DNA of 64,000 nucleotides from an uncultured Candidatus Saccharibacteria bacterium (GTDB lineage Bacteria > Patescibacteriota > Minisyncoccia > Phycocordibacterales > UBA12088): contig CAZLUD010000002.1 in assembly GCA_964562615.1 (NCBI GenBank), positions 17,907 through 81,906 on the forward strand. The letters are read 5' to 3'. The translations under genes and the position numbers were made by a program. Shown in pieces: positions 1 to 64,000 of the stretch. The notes under the pieces are model-generated. The model ran no database searches, was not told the DNA's origin, and was given only the letters and a program-made list of their open reading frames with translations. Position 1 is the stretch's first letter, and the number at the start of each line of letters is the position of its first letter.

Positions 1-1251
1 TTTTTTAAATACACCTACGACGGCGTGGCGGGGGTAGAGCGCTTGTATAATGACCAACTCTTAGGAGAAAACGGACTCACCCTGTTTGAAACCAACGCGC
101 AAGGAGAGCGTGAGTCTGAGTACTCGGTGTCACCTCCAAAGGATGGAACAAATTTAGTCTTATCAATAGATAGCAGAGTACAAGAGACACTGCATTCGCT
201 TATTGAGCGTACTGCAAAAGAGCGAGGGTTTGGAGGCGGGGCAGGTGTCATCATGGATGTCACCACCGGAGAAATAATCTCTCTAGTTAGTTATCCAGAG
301 TATAATAGTAACAATCTTGCCCAGGGTGACACCAAAAGCATTCAATCACTCTTAGATAGTGAACAAAAACCATTTCTTAATAGAGCAATTTCTGGGTTGT
401 ATGCACCTGGGTCAATTGTGAAGCCCTACATGGCGGCAGCCGCGCTTACCGAAGGCACCATCACTCCAAATACGGTCGTGCATAGTACGGGTAAATTGAT
501 CATTCCTAACCCGTATTTCCCCGATCAACCCACAGTGTATTCAGATTGGGGAGCACCCGCCCATGGTGATAACGAAGTGACACGCGCGCTTGCGATATCC
601 TCTAACGTATTTTTTCTTTCTGTTGGAGGAGGTGCAAATGGTATTGAGGGGCTTGGTATAGAACGCATAGAAAAATACATGCGAATGTTTGGTTTTGGAG
701 ATGTCGCAGGGCTACCACTCTCTGAAGAGGTGCGCGGTACTATACCTTCACCAGCATGGAAGAAAAATGCGTTTGATACCGAGTGGCGACTAGGTGACAC
801 CTACCTTACGTCTATTGGACAGTACGGCTTTCAGGTGTCACCCCTACAAGTTGCGCGTGCAGTAGCCAGCATTGCCTCGGGGTCATTAGTAACCCCCGTG
901 CTGGTACAAGGAGCTATGAGTACTACCACTAAGCTTGCTATTGATGATAGTGCATTTGCATTAGTGCGAAAGGGTATGCGTCGTGGTGTGCTCGAGGGTA
1001 CTGCTGGCGGTCTTAATGTGCCATACGTTTCAGTAGCAGCAAAAACTGGTACCGCAGAGCTCGGAGTATCAAAAGCAAATGTTAATTCGTGGGTAACCGG
1101 ATTCTTTCCGTATGAAAAACCTCGATATGCGTTTGTGATACTTATGGAGCGAGGTCCAAGTTCTAATACTATAGGAGGTGTGTATGTGATGCGTGGACTA
1201 CTTGATTGGATGCATGTCAACACACCAGAATATTTTGCAACTGAACCTTGA
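1..1251 (+). CDS. Class B penicillin-binding protein (transpeptidase domain), 5'-partial; open to the window edge
   Basis: The frame is open from nt 1 (FFKYTYDGVAGVERLYNDQ...). It carries the transpeptidase motifs SIVK (SxxK), SSN and KTGTAE (KTG). Confidence 0.85.
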   Translation, partial: FFKYTYDGVAGVERLYNDQLLGENGLTLFETNAQGERESEYSVSPPKDGTNLVLSIDSRVQETLHSLIERTAKERGFGGGAGVIMDVTTGEIISLVSYPEYNSNNLAQGDTKSIQSLLDSEQKPFLNRAISGLYAPGSIVKPYMAAAALTEGTITPNTVVHSTGKLIIPNPYFPDQPTVYSDWGAPAHGDNEVTRALAISSNVFFLSVGGGANGIEGLGIERIEKYMRMFGFGDVAGLPLSEEVRGTIPSPAWKKNAFDTEWRLGDTYLTSIGQYGFQVSPLQVARAVASIASGSLVTPVLVQGAMSTTTKLAIDDSAFALVRKGMRRGVLEGTAGGLNVPYVSVAAKTGTAELGVSKANVNSWVTGFFPYEKPRYAFVILMERGPSSNTIGGVYVMRGLLDWMHVNTPEYFATEP

Positions 1252-1314
1252 AATAGGTGCCATTGCTCCAATTTCTAAATACGGTATACTAGTCACCACA
1301 ACCTTATAATACAT

Positions 1315-1776
1315 ATGAAGCAAGAATATCTTTCACAAGAAAAATTTGATGAGCTAAAAAGCGAGCTTGATTACCTCAAAACAGTTAAGCGAAAAGAGAT
1401 TGCGGATAATCTTGAGTACGCACGATCGCTTGGCGATCTTTCTGAGAACGCCGAGTATCAAGAGGCGCGCGAGCTACAAGCATCAACCGAAGAGCGAATA
1501 AAAAAGATTGAAAGCATTCTTCAAAACGCACGCATTGTCTCACATACCAAAACCGACTCAGTCACTCTTGGCTCTGTGGTAACCATACAAAAGGACGGAG
1601 AAAAAGAAACCCACCGCTACGAAATAGTAGGGAGTGAAGAGGCAAATATGATCGAAAGAAAGATATCTCACCAATCACCACTTGGCGATGCGCTCATGGG
1701 TAAAAAGAAGAAGGACGCATTTGAATTTGAAACACCAAACGGCAAAATGAAGTATCGAATCGTCGACGTTGAATAA
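1315..1776 (+). CDS. greA: Transcription elongation factor GreA
   Basis: 153 aa. N-terminal coiled-coil LSENAEYQEA and a C-terminal FKBP-like domain, typical of GreA. Confidence 0.9.
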   Translation: MKQEYLSQEKFDELKSELDYLKTVKRKEIADNLEYARSLGDLSENAEYQEARELQASTEERIKKIESILQNARIVSHTKTDSVTLGSVVTIQKDGEKETHRYEIVGSEEANMIERKISHQSPLGDALMGKKKKDAFEFETPNGKMKYRIVDVE

Positions 1777-1837
1777 CGTTGACATTCTAGAGTATTGTTG
1801 TAATATCTTTTTGGCTTGTTCAAACTTGGAGGAAGAG

Positions 1838-2275
1838 ATGCGTCCGTTTCAATTTGAAACAGGTTTTGCTCACGTCAGATTTGATGGGGATTTAATCCCA
1901 AGATTCCTCAATGAAATAAAAACAGAATGGCAAATCTCAGATATTAGAGCAGAGATACTCGATGAAGTGTTAAATAAGAAAAGCACATGGTACGGAGAAG
2001 AGAGAAAGTTTCCTTTTGCAGACTTTCATGATTCGTTATCTCTTGATGATGGATTGCGAACAAAATTAACCAAAGGGAGAAATTGGCAATGTTTAGATTT
2101 ATTTCAAGTATTAGCTCATTTATACTTTTGTAGTTATTTAACTAAAGTTAATTTGTTTCTATTTAAGGAAAGTATAATGTGTGTCTTGTTGCCTGGGTCA
2201 TTTTGTAACATAATACTCAAAGTACGTACTTTACCAAGAGTATATGAAGGTTCTAGAATTTTCCTCCCGCAGTGA
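1838..2275 (+). CDS. Hypothetical protein. The track ORF starts at 1769, but a GGAGG RBS favours the ATG at 1838
   Basis: GGAGGAAGAG precedes ATG 1838. Sequence is AT-rich with no recognisable domain. Confidence 0.4.
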   Translation: MRPFQFETGFAHVRFDGDLIPRFLNEIKTEWQISDIRAEILDEVLNKKSTWYGEERKFPFADFHDSLSLDDGLRTKLTKGRNWQCLDLFQVLAHLYFCSYLTKVNLFLFKESIMCVLLPGSFCNIILKVRTLPRVYEGSRIFLPQ

Positions 2276-2283
2276 AGGGACAT

Positions 2284-2324
2284 AGCCGACCGCAAGCTTG
2301 CTTGTGGTCGGCTAACCTTTTTTA
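2284..2324 (+). terminator. Rho-independent terminator
   Basis: AGCCGACC...GGTCGGCT stem followed by a TTTTTT run. Confidence 0.75.
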
Positions 2325-2360
2325 TTGAAAAAAGCTCAGATATTGATACGATAGGGATAC

Positions 2361-3824
2361 ATGGCATCTATAGACGACATTCGCGCTGAGCGCATCAAAA
2401 AGCTAGACCTACTTCAAGCGGCGGGTATGGACGCATATCCTGCTACAACCAATCGTACTCACTCCATCGCTACAATACATGATGCATTTGATAACTTTTC
2501 ACATTCAAGTGATGTGGTTGTTCTTGCCGGAAGAGTGCGATCATTTAGACAGCACGGGGGAGTTATTTTTGCAGATATCTTTGATGGCACGGCAACCATC
2601 CAAGTAATTTTTAAAAAGGACACCATAGGAGATGTACTGTTTACGCTTCTTGTTGATGCGGTAGATGCTAGTGATTTTATTGAAGTTACCGGCACCATTG
2701 CGCTTTCTAAAACTAATCAAGAGTCAATTGTTGCAACATCATGGCGAATGCTCGCAAAGAGCATTCGCCCAGTACCAGATGAGTGGTTTGGTATTAAAGA
2801 TGAGGATGAACGATACCGAAAGCGCTATCTTGATATGTTGCTGAGTGATGAGACACGAGCAATAGTCTACAAGCGCGCACTATTTTGGAAAACAATCAGA
2901 AACTTTTTAGAGGAGCGCGGGTATATCGCGGTTGAAACTCCTATACTTGAAAACACCACCGGTGGCGCCGATGCACGACCATTTGTCACTCACCACAACG
3001 CACTTGATATGGATGTGTACCTGCGTATCTCTGCAGGTGAGTTGTGGCAAAAGAAGCTCATGGTTGCCGGTATTCCTAAGGTGTACGAAATAGGAAGAAT
3101 CTTTAGAAACGAAGGCATGTCTGCGGAGCACCTTCAAGACTACACTCAGATGGAGTGCTATGAGGCGTATAGCGACTACCACAAGGGTATGGAAATGATT
3201 AAAGAGATGTATCAAAGAATCGCAAGGGATGTATTTGGAACAAGTACATTTACAATCCACGGACATACAGTACATCTTGATGGCGAATGGACTACGTATA
3301 ATTTTTGTGACGAGCTTATCAAGCAATATGGCATTGATCCACTTGCTACCACCACTGAGGCGGTAATAGATGCGCTCACCGCACACCACATCCCATTTGA
3401 TAAAAAAGAAATAAACCTTGAGCGAGGTGTCGACCTGTTGTGGAAAAAAATTAGAAAGGGTATCACCGGACCAGGATTTTTGATTGGGATACCAGTATAC
3501 CTAGAGCCGCTAGCAAAAAAGTCTGCGCAAGATGCGCGTGTGGTTGAACGGTTTCAAATTGTGCTTGCCGGTAGCGAAGTAGGCAAGGGATTTTCAGAAC
3601 TTAATAATCCACTAGATCAAGCAGAGCGATTTACGCAGCAACAAGCGCTTCGTGATAAGGGTGATGCCGAAGCACAGATGGCAGATTGGGAATATGTCGA
3701 AGCGATGGAGTACGGCATGCCGCCAACGTTTGGTTTTGGGGTAAGCGAACGCCTCTTTGCCTTTTTGATGGATAAACCTGTGCGCGAGACACAACTCTTT
3801 CCGCTGATGCGTCCACGCGAATAA
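2361..3824 (+). CDS. lysS: Lysyl-tRNA synthetase (class II)
   Basis: 487 aa. N-terminal OB-fold anticodon-binding domain and class II catalytic motifs (FRNEG, GxGxGxERL-like). Confidence 0.92.
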   Translation: MASIDDIRAERIKKLDLLQAAGMDAYPATTNRTHSIATIHDAFDNFSHSSDVVVLAGRVRSFRQHGGVIFADIFDGTATIQVIFKKDTIGDVLFTLLVDAVDASDFIEVTGTIALSKTNQESIVATSWRMLAKSIRPVPDEWFGIKDEDERYRKRYLDMLLSDETRAIVYKRALFWKTIRNFLEERGYIAVETPILENTTGGADARPFVTHHNALDMDVYLRISAGELWQKKLMVAGIPKVYEIGRIFRNEGMSAEHLQDYTQMECYEAYSDYHKGMEMIKEMYQRIARDVFGTSTFTIHGHTVHLDGEWTTYNFCDELIKQYGIDPLATTTEAVIDALTAHHIPFDKKEINLERGVDLLWKKIRKGITGPGFLIGIPVYLEPLAKKSAQDARVVERFQIVLAGSEVGKGFSELNNPLDQAERFTQQQALRDKGDAEAQMADWEYVEAMEYGMPPTFGFGVSERLFAFLMDKPVRETQLFPLMRPRE

Positions 3825-3956
3825 TACTCCCGAGACACTTTTGACAACACACCCCGAACATTGCGGGGTGTTTTGTTGTGGATAACACGTACCCATAAGT
3901 GGGGCAAAGTGTTGTACTATACATGAGCAGTGGGATAAAGTGGTATACCGAGAAAC

Positions 3957-4391
3957 ATGCTGATAGGAGAATACATTCACACACTCGACCCAAAAAAGCG
4001 TTTATCGCTCCCTGCTAAGTTTCGAAAGGAGCTTGGAAAAGGGGTGGTGGTAACACGAGGGCTCGATCACTGCTTGTGGGTGTATTCAACTAAAGAGTGG
4101 CATGTAATCGCAACACGACTCGCTGCACTGCCAATAGGGCAGGCGGATACAAGAGGGTTTGCACGTTTTATGTTTTCGGGTGCAACCGAGGTAGACATAG
4201 ACAGTGCAGGGAGAATGCTCATTCCAGACTTTCTCAAAACATTTGCAGGCCTTGAGAACAAAGTGGTACTCGCTGGTGCGCAAACACGAATTGAGATATG
4301 GAACGAAGCAGCATGGGAAGCGTACAAAATGCGTATCGAATCACAGGCAGATGTAATGGCTGAAAAACTTGGAGAGATAGGCATTGTATGA
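3957..4391 (+). CDS. mraZ: Transcriptional regulator MraZ
   Basis: 144 aa with duplicated MraZ DxxxR motifs. It is the first gene of the dcw cluster. Confidence 0.9.
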   Translation: MLIGEYIHTLDPKKRLSLPAKFRKELGKGVVVTRGLDHCLWVYSTKEWHVIATRLAALPIGQADTRGFARFMFSGATEVDIDSAGRMLIPDFLKTFAGLENKVVLAGAQTRIEIWNEAAWEAYKMRIESQADVMAEKLGEIGIV

Positions 4392-5284
4392 CCACCCATA
4401 TCCCCGTTCTTCGAAATGAAGCAATAGAAGCACTCCTCATCAACGACCATGATGTGGTGGTAGACGCTACCCTTGGTGGAGCCGGGTATGCCAAAGACAT
4501 TGTTGGCAAGCTCTCAGCAGACGGGGTATTTGTCGGCATAGATGCTGATGCAAAGGCAATTGCCCGCGCACAGCTGGCGCTTAAAGGCGCCAAGCCAACC
4601 ACGTATCTTGTAAACACCAATTTTAGACATATCGGTGTCGTACTTGATGAGCTTCATATTGCTACGGTTAATAAAGTTGTCTTTGACCTTGGTCTATCCT
4701 CGTATCAGCTTGAAGAAGGCGAGAGAGGGTTCACCTTTCAAAAAGACGAACCACTTATTATGACGTTTGCTACCGAGACGCTTCCTCATGAGAGAACTGC
4801 TCGAGACATAGTAAATGAGGACAGTGTTGAAGCGCTTACTACCATGCTCTTTACCTACGGAGATGAAAAGTACGCACGTCGAATTGCAACAGCAATTGTA
4901 AGTGAGCGAGCGATTGCACCAATAGAAACTACTGGTGCGCTCGTAGCCATCATAGAGAAGGCAGTCCCGGTGGTATACAAAAAGCAACGGACACATCCTG
5001 CCACACGAACGTTTCAAGCACTTAGGATTGCAGTCAATGAAGAGTACGACGCGCTTACAGAAACACTCACCACCGCAATAAGCAGACTAAGCAGTAAAGG
5101 AAGGATAGCAGTAGTGAGCTTTCATAGCGGAGAGGACAGAATTGTAAAAACGATTTTTCGGGAGGCGGCACAAAACGGTAGTGGGGTGCGTGTAACTAAA
5201 AAGCCAATTGTGCCGCGCCCCGAGGAAGTCGAACACAATCCTCGTTCACGAAGCGCAAAATTACGGGTATTTGAAGCACTATGA
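4388..5284 (+). CDS. rsmH: 16S rRNA m4C1402 methyltransferase RsmH
   Basis: Begins HIPVL and contains the DATLGGAGY SAM-binding motif. It overlaps mraZ by 4 nt. Confidence 0.92.
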   Translation: MTTHIPVLRNEAIEALLINDHDVVVDATLGGAGYAKDIVGKLSADGVFVGIDADAKAIARAQLALKGAKPTTYLVNTNFRHIGVVLDELHIATVNKVVFDLGLSSYQLEEGERGFTFQKDEPLIMTFATETLPHERTARDIVNEDSVEALTTMLFTYGDEKYARRIATAIVSERAIAPIETTGALVAIIEKAVPVVYKKQRTHPATRTFQALRIAVNEEYDALTETLTTAISRLSSKGRIAVVSFHSGEDRIVKTIFREAAQNGSGVRVTKKPIVPRPEEVEHNPRSRSAKLRVFEAL

Positions 5285-5592
5285 ACAGACGAATATCATC
5301 ATTATTTTTATACACAGACGAAAAGGCGGTATATGCCTCTTTTGTGCTGACGCTTGTTTGCTTTTTTGCATATATCTATTTTGTGAGTGTGTCTATTGTT
5401 GAGGTGGTAGTACGTGAAGAGTTGGTAGAAAAGGTAGGTGAAGTAGCGACGGGTATTTCGGTACGAGAATCAGAGTACATTGCTCTAAAGGCATCAATCA
5501 ACGAATCAGAAATGGAGCGAATGGGTCTTGCATCACTTTCAGGAAAGACATATGTCACGGTGAAGGTGGCATCGCTGTCACTTAATCAGTAA
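5281..5592 (+). CDS. ftsL: FtsL-like cell division protein
   Basis: 103 aa with a single TM helix, located between rsmH and ftsI. Confidence 0.6.
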   Translation: MNRRISSLFLYTDEKAVYASFVLTLVCFFAYIYFVSVSIVEVVVREELVEKVGEVATGISVRESEYIALKASINESEMERMGLASLSGKTYVTVKVASLSLNQ

Positions 5593-5602
5593 TTAGTGCG
5601 AC

Positions 5603-7315
5603 ATGAGAAGAGTGTTTTTGGTGAGAGTTCGCATTATACTCGTCTGTGTCATATTATTTGCACTACTTATCGTGGGAAGACTGTACCACGTACAGATACT
5701 GAACGGTGAGGAGTACACTGATCGCGCCGAGCGACAGTACCTCCGCCCAGGAAAAAATCTATTTGATAGAGGTTCAATCTTTTTTACCAACAAAGACGGA
5801 AGCAAAGTATCAGCGGCAACCATTAAGCGTGGCTTTGGTATCGCCCTTGATCCTCGAGTGCTTGAGCACCCTGATGAGGCATACTACATGCTCAAAGACT
5901 ATCTCCCTCTTGATGAGGAGGACTTTTTGCATCGTGCAGCAAAACAAAATGATGCGTATGAAGAGATTGCCCATAAGGTAGAGGCTGAGATCGGGGGCAA
6001 TATAAAAGCGAGACAGGTAGAAGGGGTAAATGTAATACGAGAGCAGTGGCGATACTATCCGGGTAATTCGCTTGCGTCACACGTGATTGGCTTTGTGGGA
6101 TACGATGGAGATAATCGAGTGGGTATGTATGGACTAGAGCGAAAATTTAATGATGTCCTTACCCGAGAGGATGGCGGTGCGTCACTTAATTTTTTTGCAG
6201 AGCTATTTACCTCCCTTGGAGAAACTCTGTTTGAATCTGATACCGAGCGTGATGGCGACTTGGTGCTTACTATTGAACCTACGGTACAGTTGTCTCTTGA
6301 AGATACTTTACAAGATATCAAAGACGAGTGGGGATCAAAGACTATTGGCGGCATTATTATCAATCCAAAAACGGGCGAAATATACGCCATGGCAGCGTAT
6401 CCAACCTATAACCTTAATGAGTATGGCGCGGTAGATGACCCGGTTGTGTATAAAAATCCTTTGGTAGAAAACGTGTACGAGATGGGCTCTATCATCAAAC
6501 CCCTTACCATGGCAGCGGGCATTGATGCGGGCGCCGTATCACCAACCACCACGTACTATGATGGCGGCACGCTTACCCTTGATGGCTATACTATTTCAAA
6601 CTTTGACGGAAAGGGAAGAGGCACTGTGAGCATGCAAGAAGTATTAAGCCAGTCACTCAATACAGGTGTTGCCTATGTGGTTGATAAAATGGGACACGAA
6701 GCATTTAAGCGCTACATGCTAGGTTATGGACTAGGTACCACAACCGGCATAGACCTTCCTAATGAATCTTCAGGTATTATCACCAACCTCACTTCGCCAC
6801 GATCAATCGAGTACGCAACCGCCTCATTTGGGCAGGGTATTGCGCTTACCCCTATACAAACTGTTTCTGCACTCTCTGTGCTTGCTAATGGCGGTACACG
6901 CATCACGCCCCATGTTGTAAAGGCGATAGACTACAAAGCCTTTCCAACCGCAGCGGTATCCCCAAAGGTTGGCGATGAGGTACTCTCTCTAAGTACGAGC
7001 CTTACCATATCGCGAATGCTTGTTGAGGTGGTAGATAAAGCACTGAGAAACGGCGAGGTAAAAAAGGAACACTATAGTATTGCCGCCAAAACGGGTACTG
7101 CCCAGATTGCCAAGTCTGGGTCGCGTGGCTACTATGATGATAGGTACCTCCATTCATTCTTTGGATACTTTCCTGCCTATGATCCAACATTTCTGGTATT
7201 CTTATTCCATACAGAACCAGTCGGAGCGAGGTACTCATCAGAAACACTCACCAAACCATTTATTGACCTTACCGACTTTCTCATTAACTATTACGAAGTT
7301 CCACCAGATAGATAA
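5603..7315 (+). CDS. ftsI: Peptidoglycan transpeptidase FtsI (class B PBP)
   Basis: 570 aa. N-terminal TM helix, a dimerisation domain, and transpeptidase motifs SIIKP/SxN/KTGTA. Confidence 0.9.
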   Translation: MRRVFLVRVRIILVCVILFALLIVGRLYHVQILNGEEYTDRAERQYLRPGKNLFDRGSIFFTNKDGSKVSAATIKRGFGIALDPRVLEHPDEAYYMLKDYLPLDEEDFLHRAAKQNDAYEEIAHKVEAEIGGNIKARQVEGVNVIREQWRYYPGNSLASHVIGFVGYDGDNRVGMYGLERKFNDVLTREDGGASLNFFAELFTSLGETLFESDTERDGDLVLTIEPTVQLSLEDTLQDIKDEWGSKTIGGIIINPKTGEIYAMAAYPTYNLNEYGAVDDPVVYKNPLVENVYEMGSIIKPLTMAAGIDAGAVSPTTTYYDGGTLTLDGYTISNFDGKGRGTVSMQEVLSQSLNTGVAYVVDKMGHEAFKRYMLGYGLGTTTGIDLPNESSGIITNLTSPRSIEYATASFGQGIALTPIQTVSALSVLANGGTRITPHVVKAIDYKAFPTAAVSPKVGDEVLSLSTSLTISRMLVEVVDKALRNGEVKKEHYSIAAKTGTAQIAKSGSRGYYDDRYLHSFFGYFPAYDPTFLVFLFHTEPVGARYSSETLTKPFIDLTDFLINYYEVPPDR

Positions 7316-8622
7316 TGTATTGTATGCAAGCAAAAGACATTTTTAGAAAGATCATACTCTTTATTATCACCATAGAGGCAAAGCTTATTCTCAAAAAGTA
7401 TAAGCCAAAGATAGTAGCAGTTGCCGGAAGTGTTGGAAAAACCTCTACTAAGGATGCGGTCTATACCGCGCTATCGAGTACCTTTCATACTCGAAAAAGT
7501 GAAAAAAGTTTTAACAGTGACTTTGGGGTACCCCTTACGATACTTGGTGTTGGCAATGGGTGGTATGACCCAATGGTGTGGATTAAAAATATTTTGATCG
7601 GTCTTAACCTTCTTGTTTTCAAAGAAAAATATCCTGAGTGGTTAGTCCTTGAGATTGGCGCAGATAGACCAGGTGATATTGCCTCACTTATGGCGTGGAT
7701 ACAACCACACATAAGTGTCCTTACACGATTTCCTGAGGTGCCGGTTCATGTAGAGTTTTTTTCTTCACCTGAAGAGCTATACAAAGAAGATTTTCTTATC
7801 GCTGACGCACTCCCTGCTGATGGGGTGTTGGTTATCAATGATGATGATGAGCGACAGCGCACATATGAGCTAAAGTCACCTGCATCCACCATAACGTATG
7901 GATTTTCTCAAGATGCAGAGGTACGAGGCTCTGGGGTACAGTTTCGTTATACCGACAAGCAGGTGCGGGGAGTCGCGTTTAGAATTCGCGAAAGCGATCA
8001 CAAAGCAGAGGTGATAGAGCTAGACGGCTCACTGGGGGTACAACACGCGTACCCTGTCCTTGCCGCATTTGCGGTAGGAAAGACCCTCGCAATACCATTT
8101 GATACCCTACAGCAGGCATTTGCTACCTATGACCCCCCACGAGGCAGAATGCGCCTTATAAAGGGCATAAAGCACTCTATTATCATAGATGACACGTATA
8201 ACTCGTCACCTATTGCTGTGGCGCATGCCCTTACCGCACTTCATGATGTGGTTGCCAAAGGCAAAAAGATAGCCATTCTTGGAGACATGCTTGAACTTGG
8301 CGAGTATTCAACAGAAGCACACAAAGAAGTAGGGAGGCAGGTAGCAGGAGTGGTAGACGAGCTGTATACCGTAGGGATACGTGCTCGTATGATTGCCACC
8401 AGCGCACATGAAAGCGGTCTTGCAACTGAGCATATTCACGCCTTTGATGATGCAACCACCTGCGCTAACGCCCTTGAGCCTTTCCTTGCTGAAGGCGATG
8501 TAGTACTCATTAAAGGATCGCAATCAATCCGCCTTGAAAAGGCAGTAGAAGAGCTCATGCAAGAACCAGAAAAAAAGACAGAACTACTTGTACGCCAAGA
8601 TTCTGCGTGGCTTGACAAATAG
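7315..8622 (+). CDS. murF: UDP-MurNAc-tripeptide:D-Ala-D-Ala ligase MurF
   Basis: Mur ligase P-loop VAGSVGKTSTK. Positioned after ftsI. Confidence 0.88.
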   Translation: MYCMQAKDIFRKIILFIITIEAKLILKKYKPKIVAVAGSVGKTSTKDAVYTALSSTFHTRKSEKSFNSDFGVPLTILGVGNGWYDPMVWIKNILIGLNLLVFKEKYPEWLVLEIGADRPGDIASLMAWIQPHISVLTRFPEVPVHVEFFSSPEELYKEDFLIADALPADGVLVINDDDERQRTYELKSPASTITYGFSQDAEVRGSGVQFRYTDKQVRGVAFRIRESDHKAEVIELDGSLGVQHAYPVLAAFAVGKTLAIPFDTLQQAFATYDPPRGRMRLIKGIKHSIIIDDTYNSSPIAVAHALTALHDVVAKGKKIAILGDMLELGEYSTEAHKEVGRQVAGVVDELYTVGIRARMIATSAHESGLATEHIHAFDDATTCANALEPFLAEGDVVLIKGSQSIRLEKAVEELMQEPEKKTELLVRQDSAWLDK

Positions 8623-8663
8623 CCACAAGTATCGAGAATACATACAGCAACATGGAGGCGGGC

Positions 8664-8921
8664 ATGAGCGACACAAGAGTCGTGGTTCAAAAAATTCTTG
8701 AAGATGTACAAAGGATAAGGAGAGAAAAAGTACCACACAAAACCTTGCCCAAAATAAGTTCAGGTATGAGAGTGAAAATTCAAATTGGGCATAGCAGTTT
8801 CATCGGAACTGCTGTAGCGGATAGCTATAGGGGATTTGTCTCTGTCAATTATATTGGTCCAGATGGATCGGAAGAAACTAGATCAATTAGTTTGCGATTG
8901 GCAACCCGCATACAAGAATAG
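8664..8921 (+). CDS. Hypothetical small protein
   Basis: GGAGG RBS 6 nt upstream of ATG 8664. No recognisable domain. It lies between murF and the tRNA. Confidence 0.35.
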   Translation: MSDTRVVVQKILEDVQRIRREKVPHKTLPKISSGMRVKIQIGHSSFIGTAVADSYRGFVSVNYIGPDGSEETRSISLRLATRIQE

Positions 8922-8948
8922 ATATCAAGTAATCAAAAGGTGGGTAAT

Positions 8949-8980
8949 GAAGGGGTCAATTCGTTGACCCCTTCATTTAT
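8949..8980 (+). terminator. Rho-independent terminator
   Basis: GAAGGGGTCAA-TTCG-TTGACCCCTTC hairpin followed by ATTTATT. Confidence 0.7.
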
Positions 8981-9008
8981 TGCATTTAAGGCCATTTTCC
9001 TCCATAAT
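8980..9008 (+). promoter_or_regulatory. Sigma70-like promoter for the tRNA
   Basis: TTGCAT -35, 17-nt spacer, CATAAT -10. The tRNA 5' end lies about 11 nt downstream. Confidence 0.6.
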
Positions 9009-9019
9009 CGTAACTACTT

Positions 9020-9091
9020 GGCCCTATCGTCTAACGGTTAGGACGGAGCCTTCTCAAGGCTTAAATCGGGGTTCGATTCCCCGTAGGGTCA
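9020..9091 (+). tRNA. tRNA-Glu (anticodon CUC), no encoded CCA
   Basis: Manual cloverleaf: acceptor GGCCCTA/TAGGGTC, D-arm GTCT/GGAC, anticodon stem GAGCC/GGCTT with loop TTCTCAA, T-arm CGGGG-TTCGATT-CCCCG. Confidence 0.8.
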
Positions 9092-9093
9092 CA

Positions 9094-9225
9094 AATCGGC
9101 CGACCGAATACGCGAATGCGTTTCGGTCGTTGCCGTTTGTAGGCACTACGGGGAATCGAACGACGGAGGCGGTATACAAGAACCGAAGCGAAGCGTAGGT
9201 TGCTTGTCGCCGAGTCGCGACCAGC
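9094..9225. repeat. 132-bp direct repeat unit A (copy 1). It contains a hairpin and an inverted 16-nt tRNA T-arm fragment
   Basis: Identical to 14325-14456. It contains ctacggggaatcgaac, the reverse complement of the tRNA T-arm. Confidence 0.9.
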
Positions 9226-9294
9226 GTGCTTAGCCAGAATGGCTTAGCAAAAGCGGGTCGATTCCCCGTAGGGTCACAAATCGAGACGAAGTCT

Positions 9295-9539
9295 CGTTTT
9301 GTGATGAAATACTAGCCTTTGCTCGAACCCATTTCGAGAAAAGACCATAACTACAACGCGTCGAGCGCGTGGTGGCTTTGTACTTCTGCGTACGCATTGG
9401 GGTGTGGCGCGCCTCGCCACTCGCTAATCGCTCGCCCCCAACCAATGAAATATCCTTACTTTTTGATTTTTCGGTGGAGGGGTCTGGGGAGGAGCCGACA
9501 AAAAATTGAAAGGATATTTCTTTGGTTTGGGGTCGCCGC
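9295..9539. repeat. Left arm (about 245 bp) of the terminal inverted repeat flanking the island cargo
   Basis: It is the reverse complement of 14082-14326. The outer tip cgttttgtga approximates the reverse complement of the core. Confidence 0.9.
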
Positions 9540-9574
9540 CATGAGTCTAGAAATAAGATTTTGTCCACGATCAA

Positions 9575-9598
9575 ACTATTATACTTTAATATAATAGT
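9575..9598 (+). promoter_or_regulatory. C-box-like palindromic operator upstream of the controller gene
   Basis: Perfect 9-bp inverted repeat ACTATTATA-n6-TATAATAGT, ending in AGTC like C.PvuII-type C-boxes. Tandem TATAAT boxes lie at 9603 and 9621. Confidence 0.55.
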
Positions 9599-9633
9599 CG
9601 TGTATAATGTAAGAGTTGGGTATAATTGTGGAG

Positions 9634-9837
9634 ATGAATGATTCCGCAAAGCTCGGCATGAATTTGAAAAAAATTCGCGAAGCGAAAAATATGTCTCAAG
9701 GTGACGTTATGCGCGTTATGGGTTGCAGTCGTAGTTATGTTAGCAACATCGAAAATGGAAAGACAAACCCCACCCTTGAGACAATTTCAAAACTAGCGAA
9801 GGTACTCGATGTAAGCACCATTGAGCTATTAAAATAG
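9634..9837 (+). CDS. XRE-family HTH regulator, candidate restriction-modification controller (C protein), probably leaderless
   Basis: HTH motif MSQGDVMRVMGCSRSYVSNIENGK. The ATG lies about 8 nt after the TATAAT at 9621-9626. The track used a TTG at 9616. Confidence 0.7.
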   Translation: MNDSAKLGMNLKKIREAKNMSQGDVMRVMGCSRSYVSNIENGKTNPTLETISKLAKVLDVSTIELLK

Positions 9838-9841
9838 AATT

Positions 9842-10798
9842 ATGACTACGCAACAAACAATCGCAAAACTCGCATATGAGTTAAAAATCAATAAAATCTA
9901 CGCGCGTCATGTTTTTCATAATGCAGACAAAACGAGATTATTTGAAGATGCGGCTCGAATTGTTAATGAGAAGCCAAAACCTTTCGTGAAATGGGTTGGA
10001 GGAAAAAGACAGTTGCTCCGCCAATTTCGTGATATGGGGTTATATCCACCTGATGATTTTGATCCTGTTACCAATACATACTTTGAGCCGTTTGTTGGCG
10101 GTGGAGCTGTCTTTTTCGATCTTCTGCCTCAGAAAGCAGAACTTTCTGATCTCAATACAGAACTTGTGACAACATACAACGTCATTAAAAATGACGTTGA
10201 TGCACTAATTAATTCACTCAAAAAACACAAGTACGAAAAAGAGTACTATCTAGAATTGCGTGCAAAAGATCCCAAAGAACTATCAGATATAAATGTTGCT
10301 TCTCGGTTCATTTTTCTTAATCGCACTTGCTTCAATGGCATGTATAGGGTCAATAGCAAAGGTGAATTCAATGTTCCGTTTGGGAAATATACAAACCCTA
10401 TAATTTGTGACGGAGATAATTTGTTTAAAGTATCGAAATCACTAAAAAAAGTAACTATCAAAAATCAAGACTATAAAAAAGTTTTGGATAAAGCAAAAAA
10501 AGGAGATTTTGTATATTTCGATCCACCTTATTATCCAGTAAGTAAAACTGCTTCCTTCACTTCATATACAGCAGATGCTTTTTTAGAAAAAGAACAGACA
10601 GAGTTGAGAGATACATTCGTAGAATTACATAAACGTGGTTGTTTTGTCATGCTTTCTAACTCCGATACTTCAGTTATCAACGAACTATACTCGAATATTA
10701 AGGATATCAAAGTATCAAAAGTTGCTGCAAGCCGTGCCATAAACTCAAATGCTTCAAAGCGAGGAAAGATAAGTGAAGTTTTAGTAACTAACTATTAA
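9842..10798 (+). CDS. Dam-family (D12 class, alpha) N6-adenine DNA methyltransferase with a 55-aa N-terminal extension
   Basis: Motifs KWVGGKRQLL, FEPFVGGGAVFF (motif I) and FDPPY (motif IV). Confidence 0.85.
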   Translation: MTTQQTIAKLAYELKINKIYARHVFHNADKTRLFEDAARIVNEKPKPFVKWVGGKRQLLRQFRDMGLYPPDDFDPVTNTYFEPFVGGGAVFFDLLPQKAELSDLNTELVTTYNVIKNDVDALINSLKKHKYEKEYYLELRAKDPKELSDINVASRFIFLNRTCFNGMYRVNSKGEFNVPFGKYTNPIICDGDNLFKVSKSLKKVTIKNQDYKKVLDKAKKGDFVYFDPPYYPVSKTASFTSYTADAFLEKEQTELRDTFVELHKRGCFVMLSNSDTSVINELYSNIKDIKVSKVAASRAINSNASKRGKISEVLVTNY

Positions 10799-10801
10799 AT
10801 T

Positions 10802-11329
10802 ATGATTAAGGGTGGCGTTGGAGGAGGAAATACAAAAACAGGATTACACTTTGAAGGTCGAATTAATATTGTCGATCTACTAAATAGCCAGCCTGGCTAC
10901 AAAGTGACGAAAGATGTTGTCTACTTTGAGGGTTCAGAAGTCGCAATCTGCCTTGCAAAACATAAATTGTATAAATGGCTTGAAACTCAAAACATAGACT
11001 ACAAAAAGTACATATCAAAAAAGTTGCTACCCGATGAGGCGTTGTATGTAATTGTAGACAACACTTTGTATGTCATTGAAATGAAGTTTCAGGAGACTCC
11101 TGGGTCAGTTGATGAAAAATTACAAACGTGTGATTTTAAGCGTAAGCAATACTCAAAATTGATGGCTCCACTAAACATTGAAGTTGAGTACATGTATGTA
11201 CTAAGTGAGTGGTTTCGTAAAGATGAATACAAAGACGTACTTGACTATATTATTTCAGTTGGATGTCAGTACTATTTTGAATATATACCATTACAGAAAC
11301 TCGGCTTACCTGTACCGAAAATACAATAA
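10802..11329 (+). CDS. Small PD-(D/E)xK nuclease, candidate type II restriction endonuclease
   Basis: 175 aa with LLPDE...VDNTLYVIEMK, giving PD-x14-ExK. It sits between two MTase genes. Confidence 0.5.
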   Translation: MIKGGVGGGNTKTGLHFEGRINIVDLLNSQPGYKVTKDVVYFEGSEVAICLAKHKLYKWLETQNIDYKKYISKKLLPDEALYVIVDNTLYVIEMKFQETPGSVDEKLQTCDFKRKQYSKLMAPLNIEVEYMYVLSEWFRKDEYKDVLDYIISVGCQYYFEYIPLQKLGLPVPKIQ

Positions 11330-11335
11330 TTATTC

Positions 11336-12088
11336 ATGGCTAAGGAAATGAAACTACACCCTGAAGAATTCGACCTTGAATGCACAACGGTGTGGGCATT
11401 TCCACGGCGTGGTAACTGGGCAACCCACAAATCAGACTGGCGTGGTAACTGGGCACCAGAAGTCGCCCGCAATCTAATCCTTCGATACTCTAACGAGGGT
11501 GACATTCTGCTAGATCCAATGATTGGCGGCGGTACTACTGCGATTGAAGCAAAGATACTCAATAGAAATATCATATGTTCAGACGTAAATGATATTGCAC
11601 TAGAACGAACAATGGAAAGTCTAAAATTTCCAGTTGAAAACAAATCGTGGCAAAAGATTGTTAAGAGGGATGCACGTGACCTCAGCAAGGCTGAAAATGA
11701 AAGTATTGATTTTATTCTCACTCACCCACCGTATGCTGATATTATCAAATATAGTGAGGGAGAAATTGATGAAGATCTTTCAAATATCCACGCGATAGAC
11801 GAGTTTGCGGACGAAATGGAAAAAGTCGCTAGTGAATTGTATAGAGTCCTTAAGCCTGGTAAATTTTGCGCAATTTTGATCGGTGATACTCGACGTCAAA
11901 AAATGTATCAACCTCTCGCATATCGAGTTATGGATCGCTTTTTGAATGTAGGTTTCGATCTCAAAGAAGACATCATAAAAAGACAATACAACTGTAAGGC
12001 AACGGGTTTTTGGGTAAATAAATCAAAAGAAAATAATTTCTTACTAATAATGCACGAACATTTGTTTGTATTTCAAAAAGCAAATTAA
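11336..12088 (+). CDS. Amino (N6A/N4C) DNA methyltransferase with motif order X-I then IV
   Basis: TVWAFPRRGNWATH...GDILLDPMIGGGTTAIEA (motif X/I) followed by ILTHPPYADI (motif IV). Confidence 0.75.
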   Translation: MAKEMKLHPEEFDLECTTVWAFPRRGNWATHKSDWRGNWAPEVARNLILRYSNEGDILLDPMIGGGTTAIEAKILNRNIICSDVNDIALERTMESLKFPVENKSWQKIVKRDARDLSKAENESIDFILTHPPYADIIKYSEGEIDEDLSNIHAIDEFADEMEKVASELYRVLKPGKFCAILIGDTRRQKMYQPLAYRVMDRFLNVGFDLKEDIIKRQYNCKATGFWVNKSKENNFLLIMHEHLFVFQKAN

Positions 12089-13874
12089 CGATATGTCTTA
12101 CAAAATTTTAAAAATTTCCATAAACAACTATCGGTCTATCAAAAGAATCACATTGACCACACCCGAATTCGGAAATCCTACAATTATATGTGGCGCAAAC
12201 AACGTAGGAAAAACAAATTTTTTACGAGCAATAGATTTATTTTTTAATGAAGTAAATTTCAAAGCATCAAACGACATTCCCTATGAAATAGTCGAAGCAA
12301 CGCGAGGAGCTGGCTATAAGACCACCATAAGTATTGATTTCATCGATACTGCTACAAAGGAAAAGGTTGTTATAAAGAAAGTATTCCGAGAACAATCTGG
12401 GGAAAATGTAGTTGAGAGAACTGGATATAAAAAGCCGTATCGAAGTAACCGTAATAATATTTATGATACTGAGATTAGAAAATTTCTTGATAATTTCCGT
12501 TTTCTTTTCGTCGAAGCTAGTAATGTAGACATCCCTGCACTTGTTGCACAAATCACAAAAAATAATGTACTTTCTGGACTCGACAAATTACGCAAGAAAC
12601 AAACTAAACCGTTGGATATTTTGAAAAAATTTATTTCGGAATCCGAAAAATCACTACAAAATATCGAGACGAATATCACAAAAAATTTTCAAGACTTTGC
12701 ACATGGGATTGGCACTTACACTGAAGGCTTAGATGCAAAAGACTGGCAGATTAAATTCATTTTTCCTGAGTATGAATTCTTAAGAGAAGCTGTTGGTAAT
12801 ATGGTTAACTTAGTGATGCAGGACAGCAACCAAAAAGAGCTCGAAGCTAAAGGTAGTGGTATTCAAAGAATACTCTTACTCTCTCTAATAAAGTATATCT
12901 CTGAGAACACAAAGAAAACTGTAATTTGGGGTATTGATGAACCAGAGGCTTTTCTTCAGCCAGGACTTCAGAAAAAAGTTTTTGCCATAATAAAGGAGAT
13001 GTCACGAAACCTTGAGATATTCATAACGACACACTCACATCACTTTGTGGATATTGGGTACCTAGAGCCAGTGCATCTATTTAATGCTAAATATACTCAA
13101 CAAGCATACTCAAGAAAGAAGAACAAAGAATATCTGAAGATAAGCACTGAAGTAGATAAGGTTACAGGATACAACAAGGTACAAAAAATAAGAGAACATC
13201 TCGGAGTAGCAACAAACGACAGTTGGGAGATTCTGCCCTACAACTTAATTGTTGAAGGCAACGAGGACAAATTATATTTGCTTAAGCTTTTAGAAATTAA
13301 CGGACTCGATCAGCCGAAAATACTTACAGCTGACGGAGCGGATAAAGTTCCCGGATATCTAGTCTTTGTTAATATGTTTTGCCAAGAACAAAAAATAAAA
13401 CCGAAAATACGAACAATATTAGATCATGACGCAAAAGGAAAACAGGTCTCAAGCAGCCTTAAATCAAAGAACTATTCATTTGATCATAAGTTAGAATTTA
13501 TTGAAAGATTCGATGGTAAAAGTAACGCAACTTGGGAATATGACGTTGAAGATTTAATTTATCCTGAAATATTAATTAAATCCGTTAATAAAATACTACA
13601 AAAAAGAAATTATTCGATACTAAAAGTAAAAGAGACCGTCACAAAGAAGAATCAGCCGAGTTATCAGAAAGATTCAATTCTTTCATTCATTACAGCGCAG
13701 GTTAAAGAAGTTAACCAGGATAAAGAAGAGCTTGACTTTGAAAGTCCGTCACTCAAAATATTTCTTTGTACAACCACCTGTTCTCTACTTTCACAGACTA
13801 AGGACATAGCTAACTTGAACAAAAAATATCCTGAAATCCTGAAATATTTAAAACAGATATCTGTAGAATTTTGA
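12066..13874 (+). CDS. OLD-family ATP-dependent nuclease (ABC ATPase fused to TOPRIM); alternative start at 12093
   Basis: Walker A ICGANNVGKTN, signature GSGIQR, Walker B IDEPEAFL, H-loop TTHSHH. The C-terminal TOPRIM is LIVEGNEDK...ADGADK. Confidence 0.8.
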   Translation: MYFKKQINDMSYKILKISINNYRSIKRITLTTPEFGNPTIICGANNVGKTNFLRAIDLFFNEVNFKASNDIPYEIVEATRGAGYKTTISIDFIDTATKEKVVIKKVFREQSGENVVERTGYKKPYRSNRNNIYDTEIRKFLDNFRFLFVEASNVDIPALVAQITKNNVLSGLDKLRKKQTKPLDILKKFISESEKSLQNIETNITKNFQDFAHGIGTYTEGLDAKDWQIKFIFPEYEFLREAVGNMVNLVMQDSNQKELEAKGSGIQRILLLSLIKYISENTKKTVIWGIDEPEAFLQPGLQKKVFAIIKEMSRNLEIFITTHSHHFVDIGYLEPVHLFNAKYTQQAYSRKKNKEYLKISTEVDKVTGYNKVQKIREHLGVATNDSWEILPYNLIVEGNEDKLYLLKLLEINGLDQPKILTADGADKVPGYLVFVNMFCQEQKIKPKIRTILDHDAKGKQVSSSLKSKNYSFDHKLEFIERFDGKSNATWEYDVEDLIYPEILIKSVNKILQKRNYSILKVKETVTKKNQPSYQKDSILSFITAQVKEVNQDKEELDFESPSLKIFLCTTTCSLLSQTKDIANLNKKYPEILKYLKQISVEF

Positions 13875-14081
13875 CAAGCACACACGCAGCAACACCGAGC
13901 AGGCGGCGCGAGCGAATGCGAGCGTGCCTATGCGAGGTGCTTGCGTAGTGTGAGCGGACGCTAGCTTTACCACGCGCGCTGTATACGGGAAGCGCGCCTC
14001 GCTCGACGCGAGGACGGAAAAAAGCGTAGTGGTAGGCTCTCAAGTAGATGGAGACTATAATGGAGCTTTTTGGAGGACGAA

Positions 14082-14326
14082 GCGGCGACCCCAAACCAAA
14101 GAAATATCCTTTCAATTTTTTGTCGGCTCCTCCCCAGACCCCTCCACCGAAAAATCAAAAAGTAAGGATATTTCATTGGTTGGGGGCGAGCGATTAGCGA
14201 GTGGCGAGGCGCGCCACACCCCAATGCGTACGCAGAAGTACAAAGCCACCACGCGCTCGACGCGTTGTAGTTATGGTCTTTTCTCGAAATGGGTTCGAGC
14301 AAAGGCTAGTATTTCATCACAAATCG
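14082..14326. repeat. Right arm (about 245 bp) of the terminal inverted repeat
   Basis: It is the reverse complement of 9295-9539. It ends in the TCACAAATCG core, which abuts repeat unit A. Confidence 0.9.
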
Positions 14327-14456
14327 GCCGACCGAATACGCGAATGCGTTTCGGTCGTTGCCGTTTGTAGGCACTACGGGGAATCGAACGACGGAGGCGG
14401 TATACAAGAACCGAAGCGAAGCGTAGGTTGCTTGTCGCCGAGTCGCGACCTAATTT
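14325..14456. repeat. 132-bp direct repeat unit A (copy 2)
   Basis: Identical to 9094-9225. It is followed by a 52-bp insertion flanked by GCGACC, then the shared 58-bp segment. Confidence 0.9.
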
Positions 14457-14563
14457 TTACGACCAAAGGGAGATAAAAATGGAAGTACTCTTTGTGGTGC
14501 GACCAGCGTGCTTAGCCAGAATGGCTTAGCAAAAGCGGGTCGATTCCCCGTAGGGTCACACGA

Positions 14564-14598
14564 AATCCTGGTACTAATTTTTTATTAGTACCAGGATT
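14564..14598. repeat. Perfect 15-bp palindrome with a T5 loop at the island/chromosome junction
   Basis: aatcctggtactaat-ttttt-attagtaccaggatt, immediately after the last tRNA 3' copy. Confidence 0.8.
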
Positions 14599-14691
14599 GC
14601 GCTTGTGATGCCTGGGAGGCAGAATCGAAAGCCGCAGCAAAGCGAGGCAGGGCAGGAGCCACTTAGGTTTCTGGGAGATATTGCTATTTAT

Positions 14692-14844
14692 CTATTTGAG
14701 TGGATTTTCACCGCGGATTACACGAATAAGTACTACAATAATAGCAATAACTAATAACACGTGAACGAATCCACCAACGGTATATGAGGTAACCATACCA
14801 AGAAGCCAAAGCACAACAAGAACAGCGGCGATAGTAGTAAGCAT
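14692..14844 (-). CDS. Small membrane protein, lmo0937-like family (50 aa). Absent from the ORF track because it is under 60 aa
   Basis: MLTTIAAVLVVLWLLGMVTSYTVGGFVHVLLVIAIIVVLIRVIRGENPLK matches the conserved LWLLG...GGxxHxLLVIAxIVxLIR pattern. Confidence 0.55.
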   Translation of the reverse strand: MLTTIAAVLVVLWLLGMVTSYTVGGFVHVLLVIAIIVVLIRVIRGENPLK

Positions 14845-15070
14845 AGGAGTGAGTTTTAAAAAGAATCAAATAATATTCGACTCATCGCTCACTGTGAGGC
14901 GATATAGTTATATTGTCTCACCTCACACAAAGAGCACAAGGGTGTGTCATAAGAACTCTCTGAGAACTACTAATCATCAATTTTAGAAATAAGAGCCGTG
15001 ATTTCTTTCAAGCAGACAATAAATCACAACTAATGCCACAATAACCACGTTAATTTGTGGTGATATACTC

Positions 15071-15946
15071 ATGCATATGCCTAGAAAAATGCTGAGGAGT
15101 ATGGTGAAAAAGAAGGGGGTGAAAAGAGAAATGGCAAAGGCAGATGTAAAGGATGGCGTAAAGGTGAGTGGGAATGTGGATGTGGTAAGAAAAAAGAAGG
15201 GAGCATTTATGAATGAGAAAACGGGGAAGGTGTCAATCACTGAAGCGTTTGGTGGGTCACTTGCAGCATTGCTAGCGGATAAAATAGTGGCGGTGTATCC
15301 AGAATTTCAAAAAAAGAAATTTTGTGCACAGGTGGTAAAGGAGGTGGTGGGGAAGTCATATACCGAGCGGGTGGGTATCATTGCTGATGCACTCCATACA
15401 CACCTCCCTGAAGCATACCCAGATGCCCTCGGTATCTTGATGCAGATACTTGGACCAGAAAATAAAGAAGAGACCGGCATGTTTACCCACTATTATTGGC
15501 TTATGCCCGTGGGTAAATTTGTAGAGAAGTACGGGATAGACAATTTCTCTTTGTCTATAAAAGCAATAGAAGAGATAACAAAAAGAAATACTGGCGAGTA
15601 TGCCATTCGACCGTTTGCAAGAACGTACCCTGCAAAAACACTTGCCGTGTGTACGCGGTGGGCAAAGAGCAACAACTTTCACTTGCGCCGCCTTGCGTCA
15701 GAAGGGCTTCGCCCAAAGTTGCCATGGGCAACAAAACTTGAGGTGTGGAATGATGCCCCGGCGCCGGCTATGGCGATTCTTGATCTTTTGAAAGAGGATG
15801 AGGTGCGCTTTGTGAAAAAGTCGGTTGCCAATCATTTGCGCGATTGGATAAAGGTACATCCACAAGAAGCAAAAAAGATTATTGCTAGATGGTCTGTATC
15901 AAAGAATCCCGATACTATATGGATACTAAAGCATGCGCAGCGATAA
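15071..15946 (+). CDS. DNA alkylation repair protein (AlkD-like HEAT repeat); possible start at 15208
   Basis: RRLASEGLRPKLPWA motif and HEAT-like repeats. Confidence 0.7.
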   Translation: MHMPRKMLRSMVKKKGVKREMAKADVKDGVKVSGNVDVVRKKKGAFMNEKTGKVSITEAFGGSLAALLADKIVAVYPEFQKKKFCAQVVKEVVGKSYTERVGIIADALHTHLPEAYPDALGILMQILGPENKEETGMFTHYYWLMPVGKFVEKYGIDNFSLSIKAIEEITKRNTGEYAIRPFARTYPAKTLAVCTRWAKSNNFHLRRLASEGLRPKLPWATKLEVWNDAPAPAMAILDLLKEDEVRFVKKSVANHLRDWIKVHPQEAKKIIARWSVSKNPDTIWILKHAQR

Positions 15947-15949
15947 TAT

Positions 15950-16384
15950 ATGCATACGATAGAAATAAAAACAGTAGATACCGTACCAGAGCTGCGCGCA
16001 TTGATGGCGGTGTGTGAAAAGGTATTTGACTCACCGTATGTGGCTGATGATACGTATCTTGAAGAGATGCTTAATCAATCACATGGAGTATACCTTGGTG
16101 CGTATGATGATAAGCGTCTTGTAGGCGGTGTGGTGGCATTTGCACTTGTACCACTTCACGGTACAAAAGAATTGTACTTGTATGATATTGCAGTACATCC
16201 CGAGTACCAACTGAAGGGCATAGGCGCTATGCTAATTGCCGCCACAAAAGAAGAAGCAATAAAAAGAGACATACGAGTGGTGTTTGTAGAGGCAGAAGCA
16301 GATGATGATGGGGCGGTGGCGTTTTATAGAGCAATAGGAGCAACAGAGTTGTCGGTTACTCATTTTACTATCACCACACTATGA
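15950..16384 (+). CDS. GNAT family N-acetyltransferase
   Basis: VHPEYQLKGIGAMLI (Q/RxxGxG/A acetyl-CoA motif). Confidence 0.75.
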   Translation: MHTIEIKTVDTVPELRALMAVCEKVFDSPYVADDTYLEEMLNQSHGVYLGAYDDKRLVGGVVAFALVPLHGTKELYLYDIAVHPEYQLKGIGAMLIAATKEEAIKRDIRVVFVEAEADDDGAVAFYRAIGATELSVTHFTITTL

Positions 16385-16764
16385 TTACGTACGGATACAC
16401 TATTTTATACGTTGAAGATGTTGAAAAGACCATTGCATTTTATGATAAAGCATTTGGCCTTACACAAAAATTTATCACTCCAGAAAAAGATTATGGTGAG
16501 CTTGCAACCGGGCAGACTACACTTGCCTTTGCTTCGTTCAAACTAGCTGAGCATAATGGGATATCCATTTCAATGAATGCTACTACATCATTTGAAATAG
16601 CCTTGGTGACTGATGCTATCGCTAGCACTTGGGAGCGTGCGCTTTTAGCTGGAGCTATTAGTGAAGCTGAGCCAAAGAAAAAGCCTTGGGGGCAGGAGGT
16701 GGGCTATCTACGGGATATCAACGGCTATCTCATAGAAGTATGTACCCCAGTGGTTACAGGCTAA
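16381..16764 (+). CDS. VOC/glyoxalase-bleomycin resistance family protein
   Basis: 127 aa with VOC-type paired beta-alpha-beta-beta-beta signature (ILYVEDVEKTIAFY...GYLIEV). Confidence 0.65.
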   Translation: MITYGYTILYVEDVEKTIAFYDKAFGLTQKFITPEKDYGELATGQTTLAFASFKLAEHNGISISMNATTSFEIALVTDAIASTWERALLAGAISEAEPKKKPWGQEVGYLRDINGYLIEVCTPVVTG

Positions 16765-16792
16765 GTAATACGGTGATACCATATATATACCT

Positions 16793-17227
16793 ATGACCTA
16801 CACCAACAAAACACAACCAACTACCATTACCCCAGAGGCATATCTAAAGGCGCTGGCGCCAAAGAACAAGCAAGTGCTAGAGGATGCGCGAGCGCTTATT
16901 GCGGTATACACAAAGGCGACTGGTTCGCCGTGTGTGATGTGGAATAAAATTTTTGGCTTTGGTTCGTATGAGTATGCAGACAGCAAGGGTGGAATGCATA
17001 CCCATTTAATGACAGGCTTTGCTATATCCTCAACTGGTTTTACCCTCTACACCATGGTGGGGTGGAAAGAATACGAGCAAGAGATAAAAAAGCTCGGAGT
17101 GTATAAACTCTCTGGCAAGTCATGCCTTGCGATAAAAAATGTTGCGGCAATTGATCTTGCGGTGCTCGGTACAATCATCAAGAAGTCTATTGCTGTAATG
17201 AAGAAGAAGTACAAGACGCATAAGTAA
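16793..17227 (+). CDS. DUF1801/YdhG-like protein
   Basis: 144 aa with a YdhG-like architecture. Confidence 0.5.
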   Translation: MTYTNKTQPTTITPEAYLKALAPKNKQVLEDARALIAVYTKATGSPCVMWNKIFGFGSYEYADSKGGMHTHLMTGFAISSTGFTLYTMVGWKEYEQEIKKLGVYKLSGKSCLAIKNVAAIDLAVLGTIIKKSIAVMKKKYKTHK

Positions 17228-17233
17228 TTGGTA

Positions 17234-17260
17234 TAAAAAAATGTGCCCTTGCGGGCACAT
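17234..17260 (-). terminator. Rho-independent terminator for the minus-strand gene
   Basis: ATGTGCCC-TTGC-GGGCACAT hairpin with a T7 run on the minus strand. Confidence 0.7.
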
Positions 17261-17290
17261 AAAGAAGACGAGAGGCATCAAGCAGAGAAT

Positions 17291-17770
17291 CTATCTCATA
17301 GGATTCTCATACAAAGGATCTTTTGGACCAAAATAACCTCTCAGTAACCTAGAAGTAAGGTTACTTTTGAATGCACCCACCGGTACACTACCTTTGCGTG
17401 GGATTATCTTGATAACATCGCCCACCTCGAAGTGGGAGGCGTCAAAGAATGGCCAAAATTCATACTCAACATCTCTACCAGTCAATGATTTTGTTAACTC
17501 AAAGTATGTATCGCATCCCTGCGGAGGCACTACGGTTTTCCCACTTGAGAAAACAGTGGAGCCTCTCATAATTATTACCTTTTCCCCATCAGTATCTTGT
17601 GGCGCCTGAAGCCGCTCACATGTAGTTTCGTACGTAATTCCACGGTGATCTGTTTCAAGAATTAGAAACCTCTGCCACCTTGGTGTTGAAATTACAGTAA
17701 CGGAAACCGTGAACTGGTTAAACTGCGACATGTAAGCAGACTCCATTGTTTTGCTTGTGCGAGTATGCAT
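17291..17770 (-). CDS. Hypothetical protein
   Basis: 159-aa ORF convergent with the upstream operon. No motif recognised. Confidence 0.4.
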   Translation of the reverse strand: MHTRTSKTMESAYMSQFNQFTVSVTVISTPRWQRFLILETDHRGITYETTCERLQAPQDTDGEKVIIMRGSTVFSSGKTVVPPQGCDTYFELTKSLTGRDVEYEFWPFFDASHFEVGDVIKIIPRKGSVPVGAFKSNLTSRLLRGYFGPKDPLYENPMR

Positions 17771-17842
17771 ATAAAAGCGTTGTGTGTCAATGCTGTGGCT
17801 ATACGCATGCGAGTGTGTTGGATATGGTAGTATGAATGCACT

Positions 17843-18271
17843 ATGGAAATAAAAAATAATATGTATGTGGTGGGTGGGGGAATGTTGGTGGTAGGGCTAG
17901 TGCTTGGCGGGTTACTATCTTCTTGCATGGCAAAAAATAAGTGGCACATGATGGATAAAAATCCTGGGATGTACCATGAAGGCTCTATGCATGGTGATAT
18001 GCGAAAGAATGATTCTATGAAAGGTGCAATGGAGGGTATGATGCATACCATGGATGGAAAGACCGGTGCCGAGCTAGAAAAAGCATTTTTAGAAGAAATG
18101 ATTGTGCACCATGAAGGCGCCGTGAGTATGGCAGAGGCGCTTATTGCCGGCACTACGCGTCCAGAGCTACTTACCCTAGGAAGAGAAATCATCACCGCGC
18201 AAATGAAAGAAATAGAGCAGATGAAGGGATGGCTTAATGAGTGGTTTCTTGCTGCGCCTACTACCGAGTAA
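17843..18271 (+). CDS. DUF305 family protein with a Met/His-rich N-terminal region (candidate Cu/metal binding)
   Basis: DUF305 core ELEKAFLEEMIVHHEGAVSMAE. N-terminal MxxM/H-rich stretch MYHEGSMHGDM...MEGMMHTM. Confidence 0.65.
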   Translation: MEIKNNMYVVGGGMLVVGLVLGGLLSSCMAKNKWHMMDKNPGMYHEGSMHGDMRKNDSMKGAMEGMMHTMDGKTGAELEKAFLEEMIVHHEGAVSMAEALIAGTTRPELLTLGREIITAQMKEIEQMKGWLNEWFLAAPTTE

Positions 18272-18297
18272 TCCTATCTTGCCATAGGCTATAGAGG

Positions 18298-19461
18298 ATG
18301 TATGGTAATGGTATGAATCGATATGTGCTCTTAGTGGTATCTATTATATGTGGCGCAAGCGCTATGGCGCTTGCGCCTACTAGTGCTGTATCTGCGCAAA
18401 TTCTTGATAACACCTATCAAGGGGTGTGGCGTGCAAAGGTAACTGATATCATCGACTCGCAAGTGCGGACAATACCTGGCACAGACACCACACAGCTCTA
18501 TCAGACCATTGAAGCCAAGGTGCTAGAGGGACCCAAAGAAGGTGAGGTGATACGGATAGAAAATGATTACCTCGAGCTTGATACTGGTGATGCCTTTTAC
18601 TTTAATTACTCACAGTATCCAGATGGCACTGAGGGGTATGGCGTGATTAGTATCGACAGAAGACTCTCGCTGTTTGTCTTAGGGATGGTATTTGTGGTTG
18701 CGATAATACTCTTTGGCGGGTGGCAAGGGGTGCGATCGCTTGTTGCGCTTGGGGGGAGTTTCTTGGCTATTTTTTACATCCTTATGCCTGGCATACTTAA
18801 AGGATGGGATCCCGTAGTTGCAAGTGTGCTGGTGGCATCGGGTATACTCTTTGCGGCGATATTCTTTACACATGGCTTTAATAGAGAATCGTTGGTGGCA
18901 TATGGCGGTACCATGCTTGCCGTCCTGCTTACAGGATTGTTTGCGCTTGTATCAGTTTCTGGTACTGATCTTTCAGGATTTGCCTCTGAAGCGGCAACCT
19001 ATCTTAATTTTAATACACGAGGGTCAATAGATTTTGCCTCATTATTGCTTGGTGCCATTATTTTGGGAGTATTGGGAGTGCTTGATGATATAGCTGTTAC
19101 CCAGGCTGCGGTAGTTACCGAGCTGTTTAGGAGTAATCCATCCCTTACCCGAAAGGAGGTGTATATGCGTGCAATGAGGGTGGGTCGTGGGCACGTGGCG
19201 GCGCTTGTTAATACGCTCGTGCTTGCATACGCTGGCGCGTCGCTACCACTACTCCTTCATACGTACATGGCATCATCAAGTGTTGCGATGGCAATAAATA
19301 GTGAAATATTTGCGACAGAGATTGTTCGCGCGGTAGTAGGGAGTATGGGGCTATTGTTTGCTGTTCCTATTGTTACCTTTTTTGGGGTGTTGTATTTGCG
19401 CAATTATGTACCGAAAGGAGACCATGCGCATGCAGGGCATTCACACGGTCATCATCATTAA
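18298..19461 (+). CDS. YibE/F-family membrane protein with a C-terminal His-rich tail
   Basis: Multi-TM YibE/F-like core. The C-terminus is HAHAGHSHGHHH. Confidence 0.65.
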   Translation: MYGNGMNRYVLLVVSIICGASAMALAPTSAVSAQILDNTYQGVWRAKVTDIIDSQVRTIPGTDTTQLYQTIEAKVLEGPKEGEVIRIENDYLELDTGDAFYFNYSQYPDGTEGYGVISIDRRLSLFVLGMVFVVAIILFGGWQGVRSLVALGGSFLAIFYILMPGILKGWDPVVASVLVASGILFAAIFFTHGFNRESLVAYGGTMLAVLLTGLFALVSVSGTDLSGFASEAATYLNFNTRGSIDFASLLLGAIILGVLGVLDDIAVTQAAVVTELFRSNPSLTRKEVYMRAMRVGRGHVAALVNTLVLAYAGASLPLLLHTYMASSSVAMAINSEIFATEIVRAVVGSMGLLFAVPIVTFFGVLYLRNYVPKGDHAHAGHSHGHHH

Positions 19462-19478
19462 TATGTTTGATATAAGGA

Positions 19479-19503
19479 GAGGCCGGCGCGTAGCGCCGGC
19501 CTC
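19479..19503. terminator. GC-rich hairpin between convergent genes (probable bidirectional terminator)
   Basis: GAGGCCGGCGC-GTA-GCGCCGGCCTC. The flanking U-tracts are weak. Confidence 0.5.
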
Positions 19504-19506
19504 AAC

Positions 19507-19722
19507 TCATTCATGACCGCAATCTTTCCTTCCTTGCCAGCAATTTTGGTCGTTTACTCGTGGTTTCGTTTCTGCTTCTGCCAACATCTTTTTCTTTTTT
19601 CTTTGCGCGGCAAGATAGTTTAAAGCACTTCTCCCATGTGGGGTGGCAAGTGCTTCGGTTGGTCTGACAATCTTATTTTCTATTTCTTGGATTGTCAGAA
19701 AAACACGACCCATCTGTGACAT
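19507..19722 (-). CDS. Hypothetical small basic protein
   Basis: 71 aa, downstream of the yqeY-like gene, with an RKKKK stretch. Confidence 0.35.
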   Translation of the reverse strand: MSQMGRVFLTIQEIENKIVRPTEALATPHGRSALNYLAAQRKKKKMLAEAETKPRVNDQNCWQGRKDCGHE

Positions 19723-19783
19723 GTGACAGCTCCAAAAGTTACGCTAACTTTTTATACAACAAAATGACGCCTTTAGTCAAGCG

Positions 19784-20232
19784 CTAGAGAAATAGCTCGG
19801 TGACTACATCACGGACATCAGCACCATCTGCTTTGCCTTGAAGCTCTTTCATAATAGCGCCCATAAGCATGCCCATTTGTGCTTTGTCGGTTACTCCCAT
19901 CTCGTCACGTTTTTGTATCGCTACTTTAAGTATGTCTGCTTTGCTCATTGATTCAGGCAGATACGCCTCAAGGACATGAAGTTCGCCACGCTCTCCATCA
20001 GCAAGGTCGGGTCTGTTGGCTTTGGTGTATTGCTCAATCGAATCTTTTCGTTGTTTTACCAATCGCTTGATTACCACCATGGTGTCTTCGTCTGATAGTA
20101 CATCGCGTGGTGTTTTGCCTTTTGCTACCAGTTCATTGGTGCAGGCGGTAATAAGTCCACGCAATACCGTAAGGCGTGGTTCCTCTTTTGCTTTCATTGC
20201 CTCTTTTAGGTCGCTTCGTAGTTGTTCTTGCA
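19784..20232 (-). CDS. GatB/YqeY domain protein
   Basis: MQEQLRSDLKEAMKAKE...LQGKADG. Start placed at the internal ATG. Confidence 0.8.
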
Positions 20233-20253
20233 TAGTATGAGCATACACCGTGG

Positions 20254-22965
20254 ATGATTGCTTTTCAATATAACGGTATACTTTATGCAATGATGAATCC
20301 ACAAAAAAAATACTGTAGTGAATCCATAGACTCACTATTACTTACCTTTGGTACTGATCCAAAAAATGGACTTAACGCAAGAGACATTCCACACAAAAGA
20401 GCAGCGGCAGGGTTTAATGAGCTAAAAAAGGACCAAGAAGAGTATCTTGGCGATAAAGTATTACGACAAGCAAAGAATCCACTCATTATTATTCTTATCC
20501 TTGCTGGTATCGCCACACTTTTGCTTGATGAGGTGGTAGACGCGATGGTTATTTTTGCTGCGTTTATCATCAACATCACCATTGGCGTCTTTCAAGAAGA
20601 ACGCGCATCACGAGCATTTGAAAAACTAAATGACTCGCAAGAAAAGTTTGCCACTGTTATCCGTTCAGGAGTTAAAGTAAAAGTCCCATCTCGAGAATTG
20701 GTACCTGGTGATGTGGTGGTGATAGAGGCGGGGGCATATGTGCCAGCAGACATACGCCTCATTGAGGCAAAAAACTTGAATTTGAATGAAGCCGCGCTTA
20801 CCGGTGAGTGGGTAGAGGTGCAAAAAAGAATTGCGCAGGTGCACGAAGATGCTCCCCTTACCGAGCAAATTAATATGGCGTGGATGGGTACGCTCGTTAC
20901 CTCTGGATATGGACACGGCATAGTGGTCGCGACCGGCAACACCACGCAAGTGGGGCATATAGCAAGTAACTTAGGTAGGGAAGCGTCACGACAAACACCG
21001 CTTCAGGCAAGTATCGCGCGCGTGGCAAAGTTTCTTATTATGGTGATTTGTGTAGGTATCACTATCATCTTTTTCCTTGGACTTTTGCGAGGTGAATCAA
21101 TGAGCGCCATGCTCCTTATTGCCATTGCCATTGCCGTTTCTGCGATGCCACAAGGTTTGCCTGCGGCGGTAACGGTGGTACTTGCTCTTGGTATGGAGGG
21201 GCTACTTAAGCAAGGGGGGTTGGTGCGAAGTCTTCTTGCAGCAGAAACACTTGGCGCGACCACTATTGTACTTACCGACAAAACAGGCACGCTCACCGAA
21301 GCAAAGATGGAGCTTTCAGAAAAGGTAGTCGCACTTAGTAGACGCAAATCTGACAAGCAGGCAATAGATATGGATGCGCGTGAGTTGCTGCGGTCGGCGG
21401 TGATGGCGTCTGATGCGTTTGTCGTAAAGAAGAATGACACCGACATTGTCGTAGAAGGTAGACCCATTGAAAAGGCAATCATACTCTCTGGGCTAACTGA
21501 TGGACTTTCACAAGAAAATCTTTTTGCAAAAGAAAGATTACTTGACCTGCTTAAGTTTGAGTCTTCACGGCGATACACCGTATCGCTGTATCAGACACTT
21601 GGTGACGAGCGACATGGAAAAATGTATGTAAGTGGAGCACCAGAAGTGTTGCTTGAGTCTGCACATCGAGTCCATGAAAATGGTAAGGGAAGGGAGATGC
21701 GCGATGAAGACCGTCTGTTTTTTACCCACGAGCTAGAAGTTCGTAGTAGTAAAGGAATGCGCGTTATTGCGGTTGGGTATGTAGAAACCGCAAGAAAAGA
21801 AATACCTGAAGCATTTACCATTCCACAGAATGATTTTGTCTTTTTAGGCTTGTTGGTATTTGTTGATCCAATCAGAGAAGATGCAAAAGCATCTATGATA
21901 GAGGTGCAAGAGGCAGGGGTGCGTGTGCTTATGGTGACTGGTGATAACGCGGGCACTGCGGGGCATATTGCTGAGGAGGTGGGTATTCGTGGCGCAGCGG
22001 CAGGGGCAATAACCGGCGCCCAGATTGATGCCATGAATGATGCTGAGCTGTATGCCACATTAAAAAAGTACTCGGTTATCGCGCGGGTAGTGCCTGAGCA
22101 AAAGCTTCGTATTGCACGAGTGTTTAAAAACAACGGTGAAGTGGTAGCCATGACGGGAGACGGTATCAATGACGCACCCGCGCTACGCACTGCTGATATT
22201 GGTATCGCAATTGGAAGTGGTACCGAGGTAGCAAAAGAAGCGTCTGATATTGTGCTCCTTAATAACAGCTTTGCCATTATTGTTGCTGCAATCCGCACCG
22301 GAAGAAAGATAGTGGATAATATAAAAAAGATTGTTGCGTACCTTCTTTCGACCAGCTTTAGCTCACTTACTATTGTTTCTGCGGCGGTTATTGTCGGCAC
22401 ACCACTTCCGATTTTGCCGTCTCAAATTCTGTGGGCAAATATTGTTGAAGAGGGACTTATGAGTTTTGCCTTTGCCTTTGAACCAGAAGAAAAAGGTATT
22501 ATGCGCAGATCACCACGTGATTCTTCTGCAAAACAAATTCTTACCAGAGAGCTCGCAAGTCTTATTGTTATTGTGGCAGTCATCACGGGGGCGCTCCTTA
22601 TCGTGCTTTATTTTTGGCTTCTCAAGTCTGGGCTACCTATAGAAGAAATTCGCACCATTATGTTTGTCTCGCTTACTCTTGATTCTATTTTCTTCTCATT
22701 TTCACTTAAGAATCTTAACGTGCCACTATGGCGTATCAGCTTCTTTGATAACCGCTTTCTTATTGGCGCGCTTAGTATCAGTGTCCTTACCTTGGTGGCA
22801 GCGCTTACGTTTAAGCCACTGCAGACACTTCTTTCGCTTACCCCACTTACAATGGGCGAGCTAGGACTACTTGCAATTGTGGGGGTTGTTAACTTGGTTG
22901 CTATTGAGGTGGTAAAGTACGCATTCTTTAGCAAAAATCGCGCTTCCGCGCTACTTCCTTTATAA
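20254..22965 (+). CDS. P-type cation-transporting ATPase (type IIA, Ca2+/Mg2+-like)
   Basis: DKTGTLT, TGDN and GDGINDAPAL motifs, with 10 TM helices. Confidence 0.88.
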   Translation: MIAFQYNGILYAMMNPQKKYCSESIDSLLLTFGTDPKNGLNARDIPHKRAAAGFNELKKDQEEYLGDKVLRQAKNPLIIILILAGIATLLLDEVVDAMVIFAAFIINITIGVFQEERASRAFEKLNDSQEKFATVIRSGVKVKVPSRELVPGDVVVIEAGAYVPADIRLIEAKNLNLNEAALTGEWVEVQKRIAQVHEDAPLTEQINMAWMGTLVTSGYGHGIVVATGNTTQVGHIASNLGREASRQTPLQASIARVAKFLIMVICVGITIIFFLGLLRGESMSAMLLIAIAIAVSAMPQGLPAAVTVVLALGMEGLLKQGGLVRSLLAAETLGATTIVLTDKTGTLTEAKMELSEKVVALSRRKSDKQAIDMDARELLRSAVMASDAFVVKKNDTDIVVEGRPIEKAIILSGLTDGLSQENLFAKERLLDLLKFESSRRYTVSLYQTLGDERHGKMYVSGAPEVLLESAHRVHENGKGREMRDEDRLFFTHELEVRSSKGMRVIAVGYVETARKEIPEAFTIPQNDFVFLGLLVFVDPIREDAKASMIEVQEAGVRVLMVTGDNAGTAGHIAEEVGIRGAAAGAITGAQIDAMNDAELYATLKKYSVIARVVPEQKLRIARVFKNNGEVVAMTGDGINDAPALRTADIGIAIGSGTEVAKEASDIVLLNNSFAIIVAAIRTGRKIVDNIKKIVAYLLSTSFSSLTIVSAAVIVGTPLPILPSQILWANIVEEGLMSFAFAFEPEEKGIMRRSPRDSSAKQILTRELASLIVIVAVITGALLIVLYFWLLKSGLPIEEIRTIMFVSLTLDSIFFSFSLKNLNVPLWRISFFDNRFLIGALSISVLTLVAALTFKPLQTLLSLTPLTMGELGLLAIVGVVNLVAIEVVKYAFFSKNRASALLPL

Positions 22966-22972
22966 TGAAGGT

Positions 22973-24025
22973 ATGGAATACTCCACTATCATTCTGGTGC
23001 TTCTTGCCCTCATAAACATTGCCGCGCTAGTAGTAGTGGTTATTATGGTGCGCTCACGACCTAAAGACACTCCTGATGGAAGCTTTGTCATGCTTCAAAA
23101 TCAACTACACGACCTTGCACGCTCTATCAATGATAGACTCGGCTCTTCATCTAAAGAGCTCCACGAGTCACTCAAAACACAACTAGGCGAGAGTAATCGC
23201 ATTGTGCGTGAGGTAACCGAGGGGTTAACTAAATTAGACGAAACCAATAAGCAGGTGGTTGGATTTGCTGATCAATTGCAACATCTCCAAGACATACTCA
23301 AAAACCCTAAGCAGCGCGGAGTGCTTGGTGAGTATTATCTCGAGTCGGTACTTCAAAATGTGCTTCCACCAAAGTCATTTGTGATGCAGTACGCATTTAC
23401 TAATGGAGAAATTGTTGATGCGATTGTTTTTGTGAAGGACAAAATAATCCCAATCGATTCAAAATTCTCGCTTGAAAATTATAATCGCATTCTAGAATCA
23501 CGAGGCGACGAAGAACGTGAACGGTACGAAAAACTATTTAAACAAGACCTAAAAAATCGAATTGATGAGACATCAAAGTACATACGTCCAGAGGAAGATA
23601 CGATGGATTTTGCATTTATGTTTATACCGTCAGAGGGAGTGTATTATGATTTGCTCATCAACCAAGTTGGCGCAGTGAAGACCAATACCCGAGACCTCAT
23701 TGAATATGCCTTTGATAAAAAGGTGATTATTGTTTCGCCTACGTCATTTCTTGCGTACCTACAGACGGTGCTCCAGGGTCTACGATCGCTTCATATAGAA
23801 GAACAGGCAAAGGATATCCAAAAGCGGGTAGGAGAGTTAGGGAAGCATCTAAAGGCGTATGAGGACTTTTATCAAAAATTAGGAAATGCGTTGTCTACCA
23901 CGGTTAATCACTACAATGCTGGTGCAAAAGAGCTAGGAAAGATAGATAAAGATATATACCGCATAGATGGCGAGCGCCCCGGCCTTGACGCACCCCTCCT
24001 TGAGAGGCCAAAAGAGGCTGAATAG
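22973..24025 (+). CDS. rmuC: DNA recombination protein RmuC
   Basis: N-terminal TM helix, a coiled coil, and a conserved C-terminal region FMFIPSEGVYYD. Confidence 0.8.
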   Translation: MEYSTIILVLLALINIAALVVVVIMVRSRPKDTPDGSFVMLQNQLHDLARSINDRLGSSSKELHESLKTQLGESNRIVREVTEGLTKLDETNKQVVGFADQLQHLQDILKNPKQRGVLGEYYLESVLQNVLPPKSFVMQYAFTNGEIVDAIVFVKDKIIPIDSKFSLENYNRILESRGDEERERYEKLFKQDLKNRIDETSKYIRPEEDTMDFAFMFIPSEGVYYDLLINQVGAVKTNTRDLIEYAFDKKVIIVSPTSFLAYLQTVLQGLRSLHIEEQAKDIQKRVGELGKHLKAYEDFYQKLGNALSTTVNHYNAGAKELGKIDKDIYRIDGERPGLDAPLLERPKEAE

Positions 24026-24084
24026 CTTGATATATCAGCAACCACTTGCCTTTTTTTGTGCTTTTAGGTATAGTATCTCCACTA

Positions 24085-24401
24085 TGCATTTCGCAGTAAT
24101 AGAAACAGGCGGAAAGCAATATAAAGTCGCTGAAGGCGATGTTGTAGCTATTGAGAAAGTAAATGAGCTTAAAGAGGGTGAGACGAAGCTTATTTTCGAC
24201 AAGGTGCTACTACGAGACGATGGCGCGTCAACCACTGTTGGCAGCCCGTATATTGAAGGTGCCCTTGTAGAGGGAGTACTAGAAGAAGAGGGGCTTGGTA
24301 AAAAGATTGCCGTGATGAAGTTTAAGTCAAAGTCTAACTACTTCAAAAACCGCGGGCACAGACAGCCCTACATGAAGGTAAAGATTACCGCAATAAAGTA
24401 A
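24085..24401 (+). CDS. rplU: 50S ribosomal protein L21
   Basis: MHFAVIETGGKQYKV. Confidence 0.9.
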
Positions 24402-24402
24402 A

Positions 24403-24429
24403 AACTCAGCATCACGTGCTGAGTTTTTA
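24403..24429 (+). terminator. Rho-independent terminator
   Basis: AACTCAGCA-TCACG-TGCTGAGTT hairpin followed by TTTT. Confidence 0.75.
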
Positions 24430-25047
24430 CTTTCTATTAGTGAGGGCGTTTTTAATGGTGATGGGGTCTGCGTATTCTATCTCGGCTCCTGTCGAGAGGC
24501 CACGCCCTAGTCTCGTAACCAGAAGTGATTTCTTTTCAATTAATTCCTTTGCTTGTTCTTCAATATATAGGGCTGTCTCTTCACCATCGGTGGTAGTTGA
24601 AAGCGCAAGAATAATTTCTGCACCATCGGGCAATTCGTCAATGGTGCGTATAAGTTTCTTTACTTGTATTTTTTCTGCAGGATTTTTTTCGGTGAGGGTA
24701 ATGAGTGCGCCTACCACAAAGTATGTACCTTGATAGATGCCGTTTTTCTCAATGGTTTCAAGATCAACGTCCTTTTCTACTACCATGAGGGTACGCTCTC
24801 GTGTCGTGTCGCTACATATCGCGCAGCGGGTTTGTCCTCCCGTGCTTGTAAAGAGTCTTCTGCAATCATCACACTCGTGCATGGCGCTTTTTATCTCAGA
24901 GAGTAGTCGAGAAAGACGCGAAAGTGAGCCCCCATCTTTACGGATGAGATGCTCAACAATGCGCCGTGCCTGACGCGTGCCAATACCGGGGAGGCGGGCA
25001 AATTCTGATATAAGGTCATTAAAGTGTCCACTCATACAAATACTCAC
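24427..25047 (-). CDS. recR: Recombination protein RecR
   Basis: HhH motif LPGIGTRQARR, a C4 zinc finger CxxC...CxxC, and a Toprim domain. Confidence 0.9.
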   Translation of the reverse strand: MSICMSGHFNDLISEFARLPGIGTRQARRIVEHLIRKDGGSLSRLSRLLSEIKSAMHECDDCRRLFTSTGGQTRCAICSDTTRERTLMVVEKDVDLETIEKNGIYQGTYFVVGALITLTEKNPAEKIQVKKLIRTIDELPDGAEIILALSTTTDGEETALYIEEQAKELIEKKSLLVTRLGRGLSTGAEIEYADPITIKNALTNRK

Positions 25048-26465
25048 TAAAACTCTTCTACCGATGATCCTTGGTAGGCGCCAAAGCTACTCTTTTCGAT
25101 AGATTGGAAGGTGACTCGTCCTTCATCAAAGTAGAGGTCAACCTTTCCAGTTGGTCCATTGCGGTGCTTTTCGATTAGTATTTCGGCAATGTTATTTTTC
25201 TCCATGCCATCTTGCATCTTGTCTTCGCGATGAATAAACATCACCACATCGGCATCCTGCTCGATAGATCCAGAGTCACGAAGGTCGGAGAGTCGTGGTC
25301 TGCCTCTGCGTTGCTCTACGGCTCTTGAGAGCTGTGAGAGAGCAAGTACGGGTACTTCAAGCTCGCGAGCAAGTCCTTTGAGTGATCGAGAAATTTCTGT
25401 GACCTGCTGTACCAAAGAGTCGCTTGCTCGTGTAGAGGTAGGCGCCATAAGCTGGAGGTAATCAACCACAATGAGCCCAAGCCCCTTTTCACGCTTTAAG
25501 CGACGAGCAACCGAGCGCATGGTGATGATATTTGCCATCGGTTGATCATCAATAAAAATGGGAGCATTTGAAAGCCTATCAAGACCAGCGTGAATTTGTT
25601 CAAATTCTTCATCGGTTGATAGTTTGCCGGTTCTTAGTTTCCACGCGTCAACCTTTGCTTCAGCACCAAGCATACGATCAACCAATTGTTGTGCGCTCAT
25701 TTCAAGAGAAAAGATTCCTACAGGAATATTGTGCTGTACTGCCGCTTGCCGTGCGATATCAAGGGCGAATGCTGTTTTACCCATAGAAGGTCGGGCAGCA
25801 AGGATAATGAGGTCGGATTTTTGAAGTCCGGAGAGTTTGTTATCAAGCTCGGTAAATCCGGTGCGTACTCCTCTAAATTCGTTATCAGATTTATGCAGTC
25901 TATCTATGCGCTCTATGGTATCAAAGGTAAGTGATCGTATATCTTGAAATTTGCGTGAGCCAGATATGTTGGTTACGTCATAGATACGCTTCTCAGCTTT
26001 GTCGAGTGTCTCATCAAGTTCACCAGAGGCATCAAAGCCTAGTTCAGAAATATGTTCGCCAGCAAATATGAGTCTGCGTAGTACTGCAGATTTTCTTACG
26101 AGATTTGCATAGTACATTACGTTAGACGCGGCAGGGGTTTCAGAAACAAGCTCAGTAAGCTCGCTTGCGCCACCGACTGATTGTAGTTTTTTCTCTTCTT
26201 TGAGACGAGAGGTGAGTGAGAGAATATCGATGGGTTCGCCCTTATGAAAAAGTGAAAGAATCGCTTCAAATATGGTGCGATGCTTCGCAACATAAAAATC
26301 ATCACTTGAGACGAGGTCTATAACGTCATGAATTGCGTCAGGTTTAAGCATCAAGGCACCGAGGAGTGCTCGCTCTGATTCTATGTTTTGTGGAGGGACG
26401 CGGCCACCCGTAGCCCTCTCAACCGCCTCCTTTCTTTGAAATCGTTCATTAGCCATTGTGTGCAT
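25047..26465 (-). CDS. dnaB: Replicative DNA helicase DnaB
   Basis: Walker A ARPSMGKTAF and RecA-like helicase motifs. Confidence 0.92.
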   Translation of the reverse strand: MHTMANERFQRKEAVERATGGRVPPQNIESERALLGALMLKPDAIHDVIDLVSSDDFYVAKHRTIFEAILSLFHKGEPIDILSLTSRLKEEKKLQSVGGASELTELVSETPAASNVMYYANLVRKSAVLRRLIFAGEHISELGFDASGELDETLDKAEKRIYDVTNISGSRKFQDIRSLTFDTIERIDRLHKSDNEFRGVRTGFTELDNKLSGLQKSDLIILAARPSMGKTAFALDIARQAAVQHNIPVGIFSLEMSAQQLVDRMLGAEAKVDAWKLRTGKLSTDEEFEQIHAGLDRLSNAPIFIDDQPMANIITMRSVARRLKREKGLGLIVVDYLQLMAPTSTRASDSLVQQVTEISRSLKGLARELEVPVLALSQLSRAVEQRRGRPRLSDLRDSGSIEQDADVVMFIHREDKMQDGMEKNNIAEILIEKHRNGPTGKVDLYFDEGRVTFQSIEKSSFGAYQGSSVEEF

Positions 26466-26643
26466 TGTAGCACATCAGCGGGAGGGGTATTTCTATAAAA
26501 AGTTGTATTGCGTGTGTACGAAATGTTGATAAAAAAATGTCGCCGCGTGGTTAACGCAGCGACGAGTGAAGCCTTGAACCTACAAGTTGGAGGTAGGTGT
26601 TATGGTCTGGAACCCCACCTACAAGCAATTTATAGCACTATAT

Positions 26644-28131
26644 TTACGACAAGTCAACTGTTCGTTTAGTGATCTCAAATCCTTTAGGGGTGTCTACCAC
26701 CTCGTAGCCCATATCGTGTATTTGCTTCCTTAGGGTATCAGCTTCTTCCCAGTTTTTATTTTCTCGGGCAAGCACACGTTTTTCTGCGAGCTCTTTAACC
26801 TCAGGATTCATGTCAGCTAGTGGCACTACATTGATAGAGAGCATTTCTTTAATCTTCTTTTTGCTTTGATTGAGTCCAAGGCATAGCACTTTGTCCATCT
26901 CAAGTAGTGTTGCTCGTTTATCCTTTTTCTCAAGAGAGGTGTCCTTTACCATATCCCACATAATGGCGATTGCCTTAGGGGTATCAAGGTCATCATTGAT
27001 AGCCGTAAGAAATGTATCCCAATAGGAAGGAATCGGTTGTCCCGTGCGTTCAGGAAGTTCTTCTACAAAATGACGTTGTAGTTTGAAAAGCGCTTTTTGT
27101 GACGCCTCGAGCGCCTCCCAGGTAAAGTTTACTTGAGTGCGGTAGTGACTGGTGAGGAGGAGATATCGGTACGCAAGTGGTGAAAACTGCTTTGCGATAA
27201 TTTGATCGAGACGAATACTGTTGCCAAGCGATTTTGATATCTTTTTTCCTTCAATCTTCATAAAGTCATTGTGCATCCAATACCGTACATACTTTTTGCC
27301 TGAGACGCCTTCTGCCTGCGCTATTTCGTTATTGTGATGTACAGCAATGTGGTCTATACCGCCGGTATGTATATCAATCTGCTTTCCGAGAGTGGCAAAA
27401 ATCATAGCGGTGCACTCTACATGCCATCCAGGAAAGCCCTTTCCCCAGGGAGATTCCCATCCCATGGTTGGGTTCTTTTTCCACAATGCAAAATCAGCAG
27501 GGTTGTGCTTTTCGGTGTTTACCTCAAGACGAGTACCTTCTTTTTGTTCTTCAATTTTTATATTGCCAAGTCGTCCATAGGTAGGGAAGCGAGCGGTATC
27601 AAAATAGAGTCCATCAGAGGTTTCGTAAGCGTACCCCTTTTCTTCTAGGGTTTTGTTTATGGCTACCATACCATCGACATGTTCGCTTGCGCGAGGAAAG
27701 CGGATGCCTTTAGTGTTGATATGAATCGCCTCGAGGTCTTTGAAAAACGCATGCATAAAATCAGTTGCAAGCGTGAGCATGTTTTCTACCGACACTTCTT
27801 TATTAGCATGCTTGAGCGCTTGCATCATTTTATCTTCGCCGCTATCAGCATCAGAGGTGAGGTGTCCAAAGTCAGTAATGTTGATGACATGATCAACCGA
27901 GTAGCCGTTAGCAGTTAGTACACGCCTCAAGGTGTCTGAAAATACATATGAGCGAATATTGCCAATGTGTACATAGTCGTACACGGTCGGGCCACATGAG
28001 TATAAAGAAACTTTGTTGGGAATTCTTGGCTCAAATATGTCCTTTTTTCCAGTTTCGGTGTTATAGAGAAATACGGGAGGTTTTGGTACCTCCTCCACGA
28101 CTTCTTTCTTCTTGAAAAATGTTCCTAGCAT
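26644..28131 (-). CDS. cysS: Cysteinyl-tRNA synthetase
   Basis: HIGN and KISKS class I motifs with a CysRS-type zinc site. Confidence 0.9.
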   Translation of the reverse strand: MLGTFFKKKEVVEEVPKPPVFLYNTETGKKDIFEPRIPNKVSLYSCGPTVYDYVHIGNIRSYVFSDTLRRVLTANGYSVDHVINITDFGHLTSDADSGEDKMMQALKHANKEVSVENMLTLATDFMHAFFKDLEAIHINTKGIRFPRASEHVDGMVAINKTLEEKGYAYETSDGLYFDTARFPTYGRLGNIKIEEQKEGTRLEVNTEKHNPADFALWKKNPTMGWESPWGKGFPGWHVECTAMIFATLGKQIDIHTGGIDHIAVHHNNEIAQAEGVSGKKYVRYWMHNDFMKIEGKKISKSLGNSIRLDQIIAKQFSPLAYRYLLLTSHYRTQVNFTWEALEASQKALFKLQRHFVEELPERTGQPIPSYWDTFLTAINDDLDTPKAIAIMWDMVKDTSLEKKDKRATLLEMDKVLCLGLNQSKKKIKEMLSINVVPLADMNPEVKELAEKRVLARENKNWEEADTLRKQIHDMGYEVVDTPKGFEITKRTVDLS

Positions 28132-28140
28132 ATTCTGATG

Positions 28141-29058
28141 TTATAGCCACTTTTTATACCAGAAAAATACAAAGAATGAAGCAGAGAGAATTGCCATGCC
28201 GCTGATGATTATCCAAAAGTCATGCGGACTTCCTACGATCGGGAGATTTTCTGTATTCATACCAAAGGTGCTTGAGATAAGTGAAAGGGGGAATGTGACA
28301 AATGCCATAATGGTGAGCACCTTCATTATCTCGTTTTGTTTTGTTGAAAGTAGAGAGTTGTTGGTGTCTCGTAGCTCTTTGAGCCATTCGCTGTGAGTTT
28401 CGATGTGACGGAATATTCTGTAGTAGTCATTCAGTATGATATCAATCGGTCGAGAAAAATCTTGCCCGAAAAATGTGTTACTGACGTCTTTAAGTGAAGC
28501 AAGGATATCTCGGTGCGTAGCAAGCGATTGTCTGAGGTTGAGCAAATTTCTGCCTACCACAGAAAGTTCGACGACCATCTCTTTTTCATTACCTGAAAAA
28601 ATGCTTTCTTCGATTCGTTCAATGTCATCTCGAATACTCGAAAGCTCATGTTCAATCGATTTGTACATTTTTCTTACCATAGTAAAGAAAATGTACCCCG
28701 CATGCTCACTGGTGGTGCCCTTTTCTAAAATAGAGCCTACTTCAAATACTTTTGAAAATTTATGAAGCGGATCAATGGTTTCGTATCGGTTGGTAATAAT
28801 AAAATCCTTGCCGATAACAAAATCAATTTCTTGATCGTCGTTGTTGTAGGTGTGTGTGTGCTTTAGCGCGGGGAAGTGTAGCACGAGGTAAAGGTAGTTT
28901 TCTCTGCTTTCTACAAATGGTCTTCGGGTAGGAGAGAGTAGGTCATTTGCCGTGTCGGGATGTAGCGAAAATTCGCTCATGAGTGCGCGAACCTCATCTT
29001 CCTTTGGAGACTCGACGTCTACCCATTGTAGTGATCCGTACGTGTGCTTTGTAATCAT
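28141..29058 (-). CDS. corA: Magnesium/cobalt transporter CorA
   Basis: GMN motif (FGMNTE) and two C-terminal TM helices. Confidence 0.88.
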   Translation of the reverse strand: MITKHTYGSLQWVDVESPKEDEVRALMSEFSLHPDTANDLLSPTRRPFVESRENYLYLVLHFPALKHTHTYNNDDQEIDFVIGKDFIITNRYETIDPLHKFSKVFEVGSILEKGTTSEHAGYIFFTMVRKMYKSIEHELSSIRDDIERIEESIFSGNEKEMVVELSVVGRNLLNLRQSLATHRDILASLKDVSNTFFGQDFSRPIDIILNDYYRIFRHIETHSEWLKELRDTNNSLLSTKQNEIMKVLTIMAFVTFPLSLISSTFGMNTENLPIVGSPHDFWIIISGMAILSASFFVFFWYKKWL

Positions 29059-29153
29059 TGGTATAAGTATAGCTAATACGTCACTAAATACAAAGACAAT
29101 AGCGCACCAGATGCGTTGACGTGGTGTGACAATTTTGGGATACTAAGCACACT

Positions 29154-30443
29154 ATGGAACAAGAAAACACCCCAACAAACACGCCGCAAGAGAAGACTTC
29201 ACGAACCTCATTTATCACTAAATTTGCTGAGGGTGGTATTGCATTTCTTCTTGTGGTTACGGTTGCGTTTGGCGCCGGCTTTGTCATTGGTGGAAAGCAA
29301 AGCACAACCAATGCAGAAGTGATCTACTCATTTTGGGGAGACCTTAATGAGGTACAACCTGAAGGTGTTGACTTTGGTCCCTTTTTTAAAGCGTGGAATT
29401 TGCTAAAGGATAAATACGTTCCTTCTACTGCATCAAGCACACAAGCTATCTCAGATGAGGACCTTATGTGGGGAGCGATACAAGGACTTACTGCAAGTTA
29501 TGGTGATCCATACACTGCATTCCTCCCACCGGTAGAAAACAAGCTTTTTGAAGAAGATATACAAGGATCATTTGGTGGAGTCGGTATGGAGATTGGTATA
29601 CGGGAAGAAGTACTAACGGTTATTTCTCCACTTAAAGATTCTCCTGCTGAAAAGGCCGGACTTCGTCCTGGCGATAAGATTATCGCTATTAACGGAGTTA
29701 CCACTCAAGGAATTACTATAGAAAAAGGCGTACTCAGTATTCGAGGTGAGGTAGGTACTACGGTTGTGCTTACTATCATTAGAGATGGCGGATCACCACA
29801 AGAAATTTCAGTCATTCGCGGTACCATAAGTATCCCAACACTAAAGACTCAGATGAGAAATGATGGCATATTTGAAGTCTCACTATATAGCTTTGGTGCT
29901 ACGTCTCCTGAGATGTTTAGAAATGCAATGAGGACATTTAGTGAAAGTGGAAGCAATAAGCTATTACTTGATCTAAGGGGTAACCCAGGTGGGTATCTTG
30001 AGGCTGCGGTTGATATGGCAAGCTGGTTCCTCCCGGTAGGAGAGGTGGTGGTGCAAGAACACTTTGGCGATGGCTCGGTGCCTCGCATGTACAGGTCTAA
30101 GGGTTACGATGTATTTGGTGATGATCTACAAATGGTAATACTGGTTGATCAAGGATCAGCATCAGCTTCAGAAATACTTGCAGGTGCCCTAAAAGAACAT
30201 GGTATTGCAACGCTTATTGGAGAAAAGACGTTTGGAAAGGGATCAGTACAAGAGCTCATTTCAGTCACTAACAGCACCTCAATCAAAATAACGGTTGCGC
30301 GTTGGCTGACTCCACTTGGACACTCAATATCAGAGAGCGGACTTACCCCTGATTATGTAGAAACTATTACCCCAGAAAGTCTTAAGGAGGGTAGAGATCT
30401 ACAAAAAGAGCGAGCGGTGAAGTTCCTTCTTCAAGGCTTCTAG
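29154..30443 (+). CDS. ctpA: C-terminal processing peptidase (S41) with a PDZ domain
   Basis: PDZ domain plus an S41 catalytic domain (GASASASEI...KTFGKG). Confidence 0.85.
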   Translation: MEQENTPTNTPQEKTSRTSFITKFAEGGIAFLLVVTVAFGAGFVIGGKQSTTNAEVIYSFWGDLNEVQPEGVDFGPFFKAWNLLKDKYVPSTASSTQAISDEDLMWGAIQGLTASYGDPYTAFLPPVENKLFEEDIQGSFGGVGMEIGIREEVLTVISPLKDSPAEKAGLRPGDKIIAINGVTTQGITIEKGVLSIRGEVGTTVVLTIIRDGGSPQEISVIRGTISIPTLKTQMRNDGIFEVSLYSFGATSPEMFRNAMRTFSESGSNKLLLDLRGNPGGYLEAAVDMASWFLPVGEVVVQEHFGDGSVPRMYRSKGYDVFGDDLQMVILVDQGSASASEILAGALKEHGIATLIGEKTFGKGSVQELISVTNSTSIKITVARWLTPLGHSISESGLTPDYVETITPESLKEGRDLQKERAVKFLLQGF

Positions 30444-30477
30444 TGTCTGGTGCATTATTTAACTCTATACATCTGTT

Positions 30478-30924
30478 ATGAAAGTTATTCTACTTAGAGA
30501 TATCCCAAAGATTGGAAAGAAGCATGAGGTAAAAGAAGTAAGTGAAGGGTACGCGCAGAATTTTCTCTTTCCAAAAAAATACGCAGAGGCAGCAACACCA
30601 AGCAAAGTTGCTAAGCTAGAAGAGCAAAAGATAGCCTCAAGTGCGACACAACAGCTACATCATGAATTGTTTGTAAAAACTATTACCTCGCTTGAGGGTG
30701 CGGTGGTGATGCTTGCCGCGAAGGGTAATGACAAGGGACACTTGTACGAAGGAATACACAAAGATGAAATAATTGCTGCGATTATGGAGCAAAAAGGAGT
30801 ACACCTAAGTCCAGAGCATGTGGCACTTGTGCATCCACTAAAGACTACTGGCGACCACTTAGTTGTGGTGGGTACTAAAGAGGTGTCGGCTACTGTAACA
30901 ATTAGCATACAGGAACAAAAGTAA
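30478..30924 (+). CDS. rplI: 50S ribosomal protein L9
   Basis: MKVILLRDIPKIGKKHEVKEVSEGYAQNFLFP. Confidence 0.9.
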   Translation: MKVILLRDIPKIGKKHEVKEVSEGYAQNFLFPKKYAEAATPSKVAKLEEQKIASSATQQLHHELFVKTITSLEGAVVMLAAKGNDKGHLYEGIHKDEIIAAIMEQKGVHLSPEHVALVHPLKTTGDHLVVVGTKEVSATVTISIQEQK

Positions 30925-31067
30925 AGTAGTACTTGAGCGTGTCGCTTGTGTGTGGATGACAAGTGATGCAAGCGATGAGTGATACTGAAGAATGAATGAT
31001 AGAGTAGAGTGATATATCAAAAGGGCCTCACTGTGTGAGGCCCTTTTGATTGTGTGCTACGTATAGA

Positions 31068-31340
31068 TTACGTAACGTTTATTACTTTCTTTACTTGGGT
31101 CTTTCCGTTAAAGGATGTCTTTCGTCGTGATGTGATGCTTACGACACCTTCTTTAGTAGCAAATAGAGTGTGGTCTTTGCCCATAGAAACATTTTTACCT
31201 GCTTCCATGCGAGAACCTCGCTGTCGTAGGAGCACAGCTCCTGGCCATGCCTTTTCTCCGGAATACTTCTTCACACCAAGGTATTTTGGCTTTGAATCTC
31301 TTAGGTTTTTTGCGGTTCCGCCTGCTTTTCTATGTGCCAT
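31068..31340 (-). CDS. rpmA: 50S ribosomal protein L27
   Basis: MAHRKAGGTAKNLRDSKPKYLGVK. Confidence 0.92.
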   Translation of the reverse strand: MAHRKAGGTAKNLRDSKPKYLGVKKYSGEKAWPGAVLLRQRGSRMEAGKNVSMGKDHTLFATKEGVVSITSRRKTSFNGKTQVKKVINVT

Positions 31341-31378
31341 GGTGGTTTAGTGTGCCTAAAATACTATATAATTGAAGT

Positions 31379-31738
31379 ATGAGAACTATACCAGAAATGA
31401 TAAAAATGGGCAAGCAAGCCATCAAAACACTAACTACGGGCAGTATGCTTACCTTTATATTGGTGGCGCTTGTGGCTGTAGCCTCATTCGGGCTTGGGCG
31501 ATTATCGATGCTGGATGCGTCACATACGGTATCCCTTGTTGAAATGCCCCTAACTGAGGGGCAGCCGGCGCTAGTTATGGGAGGTACATTTGTTGCCTCA
31601 AAAAAGGGTAGTGCGTACTACTTTCCGTGGTGTGCAGGCGCAGAGCGAATTACCCCTTCAAATATGGTATGGTTTACCTCAAGAGAGCAAGCAGAAAAAG
31701 CGGGGTATGCTCCTGCAAAAAATTGTAGTGGACTATAA
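31379..31738 (+). CDS. Hypothetical membrane-anchored protein with a C-terminal Ada-like YxxPWC...GYxPxKxC motif
   Basis: N-terminal TM helix. C-terminus YYFPWCAGAERITPSNMVWFTSREQAEKAGYAPAKNC. Confidence 0.45.
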   Translation: MRTIPEMIKMGKQAIKTLTTGSMLTFILVALVAVASFGLGRLSMLDASHTVSLVEMPLTEGQPALVMGGTFVASKKGSAYYFPWCAGAERITPSNMVWFTSREQAEKAGYAPAKNCSGL

Positions 31739-31756
31739 CAATAATTATCTACCAGC

Positions 31757-32347
31757 ATGATAGTACTTGATATTGAGGCGAGTGGAACAGAATACGATGT
31801 ACACTCTATTGTGTCACTTGGTGCGCTTGAGCTTGCTAATCCTAGCAACCGTTTTTATCTGGAGTGTCGAGTATGGGAAGGGGCAGATATCATGGAAGAA
31901 GCGCTAATGGTAAATGGATTTACGGTTGAACAGATAACTGACATCACCAAACCTACAGAAGAAGAATTGCTCCATGCATTTCTTGCGTGGGCAGAACCAA
32001 TAGCAGACAAAACTCTTGCTGGGCAGAATGTTTCATTTGATAGAGATTATATAAAGGCGGCATGTAAGCGTGCGGGCGTTAATTTTCCATTTGCCTACAG
32101 AACAATAGACACACACACGCTTGCCTACATGCATATGGTTACTCGAGGTATCACCCCACCTTTTGACAGGGCAAAGCACAGAACGGCGCTTAATCTAGAC
32201 GCGGTACTTAATTATGTGGGCATTGCAGATGAGCCAGAGCCACACAATGCCCTTACCGGCGCACTCTCCCACGCTGAGGTAATCTCTCGATTGCTGTACG
32301 GGAAAAAGTTACTCCCGGAGTTTTCTGGTGACGAAATTCCATTTTAG
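31757..32347 (+). CDS. DEDD-family 3'-5' exonuclease (DnaQ-like)
   Basis: Motif I LDIEASG, motif II SFDRDY, motif III HNAL. Confidence 0.75.
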   Translation: MIVLDIEASGTEYDVHSIVSLGALELANPSNRFYLECRVWEGADIMEEALMVNGFTVEQITDITKPTEEELLHAFLAWAEPIADKTLAGQNVSFDRDYIKAACKRAGVNFPFAYRTIDTHTLAYMHMVTRGITPPFDRAKHRTALNLDAVLNYVGIADEPEPHNALTGALSHAEVISRLLYGKKLLPEFSGDEIPF

Positions 32348-33754
32348 TTGCGCGACATGAGTAATCACCCAACTGTTATTGTTATATTGGGAGGAACGGG
32401 CGATCTTGCAAAGACAAAGCTCATCCCTGCATTTTTTGACCTCTTTTGTGCAGGGTATCTTCCTGATGACTTTGTTATTCTTGGCATCTCAAGAAAAATA
32501 CTTACTAATGAAGAATTCGCGCATTTGGTGAGTGAGTCAATACGAAAGAGAGTGGGGGTGAGTAACGATGATATACGTGCGTTTCTTTCTCATCTTAGAT
32601 TTTTACAGGGAGCACTTGATGTACCAACTGACTATGAACTGCTCTCTCGAGAACTGCATCGCATGGATACCACGCGTGGGGTGTGCATGAACAAGCTATT
32701 TTACCTTGCTACACAACCCATGTTGTACGCCAGTATATTTGAAAATCTCGCACATTCAGGGCTCTCTGTAGGGTGCGCTCACCATAATGAGGGGTGGGTA
32801 CGAATAGTCGTAGAAAAGCCATTTGGTAATGATCTTTCTACCGCGATACAGCTTGATGAGATGCTTGGACTACTTTTTAAAGAAGAACAAATTTTTAGAA
32901 TGGATCACTACTTGGCAAAAGAATCACTTGAAAACATTCTTGCGTTTCGCTTTGCTAATAGCTTGTTTGAACCGCTTTGGAGTAATGAGCACATAGCGCG
33001 CATTGAGGTAAAGCTACTTGAGTCAAAAGGTATAGAGGGTAGGGAAGGCTTTTTTGATGCGGTTGGGCAGCTTAAAGACGTGGGACAAAATCATGTACTA
33101 CAAATGCTTGCTGTTACCGTTATGGATAATCCGCAAGCACTTACTGCAGCGGCGGTACGTAGTGCACGTGCTCAAGTGCTTGGTTCACTTACGTACTCGG
33201 CTGACTCGTTGTTGATTAAGGGCCAATACAAGGGATACAAAAGTAATGCAGATGAGACATCATCCACCACTGATACCTACTTTAAAATTCAAGCAGAGAT
33301 AGACTCGCCGCGTTGGAGAGGTGTTCCTATTATTCTTGAATCGGGTAAGGCACTTGATAGGGACGAGGTGGCAATTGAAGTGGTATTTAAAGAGAAAGAC
33401 ACATTTCTTATTGATACAACCGATACTATATTTGTACAAAACAGAGTTATCTTTAGGATACAACCTAACCCAGCTATTATTGTGCGGTTTTGGACAAAAA
33501 AGCCTGGCTACGCAATGGACATAGCGCCACAGGATGCAGTGTTTCCGATTTTACAACAGACTACAACGCGGGTGAGAGATGCGTATGAAAAAATTTTGCT
33601 TGATGCACTTACGGGCGATCAGATGCTCTTTGCTTCTAGTAAAGAGGTACATGATGCATGGACATTTATCGCGCCGATACTAACCACTTGGAAAGATATA
33701 GCTCCTATTGAGTATGAACGGGGAGCGCATCCAGGAAGTATCACTCATTCATGA
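32348..33754 (+). CDS. zwf: Glucose-6-phosphate 1-dehydrogenase
   Basis: ILGGTGDLAKTKL NADP-binding site and the RMDHYLAKE signature. Confidence 0.9.
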   Translation: MRDMSNHPTVIVILGGTGDLAKTKLIPAFFDLFCAGYLPDDFVILGISRKILTNEEFAHLVSESIRKRVGVSNDDIRAFLSHLRFLQGALDVPTDYELLSRELHRMDTTRGVCMNKLFYLATQPMLYASIFENLAHSGLSVGCAHHNEGWVRIVVEKPFGNDLSTAIQLDEMLGLLFKEEQIFRMDHYLAKESLENILAFRFANSLFEPLWSNEHIARIEVKLLESKGIEGREGFFDAVGQLKDVGQNHVLQMLAVTVMDNPQALTAAAVRSARAQVLGSLTYSADSLLIKGQYKGYKSNADETSSTTDTYFKIQAEIDSPRWRGVPIILESGKALDRDEVAIEVVFKEKDTFLIDTTDTIFVQNRVIFRIQPNPAIIVRFWTKKPGYAMDIAPQDAVFPILQQTTTRVRDAYEKILLDALTGDQMLFASSKEVHDAWTFIAPILTTWKDIAPIEYERGAHPGSITHS

Positions 33755-34461
33755 ACAGAGTAACTAACCACGATAGTGTTGCGCTTGCTAAAGAGGCAGC
33801 ACAACTACTTGCGGCACATATACAAACACACCAATCGGGTGGTGTGCTGGTGCTTTTCTCGGGCGGCTCTGCATTATCTGTAGTAGATCATTTACCAAAA
33901 ACGGTATTTGGCGATAGGTGCACAGTATCAGTAGTGGATGAGCGATATACTCATGATACGACGCATCATAATTTTTATAATGTGATTGCACGGCTAAAGG
34001 CACATACAATTGCCGTGCCACAAACCATTGATACTACAGTACAGAAAGAAGAATCATTTGAGGAGTATGTCCAAAGAGTCGCTGCAGCGCACACACAGTG
34101 GCACGCTACACACCCTCAAGGAAAAGTAGTGGCATTGTTTGGTATAGGAGAGGATGGACACACTGCGGGTATCTTTCCTGCGGCACACACTACTTTTATT
34201 GATGCATATGAGCGTGCCGATGCAATAGTGCCGGTGCTAGAAGGCAAGGCACATGCCCCGTTTTGTGAACGAATTACCATCTCGCTGCCATATATACGCA
34301 CCATTAGTGATGCGGTTGTGTACGTGGTGGGAGAAAACAAACGCGCTGCAGTACAGCGTGTGTGTGGCAACGTAGGATCACTCGCAACAACCCCCGCGAG
34401 GGTCTTTAGAGAGCTACGTTCGGCAACGCTATGTACCAGCTCTACAACTGACATGATATAA
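33751..34461 (+). CDS. pgl: 6-phosphogluconolactonase
   Basis: LFSGGSA and GIGEDGHTAGIFP motifs. It overlaps zwf by 4 nt. Confidence 0.8.
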   Translation: MNRVTNHDSVALAKEAAQLLAAHIQTHQSGGVLVLFSGGSALSVVDHLPKTVFGDRCTVSVVDERYTHDTTHHNFYNVIARLKAHTIAVPQTIDTTVQKEESFEEYVQRVAAAHTQWHATHPQGKVVALFGIGEDGHTAGIFPAAHTTFIDAYERADAIVPVLEGKAHAPFCERITISLPYIRTISDAVVYVVGENKRAAVQRVCGNVGSLATTPARVFRELRSATLCTSSTTDMI

Positions 34462-34468
34462 TATTCGC

Positions 34469-35191
34469 ATGTCGTTTTTACGAAAGAAAACACTAGAAAA
34501 GTTTGTTGAAAAGAAACCAACACGAGGCAGTGTTTGCCGTGTGGATGATGAGTTGCTTGCTGAAGGAGACACTGAAAAGTCGTGGCGAGTGTTTAAGATA
34601 ATGTCTGAGTTTGTTTCTGGATTTGAAATACTTAAAAAGTACGGACTTGCGGCAACATTCTTTGGTACTGCGCGATGTAAAGAAGGTGACATTGACTGCA
34701 AAATGGCTCGCGACTTGGCGCACCGATTAAGTGATGATGGATTTGCCATTATCACCGGAGGAGGGGGAGGCGTGATGAGTGCCGCTAATCGTGGTGCGTA
34801 TGAGGCAGGTGGTCACTCTATTGGTCTTAATATTCAACTACCAGAAGAACAGCGAATTAACTCGTATGTGACTGATAGTAGGAGTTTCCATTACTTTTTT
34901 ATACGAAAGGTAATGCTCTCGTATGCGTCTGAGGTGTATATATTTATGCCTGGAGGATTTGGTACTCTTGATGAGTTTTTTGAAATCGTAACGCTGGTAC
35001 AAACTAAAAAAATTACCTCAATCCCGATTCTGTTGGTAGGAAAGAAGTACTGGACGCCGCTTGTTACCTGGATGCAGGAGATGCTCTATGAACAAAAAAA
35101 ATATATCAATAAAGAAGATATAGACCTTTTTCATCTTGTTGATTCGGTAGACGAGGCACATGAACTTATCAGAACACTAGTGCCACGATAA
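34469..35191 (+). CDS. LOG-family protein (TIGR00730 Rossmann-fold nucleotide-binding)
   Basis: GGGGGVMSAANRGA and PGGFGTLDEFFE motifs. Confidence 0.85.
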   Translation: MSFLRKKTLEKFVEKKPTRGSVCRVDDELLAEGDTEKSWRVFKIMSEFVSGFEILKKYGLAATFFGTARCKEGDIDCKMARDLAHRLSDDGFAIITGGGGGVMSAANRGAYEAGGHSIGLNIQLPEEQRINSYVTDSRSFHYFFIRKVMLSYASEVYIFMPGGFGTLDEFFEIVTLVQTKKITSIPILLVGKKYWTPLVTWMQEMLYEQKKYINKEDIDLFHLVDSVDEAHELIRTLVPR

Positions 35192-36117
35192 TGGATATGT
35201 CGTACACAGAATTGCTCGCTACATTTACAGAGGATGCATTGCCAGATCTCACTACTGTGACACAGGGCGCAATTGAGCTTTTTGAACAAACAGCTGTACC
35301 TATCACAGAGTCTATACCACCTAGTACGCTGGTTATTGGGAGTGGCAACGCGTTATCAGTTGGGCGAATCATTTCTCACGAAAAAGCATTTTATGCCGAC
35401 GAAACTAACTACAAGGATGTACTTGCTGACAAAAAGGGCATGATTGATAGAGTGTTGCTTATTTCTGCGTCAGGAGGCAAACACTCGATTGAGATTGCTG
35501 CGTGGGTAAAAGAAAGTGGGGTGCCGCTTGTTTTGTACACTAACACCGCAACACCACGCGCTGGAGAATATATTCCTACCGAGAACATTGTTGTATTTCC
35601 TAAAAATAGAGAGCCATATACCTATAATGTATCAACCTATCTTGGTATGATACTTGCACAGACAAAAGAGCGTGCCGGTGACCTGGGGCACCATATTGCA
35701 ACGCTACTGCCCACTCTTCCTAAAAATTTTGCGTCGTATGACTCGTTTTTCTTTTTATTGCCAGCATCGCATAGGTTAGTAGCGCCTATGCTGCTTACTA
35801 AATTTGATGAACTTTTTGGCTCGAGAGTGAGTGCGCGTGCCTTTACTATAGAGGAGGCAAAACATGCCAAGACCCTTATTTCAAACGAAAAGGAGCTGTT
35901 TATAAGCATAGGGGTACCCCATAATCCATTTGCTGAAAACACGCTTTTTATTCCTATGCCAGCATCTTCTGACTATGCCGCGTATATGTGCACTGCGTAC
36001 GCAATTATTGGCATGATACAAGCGCAACATCCACCATACTATATGGAGCATATACGTGAATACGTACGGCGTTCTTCAGAAGTGTTTGGACACGAAATAC
36101 CGGTAATTGTTACATAG
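35191..36117 (+). CDS. SIS-domain protein, possibly an archaeal-type phosphoglucose/phosphomannose isomerase
   Basis: VIGSGNALSVG...LLISASGGKHSIE resembles SIS motifs. The gene context is zwf-pgl-glucokinase. Confidence 0.45.
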   Translation: MDMSYTELLATFTEDALPDLTTVTQGAIELFEQTAVPITESIPPSTLVIGSGNALSVGRIISHEKAFYADETNYKDVLADKKGMIDRVLLISASGGKHSIEIAAWVKESGVPLVLYTNTATPRAGEYIPTENIVVFPKNREPYTYNVSTYLGMILAQTKERAGDLGHHIATLLPTLPKNFASYDSFFFLLPASHRLVAPMLLTKFDELFGSRVSARAFTIEEAKHAKTLISNEKELFISIGVPHNPFAENTLFIPMPASSDYAAYMCTAYAIIGMIQAQHPPYYMEHIREYVRRSSEVFGHEIPVIVT

Positions 36118-36119
36118 TC

Positions 36120-37022
36120 ATGTATCTTGTTTTTGATATTGGTGGTACAAAAATGCGTCTTGCGCTATCGCATGATCTTCATACATTCCATAGCGAGCCG
36201 TACATTGTAGATACGCCACAAGCATACGCGGACGCCCTTGAGTATATAGGTACATTCCTCTCTCAAAAATCAGAACATATTTCTGCCGCACCACTTCGTG
36301 TGGTGGCAGGAGGTATCGCAGGGACACTTGCTGCAGATAAGCAATCGCTAATTGATACAACAAATATTGGAGCGGATTGGGTGGGTAAGCCACTTGCACA
36401 TGATATTGCCATGATTGCAGGTGTTAATGTTGTGGACGTGTATCTTGAAAACGACTGCACTATGGTAGGGCTAGGTGAGCTTTATCACGGATCGGGAAGT
36501 GCGTATTCAAAAGAGGATACTACTATTGCTTATGTGACCGTATCAACCGGCGTCGGTAGTGCACTGTTTACCCACGGCAAGCCAGATGATACAGTGCCAT
36601 TTTTAATAAATCGAGTAGTGCTTACCGATGCGCAAACGGCATGCCCGCAGTGCACGGCGGTGGTAGGAAGAGACGCTATTGATATTGAGTCTATGATCTC
36701 TGGTACCTCGGTGGAGGCAAGAGTAGGGAAAAAGCCGTATGAAATTCCTCAGGATGATCCGTTATGGGATACGCTTTCTGGGTACCTTGCACAAGGGCTA
36801 AAAGAGCTGGTGTCTGTATGGAATCCATCAGTCATAATTCTTGGCGGCTCTATGATGGTAGGGGATCCCAAAATTTATATGAAGGACCTCACGGCGCACT
36901 TTGCTCAGGTGTGTAATGAGGGTGGTATACCAATAGCACAGCTATGCCTTGCCACGCTCGATAGCCGTGGAGGGTTGTTTGGTGGATTAGTCTATCTTGA
37001 GCAAAAAATACAGAGGGTGTAA
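36120..37022 (+). CDS. ROK/BadF-type sugar kinase (probable glucokinase)
   Basis: N-terminal FDIGGTKMR ATPase motif and an actin-fold sugar kinase architecture. Confidence 0.7.
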   Translation: MYLVFDIGGTKMRLALSHDLHTFHSEPYIVDTPQAYADALEYIGTFLSQKSEHISAAPLRVVAGGIAGTLAADKQSLIDTTNIGADWVGKPLAHDIAMIAGVNVVDVYLENDCTMVGLGELYHGSGSAYSKEDTTIAYVTVSTGVGSALFTHGKPDDTVPFLINRVVLTDAQTACPQCTAVVGRDAIDIESMISGTSVEARVGKKPYEIPQDDPLWDTLSGYLAQGLKELVSVWNPSVIILGGSMMVGDPKIYMKDLTAHFAQVCNEGGIPIAQLCLATLDSRGGLFGGLVYLEQKIQRV

Positions 37023-37212
37023 TATAGTAATACTATATATGGTACACAAAGCACAGAAAGTTCGTTGGTATGAAAACAAGCAAAACGTTGCGCTTGTTCT
37101 TGGATTCATCAGTACGATGATTACATTTCTCAATTTCTTAGTTGATATAGAATAGCCGATACTGGCTTATATAGTAGCTTTTCTGCTGTCAAGTGTTTGA
37201 AAAGGTGGGTAC

Positions 37213-37241
37213 TTGACTCAATAAGAAAACAGTTTTATAAT
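37213..37241 (+). promoter_or_regulatory. Consensus sigma70 promoter
   Basis: TTGACT, 17-nt spacer, TATAAT. Confidence 0.6.
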
Positions 37242-37318
37242 GTAAACATCTCGAGGTAACCCCCCGAGATTTTTGCTTTTTTACTCAGCTAATACATAGG
37301 CTTATAATCTTACTTCCA

Positions 37319-37708
37319 TTGTTGTTTCTCGCTATCTCGACGTTTAATCAGCCTTCAGTGCTTGCTGCACCTACGGATGTGTTTGCCACAGATGGTGATA
37401 ACGAACGGGTAGAAGAGATCACGAGAGCGTATTTTAGCGATGTGCCAGTAATGGCAGAAATAGCGTGGTGTGAATCTAAGTTTAAGCAGTTTGATGAGCG
37501 TGATGGTGGTGTAGAGCGCGGTGACGTCACGAGTGAAGACGTGGGAGTTATGCAAGTTAACGAGTACTTCCACAAAGACGTTGCTGACTCACTTGGACTT
37601 GATCTTCATACCCTTGGTGGAAATCTTCTCTATGCTCGGTACTTATACGAGAAAGAGGGGACAAAACCTTGGAACTCATCAAAGCATTGTTGGAAAAAAA
37701 GAATCTAA
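37319..37708 (+). CDS. Secreted lysozyme-like/transglycosylase-like small protein (TTG start per the track; start uncertain)
   Basis: Signal-peptide-like N-terminus ending in AAP. WCESKF...GVMQVN resembles lysozyme-like catalytic motifs. Confidence 0.4.
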   Translation: MLFLAISTFNQPSVLAAPTDVFATDGDNERVEEITRAYFSDVPVMAEIAWCESKFKQFDERDGGVERGDVTSEDVGVMQVNEYFHKDVADSLGLDLHTLGGNLLYARYLYEKEGTKPWNSSKHCWKKRI

Positions 37709-37751
37709 CATTACACACAACACCCGTCATTATATGACGGGTGTTGTGTTG

Positions 37752-38213
37752 TTATAGGGTTATCTCATGCTCGTGCAGGTCTTTTTTATTTGCTTGTGGT
37801 GGAGGTGTGCGGCGCATAAAATAATCTGCGCTTATTCGTCCTGGCCCGTGACCTAAGAGGTAACAAAGCCCTCCGAGTATGGCAATGTTTTTTAACAAAG
37901 AGGTATCGCTAAATGAATTATGAATAAGCAATATGGTAAGGATGGTAAATAGCGCAAGTAATGATGCGCTTATATGGGTTAAAAGCCCTATCACAACAAG
38001 TGAGCCAAAGACAATCTCAATTCCTATTACGGCATAGGTGATAAGCTCAGGGTAGGGCAATGAAAGGGAAGCGACAGTGCTTACCACGCCTTCAATCATG
38101 TATAGCTTTGCGATACCTGAAAACAAAAATAGTGAGCCGATACTTACCCTTCCGATAAGGATGTATATCGTCTCGCATATACCACAGTGATAACGTGAAA
38201 ATGTACTTTGCAT
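37752..38213 (-). CDS. DoxX-family membrane protein
   Basis: 4-TM DoxX-like core (SIGSLFLFSGIAKL). Confidence 0.75.
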   Translation of the reverse strand: MQSTFSRYHCGICETIYILIGRVSIGSLFLFSGIAKLYMIEGVVSTVASLSLPYPELITYAVIGIEIVFGSLVVIGLLTHISASLLALFTILTILLIHNSFSDTSLLKNIAILGGLCYLLGHGPGRISADYFMRRTPPPQANKKDLHEHEITL

Positions 38214-38242
38214 ATATAAAGTATAGCCTATGTTGAAACGCT

Positions 38243-38269
38243 TGACACCTTATGTAGGGGGAGTAAAAT
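38243..38269 (+). promoter_or_regulatory. Sigma70-like promoter of the ncRNA candidate
   Basis: TTGACA -35, 15-nt spacer, TAAAAT -10. Confidence 0.55.
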
Positions 38270-38275
38270 AATTGT

Positions 38276-38442
38276 GTCGATAGGTTCGCGACTCTATCGA
38301 CTTCGACATCGTAGATGGCGTTCCCTCCCCAGGGGCGGTGCGGGTGGAGAGCATTTTCTCTCCATATTGTGAACCGGGCTTGTGGCCCGCACCGCCCTCA
38401 CGGGCCGAGCATAGTCTTCCTTCACTGGAAGACTATTTTTGT
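38276..38442 (+). ncRNA. Structured small RNA candidate (about 165 nt) of unknown class
   Basis: Consensus promoter, 8-bp 5' hairpin, 12-bp long-range helix GGGCGGTGCGGG/CCCGCACCGCCC enclosing two hairpins, and an intrinsic terminator GTCTTCC...GGAAGAC-TATTTTT. Confidence 0.5.
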
Positions 38443-38502
38443 ATAGAGACAAAATAGGAAAAGTGATGTATAGTTTATTCAGCAGCAGAAAGGAGAGAGA
38501 GT

Positions 38503-38598
38503 ATGCAAACACTCGCCGAGAGAGTCATGCTTCGCGGTTTGTTACTTGTACCTCTTGTAATTCTTTTCACCCTTCTTCTAAAAGAAACTCTAATTTAG
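38503..38598 (+). CDS. 31-aa hydrophobic peptide ORF (MQTLAERVMLRGLLLVPLVILFTLLLKETLI) with a strong RBS; absent from the ORF track
   Basis: AAAGGAGAGAG RBS 5 nt upstream of the ATG. Followed by a terminator at 38627-38670 (ACCGCA...TGCGGT then T8). Confidence 0.45.
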   Translation: MQTLAERVMLRGLLLVPLVILFTLLLKETLI

Positions 38599-38626
38599 AG
38601 GAATATTCTCTCCTCTATTTACCTTT

Positions 38627-38670
38627 ACCGCAAGTATGATCTGTGTGATCGTATGTGCGGTATTTTTTTT
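38627..38670 (+). terminator. Rho-independent terminator
   Basis: ACCGCA...TGCGGT stem with a structured loop, then TTTTTTTT. Confidence 0.6.
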
Positions 38671-38747
38671 GTCCAATTTTTGCCCGTTGAGTAGATATCT
38701 CTTTGTGTGATATAACCTTGGAGGTCACACACATAAGGAGTTTTGGT

Positions 38748-39059
38748 ATGACTCAGCGCCTCGTTCAGATATACTTACTTCCTAAAGCGATAGAGATAGA
38801 AGAGTACAACAAAAAAGTTCGTCGGATTTGTGTGCTTTCTGCTTTTTTTGCAATAGTACTAGTAATTGTTGTTGCGTTTGTCTCAGAGCTTATAAAAGCA
38901 GTATTCGGCATACCATTTCAAGGCACCTTCGCAGAAGATGCTTTTCTTGTACTCGTAAGCGGCGTAATTGGACTTGCGCTTATAGGCTATATCACTCACC
39001 GGGGCAATCATGTCATGAACCTACGTAGGGTTAATGGCAGGTATGAACCAGACACATAG
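38748..39059 (+). CDS. Hypothetical small membrane protein. The AAGGAG RBS favours ATG 38748 over the track start at 38703
   Basis: AAGGAG 8 nt upstream. Two predicted TM helices. Confidence 0.5.
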   Translation: MTQRLVQIYLLPKAIEIEEYNKKVRRICVLSAFFAIVLVIVVAFVSELIKAVFGIPFQGTFAEDAFLVLVSGVIGLALIGYITHRGNHVMNLRRVNGRYEPDT

Positions 39060-39067
39060 TATGTATT

Positions 39068-39101
39068 GCCCGCACTATCATGAAAAATAGTGCGGGCTTT
39101 T
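39068..39101 (+). terminator. Rho-independent terminator
   Basis: GCCCGCACTAT-loop-ATAGTGCGGGC followed by TTTT. Confidence 0.8.
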
Positions 39102-39602
39102 ACTACTCTGAAAACAATTTTTACTTGGACGCATTATTAAGGTAACGCAAGTAAGGTGCGGTTATGGTAAATAGTATATTTTTATTATTCAAATTTTTTA
39201 ATTGATTTATTTGTGCCAGCAAGGAGAGAGGTCGGAGGACGGGAAGAGGGAGCGAATTTGAGTGTAAAATAATATATTTTTTTATTTGTACGAGTATTCA
39301 TACCAATCAATACTGCGCATTTATTACTAGAGGGAAGCTATTTAATGGCTTATTTGAAAATGCATGAGTGTCGCACAATATATCTTTTGCGTCATTAAAA
39401 TCAGGCAATTTGCGACGTATACTCTGTGGTCTGTATCAACTAACTATATTGTATTGATGCACTTCTATCTTCTGAGATTGGCGCGTGTTGTTAATCGATA
39501 CAAATATATATTGAACACAAAAGCGTGACTGTGTCCCCTCTGTGCCTCTACGGTAGTACTCACCATCATTGGTTATGTGTACTGCCTTATCTAAAGGATT
39601 TC

Positions 39603-41006
39603 TTATAGCAAGAAATCAAGTGGGTTGAGGTATGCGTTGTGTGCTGCTACAGGGATAATTGCACCGCCTTTTGAGCATGCAGTTGTAGGAGCAACACCAC
39701 TCTTTTTGTACCATTCGCCAAGATTCATGACTTGTACACCTTTTGTAGCAAATACACTGTAGTGCAAGTGAGGACCAGTTGAGTATCCAGTGTTGCCTGA
39801 GTAGCCGACAATACTACCACTATCAACTGCATGTCCCGGACTTACGCTAATAACTGAAAGGTGCGCATAGAGTGTAGAAAGACCATTTTGGTGTTCAACC
39901 AATACCCACTTGCCATAGCTGTAACAACCGCGAATTGAATCAGTATTGCCGGTTGCTGTAACTCTACCTGAGAGTGATGATCTAATCTTTGTCCCAAGAG
40001 GCGCCCTAAAATCGATGCCGTTATGACCCTTTCCACTGTAGGCACCGCTCTTTGCAAATGAGGTGTTGCCAAAGAGTTGTGTAATACAAAATGTGTTTTT
40101 AAGCAGTTTTTCAAATGACAGACAACCACTCATGTAGTCAGGAGAAAATGGCCAGCTAAGGGCTCCCGTACCTGAGGCTGGAATTGAGCTTGGGTCGAGG
40201 ATAAACTTGAGCTCACTTTCAAGTGCGACAATTTCTGCTTCAAGCTTGTCATACGCATCTTTTTTCTCTTTAAGGAGTGCCTGATATTTAGACTCTTGAT
40301 TTTGAGTTACTGAGAGGATGCTGGTTTTTTCTTTTCGTGCGACATCGAGCACTGATTTTTCATCTGATAGTTGACGCCTAAGCCCGGTAAGCTCTTGTGC
40401 TTTTTCTTCCTCCTCTTTGCGCACATCTTTGAGGCTTTGCGTAAGGGTCATGAGTTCACGTACATGTTCACGCACGGCACTCTCAAATTGTTGAATAGAA
40501 TCTTCTTGTTCCCAAAACTCAATAAGATTGTCGTGTTTAAGTAGTGACTCAAGCAGTGACTCATCTGAAAGGCGGTCAATTTTTCTGATTGATTCAGATA
40601 CGGCATTTCTGTCCATGATTATTTGCCCCATCTTGTTATCAATTTGCTCTGAGAGGGACTGTATCTCTGATTGGGTCTTGCCGATATTATTTTCGGTGTA
40701 GCGAATTTCCGTGCTGATTTTATTGCGTGAAATGTCAAGTGTTTTTACAGAATTTTGCAATGTCTGCTTTGCCTTACCAACCTCTACGAGCTGTACTTCG
40801 TATTGTCTAATCTCCGCTTCAAGCTCTTTTAATTTGGCGCTCGTGTTCTCGATTTTTGACTTTATCTCTTCTGCCTCCTTAGGAAGGGTAGATTCAGCAG
40901 TCGCGCTTTCATTGTTTGCGCTCTCTTGTGCATACACATACGAGCCATATGATGAGAGCATCATTGCCGCTATGAGTAAAATGACTAGGGAACGGGGATT
41001 CCTCAT
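39603..41006 (-). CDS. M23-family peptidoglycan endopeptidase with an N-terminal coiled coil (EnvC-like)
   Basis: Signal peptide, long coiled coil, M23 motifs HNGIDF and HLHYSV. Confidence 0.85.
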   Translation of the reverse strand: MRNPRSLVILLIAAMMLSSYGSYVYAQESANNESATAESTLPKEAEEIKSKIENTSAKLKELEAEIRQYEVQLVEVGKAKQTLQNSVKTLDISRNKISTEIRYTENNIGKTQSEIQSLSEQIDNKMGQIIMDRNAVSESIRKIDRLSDESLLESLLKHDNLIEFWEQEDSIQQFESAVREHVRELMTLTQSLKDVRKEEEEKAQELTGLRRQLSDEKSVLDVARKEKTSILSVTQNQESKYQALLKEKKDAYDKLEAEIVALESELKFILDPSSIPASGTGALSWPFSPDYMSGCLSFEKLLKNTFCITQLFGNTSFAKSGAYSGKGHNGIDFRAPLGTKIRSSLSGRVTATGNTDSIRGCYSYGKWVLVEHQNGLSTLYAHLSVISVSPGHAVDSGSIVGYSGNTGYSTGPHLHYSVFATKGVQVMNLGEWYKKSGVAPTTACSKGGAIIPVAAHNAYLNPLDFLL

Positions 41007-41008
41007 AT

Positions 41009-42343
41009 CTATGAAAGTAATGAAATCGCGTGATCAATCCTTTTAAGCGCGGCATCCTTCCCTATTGCTTCTGTAATAGTAAATGGGTCTGGGCTTTGCT
41101 CCTTTCCAGATAGCGCCACTCTCATTGGCCACAAGACATTCCCTCTCCCTACATTTGTTGCGTAGTCCCATACCGTGCTCTTTATTGTCTCTTTTACAAA
41201 TGCCTCACGGTCAAGTGATTCGAGCATGGTTCGTACCTCACTAAGATGGGTGCGTGCCACTTCCCGCTCTATCTTACCCTTCATCCGTAGTATGTCGCTT
41301 TCATAGGCAGGATCATTGGTATAAAAAGAAAATTCCCCTGCTTGCTCTAGTTCTTTGATTTGTGGGATACGGGTGATTCTTTCAAGCGCATCAGTGTATG
41401 CCGCGTCACTCTTTTCAAGTACACCGTAGAGTGCTTCGCTAGCATGCAAGGCTATATCACGGAGGTTCTCTTCTTTGGTACGCTTTTGGATATAGTGTGC
41501 GTTAAACCAATTTAGCTTTTCTACATCAAATACCCCCGCACCTTTTTGGAGTCCAGATATATCAAATCGTGCGATAAGCTCGTCAATCGTAAAAAACTCT
41601 TCGTCACTTTTTGGGCTCCATCCAAGGAGTGCAAGATAGTTTATAATCGCTTCTTTTAGATAGCCCATATCCCTATAGTCGGTTACGGCAACAGCGCCAT
41701 GTCGCTTTGAGAGTTTGGTTTTATCAGCAGCTAATATGAGAGAGAGGTGTGCATACACTGGTCGTGGAAAGCCTAGCGCCTCTTGAATGAGAATTTGTCG
41801 TGGGGTGTTTGCAATATGGTCATCACCACGTATTACATGAGTCACTCCCATAAGGTAGTCATCAACCACTACCGTAAAGTGGTACAGTGGGCTATCCATA
41901 TCTCTTGCGATAACCATGTCACCAAGGTCGGTGGTATCAACAGAGATATCTCCGCGCACCTCATCAGTAAAGGTAAGTACGGTGTTGGTATTTCTCAGTC
42001 GCACTACTTCTACCATTTCTCCCGGGTTCATTTTACTCTCTTCTTTAGAGAGATAGGCTTTATCAGATGCAAGTAATGCTTCAAGATATGGTTTATATAA
42101 GTCGTTTCGTTCAGATTGACGGTACGGACCTTCATAGCTAATACCAAGCCAAGAAAGCGCCTCTAGTATATTGTCCTCATATTCTCTCTTACTACGCTCT
42201 TTGTCGGTATCCTCAATACGCAGGACGCAGGTCCCGCCTTTGTGCATAGCAAAAAGATAGTTAAACAATAGTGTACGCACATTGCCAATGTGAAGAAGCC
42301 CAGTAGGACTTGGTGGCATTCTGGTTTTGATGGTAGTACTCAT
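41009..42343 (-). CDS. gltX: Glutamyl-tRNA synthetase
   Basis: PSPTGLLHIGN and KLSKRHG class I motifs. Confidence 0.9.
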   Translation of the reverse strand: MSTTIKTRMPPSPTGLLHIGNVRTLLFNYLFAMHKGGTCVLRIEDTDKERSKREYEDNILEALSWLGISYEGPYRQSERNDLYKPYLEALLASDKAYLSKEESKMNPGEMVEVVRLRNTNTVLTFTDEVRGDISVDTTDLGDMVIARDMDSPLYHFTVVVDDYLMGVTHVIRGDDHIANTPRQILIQEALGFPRPVYAHLSLILAADKTKLSKRHGAVAVTDYRDMGYLKEAIINYLALLGWSPKSDEEFFTIDELIARFDISGLQKGAGVFDVEKLNWFNAHYIQKRTKEENLRDIALHASEALYGVLEKSDAAYTDALERITRIPQIKELEQAGEFSFYTNDPAYESDILRMKGKIEREVARTHLSEVRTMLESLDREAFVKETIKSTVWDYATNVGRGNVLWPMRVALSGKEQSPDPFTITEAIGKDAALKRIDHAISLLS

Positions 42344-43476
42344 GCCTCGTGTTCTAGTGCTATGTCTATTAACTCATTTGCAATTTTGTTGGCTGCATCA
42401 GGTTTTTGAAATTGCTTTGCAGATGTACGCATACTTGCTTGTAGCTTGGTATCTTCTACTAGCCGAGCAAGCTCTGCAAGAAGCACATGTGGGGTAAGAT
42501 TCCCCTGCTCTATCACCTCTGCGGCACCGGTCTTTGCGTAGGCGTAGGCATTTTTGCGCTGATCGCGGCTTATATCTTCAGGTATTGGTACCAATATTGC
42601 TGGTATTTCCCATGAGGCGATTTCGTAGATGGTGCCTGATCCTGCGCGTGATACCACCACCACCGCAATACCAGCAACCATTCTCAGTGCAAGCTCGCCA
42701 AGGTATGCAAATGGTTTGTAGCGCGCGGCGTACTCGTTGTTCTCTAGTATCACTTTCGCAGCGCCTGCGGTCTGTGCAAAGAGCGCCTCACCAGTTTGAT
42801 GAATGATCTGGTATTTGGTAACCAGATCAGGTAATGCTTCTAGGATAACGTCATTTAATGCAAGTGAGCCTTGTGATCCACCGATAATAAAGATGGTTGG
42901 GATTGATGGATCAAGTCCAAGGTATTCATTCCCTCCTTCTCTTATTGGCTTGAGGATATCTCTTCGTATTGGATTACCCACAAATGCAATTTTGTCCTTG
43001 TACTCTTTAAAGTAGTCTATCGCCTCTGGGTATGAAATACCGATACGCACTGCGTATTTAGCAGAGTACAAATTAACTCTTCCAGGTACCGCGTCAGAGT
43101 CATGGATAAAAATAGGAATACGCAATATACGCGCAGCGATGATGATAGGAAAACTCACATACCCTCCTTTACTAAATACTACGTCAGGATAAATCTTGAA
43201 TAATAGAAAAGTAGATTTGATTATGCCAGCAACAGTTTTTATGGAATCAAAAAAATTCCTGATAGAAAAGTACACACGTACCTTTCCTGCAGGAGATCGT
43301 CTAAATTGTATGTTCTTTTCAAAAAGAATTTTTTCATCGTACGGGGTGTCTGCGATGTAGTACAGCTCGGGAGTGAGTAGGTTTCGTTTTTCTGCAATAG
43401 CCATTATCTCTTCAGCAACCGCGATAAGCGGGTAAAAGTGTCCTCCTGTTCCTCCTCCGGTGAGTACTATTTTCAT
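42340..43476 (-). CDS. murG: Lipid II synthase MurG (UDP-GlcNAc transferase)
   Basis: N-terminal GGTGGHFYP motif and a GT28 C-terminal domain. Confidence 0.9.
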   Translation of the reverse strand: MKIVLTGGGTGGHFYPLIAVAEEIMAIAEKRNLLTPELYYIADTPYDEKILFEKNIQFRRSPAGKVRVYFSIRNFFDSIKTVAGIIKSTFLLFKIYPDVVFSKGGYVSFPIIIAARILRIPIFIHDSDAVPGRVNLYSAKYAVRIGISYPEAIDYFKEYKDKIAFVGNPIRRDILKPIREGGNEYLGLDPSIPTIFIIGGSQGSLALNDVILEALPDLVTKYQIIHQTGEALFAQTAGAAKVILENNEYAARYKPFAYLGELALRMVAGIAVVVVSRAGSGTIYEIASWEIPAILVPIPEDISRDQRKNAYAYAKTGAAEVIEQGNLTPHVLLAELARLVEDTKLQASMRTSAKQFQKPDAANKIANELIDIALEHEA

Positions 43477-44573
43477 GCAATATATCGAGACACATTAAGA
43501 ATTATACCTACCTCTGCAAGGGTAATAAGCATGGCGGTACCACCGTGGCTAATAAAGAGTAATGGCACTCCAGTCAAGGGTACTATGCCGAGCATTGCCC
43601 CAATATTGATAAATGACTGAGACACTATAAGTATAACAATACCGGTTACTATGAGTCCACCATACATATCTGGTGCTTTTGCCGCAATAGAAAGCCCTCG
43701 GTAGCAAAACAAAACAAATAAAAAGACCAGTAGCACGCTTCCAACAAAGCCAAATTCTTCTGCGTATACAGAGAATATCGAGTCTCCAATCGGTTCGGGT
43801 AGATAGTTAAACTTTTGCACGCTTTGTCCGAAGCCTCGCCCAAACATGCCACCAGAGCCGATAGCGATAAGTGACTGGTCTATCTGGTATCCACTTCCAA
43901 GAGTGTCGTGGCTTGGGTTAAAAAAGGTCTTAACACGTGCCATGGCATAATCACGTGACATGATAAGACCGGTAAGTGCGGTTACTGCGATAAGACACAC
44001 TATTACAATGTCTCGAGCACGTGCGCCTGCCACCAAGTACATGGCACCAGCTGCTGCAAGTACGGTCAAGAATGTCCCAGTATCAGGTTGCAGTAACAGC
44101 AGTACCCCTACCCCACCTGTCCCTACTAATAGTGGCACAATGCCATAGTAGAAAGTGTGCATCTGCGTTTTGTAGGTAGTGAGCCACCACGCATAAAAAA
44201 ACACAAAACCCAGCTTCAAAAACTCAGACGGTTGCATTGAAAACCCGAGTATATGCACCCAGCGTTTTGCTCCCCCATGCTCAAATCCAAGTCCAGGAAC
44301 AAATACAAGTAATGTAGCAATAATAGAAAACACGAAAAGTATTAAGGCAAATTTTTTCCAGTACTGGTAGTTTATTCGTGATGTGATATACAGCGCGATG
44401 CCTCCTCCGATAACACCAAGTACAATTTGGTTGAATGCAACACTTGAAAATGACGCCCCATCACGGGCAAGTAGTCCCAATGAAGCAGAGGTAAAAATAA
44501 AAAACCCTATACCAACAAGGAGTGCAACTACTATAAAAAATGCCTTGTCAAAAGGTTTCTCTGCCCGTCTCAT
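43473..44573 (-). CDS. ftsW: SEDS-family peptidoglycan polymerase FtsW/RodA
   Basis: 10-TM SEDS fold, lying between mraY and murG. Confidence 0.85.
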   Translation of the reverse strand: MRRAEKPFDKAFFIVVALLVGIGFFIFTSASLGLLARDGASFSSVAFNQIVLGVIGGGIALYITSRINYQYWKKFALILFVFSIIATLLVFVPGLGFEHGGAKRWVHILGFSMQPSEFLKLGFVFFYAWWLTTYKTQMHTFYYGIVPLLVGTGGVGVLLLLQPDTGTFLTVLAAAGAMYLVAGARARDIVIVCLIAVTALTGLIMSRDYAMARVKTFFNPSHDTLGSGYQIDQSLIAIGSGGMFGRGFGQSVQKFNYLPEPIGDSIFSVYAEEFGFVGSVLLVFLFVLFCYRGLSIAAKAPDMYGGLIVTGIVILIVSQSFINIGAMLGIVPLTGVPLLFISHGGTAMLITLAEVGIILNVSRYIA

Positions 44574-44577
44574 AGCA

Positions 44578-45642
44578 TTAGCCGGTAAGGGCGATAATTA
44601 CACCAATAAATGCAAAAAGAACAGAAAGTACCCAGTAGCGCATGGTGACCTTGTAACTTGGCCATCCAATCGCTTCAAAGTGATGATGAATTGGTGCTAC
44701 TCTGAACAATTTTTTGCCCCGAAATCGTTTTGAGCATACTTGCAGTATGTTTGAGAGTACGGTAATAACAAGCAAAAAACCTATCACAAGGAGAAGCGAT
44801 ATCCCTTCTCCACCGCCAAGCGCATCAGTCATAAACGCAAGAACGGCAATGGTCATGGTGATTCCCATGGTGCCTGTTTCTGTCATCCAAAATCTAGCTG
44901 GTGGGATGTTAAACCACAAAAAGGCAAGCGTTGCACCAAGCATGGCGCCAGAGAAGGCGGCGAGGTTTAACTGTGATTGTGAAAACGCAATAAGCGCATA
45001 GGCGGCAAATATAGATGCAAATACTCCACCAGAGAGCCCGTCGATGCCATCTATTACTCCACTAGCGTACAGCGCCACCATAACAAGCACAAAAAGCGGA
45101 ATGATATATGCACCCAAGGTTATGTCAGAAAGGTATGGTAGCCCTACACTAACCACATCAAGTTTTGCATAAAACCACCACGCTACACCGGCACCGACTA
45201 CCGTCACCACAGCAAGACGATGAAAAATTGAAAGCCCCCGCTCTCCCTCTGGAGCTATATCCCGTATGTCATTAAGCAATCCCACGAGACTTCCAAGAAG
45301 TAGTGTCATAAGCGGTATCCACGTTTGATCGCGAGAAAGATAATCCAACTTATCAAATAGCGGCACATCAGTTATAAGTGCAAGCAAGTAGTAGAGTGCG
45401 GTAGTGATACACACACTGAGCCAAATAATAATGCCACCCATACGTGGTGTCTTTGTCTCGGTGTGTTCTCGAAGTTTTGAAAATTCTTCCGCGGTACTTC
45501 CGTCCAGTGCTACTTTATGTGGTTGCTTTTTCCAGGCTTTATATTTGTATAGATAGTGCGTAATGATAGGTGTGATACCAATACCAACAGCAAACGCAGT
45601 TGCGACAGGTATGAGGACTTTTACTATAGAAAAGGTAATCAT
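44578..45642 (-). CDS. mraY: Phospho-N-acetylmuramoyl-pentapeptide transferase MraY
   Basis: PIHHHFE motif and 10 TM helices. Confidence 0.9.
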   Translation of the reverse strand: MITFSIVKVLIPVATAFAVGIGITPIITHYLYKYKAWKKQPHKVALDGSTAEEFSKLREHTETKTPRMGGIIIWLSVCITTALYYLLALITDVPLFDKLDYLSRDQTWIPLMTLLLGSLVGLLNDIRDIAPEGERGLSIFHRLAVVTVVGAGVAWWFYAKLDVVSVGLPYLSDITLGAYIIPLFVLVMVALYASGVIDGIDGLSGGVFASIFAAYALIAFSQSQLNLAAFSGAMLGATLAFLWFNIPPARFWMTETGTMGITMTIAVLAFMTDALGGGEGISLLLVIGFLLVITVLSNILQVCSKRFRGKKLFRVAPIHHHFEAIGWPSYKVTMRYWVLSVLFAFIGVIIALTG

Positions 45643-45702
45643 TCATTAGATTGTAGCATGGGTAGCTACTTTATTTGAACGCATACAAAATAGATGTGTG
45701 GG

Positions 45703-45731
45703 TTGACACATTACATGCATTGTAGTATTAT
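45703..45731 (+). promoter_or_regulatory. Consensus sigma70 promoter of ncRNA candidate 2
   Basis: TTGACA, 17-nt spacer, TATTAT. Confidence 0.6.
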
Positions 45732-45737
45732 ATACAC

Positions 45738-45904
45738 ATATCGTTCTTTCCATTTTTGGAGCACAGTTGACCATCGGTCGCTTCGGACCCGATCGATGGT
45801 CTTATGGGTGGCGAATCCTTGATACACAAGCTAATCCACGGTAGCTTGCAGTCGGGTTCGCCACCCACTATACCCGCCGCCTTTTATAAAGGCGGCCTTT
45901 TGTT
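45738..45904 (+). ncRNA. Structured small RNA candidate (about 165 nt) of unknown class
   Basis: 12-bp hairpin capped by a cUUCGg tetraloop; 10-bp long-range helix GGGTGGCGAA/TTCGCCACCC enclosing a 7-bp hairpin; intrinsic terminator GCCGCCTTT-TAT-AAAGGCGGC followed by CTTTTGTT. Confidence 0.5.
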
Positions 45905-46883
45905 AGTTGCGAGAGTTAATTACTTCTCGAGCAATTTCTGAGAGATATATAGCGTCACTAAACCGCTCGTCCTTGGTTGAACCTAGTACTACCACCACCG
46001 CTGGATGGCCAATACCAGCATCAAATGCAATGACTAAATTGCCTCCAGCAAGATCAGTATAGCCAGTTTTAGATGCGATAAGTCCTGGTATCATCCCGAC
46101 AAGAGTATTTGTATTTTCAGCAATATGAGAAGCATTGAGCGAATCTGTCGATACTACTAGGTCTTTGGTCTTTGCAAGTAGCTCTGGTTTGGTGCGCAGT
46201 AGATACGCAGTAAGCATGCTCATATCTCTCGCAGAGCCATATGCACCACTGTGCGTGAGGCTAATATCAAGCCCAGTAGGATTTAAAAAGTATGTTTGCT
46301 GTAGTCCTAATGATTTGGCATACATATTCATGCTTTCAACAAAACCACCAAGGTTATGAGTGCCATCCGGTAGTATATCGTCCGCAGCAAGCGCAACTGC
46401 CGCAGCGCCATCATTTGATGAGGTGATAAGGGTGTAATCAAGGAGATCAGGCAAGTACCACGATTCGCCATAGGTAAAACCAGACTCCCCCTCTTCATTA
46501 AGCGCTTCTTCAGTGATGGTAATTGGTGAGGCGTCTGAGAGTGATTCACTTGCCACAAGAGCGGTCATGAGCTTTGCCACAGAGGCAAGTGGAAGCTGCG
46601 CATCTGCATTTCTCTCGTAGAGAATTTCATTTTGGAGGACGTCATATACCACAAACGAACGAGCCACTACCCTACTTTCATCTATAGCAACTGTTGGTAT
46701 TGCGCGCGTTGGTGATGAGATAGTGTAAGAGCTCTCTGTGGTGTCTTCTAGTAAAAAGTATCTAGCACCAAGCACACTCATCATCGTGATGAATAAAAGT
46801 ACCATTGCTGGCACTGGCAGTGATGCAAGTGGTTTATACGTCATGGTCATTGTCTTGTGATTCTTCATTAAGAAATGAGGCAA
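45903..46883 (-). CDS. D-alanyl-D-alanine carboxypeptidase (S11, PBP5-like)
   Basis: SVAK (SxxK), SSND (SxN) and KTGYT (KTG) motifs. The start is likely an internal ATG. Confidence 0.85.
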   Translation of the reverse strand: MPHFLMKNHKTMTMTYKPLASLPVPAMVLLFITMMSVLGARYFLLEDTTESSYTISSPTRAIPTVAIDESRVVARSFVVYDVLQNEILYERNADAQLPLASVAKLMTALVASESLSDASPITITEEALNEEGESGFTYGESWYLPDLLDYTLITSSNDGAAAVALAADDILPDGTHNLGGFVESMNMYAKSLGLQQTYFLNPTGLDISLTHSGAYGSARDMSMLTAYLLRTKPELLAKTKDLVVSTDSLNASHIAENTNTLVGMIPGLIASKTGYTDLAGGNLVIAFDAGIGHPAVVVVLGSTKDERFSDAIYLSEIAREVINSRN

Positions 46884-47388
46884 GGGTTGCGGTTACTGAT
46901 GCGTAGTCAGGTAATGCCTCAACTGACGGTACGCCAAGATGAGTAAGTAATTCAAGGGTTGGAAGGTACACAAAAGTACGAGCATCATTATGGCGAGTTT
47001 CCTTCTTAACAAGACCACGCACCATAAGTGCACGCAAAATAAAGCTTGAGTTTACTCCTCTGATGTAATCAATTTCAGCACGGGTTATTGGTCCATGATA
47101 CAGCACGATGGATAGTGTTTCTAGCCCCGCCTTACCTATGTCTTTGCTTAGTTCTTCCTTGCGAAGGGCGGTAATGAAGTCCCCCATCTCTTTTTTGGTG
47201 GCAAGCACGACTGTGGTAGCATCTTTTACAAGGGTGAGCGCGCCACCTTCAAGATGTTGTTCAAGCTCGGTGATTGCAAGTTGTAGTTGTTCGTCATCAA
47301 GTCCGCATACTTTTTTAAGCTCATCAAAAGAGACGGGTGAGCCGTTATAAAACAAGTATGCTTCTATTTTTTTGCTAGACTCGTTCAT
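46834..47388 (-). CDS. scpB: Segregation and condensation protein B
   Basis: Tandem winged-helix ScpB architecture, adjacent to scpA. Confidence 0.85.
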   Translation of the reverse strand: MNESSKKIEAYLFYNGSPVSFDELKKVCGLDDEQLQLAITELEQHLEGGALTLVKDATTVVLATKKEMGDFITALRKEELSKDIGKAGLETLSIVLYHGPITRAEIDYIRGVNSSFILRALMVRGLVKKETRHNDARTFVYLPTLELLTHLGVPSVEALPDYASVTATLASFLNEESQDNDHDV

Positions 47389-48122
47389 TAGTAGTAGGTT
47401 GGTTTTTGGACCTGTTCGGTTTCAATAGTTATATCATCAAACGAACGCTCTTGTCTTGCTGATAGTATCCCTCGTTTAACAAGTTCAAGAATGGCAAGAA
47501 ACGATACAATGACATGTGCTCTGTCACCTCTTTTATACCCTGAAATTTCATGAAAGCTCTCAGAGAGCGTGCGGGTAATACGTTTTGTAAGCCCGTCAAT
47601 CATAGCCTCAAGAGTCATCACCTTCTTTACGATTGCAGTCGGCGTGTCTTCCTTTTTTTTCGGCAAGCTTGTGATTACCTGTCGCATTCCTTCATGAAGT
47701 GATTGAGTGTTGATGCGAGCGTGAGGTGAAAATACAACTTCCTCAGTTGTGACACCGTCACTCATAAACATCACCTTTTTAAACAGTGGCTTTAATGTTG
47801 AGCTGACCTGTGTAAAGAGTTGATGCATGCGCAATCGCCGCTCCAGATCATCAACATTGTGTTGCTCTTCTTCAGTAAGGGTAAGAATGGGAAGAAGTGA
47901 TTTTGATTTTATAAGTACTAAGGTTGATGCGACAAGGATAAAGTGCGCCGTCTTTGCCATGGGATATTCGGTGTGTTGCTCTAAAAACGAGATAAAGTCA
48001 TCAGCCACCGCGGCAAGCGAAATATCATTGATGAGGAGTTTGCGTTTTTCGATAAGAGATAACAGTAGGTCGAGTGGCCCCTCAAATACATCGGTTTTTA
48101 TATCTACGGTTTCTTGTTGCAC
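47388..48122 (-). CDS. scpA: Segregation and condensation protein A
   Basis: ScpA kleisin conserved N- and C-terminal regions. Confidence 0.85.
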   Translation of the reverse strand: MQQETVDIKTDVFEGPLDLLLSLIEKRKLLINDISLAAVADDFISFLEQHTEYPMAKTAHFILVASTLVLIKSKSLLPILTLTEEEQHNVDDLERRLRMHQLFTQVSSTLKPLFKKVMFMSDGVTTEEVVFSPHARINTQSLHEGMRQVITSLPKKKEDTPTAIVKKVMTLEAMIDGLTKRITRTLSESFHEISGYKRGDRAHVIVSFLAILELVKRGILSARQERSFDDITIETEQVQKPTYY

Positions 48123-48128
48123 ACAATA

Positions 48129-49460
48129 TTATGATGAGAGAAGGGTGTCTATTCTGTTCATGTCCCTAGGAAATAGTGTTGCCTCTTTAGCGTTAGATAG
48201 GCCAAGAAACTTTTGGGTAAGTCGCTCTAGCCCCATACCCCACCCTCCATGAGGAGGCATGCCATATTTGAATGCTTGCAGATAAAACTCAAAGAGAGCA
48301 GGATCAAGTTTTTTTGCTTTAAGTTTTTCTATGTACTCATCGTAGACATGGATGCGCTGTCCGCCAGTGGTTATTTCTACCCCTCTAAAGAGTAGGTCAA
48401 AGCTTTTGGTATATCCTGGGTCTTCTTTGTCCTCGTGGGTATAGAATGGCCTTTTTGATATAGGGTAATGCGTGACAAACACATAGTCAGAATCAAGGTG
48501 TTCATTCGCATACTCGCAAAGCCATCGCTCATCTTCAGGATTTAGGTCAGGTTCGTCTAGGGTATCTCTACCTGTTTTTTCCTTGATGAGTGCTTGTGCT
48601 TCTTTAAGCTTCATGACGGGGAATGTCTCTGGTGCCTTTGGAAAGGTTGCCCCAAGAGTAGCAAATGCGTCCGCGCAGGTAGTTTTTAGGTGCGCAATAA
48701 TATGGTGCATGAGTTTAGTTTCTAGTCTCATGATGTCCTCGTGGCTCTTGATAAAGCCCATTTCAATATCAAGCGAGGTGTACTCATTAAGGTGTCGTGA
48801 GGTGCTGTGTTTTTCTGCTCGAAACACATTACCAATAGCAAATACTCGCTCAAATACGCCAACCATTATTTGCTTATAGAGCTGTGGGCTCGTAGCAAGA
48901 AACGCATCTTGCCCTTTGAAGTATTCAAGCTTGAATACGTTACCTCCTCCTTCTGCGTCACCACCGACAATTTTAGGTGCCATAAATTCGGTAAATCCTT
49001 CCGCGGTAAGAAATTCTCGGTAGGCACGTATTATTTCGTGCTGCACTTTAAAAATAGCTCGCTCACGTGGTCTTCGTAGGGTAAGTGGTCTTGTGTCAAA
49101 GAGTGTATCAAGGTTAAGTTCCGCGTTAGCGTCAAATGGTAGTTCACGCGCACTTCCTAGTACGTGAAGGTGAGTAATTTCAAGCTCGATGTCACCATTA
49201 GCTTGGCTAGCAACAACCATTTTATCTGGTCGCTTATTAACGATGCCTTTCATTTCTACCACCCATTGTTCTTTAACCATCGCTGCGCTTTCAGCAACTC
49301 CTTCATGGGATGGAAGGATGACTGCTTGCACCTCGCCTGATCTGTCATGAATATCAAAAAATACCAGCTTGCCGTGATCTCTGCGAACAAGTATTGATCC
49401 TTGTACAAATACTTCTTTACCGAGGTGAGCGTGCAATTCGCTTAGTAGTGTTCGTTCCAT
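48129..49460 (-). CDS. Class IIb aminoacyl-tRNA synthetase (AsnRS or archaeal-type, possibly non-discriminating AspRS)
   Basis: FRAEKHSTSRHLNEYTSLDIE and the C-terminal GGWGMGLERL motif. Confidence 0.8.
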   Translation of the reverse strand: MERTLLSELHAHLGKEVFVQGSILVRRDHGKLVFFDIHDRSGEVQAVILPSHEGVAESAAMVKEQWVVEMKGIVNKRPDKMVVASQANGDIELEITHLHVLGSARELPFDANAELNLDTLFDTRPLTLRRPRERAIFKVQHEIIRAYREFLTAEGFTEFMAPKIVGGDAEGGGNVFKLEYFKGQDAFLATSPQLYKQIMVGVFERVFAIGNVFRAEKHSTSRHLNEYTSLDIEMGFIKSHEDIMRLETKLMHHIIAHLKTTCADAFATLGATFPKAPETFPVMKLKEAQALIKEKTGRDTLDEPDLNPEDERWLCEYANEHLDSDYVFVTHYPISKRPFYTHEDKEDPGYTKSFDLLFRGVEITTGGQRIHVYDEYIEKLKAKKLDPALFEFYLQAFKYGMPPHGGWGMGLERLTQKFLGLSNAKEATLFPRDMNRIDTLLSS

Positions 49461-49470
49461 AGAGTGAGTG

Positions 49471-50502
49471 TTATAGATGTAGTGATAACGCTGTTTTAAC
49501 TTCTGTAAGTGTTTCTGATGCTATTGACCGTACCTTTTCATTGCCCTCCTTAAGAATAGTGTGGATAATATCGGGGTTAGTACGGTAGTAGGTGTGGCGC
49601 TCTCGTATTGGCTCAAGGAATCTATTCATTACGTCTACGAGATAGCGTTTAACCTCAACATCTCCCACCTTACCTTCTTTGTACCGATCTTTAAAGTCAT
49701 CAATGATAGTTTTGTCCTCTGCGGTACTAAAGGTGTCTAGATATATAAATACAGGGTTGCCATCTACCGTGCCTTTGTCAGTGGCTTTAATCCTCGTAGG
49801 ATCGGTATACATAGTCATAACTTTTTTCTCAACCTCTTCTTTTGATTCTGACAAAAATATAGTGTTGCCGAGTGACTTGCTCATTTTTGGATTGCCATCG
49901 GTACCAATGAGTTTTCCTACTCTGCCAATTTTTGCCATTGGTTCAGGAAAAATTTCTTTTTTACACACGACATTGAGTGCGCGAGCAATTTCTCTGGCTT
50001 GTTCAAGGTGCGCCTCTTGATCTATGCCGACTGGTACTAATTCTCCTTTGACGGCAAGAATATCTGCCGCTTGATACATAGGATAATTGACAAAGCCAAG
50101 TGAAAACTGCTCTCCAAGACCTTTCATTACTATTTCGTCTTTGATGGTTGGATTCCTAAGTGCGGTAGCGTGAGATACATACATTGAAAAAAGTGCGGAG
50201 AGTTCGTATATCTCAGGAATAGCTGATTCTACAAAGATGGTTGCCTTTTCGGGCATAAGGCCAGCAGCAAGATTGTCTATTGCGACATGGGTAGTGTATT
50301 CACCGATGGATGAAGGGTCCTTGGATAGAGTGGTAAATGCATGAAGGTCAGCAATGACGATAAATGTCTCATAGTCATGCTGCAAAGATGCCCTGTTTTC
50401 AAGCGTTCCTACATAGTGGCCTAGATGAAGTTTGCCCGTCGGAGTGTCCCCGGTGAGTATTCTACTCCCCTTTTTAGGCATGGTGTCGATATCGCGTTCC
50501 AT
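49471..50502 (-). CDS. trpS: Tryptophanyl-tRNA synthetase
   Basis: TGDTPTGKLHLGH and KMSKSLGN motifs. Confidence 0.9.
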   Translation of the reverse strand: MERDIDTMPKKGSRILTGDTPTGKLHLGHYVGTLENRASLQHDYETFIVIADLHAFTTLSKDPSSIGEYTTHVAIDNLAAGLMPEKATIFVESAIPEIYELSALFSMYVSHATALRNPTIKDEIVMKGLGEQFSLGFVNYPMYQAADILAVKGELVPVGIDQEAHLEQAREIARALNVVCKKEIFPEPMAKIGRVGKLIGTDGNPKMSKSLGNTIFLSESKEEVEKKVMTMYTDPTRIKATDKGTVDGNPVFIYLDTFSTAEDKTIIDDFKDRYKEGKVGDVEVKRYLVDVMNRFLEPIRERHTYYRTNPDIIHTILKEGNEKVRSIASETLTEVKTALSLHL

Positions 50503-50586
50503 ATACCTATACTATCAAAATCCAGCTTTTTTTCCATGAATATAAAAGTTTTTGGAGCCGGCGCGCACGCGCCGGCTCCAAGTGTC

Positions 50587-51342
50587 CTATGTGTTATTCT
50601 CTACCCAATCAAATATTTCTTCTTGAAGAATGTCGTTATCTGTATGGCAAGGCATGTGCCCTGCACCTTTGACAGAGATTAGGTCGCAGTTGACACCTTG
50701 TCGTAGTAACTGTTCTGCCATTCTTTGTTGGGTACTTGTTCGTACCCACCTATCCTTTTCGCCTACGACTACTAATATTGGTACTCTTCCAAGTGCTTTG
50801 AACCTAACCTGTGGTCCCGCGTTAAAGAGTAGGTCGCGACACTCCTTTCCTGATATGGGAAGCCTGGCATCTATTTGACGCCTTCTTTCCTGCACCTCGA
50901 GTTCTCGCAATGCTACTCTGAAGTAATCTAGCTCACTGACATCAAATAATTCCCCCATATAAATTGGCCACAAATATTTCATCATCACTGCACTGCATGT
51001 TAGGGTTTGTGGAAACATCGTAAACGGAGCCGGGGAAATTGCAATTATCCCCTTTACCTTTTTTGGCAACTGAGACGCTGCTACTATGCAAGCCTTAGCG
51101 CCGGCGCTTGTGCCAACTAGTAGCGACTTCTCACGTTGTTGTTGAAGAGATTCAACAACCTTATTTACTCTATCTTCAAACCCCCATCCATGGTGAGGGG
51201 TAGTACAAATTACCTCGCTGTATCCAAAATACTTGGGCAGTGCCGCCCTGCTCTGCCCAATCCCACCGACACCAATGATAGCCATTTTGTATCTCCCTTG
51301 GGCTCTCCACCATGAAGAACCGCCTGAAGCGTTATATAACAA
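50587..51342 (-). CDS. Alpha/beta-hydrolase fold protein
   Basis: GTSAG nucleophile elbow. The real start may be the internal MAIIGVGG. Confidence 0.6.
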   Translation of the reverse strand: MLYNASGGSSWWRAQGRYKMAIIGVGGIGQSRAALPKYFGYSEVICTTPHHGWGFEDRVNKVVESLQQQREKSLLVGTSAGAKACIVAASQLPKKVKGIIAISPAPFTMFPQTLTCSAVMMKYLWPIYMGELFDVSELDYFRVALRELEVQERRRQIDARLPISGKECRDLLFNAGPQVRFKALGRVPILVVVGEKDRWVRTSTQQRMAEQLLRQGVNCDLISVKGAGHMPCHTDNDILQEEIFDWVENNT

Positions 51343-51366
51343 AAATGATTATGTGTAAATACCTTA

Positions 51367-53019
51367 CTATGGCAAGGTAGTAAGCTCTATGTGAAAAATA
51401 GATCCTTTATTTCTTCCTTCTGATTCGACCCAAATTACCCCACTGTGTGCTTGTACCATTTCTTTTGCGACGTATAGTCCTAACCCTGTGCCGTGCACAT
51501 TTGTAGTGTTTGCGTTATCTGCGCGTTGAAACTTTGCAAAAAGTTGCCACTGATCTTCTTTTGAAATACCAATACCAGAATCTTTGATATCAAGATGGAG
51601 CACTGGTCGATTTGCCTCACGAGAGAGGCGTACTTCAACAAATCCCTTCTCGGTATATTTGAGTGCGTTATCAATTAAGTTTGATACTACTTGTCGAAGT
51701 TTTCCTTCATCACCATGTATCATAAATCCTCGTGGATGTGTTACCACAATAAATCTAAAATCAACGCCTTTAGCCTTAGCGACTCGTGCCATGTTTTCAA
51801 TCACCTTTTCTGTGGTTTTATGAAAATCAAAGTCACTCATTTGGAATTTCATTCTCCCTTGTTCAATACGAGAAATATTGAGAAAATCCTCTACCATGTC
51901 TGCCATTGCCTTTCCTGATTCAGCAATACGCTCCATAGCTTCACGTATTGATGGCGGCACCTTACCAAACGAACCATCAAGAATAAGTGACGCGTACCCA
52001 CGGATTGCGGCAGTAGGCGCACGAAGCTGGTGTGATGCTACAGAGACAAATTCTGTCTTCTGTTTATCAAGGACAGTAAGCCTTCTGTTTGCCTCCTCGA
52101 GCTTATCAAGTGTTTGCTGCAGTTCTTCCCTTGTGTGTATTTCTTTTTTAACGCTTTGGATAATGAATACACCAAGACCAATTGATGCAAATAACGAGAC
52201 GATGTTAATAACTTGCTCAGTAGTGTTTTGCGAAGCAAACAATCTGAACATAAACAAAAGCCAAATACCAAAAGTGAGTAGCTCTGTTGCAACGATTTTT
52301 ATATCAAACAGTTTATGTCGAACTATCGCGTAAAAAATAAAGCCAACAAATAGAATGGTTGAGGCATTGCCAAACCAGTTAAGAGCAAATATCCCATACC
52401 AAGGAAGTATAAGATTGGTGATGAGACTTACTCCCGAGGCGGTAAAGGTACCAACAAAAAGAAACAATGATTGAATACGCATTGTTCTATCAGGATGCGT
52501 AATAAACTGTCGGAGCAAGAGATAAAAACCCCACCCAAAACCAATTAAAAAGTATGTGACATACATGGCATAAAAATCACCAAAAATGATGATTTTTTCG
52601 CCTTGCGGAGGAATAACGATATCGGTGACAAAGTAGCCAGTAAAATACGAGACATAGCCAATCGCAACAGCGAATAATACGGCTAACGAACGAACGCTCC
52701 TATGCGTAAAGATGGAGCGCGGCATGCCGCTATAGATGTAGGCAAATACTACAAATAATGCAGGAATAGTAACCGGAACAAGGTATAGTAGCTTTAAGGC
52801 AAGTAGTGCATCCTCATATACCGCAGTTGAGCGGTAGTAGATTATGACAAATGTCCACGCAGACACACATACTGCAAGCACACAAAATGCGGTGTACAAC
52901 GAACGCATCTTTCCTTTGTTGAAAAATACCACCGTGCCAAATATCATATTGATAATAGCAACCGCAAGTAGTATTGCGTTCGTTAATGCAAAAAATGGAT
53001 CAGTACCAAATGGTATCAT
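51367..53019 (-). CDS. Membrane sensor histidine kinase
   Basis: About 7 N-terminal TM helices, HisKA motif ASHQLRAPT, HATPase_c. No adjacent response regulator. Confidence 0.85.
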   Translation of the reverse strand: MIPFGTDPFFALTNAILLAVAIINMIFGTVVFFNKGKMRSLYTAFCVLAVCVSAWTFVIIYYRSTAVYEDALLALKLLYLVPVTIPALFVVFAYIYSGMPRSIFTHRSVRSLAVLFAVAIGYVSYFTGYFVTDIVIPPQGEKIIIFGDFYAMYVTYFLIGFGWGFYLLLRQFITHPDRTMRIQSLFLFVGTFTASGVSLITNLILPWYGIFALNWFGNASTILFVGFIFYAIVRHKLFDIKIVATELLTFGIWLLFMFRLFASQNTTEQVINIVSLFASIGLGVFIIQSVKKEIHTREELQQTLDKLEEANRRLTVLDKQKTEFVSVASHQLRAPTAAIRGYASLILDGSFGKVPPSIREAMERIAESGKAMADMVEDFLNISRIEQGRMKFQMSDFDFHKTTEKVIENMARVAKAKGVDFRFIVVTHPRGFMIHGDEGKLRQVVSNLIDNALKYTEKGFVEVRLSREANRPVLHLDIKDSGIGISKEDQWQLFAKFQRADNANTTNVHGTGLGLYVAKEMVQAHSGVIWVESEGRNKGSIFHIELTTLP

Positions 53020-54152
53020 AGGTGAAGCGAACGCATGTGTTCGACATCACTATCACTATAAACCCTTTTGTTGTTCTGAAAAACTCCACTTTCAAAAGAA
53101 AACTGCGTAGCGACCTCTTTAAGCTCTTGTACGGTATCCATATCTATTTTTCTAAACTCACCAAGTGAGCTTCCACGCACGTGTGACATCTCATTAAGTA
53201 GCAATGCTTCTGCAAGACAACTGTAGATTGTTGAGGAATCTTTAAGTCCCATGTCAAAAGGGATTTTGACATGGGGAGTACGTACTGCTCCCCCTGAGAG
53301 TATGAGTAAGTCATCTCGCATCAGTAGTGCCTCATCTACATCAGATGGTTGCGCGTCATCAACAATAATAACTCCTGGTGCAACATGCTCACTCATAATG
53401 AGTGCCCCCTCTTTGCTGGTTGCGGTCACAATTACGTGTGAGCCTTTTACGTCATTAAGATTGTCGGAGATGGTAACGGAGGCTTTTTTGTTGTGTTCTT
53501 TTATATACGAGTGAATTTCTTCCATCCTCTCTTTCTTATTGGAAAGGTCAATAAGTATAAAATTGGTATACCCCCAGTAAGAAAGTATTTGTGCTACTGC
53601 AGAGCCTATTGATCCTGCGGCACCAACAATAGAAACAACTATTGTCTCTTTGTTGCGTGAGAGTGCGCTGACCCCTCGCTCGACCAGTGTTGCCACATTA
53701 AGTGAGGTAAAAAGTCTCCCGGTAGTTATTCGTGGGGTTGCGTCGGTAGCAGCAAGCAATGTACCGCCGTGGGTAAGTGAAGCAGTGAGCGCGCCGAGTC
53801 CAACTACTCGAGCACCACGCTTATGCGCATAGGCATACGCATCTTGTATATACCGAACTGCTCTCTTTCTATCGTCAAGCATCTGCTTTGCGGTAAGTGG
53901 TATAGAAAGCACGATACCTTCATTACGCTTCTCACCTACATGTATTGGTGCAACGCTGACCACCCAAAATCGCTTCATGAGTGCTCGTACAAGTGGGAGG
54001 GGAAGAAAACGAAGGAATGGAAATTTTTTAATGGTGTCCTCTTCGGTTCGTGGATGGACAATAAATGCTACGTGCACCTTACGTGATGGCGTGCTCCACG
54101 GAACAAGCTGATAGTATATATCTTGTAAAAGAAAATACAGCGATTTAGGCAT
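53016..54152 (-). CDS. Acyl-ACP reductase (AAR)-like NAD(P)-dependent oxidoreductase. The track ORF extends to 54245; start placed at MPKSL
   Basis: Block similarity to cyanobacterial AAR: VGAAGSIGSAVAQIL Rossmann motif, TTGRLFTS, and CLAEALLL. Confidence 0.55.
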   Translation of the reverse strand: MPKSLYFLLQDIYYQLVPWSTPSRKVHVAFIVHPRTEEDTIKKFPFLRFLPLPLVRALMKRFWVVSVAPIHVGEKRNEGIVLSIPLTAKQMLDDRKRAVRYIQDAYAYAHKRGARVVGLGALTASLTHGGTLLAATDATPRITTGRLFTSLNVATLVERGVSALSRNKETIVVSIVGAAGSIGSAVAQILSYWGYTNFILIDLSNKKERMEEIHSYIKEHNKKASVTISDNLNDVKGSHVIVTATSKEGALIMSEHVAPGVIIVDDAQPSDVDEALLMRDDLLILSGGAVRTPHVKIPFDMGLKDSSTIYSCLAEALLLNEMSHVRGSSLGEFRKIDMDTVQELKEVATQFSFESGVFQNNKRVYSDSDVEHMRSLHL

Positions 54153-54927
54153 GCTGGTTGTGGTTATATAGCGCACGCGATACATCACTATGCGCCATGC
54201 TGGTACTGGTAATGGTGTATTTGAGTGATTTAATTTTTTCTCCAAGTACTATAGCCGCGTTTTTGTAGTCATCTAGTAAAGGAAATTCTGGCAACTGCTC
54301 GTGGTAATAGATAGGATCACCAAATACGACCTTGAGTGTTAGACGCGCTTTAAAAAAAGAAGAAAATGACGCGTGATAACATTCAGATATATATACTGGC
54401 ACCACCGGTACCTGTAGATAATGAGAAAGAAATACTACTCCTCCGCGAGGCTTTTTTGGTTCTGGGTCAGTTAATTTTTCAATACCGAATGGAAAAATAG
54501 TAATACTCTCTCGTGTTTTACCTATAGTAATAAAATTTCTGAGTGAATAAACATAGTCTTGCTTACCAGGATATGCGGGATATGCACCCCAGATATTAAA
54601 AAAGGTATCTCCATATAGATACCCTTTCCATCCTTTCCAATCGTAAATCTTTTGTTCGCGCGCTACATAAAACATAGGAGCAAATCGCGAGAACCATGGT
54701 AGCGCCGCTCTGATGGCTATCGGGTCCAAGTGACTCGTGTGGTTGATAGCAAAAATAACTCCTTTGGGTAAACGGGATATTTTTTTATAGCCAAACACCT
54801 CAAAATCACACAAAATCCAAAATAGTACTCGGGCGATTGGCCACGCAATAGTTTGTAATAATAACGGAAGTATTGATCTAAAATTTATCTGCATAATTTT
54901 AAACAGAGTACGGGAATTATCATCCAT
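54145..54927 (-). CDS. plsC: 1-acyl-sn-glycerol-3-phosphate acyltransferase-like (LPLAT, PlsC family)
   Basis: NHTSHLD (HX4D) and FPEG-like motifs. Confidence 0.75.
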   Translation of the reverse strand: MDDNSRTLFKIMQINFRSILPLLLQTIAWPIARVLFWILCDFEVFGYKKISRLPKGVIFAINHTSHLDPIAIRAALPWFSRFAPMFYVAREQKIYDWKGWKGYLYGDTFFNIWGAYPAYPGKQDYVYSLRNFITIGKTRESITIFPFGIEKLTDPEPKKPRGGVVFLSHYLQVPVVPVYISECYHASFSSFFKARLTLKVVFGDPIYYHEQLPEFPLLDDYKNAAIVLGEKIKSLKYTITSTSMAHSDVSRALYNHNQHA

Positions 54928-55382
54928 AGGACGCTCTGGATACTACCAACAAATAGTGTTTGCATCGACTCACTAAAGGTAAACAGGGATTGAAATGTTG
55001 TTGCGGTGAGAAGTAGAGAGAAAAGTAACCCGGTTGAAAGTATTCCAAGAATAATTATCTCAAACCACTTTTTGGGACCACTGCCATGATAAAACGACCC
55101 AATTACCGATCGAATTGGTAGATAGATAAGCACGATAAGGGTGATAAAGACAAGCACACTCACGTGGTGGTGAGTAAGGTATGGTGAAAGAAGAGTGGCT
55201 ACTAACGGTGTAAGCAGTGCGCTTGGGTACATGGCAATAATCACCGCAAAAAGTGCTTGCTTACCTTTCCATACAGCGATAGCAACCATAAGAGTAACCA
55301 GCGCTACGGCAAGTAATATATCCTTAGGCACTTCTAGAAAGTGCTCGGTAATCATGGATACGTATGTGGTTGCGGTTTGCAT
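54885..55382 (-). CDS. Hypothetical membrane protein
   Basis: About 5 predicted TM helices. Confidence 0.45.
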   Translation of the reverse strand: MQTATTYVSMITEHFLEVPKDILLAVALVTLMVAIAVWKGKQALFAVIIAMYPSALLTPLVATLLSPYLTHHHVSVLVFITLIVLIYLPIRSVIGSFYHGSGPKKWFEIIILGILSTGLLFSLLLTATTFQSLFTFSESMQTLFVGSIQSVLWMIIPVLCLKLCR

Positions 55383-55405
55383 GAAGTGTGCGCTTTTGCA
55401 CTACA

Positions 55406-56470
55406 CTATATCCCCTCTTTCTTTAGCTCTTCAATAAGTGCTCGTGATTTTCGGGAAAGCTTTTCAGGAATACCGATTTTAATCCTTAACAATAAGTCAC
55501 CTCGTTTTGATGCTGAAAGCACTACTCCTTTACCTTTAACTCGTAACAGCTCATTAAAGGAGACGCCTGGCGGTATCTTCACGGCAATATTACCATCAAG
55601 TGTCTCAACTGTATATGTCGCGCCAGTAATTGCGTCGGTAAGCTTTACATTTAGGTCCTTTATGATGTGTGCGCCCTCCTTTTTGTACTCTGCATCTTGT
55701 TTTACATGTATTTTTACATACAAATCACCAGGAGTACCCGCCTTTATTGCCTCGCCAAATCCAGACATTCGTATCATCTCACCATCATTTATTCCTGCAG
55801 GAACATGGATATCAATTTTTTCTTGTTTATAGAGCACCCCTTCTCCTTTACATGCCTCACACGCATGTTCAGGTTTTGTTCCTCTACCCGCGCAAGCGCT
55901 ACATGGTCTTGTTGCAGAAAACACACCAAACATGGTGTTCTTTGATTCGTGGATAACACCCGCGCCTGAACATGTCGTACAAGCTATCATTGCTGAACCA
56001 GTTTTTGCGCCTGATCCACTACAGGTAGTACATGTTGATGTTTTAGAGAGGGTTACTGATCTGGTGACACCAAATACTGATTCTTTGAATGACACCTCGA
56101 TATCAACCGATACATCACTTCCTCGTGATTGTCTGCGTTTACCTCCACCAAAGAAATCTCCAAAAATATCTCCTAAGTCAAACTCAACCGACCCATTCTG
56201 AAATCCAGAAAAATCAAATCCGTCAAAGCCTTGATTGTTGTTACCTTGTGCGCTATTACCACCAAATACCCTGCCGTAGGCATTGTATTCAGCTCGCCTT
56301 TTTTCATCTGAGAGGACCGAGTACGCCTCACTTATTTCTTTAAATTTTTTTTCGTCCCCGGTCTGCTTATCAGGGTGATATTTTTGAGCCAATTTTCTAA
56401 ATGCCTTTTTTATCTCCTCTTGGGTGGCATTCTTTTCTACTTCAAGAATTTTGTAATAGTCTTTTTTCAT
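55406..56470 (-). CDS. dnaJ: Chaperone DnaJ. Start placed at MKKDYYKIL; the track ORF extends to 56536
   Basis: J-domain containing HPD, a G/F region, and four CxxCxGxG zinc-finger repeats. Confidence 0.9.
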
Positions 56471-56471
56471 G

Positions 56472-58400
56472 TTACGAGGTTTGGTTTTTTCCATCCTCAG
56501 GTATGTCTGTTGCCTCAGCATCATGAACGGTACCATTTTCTGCTGGTTTCTCCTCGGCAGTATGTGGTGCGCTTTGTGCTGATTTCATTACTTCACCTAC
56601 TTTTTGTAGCTCATTGCTTAGTGTTGTAGTGCTATTTTTTATTGCTTCCATGTCGTTTTGAGAAAGCACGTCTCGTAGTGATGTAATGGCACCCTCTACC
56701 GCAGTCTTGGTATCAGCAGGGATAGCATCTTTGTGATCGGTAAGAGATTTTTGTGCGGTGTAGATAAGTTGCTCTGCAATGTTTTTTGCTTCAGCAAGGT
56801 CTTTCTTTTTCTTATCCTCGTCCGCATGACCTTCTGCGTCATCAGTCATTCGCTTGATATCAGCATCACTAAGTCCTGAGCTTGCTTCAATTCGAATAGT
56901 CTGTGTTTTGCCAGTCGTCTTGTCTTTTGCGGTAACATTGAGAATGCCGTTCGCATCAACATCAAATGCAACCTCAACCTGTGGCAGTCCGCGAGGTGCT
57001 GGTGGAATTCCTTCAAGGATAAATCGTCCGAGTGACTTGTTATCACTAGCCATCGCTCGTTCGCCTTGTACCACATGCACTTCGACACTAGTTTGGTTGT
57101 CTGCGGCGGTTGAAAATACTTGTGAGTTTTGTGTTGGTATGGTGGTGTTTCTGTTTATGATTTTTGTCGCTACACCACCCATGGTTTCGATGCCAAGAGA
57201 TAGCGGGATAACATCGAGTAGGAGAATATCTTTTACATCACCTTGAAGGATACCCGCCTGAATAGCAGCACCAAGAGCAACTACCTCATCCGGGTTAATG
57301 CTCTTGTTTGGTTCACGTCCAAAAAACTCTTTTACTGCCTCTTGTATCGCTGGCATTCGAGTTTGTCCACCAACAAGAATCACTTCATTAAGATCAGTTA
57401 CCTTAAATGGAGATGCCTCCATTGCTCGCTTTGTGATAGCAATGGCCTTATCGATATATGGTCGTGCAAGCGTCTCAAGGGTTGCCCTCGTCATGTTCAT
57501 GAGAAGGTGCTTTGGTCCATCCTCACCTGAGGTAATAAATGGAATATTGATTTCTGTTTGCTGTGTTGTTGAAAGCTCGTGCTTCGCCTTTTCTGCCGCC
57601 TCATCAAGTCGTTGTACTGCAAGCGGGTCTTTGAGTAGATCTACCCCCTGTGTTTTCTTAAATTCTGATGCAATCCATTCAACAATCTTTTGATCAATGT
57701 CGCGTCCACCCATAAAGGCGTCACCGTCCGTTGCCTTTACTTCAATAACATCATCTCCTACTTCCAAAATTGATACGTCGAATGTACCGCCGCCAAAGTC
57801 AAAGACAGCAATCTTTTCATCCTTCTTTTTATTAAAGCCATACGCAAGTGCCGCTGCAGTTGGTTCGTTGATGATTCGTTTTACTTCAAGGCCAGCGATT
57901 TTTCCTGCGTCCTTGGTAGCTTTTCGTTGTGCATCATCAAAGTATGCTGGTACGGTAATGATTGCTTCAGTTATTTTTTCTCCAAGCTTTGCTTCTGCAT
58001 CACTCTTTAGTTTTTGCAGTATCATTGCAGAGACTTCTTCAGGTCTGTACGTAGCGCCACTTAGTGTTACCTCTACACCACCGTCTGTCCCTGCCTTTAT
58101 TTCATACGGAAGCACGCCAGCGTTTTGAGTGACGATAGGATCATTAAAGCGGTGACCCATAAACCGTTTGATACCATAAATGGTGTTCTTTGGATTTGTT
58201 ACTGCTTGTCGACGCGCAACCACACCAACAAGGCGCTCTCCTGTCTTAGAAATGGCTGCGACAGAAGGAGTAGTTCTACTACCTTCGGTGTTTTCGATGA
58301 TAGCAGGCTCTGCGCCATCCATAATTGCCATTGCGCTATTTGTGGTGCCGAGATCAATTCCAAGTATTTTAGCCATAGTAGTGGTATTAACTGGTAACAA
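56472..58400 (-). CDS. dnaK: Chaperone DnaK (Hsp70)
   Basis: [18 protein letters not shown] and other Hsp70 signature motifs. Confidence 0.95.
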
Positions 58401-58929
58401 ATAAAATAACTTTAGCAGGTCGTATGAGTGTATGCTCGAGCTCTAATCCTTTTTGCATAACACTCGCAACAATATGATCTTCGCTAGGTGTCGAGGTGGG
58501 GGTAGTACCTACTGCTTCATGCCGGTGTGGGTCAAATGGTTCTCCGATAGGGTCTATAAGGGATACTCCGTACTGCGCTAATATTTTTAAAAATTGCCCT
58601 TGAACCTGTATGACGCCATCGCGTACCGCGTTCCCCTCGCCTGCCGACACGTCAATTTTAATTGCACTATCAAATGAGTCAAGAATGCTTGAGAGATCTC
58701 TTACGAGAGGAGTAATGGCAAGCTTTACTCGTCTGTCCGCATCCTCTTGCGCGGTGCGCTTGTAGTTTACCTGATCAGCGCGAGCTCGCTGCCATCCGAT
58801 AAGATGTTCGTCTCTTTCTTTCTGACATTGAAGTAATTTTTCACGCAACGACTTTACCGTATCACTGGTACCGAGTGAATCATCTTCAAAAATTAGGTCT
58901 TCTGACGTCTGTGATGTATCTTCTGACAT
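58387..58929 (-). CDS. grpE: Nucleotide exchange factor GrpE
   Basis: 180 aa, GrpE-like, upstream of dnaK. Confidence 0.85.
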
Positions 58930-59001
58930 ACTACGTTTTTGTTACGAAAAAACTATACGTCTCGATAACGCCTGTGTCAAAACCAAGTGCGTATAGGAGA
59001 A

Positions 59002-59394
59002 TTAACGCTTGCTCCACTGAGGTGCCTTTCTTGCCTTCTTGAGACCGAATTTACGTCGCTCCTTTGTTCGAGGGTCTCGCTTGAGGAATCCAGCCTTCTT
59101 AAGTGGCGTTCTCAGTGCGCTCTGGTGCTCGCTGATAGCTCGTGAGATACCATGACGTATTGCCTCAGCTTGTGAAGCGCTACCGCCGCCGTTTACATGC
59201 GCAGAGACAGCAAATGTATTTACGCCCTCAACATGAAATGCTTCAGTAGCCACCTTTTGGAGGGTGCTTGTTTTGAAGTATTCAACTACAGGCTTGTCGT
59301 TAACAACAAGAGACTGTGTTTTTGCAGGCACAAGACGAACTCGTGCTACTGATGTCTTTCTTCGTCCAACTGTTTCGATGTATCTCTCTGACAT
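59002..59394 (-). CDS. rpsI: 30S ribosomal protein S9
   Basis: C-terminus [12 protein letters not shown]. Confidence 0.92.
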
Positions 59395-59396
59395 AA

Positions 59397-59780
59397 TTAT
59401 TTTTCGTTAATCAGAAGGCGCTTCAACATTCTGTCTCTCAGTTTGTTTTTTGGAAGCATGCCACTTATTGCTCGTATCAACAATTCCTTACCTCCTTTCT
59501 TTGCGATAAGGTCCTTGAGTATTTCTCGTTTTTGATTTCCTGGATAGCCTGAGTAGCTGTAGTACGCCTTATCGTTTCGCTTATTCTCATCAATAGTGAG
59601 TGAGCCAGCATTCTCAATAACCACCTTGCCCTCGCCTTCTTTGTGGCGAGCGTAATGAGGCGTGTCTTTGCCCATAAGGATGGTTGCAGCTTCAGAAGCT
59701 ACTCTTCCGAGCCTCTTTCCTTTTGCGTCAATTGTGTAAATTTTTTCATTCATACGTTGAGAATTGAGCGTACTATACAA
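59397..59780 (-). CDS. rplM: 50S ribosomal protein L13
   Basis: [16 protein letters not shown]...GMLPKN. Confidence 0.9.
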
Positions 59781-60126
59781 ATGCGATTTTGGCTACGCTT
59801 CGGGCATCCATTCCTCGCTGACCCATCTTAACTATTCGAGTATATCCACCAGCTCGGTCTTTATACTTTGGTGCAAGGACAGTAAATAGCTTTGCAACAA
59901 CCTCTTCATCGTTATTAACTCGAGATGCGATAAGTCGTCTGCTTGAAAGAGTGTCTACCTTTGCCTTTGTGATGAGCTTCTCTACTGCTGGGCGTAGCGC
60001 CTTTGCCTTTGCTTCTGTGGTGGTAATAACATCACGCAATACAAGCTCACGTACCAAAGACATGATAAGCGCGTTGCGTTCATTTCGGCTGCGTCCTAGT
60101 GTATTAAGTTTAGCTCCGTGCTTCAT
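59773..60126 (-). CDS. rplQ: 50S ribosomal protein L17
   Basis: MKHGAKLNTLGRSRNER. Confidence 0.9.
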   Translation of the reverse strand: MKHGAKLNTLGRSRNERNALIMSLVRELVLRDVITTTEAKAKALRPAVEKLITKAKVDTLSSRRLIASRVNNDEEVVAKLFTVLAPKYKDRAGGYTRIVKMGQRGMDARSVAKIAFV

Positions 60127-60127
60127 A

Positions 60128-61126
60128 TTAGCTTCTTAGAGTTATACCAAAATTGCTGAGTGCTCGCTTTATCTCTTGAAGACCTTTTACTCCAAGTCCT
60201 TCAATCGCAAGAATATCGTCTTCTCTCTTTCTTGCAAGTCCACCAACAGTTCGTATGCCAGCAACGCCAAGAGCTGAAACTGTTCGTGTTGAAAGAGAAA
60301 GAGTTTCTATTCGTGTCTTTAGCATTTCAACATCATCTTCTTTGCCCTCATGAGTTTCTTTAGACTCCTTTACTGGGGCCTCAATTGCTCGTGATTCTTT
60401 TGCCTCCTCATCGCGAGAGAAGGTTTCTTTAGGATCCTGAAAACCAATAACTGACTTCAGTTGGTAGATCATTATCTCAATTGACTTCTCGAGTGCTTCC
60501 TTTGGAGTTACGGTGCCGTCAGTCTCAATAGTTATTCGAAGACGGTTGTAATCTGTTCTGTCACCTACGCGCATGTTTTCTACCTCGTAGTTAACTCGTC
60601 TAATTGGAGTAAATGCAGCATCAAGCGCGATAGTACCAACATCTACCTTGTCTTCCTGAATTTGCTCTCGAGGTACGTAACCAATGCCCTTTTGTACGGT
60701 AAGCTCAGCGTAGAATTCAGTCTTGCTCGTAACATCACAAATGTACTGCTCTGGGTTATGTACGCTTACTTGAGTAGGTAGTGTAAAGTCAGCCGCAGTA
60801 ACGTTTTTAGGACCCTTTATTTTAAGGGCAATAGTCTGAGTGTCGTCACCAATAAGTGAAAGACGAACCTTTTTGAGATTGAGAAGAATAGTGATGATGT
60901 CCTCCTTTACTCCTTCTTTAGTACTAAACTCATGAGGTACACCCTCAATTTTTACCTTAGTGATAGCTGCGCCTGGCAGAGAGGAGAGAATTATTCGTCG
61001 TAGTGAGTTACCAAGCGTATGGCCATATCCTGGATATAGACCATCAATCTCAAAGACACCTGAGTTTTGAGACTCAGAGACAATCTTTGGCTTTGATGGC
61101 AGTGTTACATGAAGTTCCATATGCAA
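60128..61126 (-). CDS. rpoA: DNA-directed RNA polymerase alpha subunit
   Basis: N-terminal dimerisation domain plus the C-terminal HhH alpha-CTD (LGVKGLQEIKRAL). Confidence 0.92.
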   Translation of the reverse strand: MHMELHVTLPSKPKIVSESQNSGVFEIDGLYPGYGHTLGNSLRRIILSSLPGAAITKVKIEGVPHEFSTKEGVKEDIITILLNLKKVRLSLIGDDTQTIALKIKGPKNVTAADFTLPTQVSVHNPEQYICDVTSKTEFYAELTVQKGIGYVPREQIQEDKVDVGTIALDAAFTPIRRVNYEVENMRVGDRTDYNRLRITIETDGTVTPKEALEKSIEIMIYQLKSVIGFQDPKETFSRDEEAKESRAIEAPVKESKETHEGKEDDVEMLKTRIETLSLSTRTVSALGVAGIRTVGGLARKREDDILAIEGLGVKGLQEIKRALSNFGITLRS

Positions 61127-61146
61127 AAATAAAATCCTAATAATTA

Positions 61147-61755
61147 CTATCGGCTATAAAATTCAAGTACCTGCGCAAGGTCAAACGGCATGTCAGTATT
61201 CTCTGCGTTTGGCTGTTCAAGGACGGTAGCAACAAGTGATGTATTTTCAAACTTTATCCAACGTGGTGCGGTGACATCAGCAATTTTCTCTTTCGCCTCA
61301 ACAATGTGAGCCTTTGACTTGCTTCCATCACGCACTTCGACAACGTCACCCTTTGAAAGATTATATGAAGGTACGGTAACGCGCTTTTTGTTAACCATAA
61401 CATGGCCATGAGCAGCCATCTGTCTTGCTGCTCGTCTTGTCTTGGTTAGACCTACACGATACAGCGTATTATCAAGTCGGCTCTCTAGCTTTGAAAGAAG
61501 CTCAGTCTTTGCTTCCTTACCGTGAGCAAGTGATTCATCAACATACTTTCTAAACTGTCGCTCGGTAATACCGTAGAGCATACGTACACGCTGCTTCTCA
61601 AGCATCTGCTTTGCAAAGTCAGACATATTACCTTTTGATCGCTTCTCTGATTTCTTAGATCGCTCCTCAGACAAAGAAAACTTTTGATTTTGGCACTTCT
61701 CAAAAACGCCATTACCAAGTCTCTTACAAATTTTGTATCGTGGTCCTGTTTTCAT
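61147..61755 (-). CDS. rpsD: 30S ribosomal protein S4
   Basis: MKTGPRYKICKRLG and an S4 domain. Confidence 0.92.
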   Translation of the reverse strand: MKTGPRYKICKRLGNGVFEKCQNQKFSLSEERSKKSEKRSKGNMSDFAKQMLEKQRVRMLYGITERQFRKYVDESLAHGKEAKTELLSKLESRLDNTLYRVGLTKTRRAARQMAAHGHVMVNKKRVTVPSYNLSKGDVVEVRDGSKSKAHIVEAKEKIADVTAPRWIKFENTSLVATVLEQPNAENTDMPFDLAQVLEFYSR

Positions 61756-61758
61756 ATA

Positions 61759-62193
61759 TTATACGCGTCTTGCTTTCTTAGGCCTTGGTCCATTGTGTGG
61801 GTTAGGCGTTCTGTCTTGTATATTTGAAACCTCAAATCCCTTACCCACAAAGGCGCGAAGAGCAGATTCTCTTCCTGATCCAACGCCGTTGATGACTACT
61901 GAAACAGTTTTGATACCCATCTGTCCAGCCTTTTCGCCAATAAGCTCCCCTACCTTAGCAGCAGCAAACGGGGTACTCTTTTTTGCTCCCTTAAATCCTA
62001 GTGCTCCTGCAGATGAGCTACTGACTACGTTACCCTTTTCATCGGTAAGAGTGATGGTGGTGTTGTTGTATGACGCAATAACATGGAGAACAGCTGAATC
62101 GAACCTTCTCTTTACAGACTTCGAAAGTGCTCGGGCTTTTAGGCCTTGATCAACTGATCCTCCTGGTTTTTTTACAATTCGTTTCTTACCCAT
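61759..62193 (-). CDS. rpsK: 30S ribosomal protein S11
   Basis: GVAHIKSTFNNTIVT-like core (VLHVIASYNNTTITL). Confidence 0.9.
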   Translation of the reverse strand: MGKKRIVKKPGGSVDQGLKARALSKSVKRRFDSAVLHVIASYNNTTITLTDEKGNVVSSSSAGALGFKGAKKSTPFAAAKVGELIGEKAGQMGIKTVSVVINGVGSGRESALRAFVGKGFEVSNIQDRTPNPHNGPRPKKARRV

Positions 62194-62207
62194 AGGTATT
62201 GTCAGTA

Positions 62208-62588
62208 TTATTTCTTCTCTACTGTCTTCTTACCAGAACCCATCGTCTTCTTTACCCCCTTCAATGTTCGTCCGTTTGTCTTTGTTCGTTGCCCTCTTGA
62301 AGGTAGCTTCTTTGAGTGACGTGAGCCTCTGTATGACTGGATATCCTTCAATCGCTTTATATGAGCACCTACAACACGTCTGAGCTCGCCTTCTATTGGA
62401 CCAAGTGACTCAATGTGCGTTCTTATTGCGTTCTCCTCGTTTTCTGAAAGGTCAGTCGGCTTTTTTGATGGGTCAATCTTGAGGTCGTGCAGAATTTTAA
62501 GAGCCTTGGGTCGTCCAATACCATACACTGCAGTGAGTGCAAATTCAAGGTGCTTCTTATCTGGAATGGTGATGCCTGAAATACGCAT
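62208..62588 (-). CDS. rpsM: 30S ribosomal protein S13
   Basis: MRISGITIPDKKHLEFALTAVYGIG. Confidence 0.92.
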   Translation of the reverse strand: MRISGITIPDKKHLEFALTAVYGIGRPKALKILHDLKIDPSKKPTDLSENEENAIRTHIESLGPIEGELRRVVGAHIKRLKDIQSYRGSRHSKKLPSRGQRTKTNGRTLKGVKKTMGSGKKTVEKK

Positions 62589-62589
62589 A

Positions 62590-62706
62590 TTATCCTTGTC
62601 GTTGTTTATTTCTTGGGTTCTTTTTGTTAATGACGTAAATACGCCCGCGTCTGCGGACTATTTTGTCGTCTGGACTTCTTTTTTTGATAGATGATCGAAC
62701 TTTCAT
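62590..62706 (-). CDS. rpmJ: 50S ribosomal protein L36, Cys-less (non-zinc) variant, 38 aa; absent from the ORF track
   Basis: [38 protein letters not shown]. It sits between rpsM and infA. The C/C/C/H zinc ligands are replaced. Confidence 0.8.
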
Positions 62707-62732
62707 ACCTAGTTGTCTTTGTTCTCCATCAA

Positions 62733-62945
62733 TTAGAGACGTTTTACAATTCTTGCTTTACCACCGTAAGGGTCTAGCTCGACTCTTACCGAGTCGCCAA
62801 CCAAAACCTTAATTCTGTGTATTCTCATCTTCCCTGCAAGATATGCGAGGATTAATTCCCCACTTTCTTCCAAGCGGACTCTAAACAGAGTATTCGGGAG
62901 CGCCTCTTCAATGGTGCCCGTTTGCTGTTCGATCTGCTTATTCAT
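62733..62945 (-). CDS. infA: Translation initiation factor IF-1
   Basis: S1-like OB fold ...[22 protein letters not shown]. Confidence 0.9.
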
Positions 62946-62988
62946 GCCGGATTGACAAGGTTATGACATAGTACATGAGCCGGTATTC

Positions 62989-63951
62989 CTAGTCAAGCAC
63001 ATTGTCTATAGATATATCCTTTGCATCAACCGGAAAGGCCTGTTTCCAGAATGGTCGTAGGGTTACCTCAGCTTTATCGATGCTTGGGTAGCCAGAAAGC
63101 ACTGTATATAGCGCTTGTCTGTTTTTGCCAGCCAAATCCTTCTTTAGCGCCTCCGCATCAAAGAGCCATCTAAATTCAACAGTCCCTTTTATAGATAGCT
63201 GTACTGACGAAATAGTCGCTGAATCAGTGGGTATTGGAGTGGCAAGGGTTATTTCTAGGTCCGATAAGTTCTCGATCATCACGTCCTCATTGTTGTAGTC
63301 GGTAAGGCTCGCATTTGCGATTGCTTTTGCAAGTGCACGCTCATCAAGCATAATGTAGTCTGCATGTATTGCCTCCTCTACAACTACTGAGTTATCAACA
63401 TCCGCATTTTTTGGTTCAGCAGAGATAACAGAGACTTTTACAAGGTCTTTATCAACATAAAAGCCCTCCTTTTTTTCTGATTGTAGCTTTTTTTCAAGAG
63501 AGGAAAGGATCGCTGCGGTCATTTCTGCACGCGTAGAGGTAACAACCGCATCATCAGCTATTTGCTTAATACCATTGTATCCCCCGGTGATTGGCGTATT
63601 GGTTACTGCTTCAAAACCTGAGAATCGAGGAGAGCCAGAAAATCCGGGTATAGTCATTTTTGCTGAGGCAAGATTGTACTCCTCACCAGGAGCGTCAGCG
63701 TACAGTGTAGCGACAATTTTTCCTGGAACCACGTCACCATTTGGCTTCTTGGTTAAGCCAGGAACTTCAACTGCATCTCGGATTCTGTACACTTTTTTGT
63801 CAGCAGTTTCAAATCTAGTGTTGGCAATAAGACGCTGACTGTCTTCTGAATAGGTATTAATGATGGTGACCTCGCCTTTAGCGTACTCCTTAACTGACGC
63901 TTCCTTTACTGCAGGAATTACCTCCGTTTTGCTGTCGCTTAGTGACATCAC
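62989..63951 (-). CDS. Hypothetical protein (start uncertain; it may extend upstream towards the window end)
   Basis: 320-aa ORF in the position usually occupied by map/adk upstream of infA. No recognisable motif. Confidence 0.4.
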   Translation of the reverse strand: MMSLSDSKTEVIPAVKEASVKEYAKGEVTIINTYSEDSQRLIANTRFETADKKVYRIRDAVEVPGLTKKPNGDVVPGKIVATLYADAPGEEYNLASAKMTIPGFSGSPRFSGFEAVTNTPITGGYNGIKQIADDAVVTSTRAEMTAAILSSLEKKLQSEKKEGFYVDKDLVKVSVISAEPKNADVDNSVVVEEAIHADYIMLDERALAKAIANASLTDYNNEDVMIENLSDLEITLATPIPTDSATISSVQLSIKGTVEFRWLFDAEALKKDLAGKNRQALYTVLSGYPSIDKAEVTLRPFWKQAFPVDAKDISIDNVLD

Positions 63952-64000
63952 TTCAAAGGTAAGTGGTGCATTTGGTGAGTTATCTGCCCTAATCGTGCCG

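Follow-up and report, generated by a model that had tools for sequence, protein, structure and literature searches.

A tRNA-Glu-associated defence island in Patescibacteria, probably a serine recombinase element that has lost its recombinase gene

Genes and repeats of the locus

The locus lies in a window of 64 kb (the whole stretch of DNA analysed), where a tRNA-Glu(CTC) gene is followed by five open reading frames set between two blocks of repeats (Table 1). The cargo has a GC content of 36%, compared to 44–45% in the flanks, which supports horizontal acquisition of the unit, described in a first-pass annotation as a non-autonomous integrative element. The surviving cargo comprises an XRE regulator, an OLD/GajA-like ATPase and a DpnII-like restriction-modification (RM) unit, the last consisting of a Dam-like methyltransferase (MTase), a putative restriction endonuclease (REase) and an N6/N4 MTase. 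The XRE gene belongs to the backbone of the element family described below, with homologs adjoining the inverted repeat in about 30 loci whose cargo is unrelated, and its product possibly doubles as an RM control protein. The Dam-like MTase shares 86–87% amino acid identity with its counterparts in two relatives (L127 and L160) and the N6/N4 MTase 93% with those of three (L127, L144 and L160); when XRE is included, identities with the L127 proteins range from 86 to 93%. The 175-aa ORF is a probable REase: it sits in the slot that the DpnII REase fills in L168, its Pfam match to PDDEXK_11 (E = 0.0013) is below the cut-off, and PADLOC returned no match for it. The 602-aa ATPase is a candidate defence gene, with PADLOC matches to AriA (3.8e-27), Old (7.2e-23) and GajA (1e-20). 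As had been noted in the first pass, the cargo is devoid of a recombinase gene; the Pfam scan of the five ORFs found none, nor did a crude motif scan of the 64-kb window.

Table 1. Features of the tRNA-Glu locus, in window coordinates.
Feature	Position	Strand	Basis or remarks
tRNA-Glu(CTC)	9020..9092	+	ARAGORN; Rfam 61.5 bits; attachment-site B half formed by its 3' end
Core copy 1 (TCACAAATCG)	9089..9098	+	tRNA end itself, where the tRNA meets trailer-module copy 1
Trailer module copy 1 (X + t')	9093..9278	+	Without the 54 nt found in copy 2
31-bp palindrome TCACAAATCGAGAC-GAA-GTCTCGTTTTGTGA	9274..9304		attL-like junction (core copy 2, 9274-9283) and putative scar
Large serine recombinase (LSR) gene 3'-end remnant (RDEVSFCDEILAFARTHFEKRP-stop)	9282..9350	+	Inside IR-L; tblastn, six-frame motif scan
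IR-L	9295..9539	+	Recombinase 3' end, then region D (non-coding, conserved, downstream of the gene)
XRE-type HTH protein, 73 aa	9616..9837	+	Pfam HTH_3 2.6e-19; PADLOC control protein
Dam-like (D12 class) N6-adenine DNA MTase	9842..10798	+	Pfam 2.8e-61; PADLOC MTase_II 2.8e-99
175-aa ORF, probable REase	10802..11329	+	Weak PD-(D/E)XK match and position
N6/N4 DNA MTase	11336..12088	+	Pfam N6_N4_Mtase 1.2e-25; PADLOC 5.3e-89; second MTase of the DpnII-like cassette
AAA_15/AAA_21 ATPase, 602 aa, OLD / GajA / AriA type	12066..13874	+	Pfam; PADLOC
Region E, conserved GC-rich non-coding	13875..14081		Adjoins IR-R only
IR-R	14082..14326	-	Inverted D and recombinase 3' end (ICDEILAFARTHFEKRP-stop, minus strand, about 14271-14324)
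Trailer module copy 2 (X' + t')	14327..14560	+	B' side of the attachment site
Terminator-like hairpin	14561..14601		After the last t'; native downstream flank

The inverted repeats, IR-L and IR-R, are 245 nt long and match at 244 of 245 positions (BLAST 99.6%); their annotated extent holds, but they are not perfect, with one mismatch at 9297. Region D in IR-L contains a hairpin with a 30-bp stem (9435-9532) and the palindrome TGCGTACGCA. Region E, which is kept in six relatives (L162, L149, L144, L147, L119 and L168), continues the recombinase's original downstream region, and the fold of 13875-14326 has a z of -4.3.

The core TCACAAATCG occurs three times, compared to 0.17 matches expected by chance, and none of 100 shuffles gave three. 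Two copies (9274-9283 and 14317-14326, the latter being the tip of IR-R and an attR-like junction) directly flank the element as previously annotated, but the third lies in the tRNA end, and the full direct repeat bracketing the element measures ~190 nt rather than 10 bp. This repeat consists of two blocks, 9089-9222 with 14317-14450 (134/134 identical) and 9217-9278 with 14499-14560 (62/62), with the right copy carrying 54 additional nt bordered by GCGACC. The three annotated copies of the tRNA-Glu 3' end (TCGATTCCCCGTAGGGTCACA) are likewise present, one in the tRNA and the others at 9255-9278 and 14537-14560, the last having been placed about 9 nt off at 14528-14550. There are three because a ~190-nt trailer module, ending in a tRNA-end copy (t'), occurs twice. 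In copy 1, a hairpin (9099-9131) is followed by the tRNA 3' end in reverse complement (9132-9161), a two-hairpin body and the direct t'; the plus-strand translation of this copy, ..AFRSLPFVG/TTGNRTT, resembles the tRNA-fused recombinase C-terminus described below. In copy 2, the reverse-complement tRNA end is at 14360-14389 and the extra nucleotides at about 14451-14504; both this segment and the first 63 nt of the copy have L168 counterparts behind IR-R. Modules of like architecture are found behind tRNA-Glu or tRNA-Ala in other Paceibacteria, independent of any cassette. Independent Logan unitigs (SRR12762285/87) break off precisely at every repeat, overlapping by k-1, indicating that the repeats are real in the reads and not an artefact of this assembly. 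The terminator-like hairpin shares its native downstream flank with a DUF5670 gene (14692-14844, minus strand), and one unitig (L002) begins at t' and continues into this flank.

Recombinase remnants and relatives of the element

Both inverted repeat tips encode the final 17–22 residues of an LSR, ending in ..CDEILAFARTHFEKRP and a stop codon (six-frame motif scan). A tblastn search of the window with the L119 LSR, which has Resolvase, Recombinase and Zn_ribbon_recom domains, gave a match at 9243-9344 (E = 8e-7), and the 22 residues of the IR-L remnant match the full-length LSR P0002 at its C-terminus without a difference. As the crude motif scan found no recombinase gene in the window, the assignment to the LSRs rests on this 22–26-codon remnant together with synteny with relatives. 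More than 5,900 LSR homologs were found at E <= 1e-20, mostly from Patescibacteria/Paceibacteria among the source names shown. The recombinase has two classes of C-terminus, native (..FCD/EIL.FART.F..) and tRNA-fused (..FCD/PTGNRTP..), with PTGNRTP being what the tRNA T-arm encodes when read in reverse complement. Once the element is integrated, its LSR ORF joins the antisense tRNA at the Cys-Asp codons (TGTGA, the complement of the core), which places attP inside the recombinase ORF.

All of the relatives are metagenome assemblies, and where the inverted repeats exceed the k-mer size, the orientation of cargo versus flank may be mis-assembled. L168, a 714-kb scaffold, has the same synteny as the window (MreC-PBP-GreA-MraZ-RsmH-FtsI-MurF-tRNA-Glu). 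Here, the tRNA is followed by an LSR gene (525 aa), an inverted repeat, XRE, a D12 MTase, DpnII, an N6_N4 MTase, a 732-aa ORF, an inverted repeat and an X-like module. Its inverted repeat pairs of 131 nt and 254 nt are each 100% identical, and it aligns with the window at 82.7% (9285-10794), 81% (11336-12078) and 80% (13875-14389). The same tRNA is the insertion target of intact elements in L168, L151 and L065, while the site holds a different insertion in L004 and the trailer module alone in L011 and L020. A 21-mer from the loop of the inverted repeat hairpin matched 83 stretches, including about 20 loci with inverted repeat pairs enclosing 1.7–7 kb, and homologous inverted repeats occur in at least 20 metagenomic relatives with varied cargo, mostly defence genes. 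The search for further repeat copies suggested in the first pass thus turned up many, around different cargo; these and the variable occupancy of the tRNA site speak against an old fixed rearrangement, which had been considered as well. The window element belongs to a large LSR island family that is widespread in Patescibacteria and apparently new to description, and in which the recombination site falls within the recombinase's own coding sequence.

Probable integration and loss of the recombinase gene

Positions 9274-14326 very probably represent an LSR-driven integrative element of this family, an RM/defence island at tRNA-Glu, from which the recombinase gene has been deleted. In an intact element (L168, L151 and L127), the LSR gene ends in two segments, T1 (..EVSFCD) and T2 (EILAFARTHFEKRP-stop), followed by about 190 nt of conserved non-coding D. 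The attP would be centred at the T1/T2 boundary, inside the ORF, with the tRNA-strand sequence TTTCA-TCACAAA(T)-NGARAC (TTTCATCACAAAT-type for P0002/L168-type recombinases), with the tRNA-Glu trailer as the partner attB. Upon integration, attP would recombine with the tRNA-Glu 3' end and trailer (..GGG-TCACAAA-..), placing the gene body and T1 beside the tRNA, where the ORF enters the antisense tRNA to give the fused C-terminus, and carrying T2 and D to the far end of the element as IR-R. A second, intact T1-T2-D copy, inverted and immediately upstream of the recombinase gene, constitutes IR-L. The outcome is inverted repeats of about 250 nt around the cargo and an LSR gene with its own 3' end present in inverse orientation on either side. 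That integration was site-specific for the tRNA-Glu 3' end, as proposed in the first pass, is borne out by the two junctions, each of which has the core TCACAAA(TCG). The crossover presumably falls within this core, although from the window alone it cannot be placed to the nucleotide, as position 8 of the attL-side core is T versus A in IR-L.

In the window, the attachment site was probably the junction of two tandem trailer modules of ~190–240 nt, each ending in a tRNA-end copy, which would explain why the direct repeat is long and why the tRNA end occurs three times. The X + t' copy separating the tRNA from the element is absent in L168, however, and an additional, undated duplication step is needed, which counts against the overall reading of the locus; the order of the events duplicating the module is a reconstruction.

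The left-end palindrome, which had also been annotated in the first pass, is best read as the scar of the recombinase gene deletion. Each arm corresponds to the final 14 nt of an LSR gene 3' end, present in two inverted copies, and the palindrome lies where L168 has its LSR gene and L127 a full LSR. Symmetric scars of like type are found behind tRNA-Glu in L162 (23-nt arms) and L094 (26-nt arms), and in L151, the undeleted sequence on either side matches what such a deletion would join. The LSR gene would have been lost from between these two inverted copies, leaving the 31-bp palindrome, likely by way of a short internal palindrome, GAGAC-NNN-GTCTC, that provides direct microhomology in both arms.

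Mobilisation, inversion and other alternatives

As envisaged in the first pass, the recombinase-less cassette could still be functional as a non-autonomous element mobilised in trans, with a cognate LSR and directionality factor encoded elsewhere in the genome excising a circle that re-integrates at tRNA-Glu, which we regard as possible but doubtful. The attL-like and attR-like junctions are both kept with a full 10-bp core in each, and the post-deletion P' arm departs from its natural counterpart (L119 and L168) only at the 3-nt centre of the palindrome, GAA for TTC. The LSR family is very abundant in the phylum, and recombinase-less cassettes adjoin tRNAs in four relatives (L162, L094, L087 and L105). 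However, the scar differs in each recombinase-less copy (arms of 14, 23 and 26 nt), which argues for independent decay in place rather than the spread of one deleted form, and the window itself offers no recombinase in the motif scan. The expected products are a circle junction ..GTATTTCATCACAAATCGAGACGAAGTCTCG.. and a restored t'/X' junction; neither an empty attB nor a circle of the window element was observed, and its present-day mobility is conjecture.

The alternative raised in the first pass, an invertible cargo, is compatible with the deletion of an LSR element but in our judgement unlikely; the flipping would proceed through the 245-bp inverted repeats by homologous or recombinase-mediated recombination. 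We consider it equally unlikely that inversion serves a function in the family, such as switching which 3'-end copy the LSR gene reads into. The inverted repeat pairs are 99–100% identical within an element but only about 74–94% between elements, which points to ongoing exchange between the two arms. In addition, L173 and L174 encode the same recombinase protein and are 99.8% identical in DNA, yet their cargo is in opposite orientations with breakpoints within the inverted repeat. These are short-read assemblies, however, and the L174 copies of the repeat are identical, which puts orientation beyond the resolution of its k=141 assembly. Across the family, the recombinase gene is found to run into an inverted repeat followed by either XRE (L119 and L172) or the cargo tail (L173), and the XRE of L087 is distal to the tRNA, opposite to the window. 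In contrast, XRE is tRNA-proximal in most tRNA-anchored copies, L168 and L169 (one element in two samples) share an orientation, and the window itself gives no sign of two.

A transposon-like non-autonomous unit, with 245-bp terminal inverted repeats, a 10-bp target-site duplication and a DDE transposase acting in trans, is highly improbable, as is the Kobayashi-type variant, where it is the RM genes that insert, producing a target duplication that is either short or long. An RM unit does lie between long inverted repeats with a 10-bp direct repeat outside them, the ends are 5'-TG..CA-3', and RM units bordered by inverted repeats with 8-bp duplications, as well as insertions with long target duplications, have been described (Furuta et al. 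2010; PMC2853133). However, the supposed duplication is also the tRNA end and a fixed sequence across loci, and thus a site-specific core, probably the crossover region of an attachment site inside the LSR gene; the inverted repeat tips are LSR coding sequence continued by its downstream region; and members whose outer flanks are visible sit beside either a tRNA 3' end or a recombinase gene, not at scattered sites. Moreover, the Pfam-scanned cargos of the family contain neither a transposase nor a recombinase, and in other genomes the module that makes up the long direct repeat occurs without a cassette. Transposition is largely refuted.

Finally, integration of folded single-stranded DNA by a host tyrosine recombinase, as in CTX phage/IMEX or integron attC, is least credible: core, hairpin, reverse-complement core, cargo and core in succession would result if a single strand were exchanged on one arm of a long hairpin serving as a folded attP, and the inverted-core spacing varies (9, 27 and 33 nt), but the inverted arms are more simply two inverted gene 3' ends with the gene still between them in relatives, and rather than a Xer- or IntI-type gene, it is a serine recombinase that is consistently associated with the family.

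Recombinase remnants in the inverted repeats

The element beside tRNA-Glu(CTC) is a recombinase-deleted derivative of a large serine recombinase (LSR) integrative element, not a complete member of this class. The first-pass annotation had called it recombinase-less, which stands in that a crude regular-expression scan of the 69 ORFs in the 64-kb window for tyrosine (H.LRH) and serine (Y.R.S) motifs found no recombinase, but the tips of its inverted repeats are the 3' end of an LSR gene. In a metagenomic relative (L119), a 521-aa ORF with Resolvase, Recombinase, and Zn_ribbon_recom domains (Pfam) extends into the inverted repeat (IR), and a tblastn search with this protein matches the window at 9243-9344 (E = 8e-7). 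As for an encoded recombinase, the motif scan showed no full gene in the window, where the LSR is represented only by two C-terminal remnants, one in each repeat. By tblastn, full-length homologs lie beside IR units in other relatives (L127, L132, L134, L151, L091, L108, L143, L161, L165, L166, and L084), and an intact LSR occupies the equivalent position in L151, L127, L132, and L168, the last being an intact element at the same MurF-tRNA-Glu locus. At a threshold of E <= 1e-20, the LSR family numbers over 5,900 proteins, with the displayed source names being mostly Patescibacteria "recombinase family protein". The window element is, in this sense, a grounded island that has lost its recombinase gene.

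Coordinates and sequences of features in the window and in metagenomic relatives (L handles)
Feature	Location	Sequence or remark
Copies of the tRNA-Glu 3' end	window 9255-9278, 14537-14560	last ~24 nt of the tRNA at 9020-9092
Core	window 9089, 9274, 14317	TCACAAATCG; 9089 copy inside the tRNA end
Palindrome	window 9274-9304	TCACAAATCGAGAC-GAA-GTCTCGTTTTGTGA
IR-L / IR-R	window 9295-9539 / 14082-14326	245 nt, one mismatch
Direct repeat blocks	window 9089-9222 = 14317-14450; 9217-9278 = 14499-14560	each 100%
Reverse-complement tRNA 3' end	window 9132-9161, 14360-14389	one inside each direct-repeat copy
54-nt segment	window 14451-14504	right copy only
IR-L recombinase remnant	IR-L	RDEVSFCDEILAFARTHFEKRP*; 22 residues, identical to the C-terminus of full-length homolog P0002
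IR-R recombinase remnant	IR-R, opposite strand	ICDEILAFARTHFEKRP*; 17 residues
IR long hairpin	window 9435-9532 / 14089-14186; L084 840-930; L129 470-560	30-bp stem, 38-nt loop
Region E	window 13875-14081	GC-rich, non-coding
tRNA-trailer module after tRNA-Glu	window 9093-9278, 14327-14560; L011, L020, L012, L015, L050, L062
tRNA-trailer module after tRNA-Ala	L035 1-250; L057 5267-5540
L168 attL		..CCCGTGAGG-TCACAAATTGAAACTTCC..
L168 internal intact copy		..GGAAGTTTCAATTTGTGA|TGAAATACTAGCC..
L168 attR		..GGCTAGTATTTCA-TCACAAA-AGCCCGCC..
XRE HTH protein	window, first cargo gene
D12/Dam-like MTase	window cargo	clear MTase call (Pfam, PADLOC)
175-aa ORF	window 10802-11329	PD-(D/E)XK match, sub-threshold
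N6/N4 MTase	window cargo	clear MTase call (Pfam, PADLOC)
602-aa AAA_15 ATPase	window cargo	OLD/GajA/AriA type
DpnII-family enzyme	L168 7470-8330	286 aa (Pfam)
Oppositely assembled cargo	L173 1776-4018; L174 1782-3951	XRE, 209-aa ORF, short-chain dehydrogenase; two samples; L174 orientation not resolvable
Recombinase gene between inverted IR units	L172 1-7200	outward-reading XRE and own cargo on each side
Different insertion at the same tRNA	L004 11790-15389	3.6 kb
Tandem direct repeat	L004 11945-12227 / 12256-12538	283 nt, perfect
174-aa ORF	L004 14829-15353, minus strand	no Pfam hit

The repeats from which the element was first recognized proved real, including the three copies of the tRNA-Glu 3' end, the core, the inverted repeat, and the palindrome, although the third tRNA-end copy had been placed about 9 nt off. 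The core occurs three times where 0.17 occurrences are expected, a count reached in 0/100 shuffles. The flanking direct repeat, which had been taken as 10 bp, is instead about 190 nt long, and its right copy has 54 additional nucleotides between GCGACC repeats. Logan unitigs from two runs (SRR12762285/87) end at every repeat boundary with 30-nt overlaps, and thus, the repeat structure is present in the reads; exact-protein look-ups with the flanking and cargo proteins gave only such unitigs, breaking at the repeats. The MurF-bearing unitig (L001) ends at window 9067, which lies within the tRNA, 5-6 nt short of the start of the repeated tRNA-end sequence, a stop that is not predicted by a simple k=31 repeat break and that may reflect a population variant or low coverage.

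In three of the relatives with an intact gene (L168, L151, and L127), the recombinase gene sits between two inverted copies of T1, the segment of its 3' end that terminates in ..FCD and precedes the final segment, T2. In the window, each T1 is reduced to its last 14 nt and the two are joined at GAA, forming the extra palindrome of the first-pass annotation. The natural coding sequence, as seen in L119, holds a small palindrome, GAGAC-GAA-GTCTC, which would give both T1 arms the same short sequences as direct repeats, such that a microhomology deletion of the recombinase gene would leave exactly the scar of the window. Independent symmetric scars are found in L162 (23-nt arms) and L094 (26-nt arms), in each case with the T1 internal palindrome of that element at the centre, while L151 contains the undeleted sequences that such a deletion would fuse. 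Region E, which is conserved in relatives, adjoins only IR-R, a placement that fits IR-R being the original downstream region of the recombinase, split from its gene by integration. The mechanism of the window deletion, the crossover dinucleotide, the roles of IR-L, region E, and the downstream sequence D, and any current mobility are inferred.

Attachment sites and the tRNA-trailer module

All relatives compared are metagenome assemblies, and no products of recombination were seen. The most informative, L168, is a 714-kb scaffold that shares the window gene order (MreC-PBP2-GreA-aaRS-MraZ-RsmH-FtsL-FtsI-MurF-tRNA-Glu), followed by a 525-aa recombinase that reads toward and into the tRNA; an IR; a cargo of XRE, D12 MTase, DpnII REase, N6/N4 MTase, and a 732-aa ORF; a second IR; and a tRNA-trailer-like module. 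It has two perfect IR pairs, one of 131 nt, consisting of the recombinase 3' end (T1) and its inverted duplicate immediately upstream of the gene, and one of 254 nt, consisting of T2 and the conserved non-coding sequence downstream (D), which brackets the cargo. Identity of the window to L168 is 80-83% in three stretches: IR-L together with XRE and Dam; the second MTase; and region E together with IR-R and the initial 63 nt of the right-hand module. In L127, the cargo proteins are 86-93% identical to those of the window, and a full recombinase gene adjoins IR-L.

The L168 junctions allow the attachment sites to be reconstructed, with attP reading ..GTATTTCA-TCACAAAT-TGAAAC.., an imperfect palindrome, and attB consisting of the tRNA end and its trailer. 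In the attP reconstructed from L168 and L162, the half-sites are imperfectly inverted (TTTCA-TCACAAAT-TGAAA), and, at the level of sequence, a short core is common to attL, attR, attB, and attP. The attP would be centred on TTTCATCACAAAT, with a 2-bp crossover expected inside TCACAAA, and the circle junction of an excised window element would read ..GTATTTCATCACAAATCGAGACGAAG...

The recombinase proteins fall into two C-terminal classes, ..EVSFCD|EILAFARTHF.. and ..EVSFCD|PTGNRTP.., where PTGNRTP is the translation of a reverse-complemented tRNA T-arm. Because the native and tRNA-fused C-termini part exactly after ..FCD, the crossover falls within the ORF at the Cys-Asp codons; the TCACA core noted in the first-pass annotation has TGTGA as its complement. 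Unsplit recombinase genes with the native tail are frequent in the database. Among the best 120 homologs, most cover 97% of the query (about 525 aa) and a minority cover 99-100% (about 521 aa), and in the 12 sequences read, tails are tRNA-fused in the former class and native in the latter, indicating that public protein sets hold mostly the integrated, tail-swapped form. The target is shared, as tRNA-Glu is joined to the LSR 3' end in L168, L167, L169, L151, and L065. More distant homologs also lie beside tRNA-Glu (L008, L026, L044, and L055), and sub-families use other tRNAs (Leu, Ser, Val, and Ala).

The long direct repeat corresponds to a tRNA-trailer module (X, ending in the tRNA-end copy t') of ~180-240 nt that is conserved and widespread in Paceibacteria. 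The module consists of a hairpin, a reverse-complement tRNA 3' end, GACGGAGGCGG-hairpin-GTCGCCGAGTC, a CUUAG hairpin (on both strands), and a direct tRNA-end copy, and its reverse-complement copy covaries with the local tRNA. On the plus strand, the translated window module reads ..AFRSLPFVG|TTGNRTT, which resembles a recombinase tail that is tRNA-fused, inverted, and older, and the module is probably a fossil of earlier recombinase elements. In L168, a single module lies to the right of attR and includes the 54-nt segment; the right copy in the window is thus ancestral, while the left copy is a deletion derivative that lost the segment by microhomology deletion. This segment, with the 6-nt GCGACC repeat on both sides, contains AGGGAG and, after it, the ATG of a 16-codon ORF.

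One and the same 24-29-nt tRNA-end sequence bounds the module on both sides, which makes tandem duplication by unequal exchange possible and allows the unit to duplicate on its own. The t'|X' junction of a duplicated module would then be a perfect second attB, and integration at this junction would, in our view, most simply explain the long direct repeat. Alternatively, the repeat could have arisen from tandem duplication of the element followed by excision of one copy. A structured 3'-trailer RNA pairing with the tRNA was considered, given the predicted fold of 9020-9300 (z = -9.3) and the covariation of the reverse-complement copy with the local tRNA, and set aside; both features are now read as DNA-level inverted copies of recombinase/tRNA junctions, although the module may have an RNA role. 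A known RNA family was rejected, with Rfam searches at gathering and E-value thresholds finding only the tRNA in the window, 8900-9650, and 13850-14700, as was a tmRNA or second tRNA downstream of tRNA-Glu, neither of which ARAGORN found in the window and 25 relatives.

A family of possibly invertible cassettes

The 21-mer of the IR hairpin loop matched 83 metagenomic stretches. In about 20 loci, two inverted units of 100-416 nt enclose 1.7-7 kb of cargo that varies by locus and includes TdeIII, NgoPII, HpaII, AlwI, and EcoRV restriction-modification (RM) systems, HamA with a helicase, SMODS, AbiEii, HerA, an ABC/MacB transporter, LD-carboxypeptidase, and isochorismatase. By kind, RM, Hachiman-like, CBASS-like, AbiE, and OLD/Gabija-like genes are carried by the family. 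No recombinase or transposase was found in the family cargos scanned with Pfam. Regardless of cargo, homologs of the window XRE adjoin one of the IRs in about 30 loci, which makes XRE a backbone gene of the element and not merely an RM control protein. Wherever the outer flanks are visible, the cassette abuts a tRNA 3' end (Glu, Leu, Ser, Ala, or Val). A viral origin was rejected, as the loop 21-mer had no match in IMG/VR.

Within the T1-T2-D units, the conserved positions include TGCGTACGCA and the long hairpin. The hairpin loop is C-rich, with one strand carrying GGCTCCTCCCCAGACCCCTCC, and which way it faces within the surrounding IR sequence depends on the sub-family (the window/L162 type versus the L084/L129 type). 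Region E is conserved in many family members, on one cargo side only, and contains TATAAT followed by GGAGG, both facing out of the element through IR-R; for 13875-14326, the predicted fold gives z = -4.3.

Within most elements, the IR pairs are 99-100% identical, whereas identity between elements is only about 74-94%, which implies that the arms exchange sequence. Two assemblies (L173 and L174) encode identical recombinases in DNA that is 99.8% identical; their cargo lies in opposite orientations, and the breakpoints fall in the IR. A GGG indel tells the two IR copies of L173 apart, making its orientation resolvable, unlike that of L174, so that the pair is only suggestive of cargo inversion. 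In L172, XRE-led cassettes, each with separate cargo, lie on both sides of a single recombinase gene.

The cargo of the window has 36% GC, versus 44-45% in the flanks. As a putative DpnII-like Type II RM system, it has two clear MTases, while the R slot is held by the 175-aa ORF, which gives only a sub-threshold match. This slot is mosaic, being filled by the DpnII-family enzyme in L168 and by the unrelated 175-aa ORF in the window, and the adjacent MTase genes are well conserved, sharing about 81-83% nt identity with L168 and 86-93% aa identity with L127/L160. The final cargo gene also differs, being the 602-aa OLD-like ATPase in the window and the 732-aa ORF in L168.

Relation to known elements and host context

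Mechanistically, the family is an LSR integrative element. This class includes the phiC31, Bxb1, A118, and TP901-1 integrases, CcrAB of SCCmec, and TndX/TnpX. The family shares with it a recombinase with Resolvase, Recombinase, and zinc-ribbon domains, site-specific integration with the gene at one end of the element, a short core common to attP and attB (7-10 bp here), and an attP with imperfect inverted half-sites. It differs from textbook members in three respects: attP lies inside the recombinase ORF, with integration replacing the last ~14-16 codons by antisense-tRNA codons; an inverted spare 3' end and downstream region make ~250-nt IRs around the cargo; and the target is a tRNA 3' end with its trailer. 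The window differs further in that the recombinase gene itself is absent.

An att site within its own coding sequence is a property that a 2021 review (PMC8371274) calls exclusive to archaeal tyrosine recombinases, the SSV-type "suicidal" integrases. As in those systems, the recombinase gene carries the recombination site and is divided on integration, a tRNA gene serves as target, and trapped, decayed copies build up ("gene capture") (PMC8371274). Unlike them, the enzyme here is a serine recombinase (Resolvase, Recombinase, Zn_ribbon_recom) of Patescibacteria, only the extreme C-terminus is swapped so that the ORF remains open (525 versus 521 aa), and an intact spare 3' end is retained in inverted form.

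Tycheposons (Hackl et al.) belong with the tRNA-linked islands in which degraded elements gather; they are reportedly tRNA-targeted integrative elements with variable cargo, in which recombinase-less remnants and partial tRNA repeats are said to accumulate; from what is described of them, host phylum and recombinase family differ from those of the present family, and we know of no report of IR architecture or attP-in-ORF in them. The pdif modules of Acinetobacter plasmids, in which recombinase-less cargo between inverted recombination sites is presumably mobilised by a recombinase from another locus, differ from the window in using 28-bp XerC/D sites and host tyrosine recombinases, with neither a tRNA target nor an origin in coding sequence.

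RM units flanked by IRs or inserted with long target duplications (Furuta, Abe and Kobayashi 2010, PMC2853133) resemble the window, with its putative Type II RM system, in the lack of an internal mobility gene and in flanking IRs and short and long (~190-nt in the window) direct repeats. Their IRs, however, are short (26-65 bp) and specific to each unit, whereas the ~250-nt IR of the window is family-wide, occurs around unrelated cargos, and derives from a recombinase gene; the long direct repeat is a pre-existing tRNA-trailer module, not a duplication of arbitrary target DNA. The likeness is superficial, the present case having a different basis, and a long-target-duplication insertion was rejected, since a recombinase-based element explains the insertion despite the 190-nt repeat. 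A DDE transposon or MITE-like element does not fit IR tips made of recombinase coding sequence, a flanking repeat that is a fixed core also present in the tRNA, insertions only at tRNA ends, and cargos with no transposase in the Pfam scans. An integron cassette was rejected, as no IntI was found and each cassette has two long inverted units versus one attC, and folded-ssDNA integration (CTX/IMEX, attC-like), Tn7-like multi-site ends, and tandem-inversion duplication were dropped given that the IR tips are recombinase coding sequence.

Of wider interest is a recombinase with thousands of Patescibacteria homologs that is consistently aimed at tRNA 3' ends, and the searchable literature on Patescibacteria serine recombinases, inverted repeats, and tRNA yielded no description of the family. 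We regard as tentative, and on balance rather doubtful, the joint proposal that these islands form a very large, undescribed LSR class in Patescibacteria that unites three properties with an inversion switch and the role of main defence-gene vehicle. First, attP in the recombinase ORF would be the bacterial serine counterpart of the archaeal "suicidal" integrases. Second, the inverted spare 3' end and UTR would be kept identical to the original. Third, the ~250-400-nt IRs would allow both the recombinase gene and the XRE-led cargo cassette to invert. Such inversion would alternate the C-terminus of the enzyme between its tRNA-fused and native forms, which could act as a directionality or rescue switch, and the cassettes would be the main carrier of RM and other defence genes in a phylum of reduced genomes. 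If confirmed, the family would provide a rule for locating defence islands, and delimiting them exactly, in CPR genomes, natural LSR/attP/attB triplets with a small conserved tRNA-based attB that are useful in genome engineering, and a testable case of long inverted repeats stabilizing, inverting, or destroying a mobile element's own recombinase.

The window genome belongs to Patescibacteria (Paceibacteria-type), and the MurF-like ligase encoded upstream of the tRNA shares 89% identity with its counterpart in MAG CAYPBQ01 (L004) and 40-50% with those of dozens of Paceibacteria. L004, the closest relative, is collinear with the window as far as the tRNA and then carries a different insertion, which makes the site a hotspot. 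This insertion contains a perfect tandem direct repeat and, on the minus strand, a 174-aa ORF that by eye resembles the C-terminal part of another serine recombinase.

Follow-up and report, generated by a model that had tools for sequence, protein, structure and literature searches.

In MboI-type restriction-modification (RM) cassettes, the endonuclease gene lies between two methylase genes. Type I systems offer examples of accessory nuclease genes that lie within an RM operon or at its end: TgvAB, and PrrC, an anticodon nuclease that lacks a TOPRIM domain. In Class 1 OLD proteins, which include P2 Old, Thermus scotoductus OLD (TsOLD; 6P74), VcOLD and E. coli YbjD, one polypeptide joins an ABC ATPase to a TOPRIM domain, and the class is defined by genes that stand isolated in the genome (PMC10568477, PMC13261556). 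Aberrant DNA triggers P2 OLD, which acts as an abortive tRNase (10.64898/2026.07.10.737580; PMC12445682). The PARIS system (AriA/AriB) and the OLD-ABC/TOPRIM modules of BREX associate an OLD-type ATPase and a TOPRIM nuclease with modification-based defence; PARIS senses anti-restriction proteins, and for the OLD-ABC/TOPRIM modules a backup effector role at BREX loci has been described (PMC12839542). The idea of such an effector guarding restriction has been set out previously (PMC12839542, PMC11464382). No description of OLD linkage to GATC-type RM systems was found in the literature searched.

The window, the whole stretch of 64,000 nucleotides that was analysed, carries a locus best explained as an approximately 5-kb horizontally acquired defence cassette, placed at the 3' end of a tRNA-Glu gene in a Patescibacteria-type tiny genome. 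Its identity as an RM cassette is well supported, and an OLD-family gene forms its last cistron.

Gene content of the cassette

Five open reading frames (ORFs) follow tRNA-Glu(CUC) on the forward strand, between positions 9634 and 13874, with intergenic gaps of 3-6 nt (Table 1). The GC content is 0.32-0.41 in the cassette versus 0.41-0.50 in the flanks (0.434 for the whole window), and no recombinase gene is present in the cassette. An earlier note, made from the DNA letters, had described an AT-rich island of five same-strand genes directly 3' of this tRNA and without a recombinase. That description is borne out, as is each of its five gene assignments, by HMM, sequence and fold evidence; all four profile matches (HTH_3, MethyltransfD12, N6_N4_Mtase and AAA_15) are far beyond chance.

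Table 1 Features of the cassette and its boundaries in the window.
Feature	Position	Strand	Basis or remark
tRNA-Glu(CUC)	9020-9092	+	ARAGORN; Rfam RF00005, 61.5 bits; integration at its 3' end (attL side)
att core copy 1, TCGATTCCCCGTAGGGTCACAAATCG	9073-9098	+	tRNA 3' end plus 6 nt; repeat search
Unit A-B, GC-rich, 185-186 nt	9094-9278	+	repeat search
att core copy 2	9258-9283	+	end of first unit A-B; repeat search
10-bp direct repeat TCACAAATCG, left copy	9274-9283	+	read from sequence
Small terminator-like hairpin, CGAGAC-GAA-GTCTCG, then TTTT	9282-9296	+	terminator scan
245-nt inverted repeat, left arm	9295-9539	+	arms complementary at 244/245
C-box-like 9-bp palindrome, ACTATTATA-N6-TATAATAGT	9575-9598	+	sequence; kept in L068 and L069
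C protein, 67 aa, XRE/HTH_3	9634-9837	+	HTH_3 E 2e-19; PADLOC Control_protein HMMs 2e-12
M1, DpnM/Dam-class N6-adenine DNA methyltransferase	9842-10798	+	TIGR00571; 2dpm match
175-aa PD-(D/E)XK endonuclease, putative restriction enzyme	10802-11329	+	motif, predicted fold, context
M2, N6/N4 amino-methyltransferase, permuted motif order	11336-12088	+	N6_N4_Mtase; PDLC03376
OLD-family ABC-ATPase/TOPRIM nuclease	12093 (ATG, 593 aa) or 12066 (TTG, 602 aa)-13874	+	HMM, fold, motifs
Spacer, GC-rich, unique	13875-14081	.	from OLD stop to right repeat arm
245-nt inverted repeat, right arm	14082-14326	-	repeat search
10-bp direct repeat TCACAAATCG, right copy	14317-14326		outer end of right inverted-repeat arm
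Unit A-B, second copy	14327-14560	+	repeat search; attR side
att core copy 3	14540-14560	+	end of second unit A-B
Hairpin with 18-bp stem	14561-14601	+	repeat search; directly after island

The assignment of the first gene as an XRE-family C protein with an upstream C-box-like palindrome, made in the same note, agrees with the HTH_3 and Control_protein matches. Two TATAAT boxes (9603-9608 and 9621-9626) lie downstream of the palindrome, and all three elements are conserved in the sister cassettes L068 and L069. The C protein starts at ATG 9634, with an alternative TTG at 9616, and its mRNA is probably leaderless because 7 nt separate the end of the second TATAAT box from the ATG.

The restriction-modification genes

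M1 was read from the outset as a Dam-class m6A methylase, and it is DpnM-like (E 2.8e-72 with PDB entry 2dpm, and 1e-37 with E. coli Dam), matching MethyltransfD12 with an E value of 2.8e-61 and TIGR00571 dam with 293 bits against a cutoff of 115. M2, proposed as a second amino-methylase with motif X/I preceding HPPY, proves to be a permuted N6/N4 methylase: N6_N4_Mtase (E 1.2e-25) matches two stretches in permuted order, PDLC03376 matches over the full length (296 bits), and motif I and HPPY lie at approximately residues 60 and 139. Outside the island, GATC has an observed/expected ratio of 0.59 and is the second most depleted 4-bp palindrome of the host sequence; inside the cassette the ratio is 0.93. 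Judged by homology, M1 is probably GATC-specific, and the cassette is a probable GATC RM system.

The 175-aa protein between the two methylases carries an invariant PD...ExK motif and is a member of a large unannotated family of more than 7,000 proteins. The catalytic motif is intact in this copy, and structure prediction gives a restriction-endonuclease fold, in keeping with the small PD-ExK nuclease proposed earlier; the protein is indeed small, but its size, which had been called unusual, is not exceptional for a type II enzyme. It has no match to PF04556 (DpnII family) and no sequence match in the PDB. A methylase gene lies directly upstream in 70 of the 78 metagenome loci in which ORF calling recovered the 175-aa gene (of 80 fetched). 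These upstream methylases include DpnM-like and DpnA/CcrM-like types, which elsewhere also pair with DpnII and MutH endonucleases. From its motif, predicted fold and context, the protein would be a previously undescribed small restriction enzyme, with a role that could differ from that of sole endonuclease, because five cassettes also contain a DpnII-family enzyme.

The likeness to DpnII-type cassettes suggested in the earlier note thus holds for the DpnM-like M1 and for the methylase-endonuclease-methylase order, whereas GATC specificity is a probable attribute only. As in MboI/DpnII-type cassettes, a DpnM-like methylase is accompanied by a second amino-methylase with the endonuclease gene in between, and in related loci methylases of these families accompany DpnII-family enzymes. 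However, the endonuclease of the window is not of the DpnII family (175 aa versus about 280 aa), M2 is permuted, and the cassette adds a C protein and a fifth gene, OLD.

The OLD-family protein

The fifth gene encodes a complete protein with all catalytic motifs intact, confirming the ABC-ATPase/TOPRIM OLD-family identity given in the note. It matches AAA_15 with an E value of 2.8e-25; Walker A, the signature, Walker B and the H-loop, together with the TOPRIM acidic residues E397, D401, D453, D455, E495 and D496, are invariant across 23 homologues. Foldseek aligns the protein over its full length with its top matches, TsOLD 6p74 (1e-17), GajA (2e-17) and the effector of retron Eco8. Among PDB entries, TsOLD ranks first by both sequence and fold, with an identity of only approximately 17%. 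The overlap of a 602-aa OLD protein with the M2 stop, as first described, exists only with the TTG start at 12066; NCBI and JGI call the ATG at 12093, 4 nt after that stop, and the closest homologues are 593 aa long; the overlap is uncertain.

Like the Class 1 proteins, the OLD protein of the window is accompanied by neither a helicase nor a reverse transcriptase nor a separate TOPRIM partner, but its gene closes an RM operon, and members of its clade are found repeatedly in such operons. The OLD-family GajA of Gabija is similar in fold, yet no GajB or UvrD-like helicase gene is present up to the cassette end, 207 nt after the OLD stop, as the note had also stated for GajB. AriA is the best PADLOC match of the N-terminus (3.8e-27); unlike in PARIS, the protein is fused rather than split, and an HMM search gave no DUF4435/AriB-type match. 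Its partner is a type II RM system, probably of GATC type, not BREX or a phage hotspot.

Linkage of OLD genes to restriction-modification operons

We surveyed 41 loci with OLD homologues using ORF maps, with one genome per species. Sixteen of the homologues lie in or adjoin RM operons, and approximately 60% of the loci have no RM neighbour. Nine or ten of the 16 are GATC-type cassettes, which use unrelated endonucleases (DpnII, MutH/Sau3AI-like, BglII-like and others). The closest homologue, 73% identical, sits in M-MutH-OLD. DpnII genes occur in the orders M-DpnII-OLD (L020), Dam-M-DpnII-OLD (L038), Dam-M-Mrr-DpnII-OLD (L049) and, in an archaeon, M-OLD-Dam-DpnII, with OLD between two methylases (L027). 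The same frame as in the window is seen in Veillonella, as Dam-DUF6996/6997/7226-M2-OLD (L050/L051). Further arrangements are OLD...Dam-216aa-M2 (L029), a Sau3AI-like MutH-domain protein with a C5 methylase and OLD (L040), OLD-BglII-like-D12 methylase (L019), an overlapping D12 methylase-OLD pair with an MmeI-like enzyme also present (L035), and a D12 methylase convergent to OLD (L053). In three loci the gene lies inside a type I operon, hsdM-hsdS-OLD-hsdR (L034, L036 and L041), in the hsdS-hsdR position, an arrangement akin to that of PrrC and TgvAB, and a fourth adjoins a type I system (L048); the host system of the window is instead type II, with an OLD-family effector. The methylase-OLD pair pointed out earlier is therefore recurrent, and OLD-RM linkage recurs in many unrelated microbes.

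In sister cassettes, the slot after M2 is variable. It holds a distantly related, different ABC-ATPase/TOPRIM gene in L069 (83% DNA identity), a 364-aa protein and DUF4325 in L068, GmrSD in L074, L083, L090 and L150, an AAA_13 protein in L079, Peptidase_M78 in L001, or nothing. GmrSD genes in this slot recall TgvAB in Vibrio (PMC12409362). The RM module does not need OLD, because the slot is variable and an OLD-type ATPase gene occurs in only about two or three of the 78 cassettes that have the 175-aa gene.

We consider the best explanation, with moderate confidence, to be a GATC RM cassette in which OLD is a genetically coupled second-line effector. A possible but clearly less probable reading is that OLD is an autonomous Class-1-type defence gene in a cargo slot, independent of RM and adjacent to it through defence-island modularity and co-mobilisation. 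The unrelated defence-type genes in the slot fit this reading, as do the many homologues amid housekeeping genes (L026, L039, L054, L057 and L061) and the Class 1 proteins P2 Old, VcOLD and YbjD, which act as single genes (PMC12392090, PMC13261556). Against it, the clade recurs in tight operons with GATC-type RM systems. The endonucleases of these systems come from at least five unrelated families, their methylation chemistries are of two kinds, and their hosts span CPR, Firmicutes, Proteobacteria, Cyanobacteria-related bacteria and an archaeon. The clade is also found inside type I hsd operons, and a non-orthologous OLD-like gene occupies the same slot in L069. Moreover, 11 of the 41 loci, from 10 species, have a D12/Dam-class methylase beside or near OLD, whereas by a rough estimate a random gene has one within two genes in approximately 0.1% of cases. 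Against functional coupling, in turn, stands the common co-location of defence genes that are not functionally linked.

Repeats and boundaries

The tRNA 3' end is present in three direct copies around the cassette; the last base of the third, 14560, is where the earlier note had ended the island. The insert flanked by the 10-bp repeat listed in Table 1 comprises 5,043 bp (9284-14326), and a further TCACAAATCG at 9089-9098, part of att core copy 1, looks like an unoccupied insertion site. The first unit A-B holds an inverted att-like copy (9139-9161). Positions 9089-9222 are duplicated at 14317-14450 and 9217-9278 at 14499-14560, the second unit being interrupted by a 48-nt insertion (14451-14498) flanked by GCGACC. 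The left inverted-repeat arm contains a hairpin with 30-bp arms (9435-9532; RNA fold z = -3.6) and matches no Rfam family. Both the inner part of the inverted repeat and the spacer segment 13882-13936 are shared with L068, whose cargo differs. The 245-nt inverted repeat, the duplicated units, the tRNA 3'-end copies and the 10-bp flanking repeat were not part of the earlier description. The hairpin directly after the island, which is not among the sites listed by the terminator scan, may be a terminator, possibly native to the tRNA gene.

How the cassette is oriented with respect to its flanks is taken from one MAG assembly. The sequence of independent Logan unitigs ends at 9067, covers 9510-14111 and resumes at 14531, so that the breaks fall at or close to stretches with repeats; of the four unitig ends, two lie 30 nt inside a repeat, and the break at 9067 is explained by no repeat. 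Every other contig with this cassette is at most 4.6 kb, and the repeat copies are about 100% identical. It is nevertheless unlikely that the inverted repeat and duplicated A-B unit are partly an artefact of metagenome assembly rather than true genome structure: each end of the cassette unitig extends exactly 30 nt into the inverted repeat, as expected if the repeat is real, L068 has the same inner repeat hairpin and right boundary segment in a different sample, and the att copies fit together with the 10-bp repeat as a coherent scar of integration. The element may have been mobilised by a recombinase supplied in trans, or may be a decayed older element.

Proposed mechanism

Under the coupled-effector explanation, the genes would form one operon driven by the C-protein-controlled, probably leaderless promoter. 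Its first part would be a type II RM system of MboI/DpnII-like order, in which M1 and M2 would methylate host DNA, most likely at GATC, and the 175-aa enzyme would cut unmethylated sites of invading DNA. OLD, co-transcribed as the last gene 4 nt downstream of M2, may be functionally coupled to this system, being activated by what restriction leaves or misses; DNA ends, aberrant or replicating phage DNA and anti-restriction factors are candidate triggers. Cleavage of nucleic acid, either DNA or tRNA, by the activated OLD could then render restriction irreversible or abort the infection.

That OLD is instead itself a methylation- or GATC-end-dependent restriction component, in an RM-like pair with the methylase and with the 175-aa protein as accessory or second nuclease, is improbable: D12 methylase and OLD do pair with no classical type IIP endonuclease directly beside them (L035, L053), OLD does sit between both methylases in L027, the 175-aa protein does co-occur with DpnII-family enzymes, and the relatives of the linked endonucleases that have been characterised (DpnII/MboI, Sau3AI, BglII/BstYI) are all known to leave 5'-GATC overhangs, but no sequence-reading domain was identified in OLD, the catalytically intact 175-aa protein is the sole nuclease candidate beside the methylase in most loci, OLD is absent from approximately 97% of the 175-aa cassettes, and a single methylation-reading mechanism fits poorly with the differing chemistries of the linked methylases (m6A, but m5C in L040).

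Organization of the cassette

The cassette is an AT-rich island of five plus-strand genes lying 3' of tRNA-Glu(CUC), as an earlier note on this DNA had described it, and ARAGORN, Rfam, ORF calls and base composition agree on this layout. GC content is 0.32–0.41 over the cassette genes, compared with 0.41–0.50 in the flanks and 0.434 in the whole window, and the genes are spaced by 3–6 nt. The operon encodes a C protein in candidate control, two methylases (M1 and M2), a PD-(D/E)XK nuclease of 175 residues and an intact OLD protein. The island end that had been proposed coincides with the final base of a directly repeated copy of the tRNA 3' end. No integrase or recombinase gene was found among the five genes, all of which received other assignments, or among the remaining ORFs of 9093–14560, none of which is plausibly coding; the island had been described as having no recombinase, and this holds.

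The overlap of the OLD gene with the end of M2, also reported earlier, depends on the start codon: it stands with the TTG at 12066 used in the Logan gene calls (602 residues, 23-nt overlap) and falls with the ATG at 12093 used by NCBI and JGI (593 residues, 4 nt past the M2 stop). The nearest homologues have 593 residues. The gene is packed into the operon whichever start applies.

Features of the cassette and its boundaries (window coordinates)
Feature	Position	Strand	Description
tRNA-Glu(CUC)	9020–9092		ARAGORN and Rfam
Core of tRNA 3' end, direct copies	9073, 9258, 14540		
Core of tRNA 3' end, inverted copies	9139–9161, 14367–14389		degenerate
Unit A-B	9094–9278		
Segment bounded by 10-bp direct repeat	9284–14326		5,043 bp
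IR-left	9295–9539		
Hairpin in IR-left	9435–9532		30-nt arms, 38-nt loop
Candidate operator	9575–9598		9-bp inverted repeat
Gene 1 (C protein)	9634–9837	+	67 aa from ATG; 73 aa from TTG at 9616
Gene 2 (M1)	9842–10798	+	318 aa
Gene 3 (175-aa protein)	10802–11329	+	175 aa
Gene 4 (M2)	11336–12088	+	250 aa
Gene 5 (OLD-like)	12066 or 12093 to 13874	+	602 or 593 aa
Spacer	13875–14081		unique, GC-rich
IR-right	14082–14326		
Hairpin in IR-right	14089–14186		30-nt arms, 38-nt loop
A-ins-B	14327–14560		
48-nt segment	14451–14498		right A-B copy only

Control protein and methylases

Gene 1 matches the XRE/HTH_3 family (E-value of 2e-19) and the PADLOC Control_protein models (2e-12). Upstream of it, beside two TATAAT boxes, lies the 9-bp inverted repeat ACTATTATA-N6-TATAATAGT, a candidate operator that corresponds to the C-box-like palindrome noticed previously. 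It is kept in the sister cassettes L068 and L069 (L-numbers denote related loci fetched from other genomes, metagenomes or Logan assemblies), where the palindrome and promoter stretch is nearly identical to that of the window, whereas these cassettes are elsewhere only ~82% identical. The second TATAAT box ends 7 nt ahead of the ATG, which makes a leaderless C transcript plausible, as had been suggested. The promoter was called from sequence reading and conservation, and a simple sigma-70 promoter scan did not flag the site. C proteins delay nuclease expression upon entry into a new host, and the protein encoded here would presumably do likewise.

M1 is a Dam-class methylase, with matches to MethyltransfD12 (E-value of 2.8e-61) and TIGR00571 (293 bits against a cutoff of 115). 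Its best match in the PDB is DpnM of the DpnII system (PDB entry 2dpm, E-value of 2.8e-72 over the full length), with Escherichia coli Dam behind it (1e-37). M2 is a second amino-methyltransferase (N6_N4_Mtase, E-value of 1.2e-25, with the Pfam match split in permuted order) and matches one PADLOC type II methylase model, MTase_II, from end to end (296 bits). Both assignments are those of the earlier note. The cassette thereby combines a methylase with intact catalytic motifs and a neighbouring nuclease predicted from its fold and catalytic motif, as in a type II restriction–modification (RM) system, and M1 is the DpnM/Dam-class methylase typical of GATC systems of the DpnII/MboI type. It differs from such systems in having no endonuclease of the DpnII family (PF04556).

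A putative endonuclease family

The 175-residue protein has no family match in Pfam, NCBIfam, PADLOC or PHROGs, and its matches to PDB sequences are at chance level. It does not match PF04556, and only a weak match to PDDEXK_11 (0.0013) was obtained, whereas DpnII-family genes are readily detected by Pfam in related loci. Its family comprises 7067 proteins at E ≤ 0.001 in a 90%-clustered database, falling into 833 clusters at 50% identity, and all members with a named source are hypothetical proteins of Patescibacteria lineages. A P77-D78...E93-x-K95 motif and a G101-S-V-D-E-K-L-Q-T-C-D-F-K113 block are invariant across 33 aligned members. The AlphaFold model is confident (pLDDT of 83 and pTM of 0.79), and the Foldseek matches to it, although weak, are nearly all PD-(D/E)XK nucleases; the predicted fold is therefore that of a restriction nuclease, without a close solved relative. 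The proposal that this gene encodes a small PD-ExK nuclease is thus supported by the model and the invariant motif.

A methylase gene lies directly upstream in 70 of the 78 metagenome loci in which ORF calling recovered the 175-aa gene (80 were fetched). This methylase is either DpnM-like, as M1, often with an M2-like gene following, or a beta-class enzyme of ~273 residues. Elsewhere the same beta-class methylase directly precedes a DpnII-family or MutH-family endonuclease, and within these common methylase frames the 175-aa protein and the DpnII/MutH GATC enzymes are thus interchangeable. Among 4-bp palindromes, GATC ranks second in depletion in the window outside the island (observed/expected ratio of 0.59) and is not depleted inside the cassette (0.93). 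Taken together, the methylase family, the interchange with DpnII and MutH enzymes and the depletion point to GATC as the probable target.

On these sequence and model grounds, the 175-aa proteins almost certainly constitute a new family of type II restriction endonucleases, their activity being predicted, and the RM module is a known sort of system with an undescribed endonuclease family. Such a family matters for the understanding of defence and DNA uptake in ultra-small episymbionts and might yield a compact enzyme of GATC type.

The most depleted 4-bp palindrome outside 9093–14560 is GGCC (42 observed, 113 expected, ratio of 0.37), a hint of HaeIII-type (GGCC) restriction pressure, past or present, on the lineage. 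A complication for the role of the 175-aa protein is that five cassettes (L131, L135, L139, L141 and L153) have the order Dam-like methylase, DpnII-family endonuclease, 175-aa protein, beta-class methylase; here the 175-aa protein may be a second isoschizomer or have a distinct role.

The OLD-like protein

Identification of gene 5 as an OLD-family ABC-ATPase/TOPRIM protein, first made from the sequence, was confirmed by alignment and by structure prediction. In 23 aligned homologues (38–73% identical to the window protein) the ABC motifs are kept (Walker A G43..K49-T50, signature S264-G265-x-Q267, Walker B D291-E292 and H-loop H323), and the TOPRIM residues E397-G398, D401, D453xD455 and E495-D496 are invariant, with the Pfam TOPRIM model (PF20469) matching just some of these proteins. 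In Foldseek, the predicted structure (pLDDT of 81) aligns over its full length with Thermus scotoductus OLD (PDB entry 6p74, 1e-17), which is also the top sequence match, with GajA (2e-17) and with the retron Eco8 effector.

The genomic context departs from each described class. Class 1 OLD proteins are encoded by isolated single genes, whereas this one stands last in an operon of five genes and its homologues recur in RM operons. Class 2 (Gabija) has a downstream UvrD/PcrA-like helicase, GajB. ORF calls and Pfam revealed no helicase, reverse transcriptase or separate TOPRIM partner in the island; between the OLD stop at 13874 and the island end at 14560 the ORFs of at least 50 residues lie inside repeats and were taken as spurious, so that GajB is absent, as claimed earlier. 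Class 3 (retron) has an adjacent reverse transcriptase and msr/msd RNA, whereas the island has neither a reverse transcriptase gene nor an Rfam retron match, and the NCBIfam Eco8 effector model gives the window protein 35 bits against a cutoff of 250. In class 4 (PARIS), AriA and AriB, a DUF4435 TOPRIM protein, are separate, whereas the window protein joins both parts in one polypeptide; the AriA HMM covers only residues 13–142, and Pfam found no DUF4435 match in the cassette.

OLD genes in restriction operons of other genomes

A scan of one genome per species yielded 51 loci, 41 of them with a near-complete OLD homologue, which were annotated by ORF calls, BLAST labels and a Pfam check of neighbours. 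RM linkage was found in 16 of the 41, nine or ten being of GATC type and two more having a D12 methylase alone; the earlier note had named conserved linkage to methylases as a test of its reading, and linkage does recur. The nearest homologue, 73% identical and from a Parcubacteria MAG, comes after genes for an N6/N4 methylase and a MutH-family endonuclease. In three type I systems, homologues occupy the hsdS–hsdR position, which is also the place of PrrC in the E. coli prr locus. One OLD clade is thus found repeatedly within GATC-type and type I restriction operons, in bacteria and archaea.

RM-linked OLD loci (M, methylase)
Locus	Source	Arrangement
L017	Parcubacteria	M-MutH-OLD
L020	Parcubacteria	M-DpnII-OLD
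L027	Methanosarcinales archaeon	M-OLD-Dam-DpnII
L038	Alphaproteobacteria	Dam-M-DpnII-OLD
L049	Bacillales	Dam-M-Mrr-DpnII-OLD
L050/L051	Veillonella	Dam-[DUF6996/6997/7226 protein]-M2-OLD (the window's frame, other middle gene)
L029	Paceibacterota	OLD...Dam-216aa-M2
L040	Gastranaerophilaceae	453-aa MutH-domain protein and C5 methylase adjoining OLD (Sau3AI arrangement)
L019	Cohnella	OLD-BglII-like-D12 methylase
L035	Deinococcus	MmeI-like enzyme, then D12 methylase-OLD
L053	Bacillota	convergent D12 methylase
L034	Gammaproteobacteria MAG	hsdM-hsdS-OLD-hsdR (type I)
L036	Chitinophagaceae MAG	hsdM-hsdS-OLD-hsdR (type I)
L041	Gallionella MAG	hsdM-hsdS-OLD-hsdR (type I)
L048	Clostridiales MAG	OLD adjoins type I system

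RM genes are rare among 95 neighbours of the other 28 OLD loci, and the most distant homologues (25–29% identical; Neisseria, Moraxella and Kingella) have no RM linkage. To our knowledge, 5'-GATC overhangs are left by every characterized enzyme of the DpnII/MboI, Sau3AI and BglII/BstYI families. Viral contigs seldom carry OLD homologues (3 loci), and homology search found no methylase in those loci. OLD and M1 identities over seven loci are weakly correlated (Spearman ~0.6, hand calculation), and this was not used as evidence.

The middle gene of the Dam-X-M2 order encodes a 434-aa DUF6996/DUF6997/DUF7226 protein in Veillonella (L050/L051, 4937–6241) and a 216-aa protein without a Pfam match in L029 (10425–11075). 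Both are candidate further families of GATC endonucleases.

Variable cargo behind M2

OLD is just one of several cargoes that accompany the 175-aa gene in its cassettes. Near-identical cassettes share ~82% DNA identity with the window, with promoter and boundary segments in common, and fill the slot after M2 differently; because related cassettes hold alternative cargo there, the RM module can do without OLD. In its behaviour the slot resembles the position of embedded genes in type I operons, for example that of TgvAB (PMC12409362).

Cargo of related cassettes with the 175-aa gene
Locus	Cassette	Cargo
L069	near-identical	after M2: different, very distantly related ABC-ATPase/TOPRIM gene
L068, 2679–4664	82% DNA identity	after M2: 364-aa protein without Pfam match, DUF4325 (115 aa) and 196-aa protein
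L072	near-identical	after M2: other small genes
L074, L083/L084, L090, L150	more distant	GmrSD-type enzymes
L089	more distant	AAA_15 ATPase
L079	more distant	AAA_13 ATPase
L001	more distant	Peptidase_M78
L005, 8532–10403; L094, 5217–7358	more distant	623–713-aa protein adjoining 175-aa gene

The 623–713-aa proteins of L005 and L094 are 37% identical to each other, have no Pfam match and may represent an unknown defence gene. The L005 gene lies between the endonuclease and M2; it is not a diverged OLD, having no similarity to OLD and belonging to no Pfam family.

Possible role of the OLD protein

In the arrangement proposed here, M1 and M2 would protect GATC sites, the 175-aa enzyme would restrict unmethylated DNA and OLD would form a second line of defence. 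By analogy with characterized relatives, the most likely trigger of OLD is either the products of restriction or its failure. In the case of P2 OLD, an abortive tRNase, aberrant DNA structures release the enzyme from an inactive tetramer (10.64898/2026.07.10.737580; PMC12445682). VcOLD nicks DNA (PMC12392090), PARIS is triggered by anti-restriction proteins, and BREX loci recurrently contain OLD-ABC/TOPRIM modules as backup effectors (PMC12839542).

With the recurrent RM-linked loci on one side and the exchangeable slot on the other, we consider some functional coupling of OLD and RM slightly favoured. Pure co-location, with which the alternative cargo is compatible and with which the linkage across bacteria and archaea sits less easily, appears less likely. 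A bolder form of functional coupling, which we regard as speculative and somewhat less probable still, is that this OLD clade is a dedicated partner of GATC restriction systems, and a looser one of type I systems, that reads GATC methylation or the 5'-GATC ends or fragments left by these enzymes and then ensures that a cut otherwise open to repair leads to irreversible degradation or to an abortive response. Were this so, it would define a fifth, RM-embedded context class of OLD proteins and would explain why endonucleases of at least five unrelated families are swapped while the methylase–OLD frame persists.

Reviews describe Class 1 OLD genes as isolated and not near other defence genes (PMC10568477; PMC13261556), and Schiltz et al. 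place 107 of 837 old genes in 'species-specific operons', with nothing further on context (PMC6755086). The searchable literature yielded no account of OLD genes within GATC or type I RM operons, although Krishnan et al. 2020 (NAR 48:10045) may have reported OLD-ABC modules from RM-like operons before. RM-embedded OLD is a new context for a known family. The triggers of single-gene OLD proteins are poorly understood in the literature, and recurrent RM operons offer a concrete, testable context, raising the question of what OLD adds to restriction and whether it senses restriction products or anti-restriction.

Flanking repeats and probable integration

A repeat search revealed elements that the earlier description of the island had overlooked: a long inverted repeat, copies of the tRNA 3' end (att) and a duplicated A-B unit. 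The tRNA is followed by unit A-B, a short hairpin, the left inverted-repeat arm (IR-left), and the promoter with the five genes; beyond these lie the spacer, the right arm (IR-right), a second unit with an insert (A-ins-B) and a strong hairpin. The arms are complementary at 244 of 245 positions. The tRNA 3'-end core TCGATTCCCCGTAGGGTCAC occurs in three direct copies (0 expected by chance), one at the distal island boundary as in tRNA-integrated islands, and in two inverted ones. The 10-bp direct repeat TCACAAATCG bounds a segment comprising the arms and genes, and the tRNA/A junction (9089–9103) looks like the corresponding unoccupied site. This arrangement could have come from site-specific insertion into one unit of a tandem pair bearing att, or from two integrations in tandem with a later deletion; since the cassette encodes no recombinase, one would be supplied in trans. 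The frame of long inverted repeat, att copies and swappable 3' slot shows defence-gene shuffling in mobile-element-poor genomes.

No further copies of the repeat occur elsewhere in the window or in viral contigs, and Rfam, at gathering and E-value thresholds, assigned neither the inverted repeat nor the A/B units to any RNA family; the inverted repeat folds better than its shuffles (z = -3.6). Related cassettes also adjoin tRNA genes (tRNA-Glu(UUC) in L001 and tRNA-Ser in L013), without att repeats or long inverted repeats around them. Independent Logan unitigs end at 9067, span 9510–14111 and restart at 14531, so the repeats are sufficiently real to interrupt assembly. The inverted repeat could permit inversion of the cassette, whose orientation is that of the MAG assembly alone.

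The 48-nt segment of the right A-B copy is flanked by the 6-nt direct repeat GCGACC; it was either inserted in the right copy or lost from the left one by deletion at microhomology. Each inverted-repeat arm contains a hairpin that may be an insulator, terminator or recombination site and that is kept in position, not in sequence, in L068 (2–107). A Logan contig from the same sample (L154) stops at 9067 inside the tRNA, just before the T-arm and ahead of every repeat at least as long as a k-mer; this suggests that strains vary here or that an alternative junction exists in the 3' half of the tRNA.

Follow-up and report, generated by a model that had tools for sequence, protein, structure and literature searches.

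Members of the CPR bacteria possess tiny genomes with little spare DNA, and the phylum is without many standard enzymes. Structured sequences connected with tRNA genes are known from other organisms, such as the t-elements of plant mitochondria and the 3′ external transcribed spacer (3′ ETS) RNAs of E. coli tRNA operons, which represent tRNA-like signals and trailer RNAs, respectively. The REP/BIME and Correia sequences are repetitive extragenic palindromes and MITE-like structured repeats. Within the Patescibacteria, group I introns of tRNA genes interrupt the anticodon loop at position 35/36 (PMC13011429). Restriction-modification (R-M) genes that lack accompanying mobility genes and are associated with long direct target duplications or with long inverted repeats have also been described (Furuta, Abe and Kobayashi 2010, PMC2853133).

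Here, we describe a locus within a stretch of 64,000 nucleotides (the whole stretch that was analysed, referred to as the window) in which an intact tRNA-Glu(CTC) gene, the only tRNA gene of the window, is followed by a folded unit that recurs on the far side of a defence island. The unit is a member of a family of structured elements of 150-210 nt that are located immediately 3′ of tRNA genes, on the strand of the tRNA, in Paceibacteria (Patescibacteria/CPR). The best overall reading, to which we assign a probability of about 0.55, is that the unit is a tRNA-trailer RNA module, with a putative function as RNA, which was duplicated when an R-M cassette recombined into the locus.

Among the described systems, the t-elements and 3′ ETS RNAs share with the unit the position of a structured RNA right behind a tRNA on the same strand, and a part that mimics the stacked acceptor and T-arm; such mimicry could recruit tRNA end-processing enzymes. 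By analogy, the mode of action of the unit would be closest to that of a tRNA-trailer RNA bearing a tRNA-like handle for processing. Unlike these RNAs, however, its mimic is a continuous duplex without a T-loop, is derived from the neighbouring tRNA's own end, and belongs to an element that is multi-copy within a genome. REP/BIME and Correia repeats are likewise multi-copy and intergenic, with strong folds, a frequent location by terminators and near-identical copies (as for the unit in locus L049), yet the unit is fixed at tRNA 3′ ends in a fixed orientation, its ends are adapted to the neighbouring tRNA, it is larger and contains a three-way junction, and no RAYT-like transposase was seen. 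The group I introns of Patescibacteria (PMC13011429) are structured RNA elements tied to tRNA genes of the same phylum; they match group I models, whereas the unit follows an intact tRNA and has no intron-model match.

Organization of the tRNA-Glu locus

The features of the locus are compiled in Table 1. Two direct repeats, both at 100% identity, can be recognized, one of 134 nt (9089-9222 = 14317-14450) and one of 62 nt (9217-9278 = 14499-14560), and combined they make up a unit of about 185-190 nt that flanks a 5-kb segment on either side, the offset between the two copies being 5228. The duplication of the unit is real and recent. An initial annotation of this DNA had reported a repeat A at 9094-9225 that equalled 14325-14456; the repeat itself is present, and its coordinates need correction, as the match to the start at 9094 is 14322-14450 (three bases off) and identity ends at 9222/14450. 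The 58-nt linker with the tRNA 3′ end that was said to follow each copy of A is exact in both (9221-9278 and 14503-14560), and the 34-nt linker occurs twice in the window versus 0 occurrences expected from shuffles.

Table 1. Elements of the tRNA-Glu locus, numbered from the first nucleotide of the window
Feature	Position	Strand	Basis and remarks
tRNA-Glu(CTC)	9020..9092	+	ARAGORN; Rfam tRNA 61.5 bits; CCA not encoded
Unit copy 1 (H1a, antisense strand, P2, P3, pseudo-tRNA 3′ end)	9093..9280	+	Covariance model R1, 126.3 bits
H1a hairpin, directly after the tRNA	9097..9135	+	MFE structure; no U run, not terminator-like
Antisense copy of the tRNA 3′ end	9132..9161	+	Inverted repeats; exact 16-mer; covarying helix 1
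P2 hairpin, GAC-GGA-GGCGG ... CGCC-GA-GUC	9161..9217	+	Conserved G-GA/GA internal loop
P3 hairpin	9219..9259	+	Conserved CUUAG/CUUAG U-U mismatch; helix 4
Pseudo-tRNA 3′ end	9255..9283	+	Direct copy of 9070-9098, 97%; 3′ strand of closing helix
H1b palindrome TCACAAATCGAGAC-GAA-GTCTCGTTTTGTGA	9274..9304	+	Terminator-like hairpin with T run, ends unit 1
X, left arm of perfect 242-bp inverted repeat	9298..9539	+	Perfect match to X′
Defence cassette, low GC	9616..13874	+	Pfam, NCBIfam, PADLOC
X′, right arm	14082..14323	-	Meets unit copy 2 via shared TCACAAATCG
Unit copy 2	14317..14560	+	Same sequence as copy 1, plus one 54-nt period; R1 107.4 bits
Extra stem-loop segment of copy 2	14451..14498	+	Flanked by two GCGACC
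H1c, 18-bp hairpin	14561..14601	+	Inverted repeat directly behind the pseudo-tRNA end of copy 2
Degenerate third unit	14623..14719	+	R1 16.7 bits, E 0.006, filters off

The sequence TCGATTCCCCGTAGGGTCACA, composed of the terminal 21 bases of the tRNA and two bases of the trailer, is encountered three times on the plus strand, at 9073, 9258 and 14540, with 0 expected. In the opposite sense, CTACGGGGAATCGAAC at 9146-9161 and 14374-14389 is the exact reverse complement of tRNA positions 9071-9086, so that the inverted T-arm fragment reported within A exists in each unit; over a longer interval, 9132-9161 matches 9071-9100 in inverted orientation across 30 nt at 80%, including the first bases after the tRNA. 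The hairpin noted earlier directly 3′ of the tRNA also appears in the MFE structure, and the last bases of the tRNA form the foot of this hairpin (H1a). Apart from the two copies, the R1 scan found no further strong copy in the window. The degenerate third unit retains P2 and half of P3, the remainder entering the 3′ end of a DUF5670 gene, and is kept in strains that are about 95% identical.

The core common to all family members consists of the hairpins H1, P2 and P3. The stem of H1 begins within the final bases of the tRNA (TCACAAA ... TTTGTGA, where TCAC belongs to the tRNA and TTTGTGA closes the stem). In the family, P2 takes the form GAC-GGA-GGC ... GCC-GA-GUC, with an asymmetric internal loop in which tandem G-A pairs are possible, and P3 the form GGGGUCG ... 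GUGACC, with an ACUUA/UUAGU segment that includes a U-U mismatch or a GGAAAUUU/AAAUUAUC variant; the CUUAG/CUUAG motif of P3 can be read directly in the window and in L020, L035 and L057. Members of the subfamily to which the window belongs possess an extra helix of 22-25 bp that encloses P2 and P3, creating a three-way junction. The strands of this enclosing helix are the antisense copy (T-loop, T-stem, acceptor strand and trailer), which provides the 5′ strand, and a second sense copy of the tRNA T-loop/T-stem/acceptor strand plus ACAAA trailer, with an extra A opposite the discriminator position. As modelled, the enclosing helix resembles a minihelix of acceptor and T-arm to which the same ACAAA trailer is appended.

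A family of elements behind tRNA genes

A BLAST search of the unit against 80 related loci gave short matches in L020 and L035, where the parts are arranged in the order tRNA, hairpin, inverted copy of the locus's own tRNA 3′ end, GAAAGACGGAGGCGG, hairpin, GCCGAGTC, hairpin, and direct copy of the tRNA 3′ end. The conserved 25-mer pattern ACGGGGARTYGAAMGRCGGAGGCGG was detected in 12 more loci among metagenome contigs. A covariance model (R1), built from 11 non-redundant units, returned 34 matches at E<1e-3 in 27 sources, these being Paceibacteria contigs. Nearly all matches begin within the final bases of a tRNA gene and share its strand, and the tRNAs that carry a unit comprise Glu, Ala(CGC), Ala(GGC), Gly(TCC), Ser(CGA) and Arg(CCT). 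In L049 there is also a weaker and partial match (E about 0.06) immediately 3′ of a Val(CAC) gene. In L049 and L091 tRNA genes are present on opposite strands of one locus, and each unit is oriented with its own tRNA.

In the related loci, which were gathered through MurF synteny or by sequence pattern so that unit frequencies are biased, a unit is found on the same strand within 60 nt of the 3′ end in 25 of 98 tRNA genes, and in 18 of 64 tRNA-Glu genes. Around one quarter of the sampled tRNA genes thus carry a folded element of 150-210 nt despite the tiny size of CPR genomes. The neighbouring genes of units, as classified with Pfam, mostly encode housekeeping enzymes rather than cargo. No conserved neighbour or partner gene was seen among the 16 sources with an exact pattern match, except for the upstream dcw cluster, which is shared because of how the loci were collected.

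Searches with Rfam 15 at gathering and permissive thresholds recovered only tRNAs in the window and in seven to eight related loci, and in the interval 8900-9700 of the window nothing beyond the tRNA was found inside the unit at E<=10. Ribozymes, group I introns, tmRNA and 5S-like three-way junctions received no Rfam support as identities. A full-text literature search found no description of a tRNA-trailer motif in Patescibacteria or Parcubacteria, the closest papers dealing with group I introns of the anticodon loop and with TIGR arrays, and the family is apparently undescribed so far.

Besides serial integration or inversion, the initial annotation had proposed that A is a small satellite element that reconstitutes tRNA ends; A would instead be a simple segmental duplication scar if it occurred only here and showed no covariation or expression. 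More than 30 related copies were retrieved with R1, which contradicts an occurrence in this locus only, and covariation is present. A is thus one of a family of repeats in which the 3′ end of a tRNA is copied. A plain, functionless segmental duplication scar with accidental hairpins would account for the identity and recency of the copies and for the absence of another strong copy in the window; it is contradicted by the R1 matches and the covariation, as the more than 30 copies are spread over distant Paceibacteria (MurF 40-50%) at the same tRNA position with covarying helices, and we consider it very improbable.

Conservation and polarity of the fold

Single-sequence folds lie well below those of shuffled sequences (z of -7.4, -10.8, -9.4 and -5.5), the two copies of the window folding at -94.8 kcal/mol (copy 1, z -7.4) and -104.1 kcal/mol (copy 2, z -5.5). 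Across 34 aligned members, 89.9% of the cells are in standard pairs versus 31-50% when the partners are slid by 1-3 columns, two-sided changes occur in 23 of 29 pairs, and the covariation score is 0.293 (slid controls, <=0.062; shuffled, 0.101), values that come from an alignment (A2) fitted to the model, so that its pairing counts are inflated in favour of the structure. P2 contributes helices 2 and 3, which are 99% and 84% paired, with two-sided changes in 10 of 11 pairs. RNAalifold applied to a plain MAFFT alignment of 11 sequences found compensatory changes in 10 of 29 pairs.

In every subfamily member, according to this model, the inverted T-arm fragment pairs with the pseudo-tRNA end and so supplies one side of a helix that is conserved and covaries. 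The fragment is no relic of an inversion of the kind that the initial annotation had proposed.

The tRNA-sense strand is the more stable one in 30 of 30 units, by a mean of 10.7 kcal/mol, and has more G-U pairs. The conserved mismatches, the strand bias and the fixed orientation point to a unit that exists in a single-stranded form of tRNA polarity. RNA is most likely the form in which the modelled structure would act, and we lean towards an RNA-level function of the unit. Against an RNA form, the strand asymmetry and the G-T pairs would also suit a single-stranded DNA form.

The placement of terminators differs within the family. In many members H1 has a U run and resembles an intrinsic terminator, whereas H1a of the window is without one. 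A terminator scan found no terminator-like site between the tRNA and position 9282 in the window; the first such site is that of H1b at 9282-9296, which is followed by TTTTGTG and scores as an intrinsic terminator. This placement fits a predicted co-transcript of tRNA and unit. In the broader subfamily, an efficient terminator in the form of H1 would separate the tRNA from P2-P3, which argues against simple co-transcription there.

Copies of the tRNA end and movement between loci

In ten units beside Glu, Ala and Gly tRNAs, the antisense and sense copies are mostly the best or tied-best matches to the local tRNA; the exceptions are L085, L086 and L093, where the sense copy is not the best match, and in the window the antisense strand agrees with the tRNA's acceptor portion at just 5 of 8 positions. 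The window, L085 and L090 have closely related H1, P2 and P3 hairpins with different tRNAs in front, and in L049 two units share 154 of 155 positions, with non-identical tRNA-Ala genes in front of them. Since related units stand behind different tRNAs with matched ends, the family would appear to move, or to be homogenised, among tRNA loci, with the helix kept paired. Candidate mechanisms are recombination at the conserved T-arm, with pairing maintained by selection, "correction" of quasi-palindromes by template switching, or the action of an enzyme that escaped notice.

Close units behind different tRNAs, each with end copies matched to its tRNA, would also be expected of a miniature, non-autonomous integrative element acting at the DNA level, or of a leftover recombination module, at the tRNA 3′ end. 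Here, the pseudo-tRNA end would be a duplicated att core, the antisense copy an inverted core-type site, and the R-M island a second element in tandem at the pseudo-tRNA end, with the recombinase encoded elsewhere. Other features agree with this explanation. A few units occur where no intact tRNA was called (L055, L088 and L018), and tRNA-Glu genes that encode CCA are without units (0 of about 15, versus 18 of about 49 others, a comparison in which genome kinship is ignored). Moreover, units may stand in tandem with a new H1 made from the pseudo-tRNA end (9274-9304 and 14561-14719 in the window; L088), and two adjacent segments are flanked by three direct copies of 21-29 nt from the tRNA 3′ end, an arrangement like that of tandem integrations. 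The compensatory helices, the U-U and G-A mismatches and the strand bias in 30 of 30 units are, however, unexpected for a double-stranded att site, most units precede housekeeping genes rather than cargo, and viral contigs scanned with three different patterns contain no unit match. Together with the lack of recombinase genes considered below, this leads us to regard the DNA-level explanation as rather unlikely.

Genomic islands and cis-mobilisable elements can be integrated in tandem at tRNA 3′ ends (attL - element - att - element - attR). As in those, three direct copies of a tRNA end bound two segments, the tRNA is intact, and the flank is variable relative to the nearest relative; unlike those, there is no integrase, one "element" has just 185 nt, the inverted core pairs with the direct copy and covaries, and the internal hairpins are conserved. 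Of the features of tRNA-targeting integrative elements, att-like direct repeats and an intact tRNA are present and a recombinase gene is absent.

Three further identities were rejected. A retroviral-type primer binding site does not apply, as the antisense strand pairs with the genomic trailer ACAAA and not with CCA. An element derived from a MITE or IS would have inverted strands, which are present, but the "duplication" varies from approximately 6 to 29 nt among members. A phage origin was dismissed on the empty pattern scans of viral contigs.

Proposed function of the unit

In the tRNA-trailer reading, the unit would be transcribed jointly with tRNA-Glu, the transcript ending at H1b, and would act or be processed as RNA, with tRNA end-processing enzymes setting its 3′ end by way of the tRNA-end mimic. 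The second sense copy would hold the antisense strand, so that the real tRNA stays folded. Recombination at the conserved 3′ end of tRNA genes would have spread the family among tRNA loci or homogenised it there.

A more far-reaching and tentative proposal, which we put forward as possible though doubtful, is that the units constitute a new class of CPR tRNA-trailing RNA, in which a minihelix of the neighbour's acceptor/T-arm is rebuilt from antisense and sense copies around a conserved three-way junction. Such a class could serve as a processing or quality-control device in tRNA maturation, or it could be a protein-less RNA or single-stranded DNA mobile module that retargets itself by copying its target in both orientations. 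The copying of a neighbouring tRNA end in both orientations within a covarying structure suggests something not yet described, which could amount to a step in tRNA processing or control, or to a new way in which small elements that encode no enzyme of their own spread among tRNA loci.

The restriction-modification island

MurF-anchored loci were obtained from species-representative genomes, the closest being L004, with a MurF that is 89% identical, and the rest having 40-50% identity; by this comparison they place the window in the Patescibacteria, class Paceibacteria. Window and L004 share a collinear arrangement, at about 82% nucleotide identity, as far as the final base of the tRNA, and collinearity resumes at the DUF5670 gene. 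The intervening DNA amounts to 5.6 kb in the window (units and island) and, in L004, to 3.6 kb of unrelated sequence that lacks the unit and the island. As the flanks are collinear but the interval is unrelated, this tRNA has a variable hot spot on its 3′ side.

The island is bounded by the inverted repeats X and X′, which the initial annotation had overlooked, as it had the H1b palindrome and the degenerate third unit. The ten bases TCACAAATCG join X′ to copy 2 and likewise join the tRNA to copy 1, and the base of the H1 stem, TCACAAA(TCG), is found as a microhomology at the junction of X′ and the unit. H1b is a near-perfect palindrome right behind the first pseudo-tRNA end, and with its 3′ arm it forms the outer end of X. 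The outer 49 nt of X are 86% identical to L021 12390-12437, and X positions 175-228 are 87% identical to L071 9627-9677. A homology of X to the tRNA trailer of L004 gained no support from the comparison, and a transposon-type target duplication around the 242-bp inverted repeats was rejected, as the flanks differ.

The cassette between the arms encodes a control protein (HTH), a Dam-family type II methyltransferase, a 175-aa putative nuclease, an N6_N4 type II methyltransferase and an OLD/GajA/AriA-like ATPase. It is foreign by composition, the GC content between the X arms being 0.33-0.39 versus about 0.44 elsewhere. The two methyltransferases and the control protein are identified with confidence. 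The 175-aa protein, presumed to be the product of the R gene, has only a sub-threshold PD-(D/E)XK match; it has more than 7,000 homologues, those with a named source belonging to Patescibacteria lineages. For the 73-aa HTH protein no exact database record was found. The M-R-M core is widespread: L100 has a 76%-identical M-R-M triad right after tRNA-Glu(TTC), another triad faces the 3′ end of a tRNA-Ser in L106, and further ones are located away from tRNAs. The borders of these related cassettes showed neither X nor the unit.

The occurrence of related R-M cassettes in tRNA 3′ flanks would again suit the DNA-level explanation. Against it, the five proteins of the island include no integrase, transposase, HUH nuclease or other recombinase, none of these recurs beside the more than 30 related units, and no transposase was found in any related locus. 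The initial annotation had invoked serial integration and inversion at this tRNA; a rearrangement did take place, in the form of 242-bp inverted and 190-bp direct repeats around an acquired island, and serial integration by a site-specific recombinase is not borne out by the gene content.

The island fits the pattern of R-M insertions described by Furuta, Abe and Kobayashi (PMC2853133), with the exception of the empty site. In common with those insertions it has no mobility gene, is shorter than 20 kb, has direct repeats of more than 30 bp (here about 190 bp) and inner long inverted repeats that are unique to the insert, and lies beside a tRNA. It differs in that both repeat types occur together and both are perfect, that the duplicated target is a member of a structured repeat family, and that no empty site was found to prove a target duplication.

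The duplication is best explained by entry of the R-M island at a hot spot in the tRNA flank, either by way of the unit or beside it. A horizontally acquired R-M/ATPase cassette of 4.5 kb with 242-bp inverted repeats would have entered beside the unit, either by an insertion that left approximately 190 bp of its target in two copies (a "long target duplication"), or as a 5,228-bp circle with one unit by Campbell-style recombination through the resident unit. Among the relatives examined there was no empty-site allele (a single repeat copy without the island), and no independent contig across the junctions, sought via spanning ORFs, is on record, so that the route, and an integrated rather than an episomal state of the island, are tentative. 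The locus marks tRNA 3′ flanks as entry points for defence islands.

Assembly and the extra stem-loop period

Short-read contigs of the same samples (SRR12762285 and SRR12762287) end exactly at the repeat borders, the unique part of the R-M segment being a separate contig of 4602 bp with 30 nt of X on both ends, and contigs of strains that are about 95% identical end at the repeat as well. These contig ends fit a repeat graph, by which the order of the pieces is not independently proven. They would also be produced if the chromosome had one unit (tRNA-A-ins-linker-downstream) and a circular or variant molecule of 5,228 bp (A-linker-H1b-X-RM-X′) had been threaded into it by the assembler via the 134-nt repeat, and the repeat period of 5228 closes such a circle exactly. 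Yet one contig spans both copies, for which assemblers normally need the support of reads or pairs, and the copies are otherwise 100% identical, as for a recent event in place, so that an assembly effect seems improbable; the element would in that case still carry a unit and integrate through it, and the biology would be little altered. For annotation, the family accounts for repeat-induced contig breaks and for pseudo-tRNA ends beside tRNA genes in Patescibacteria MAGs.

The sole difference between the copies, the extra segment of copy 2, had been described as a 52-bp insertion bracketed by GCGACC. The bracketing holds; the segment measures 48 nt (14451-14498), or 54 nt with one GCGACC, and corresponds to a single 54-nt period, counted from GCGACC to GCGACC, of a stem-loop repeat family that is separate from the unit. 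Slippage could have added or removed the period at a later time, or it could mark two parental molecules, which it would tell apart in the assembly explanation just given; under the duplication reading preferred here, the copies would have diverged afterwards by one such period between GCGACC repeats. A TIGR array is at most a doubtful candidate for the identity of the period, the resemblance to the stem-loop arrays of PMC12045711 being loose and no Tas gene lying near the array in L055. Other Paceibacteria also have the stem-loop family, with a single occurrence in L021 and a tandem array in L055.

Cassettes beside tRNA genes

The R-M/ATPase cassette is bracketed by a perfect 242-bp inverted repeat and could therefore invert by homologous recombination. 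The outer 49 nt of the repeat resemble positions 12390-12437 of the related locus L021, and its inner hairpin with GGAGGGGTCTGGGGAGGAGCC (window 9435-9532) resembles L071 9600-9680.

Related triads of a Dam-MTase, the 175-aa protein and an N6_N4-MTase are found elsewhere, one directly after tRNA-Glu(TTC) (L100; 76% nucleotide identity to window 9971-12077) and another facing the 3′ end of tRNA-Ser(GGA) (L106), which suggests that this cassette has repeatedly settled in the 3′ flanks of tRNA genes. Searches of Pfam, NCBIfam and PADLOC assigned the 175-aa protein to no family and gave only a sub-threshold PD-(D/E)XK_11 match; it has more than 7,000 homologues, and those with a source name belong to Patescibacteria lineages. 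The protein probably represents a small restriction endonuclease that has not yet been catalogued.

In L004, the closest relative of the window, a perfect 283-nt tandem duplication with a spacing of 311 (11945-12538) lies 3′ of the same tRNA-Glu, in a variable region unrelated to that of the window.

Coordinates of repeats, units and cassette genes
Feature	Locus	Position	Remark
Inverted repeat, arms	window	9298-9539; 14082-14323	242 bp
175-aa protein	window	10802-11329	between both methyltransferases
MTase triad	L100	6868-9275	
MTase triad	L106	4029-6776	
Stem-loop repeat	window	14451-14498	
Stem-loop repeat	L055	5830-6090	
Stem-loop repeat	L021	11915-11965	
Third unit	window	14623-14719	weak, degenerate; P2 and half of P3 present
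Units	L049	2499-4844; 17526-17701	
Weaker partial match	L049	3821-3906	E ~0.06
Two tRNA-Glu(CTC) genes with units	L039	7378-10000	

Units behind other tRNA genes

Among 64 tRNA-Glu genes (loci L004-L095), the structured unit follows none of the approximately 15 that encode CCA versus 18 of the approximately 49 that do not, and most unit-bearing genes carry TCA-CAAA at the CCA position. The 21 kb of L049 contain three units that score clearly (E<1e-3), besides a partial match that is weaker; two of these, identical at 154 of 155 positions, stand behind tRNA-Ala(CGC) and tRNA-Ala(GGC), tRNAs that themselves differ. L039 has two tRNA-Glu(CTC) genes separated by 2.4 kb, and the units behind them belong to different subtypes; the three ORFs between the two genes have no Pfam family, and this segment is possibly another small unit-bounded island.

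A third unit and a stem-loop repeat

After H1c, the hairpin that follows unit copy 2 in the window, comes a weak, degenerate third unit, which overlaps the DUF5670 gene at its 3′ end and is kept in strains of about 95% identity (L099). Its 'antisense' segment has no match to tRNA-Glu.

The additional segment in copy 2 of the unit represents a single period of a stem-loop repeat (CGACC-UAAAnUUU..loop..AAAnUUUGG-AAGU-variable). In L055, copies of this repeat are arrayed in tandem, with an aaRS gene on one side and mraZ on the other. No Tas-like gene was found near this array, which loosely resembles the arrays of stem-loop guides in TIGR systems.
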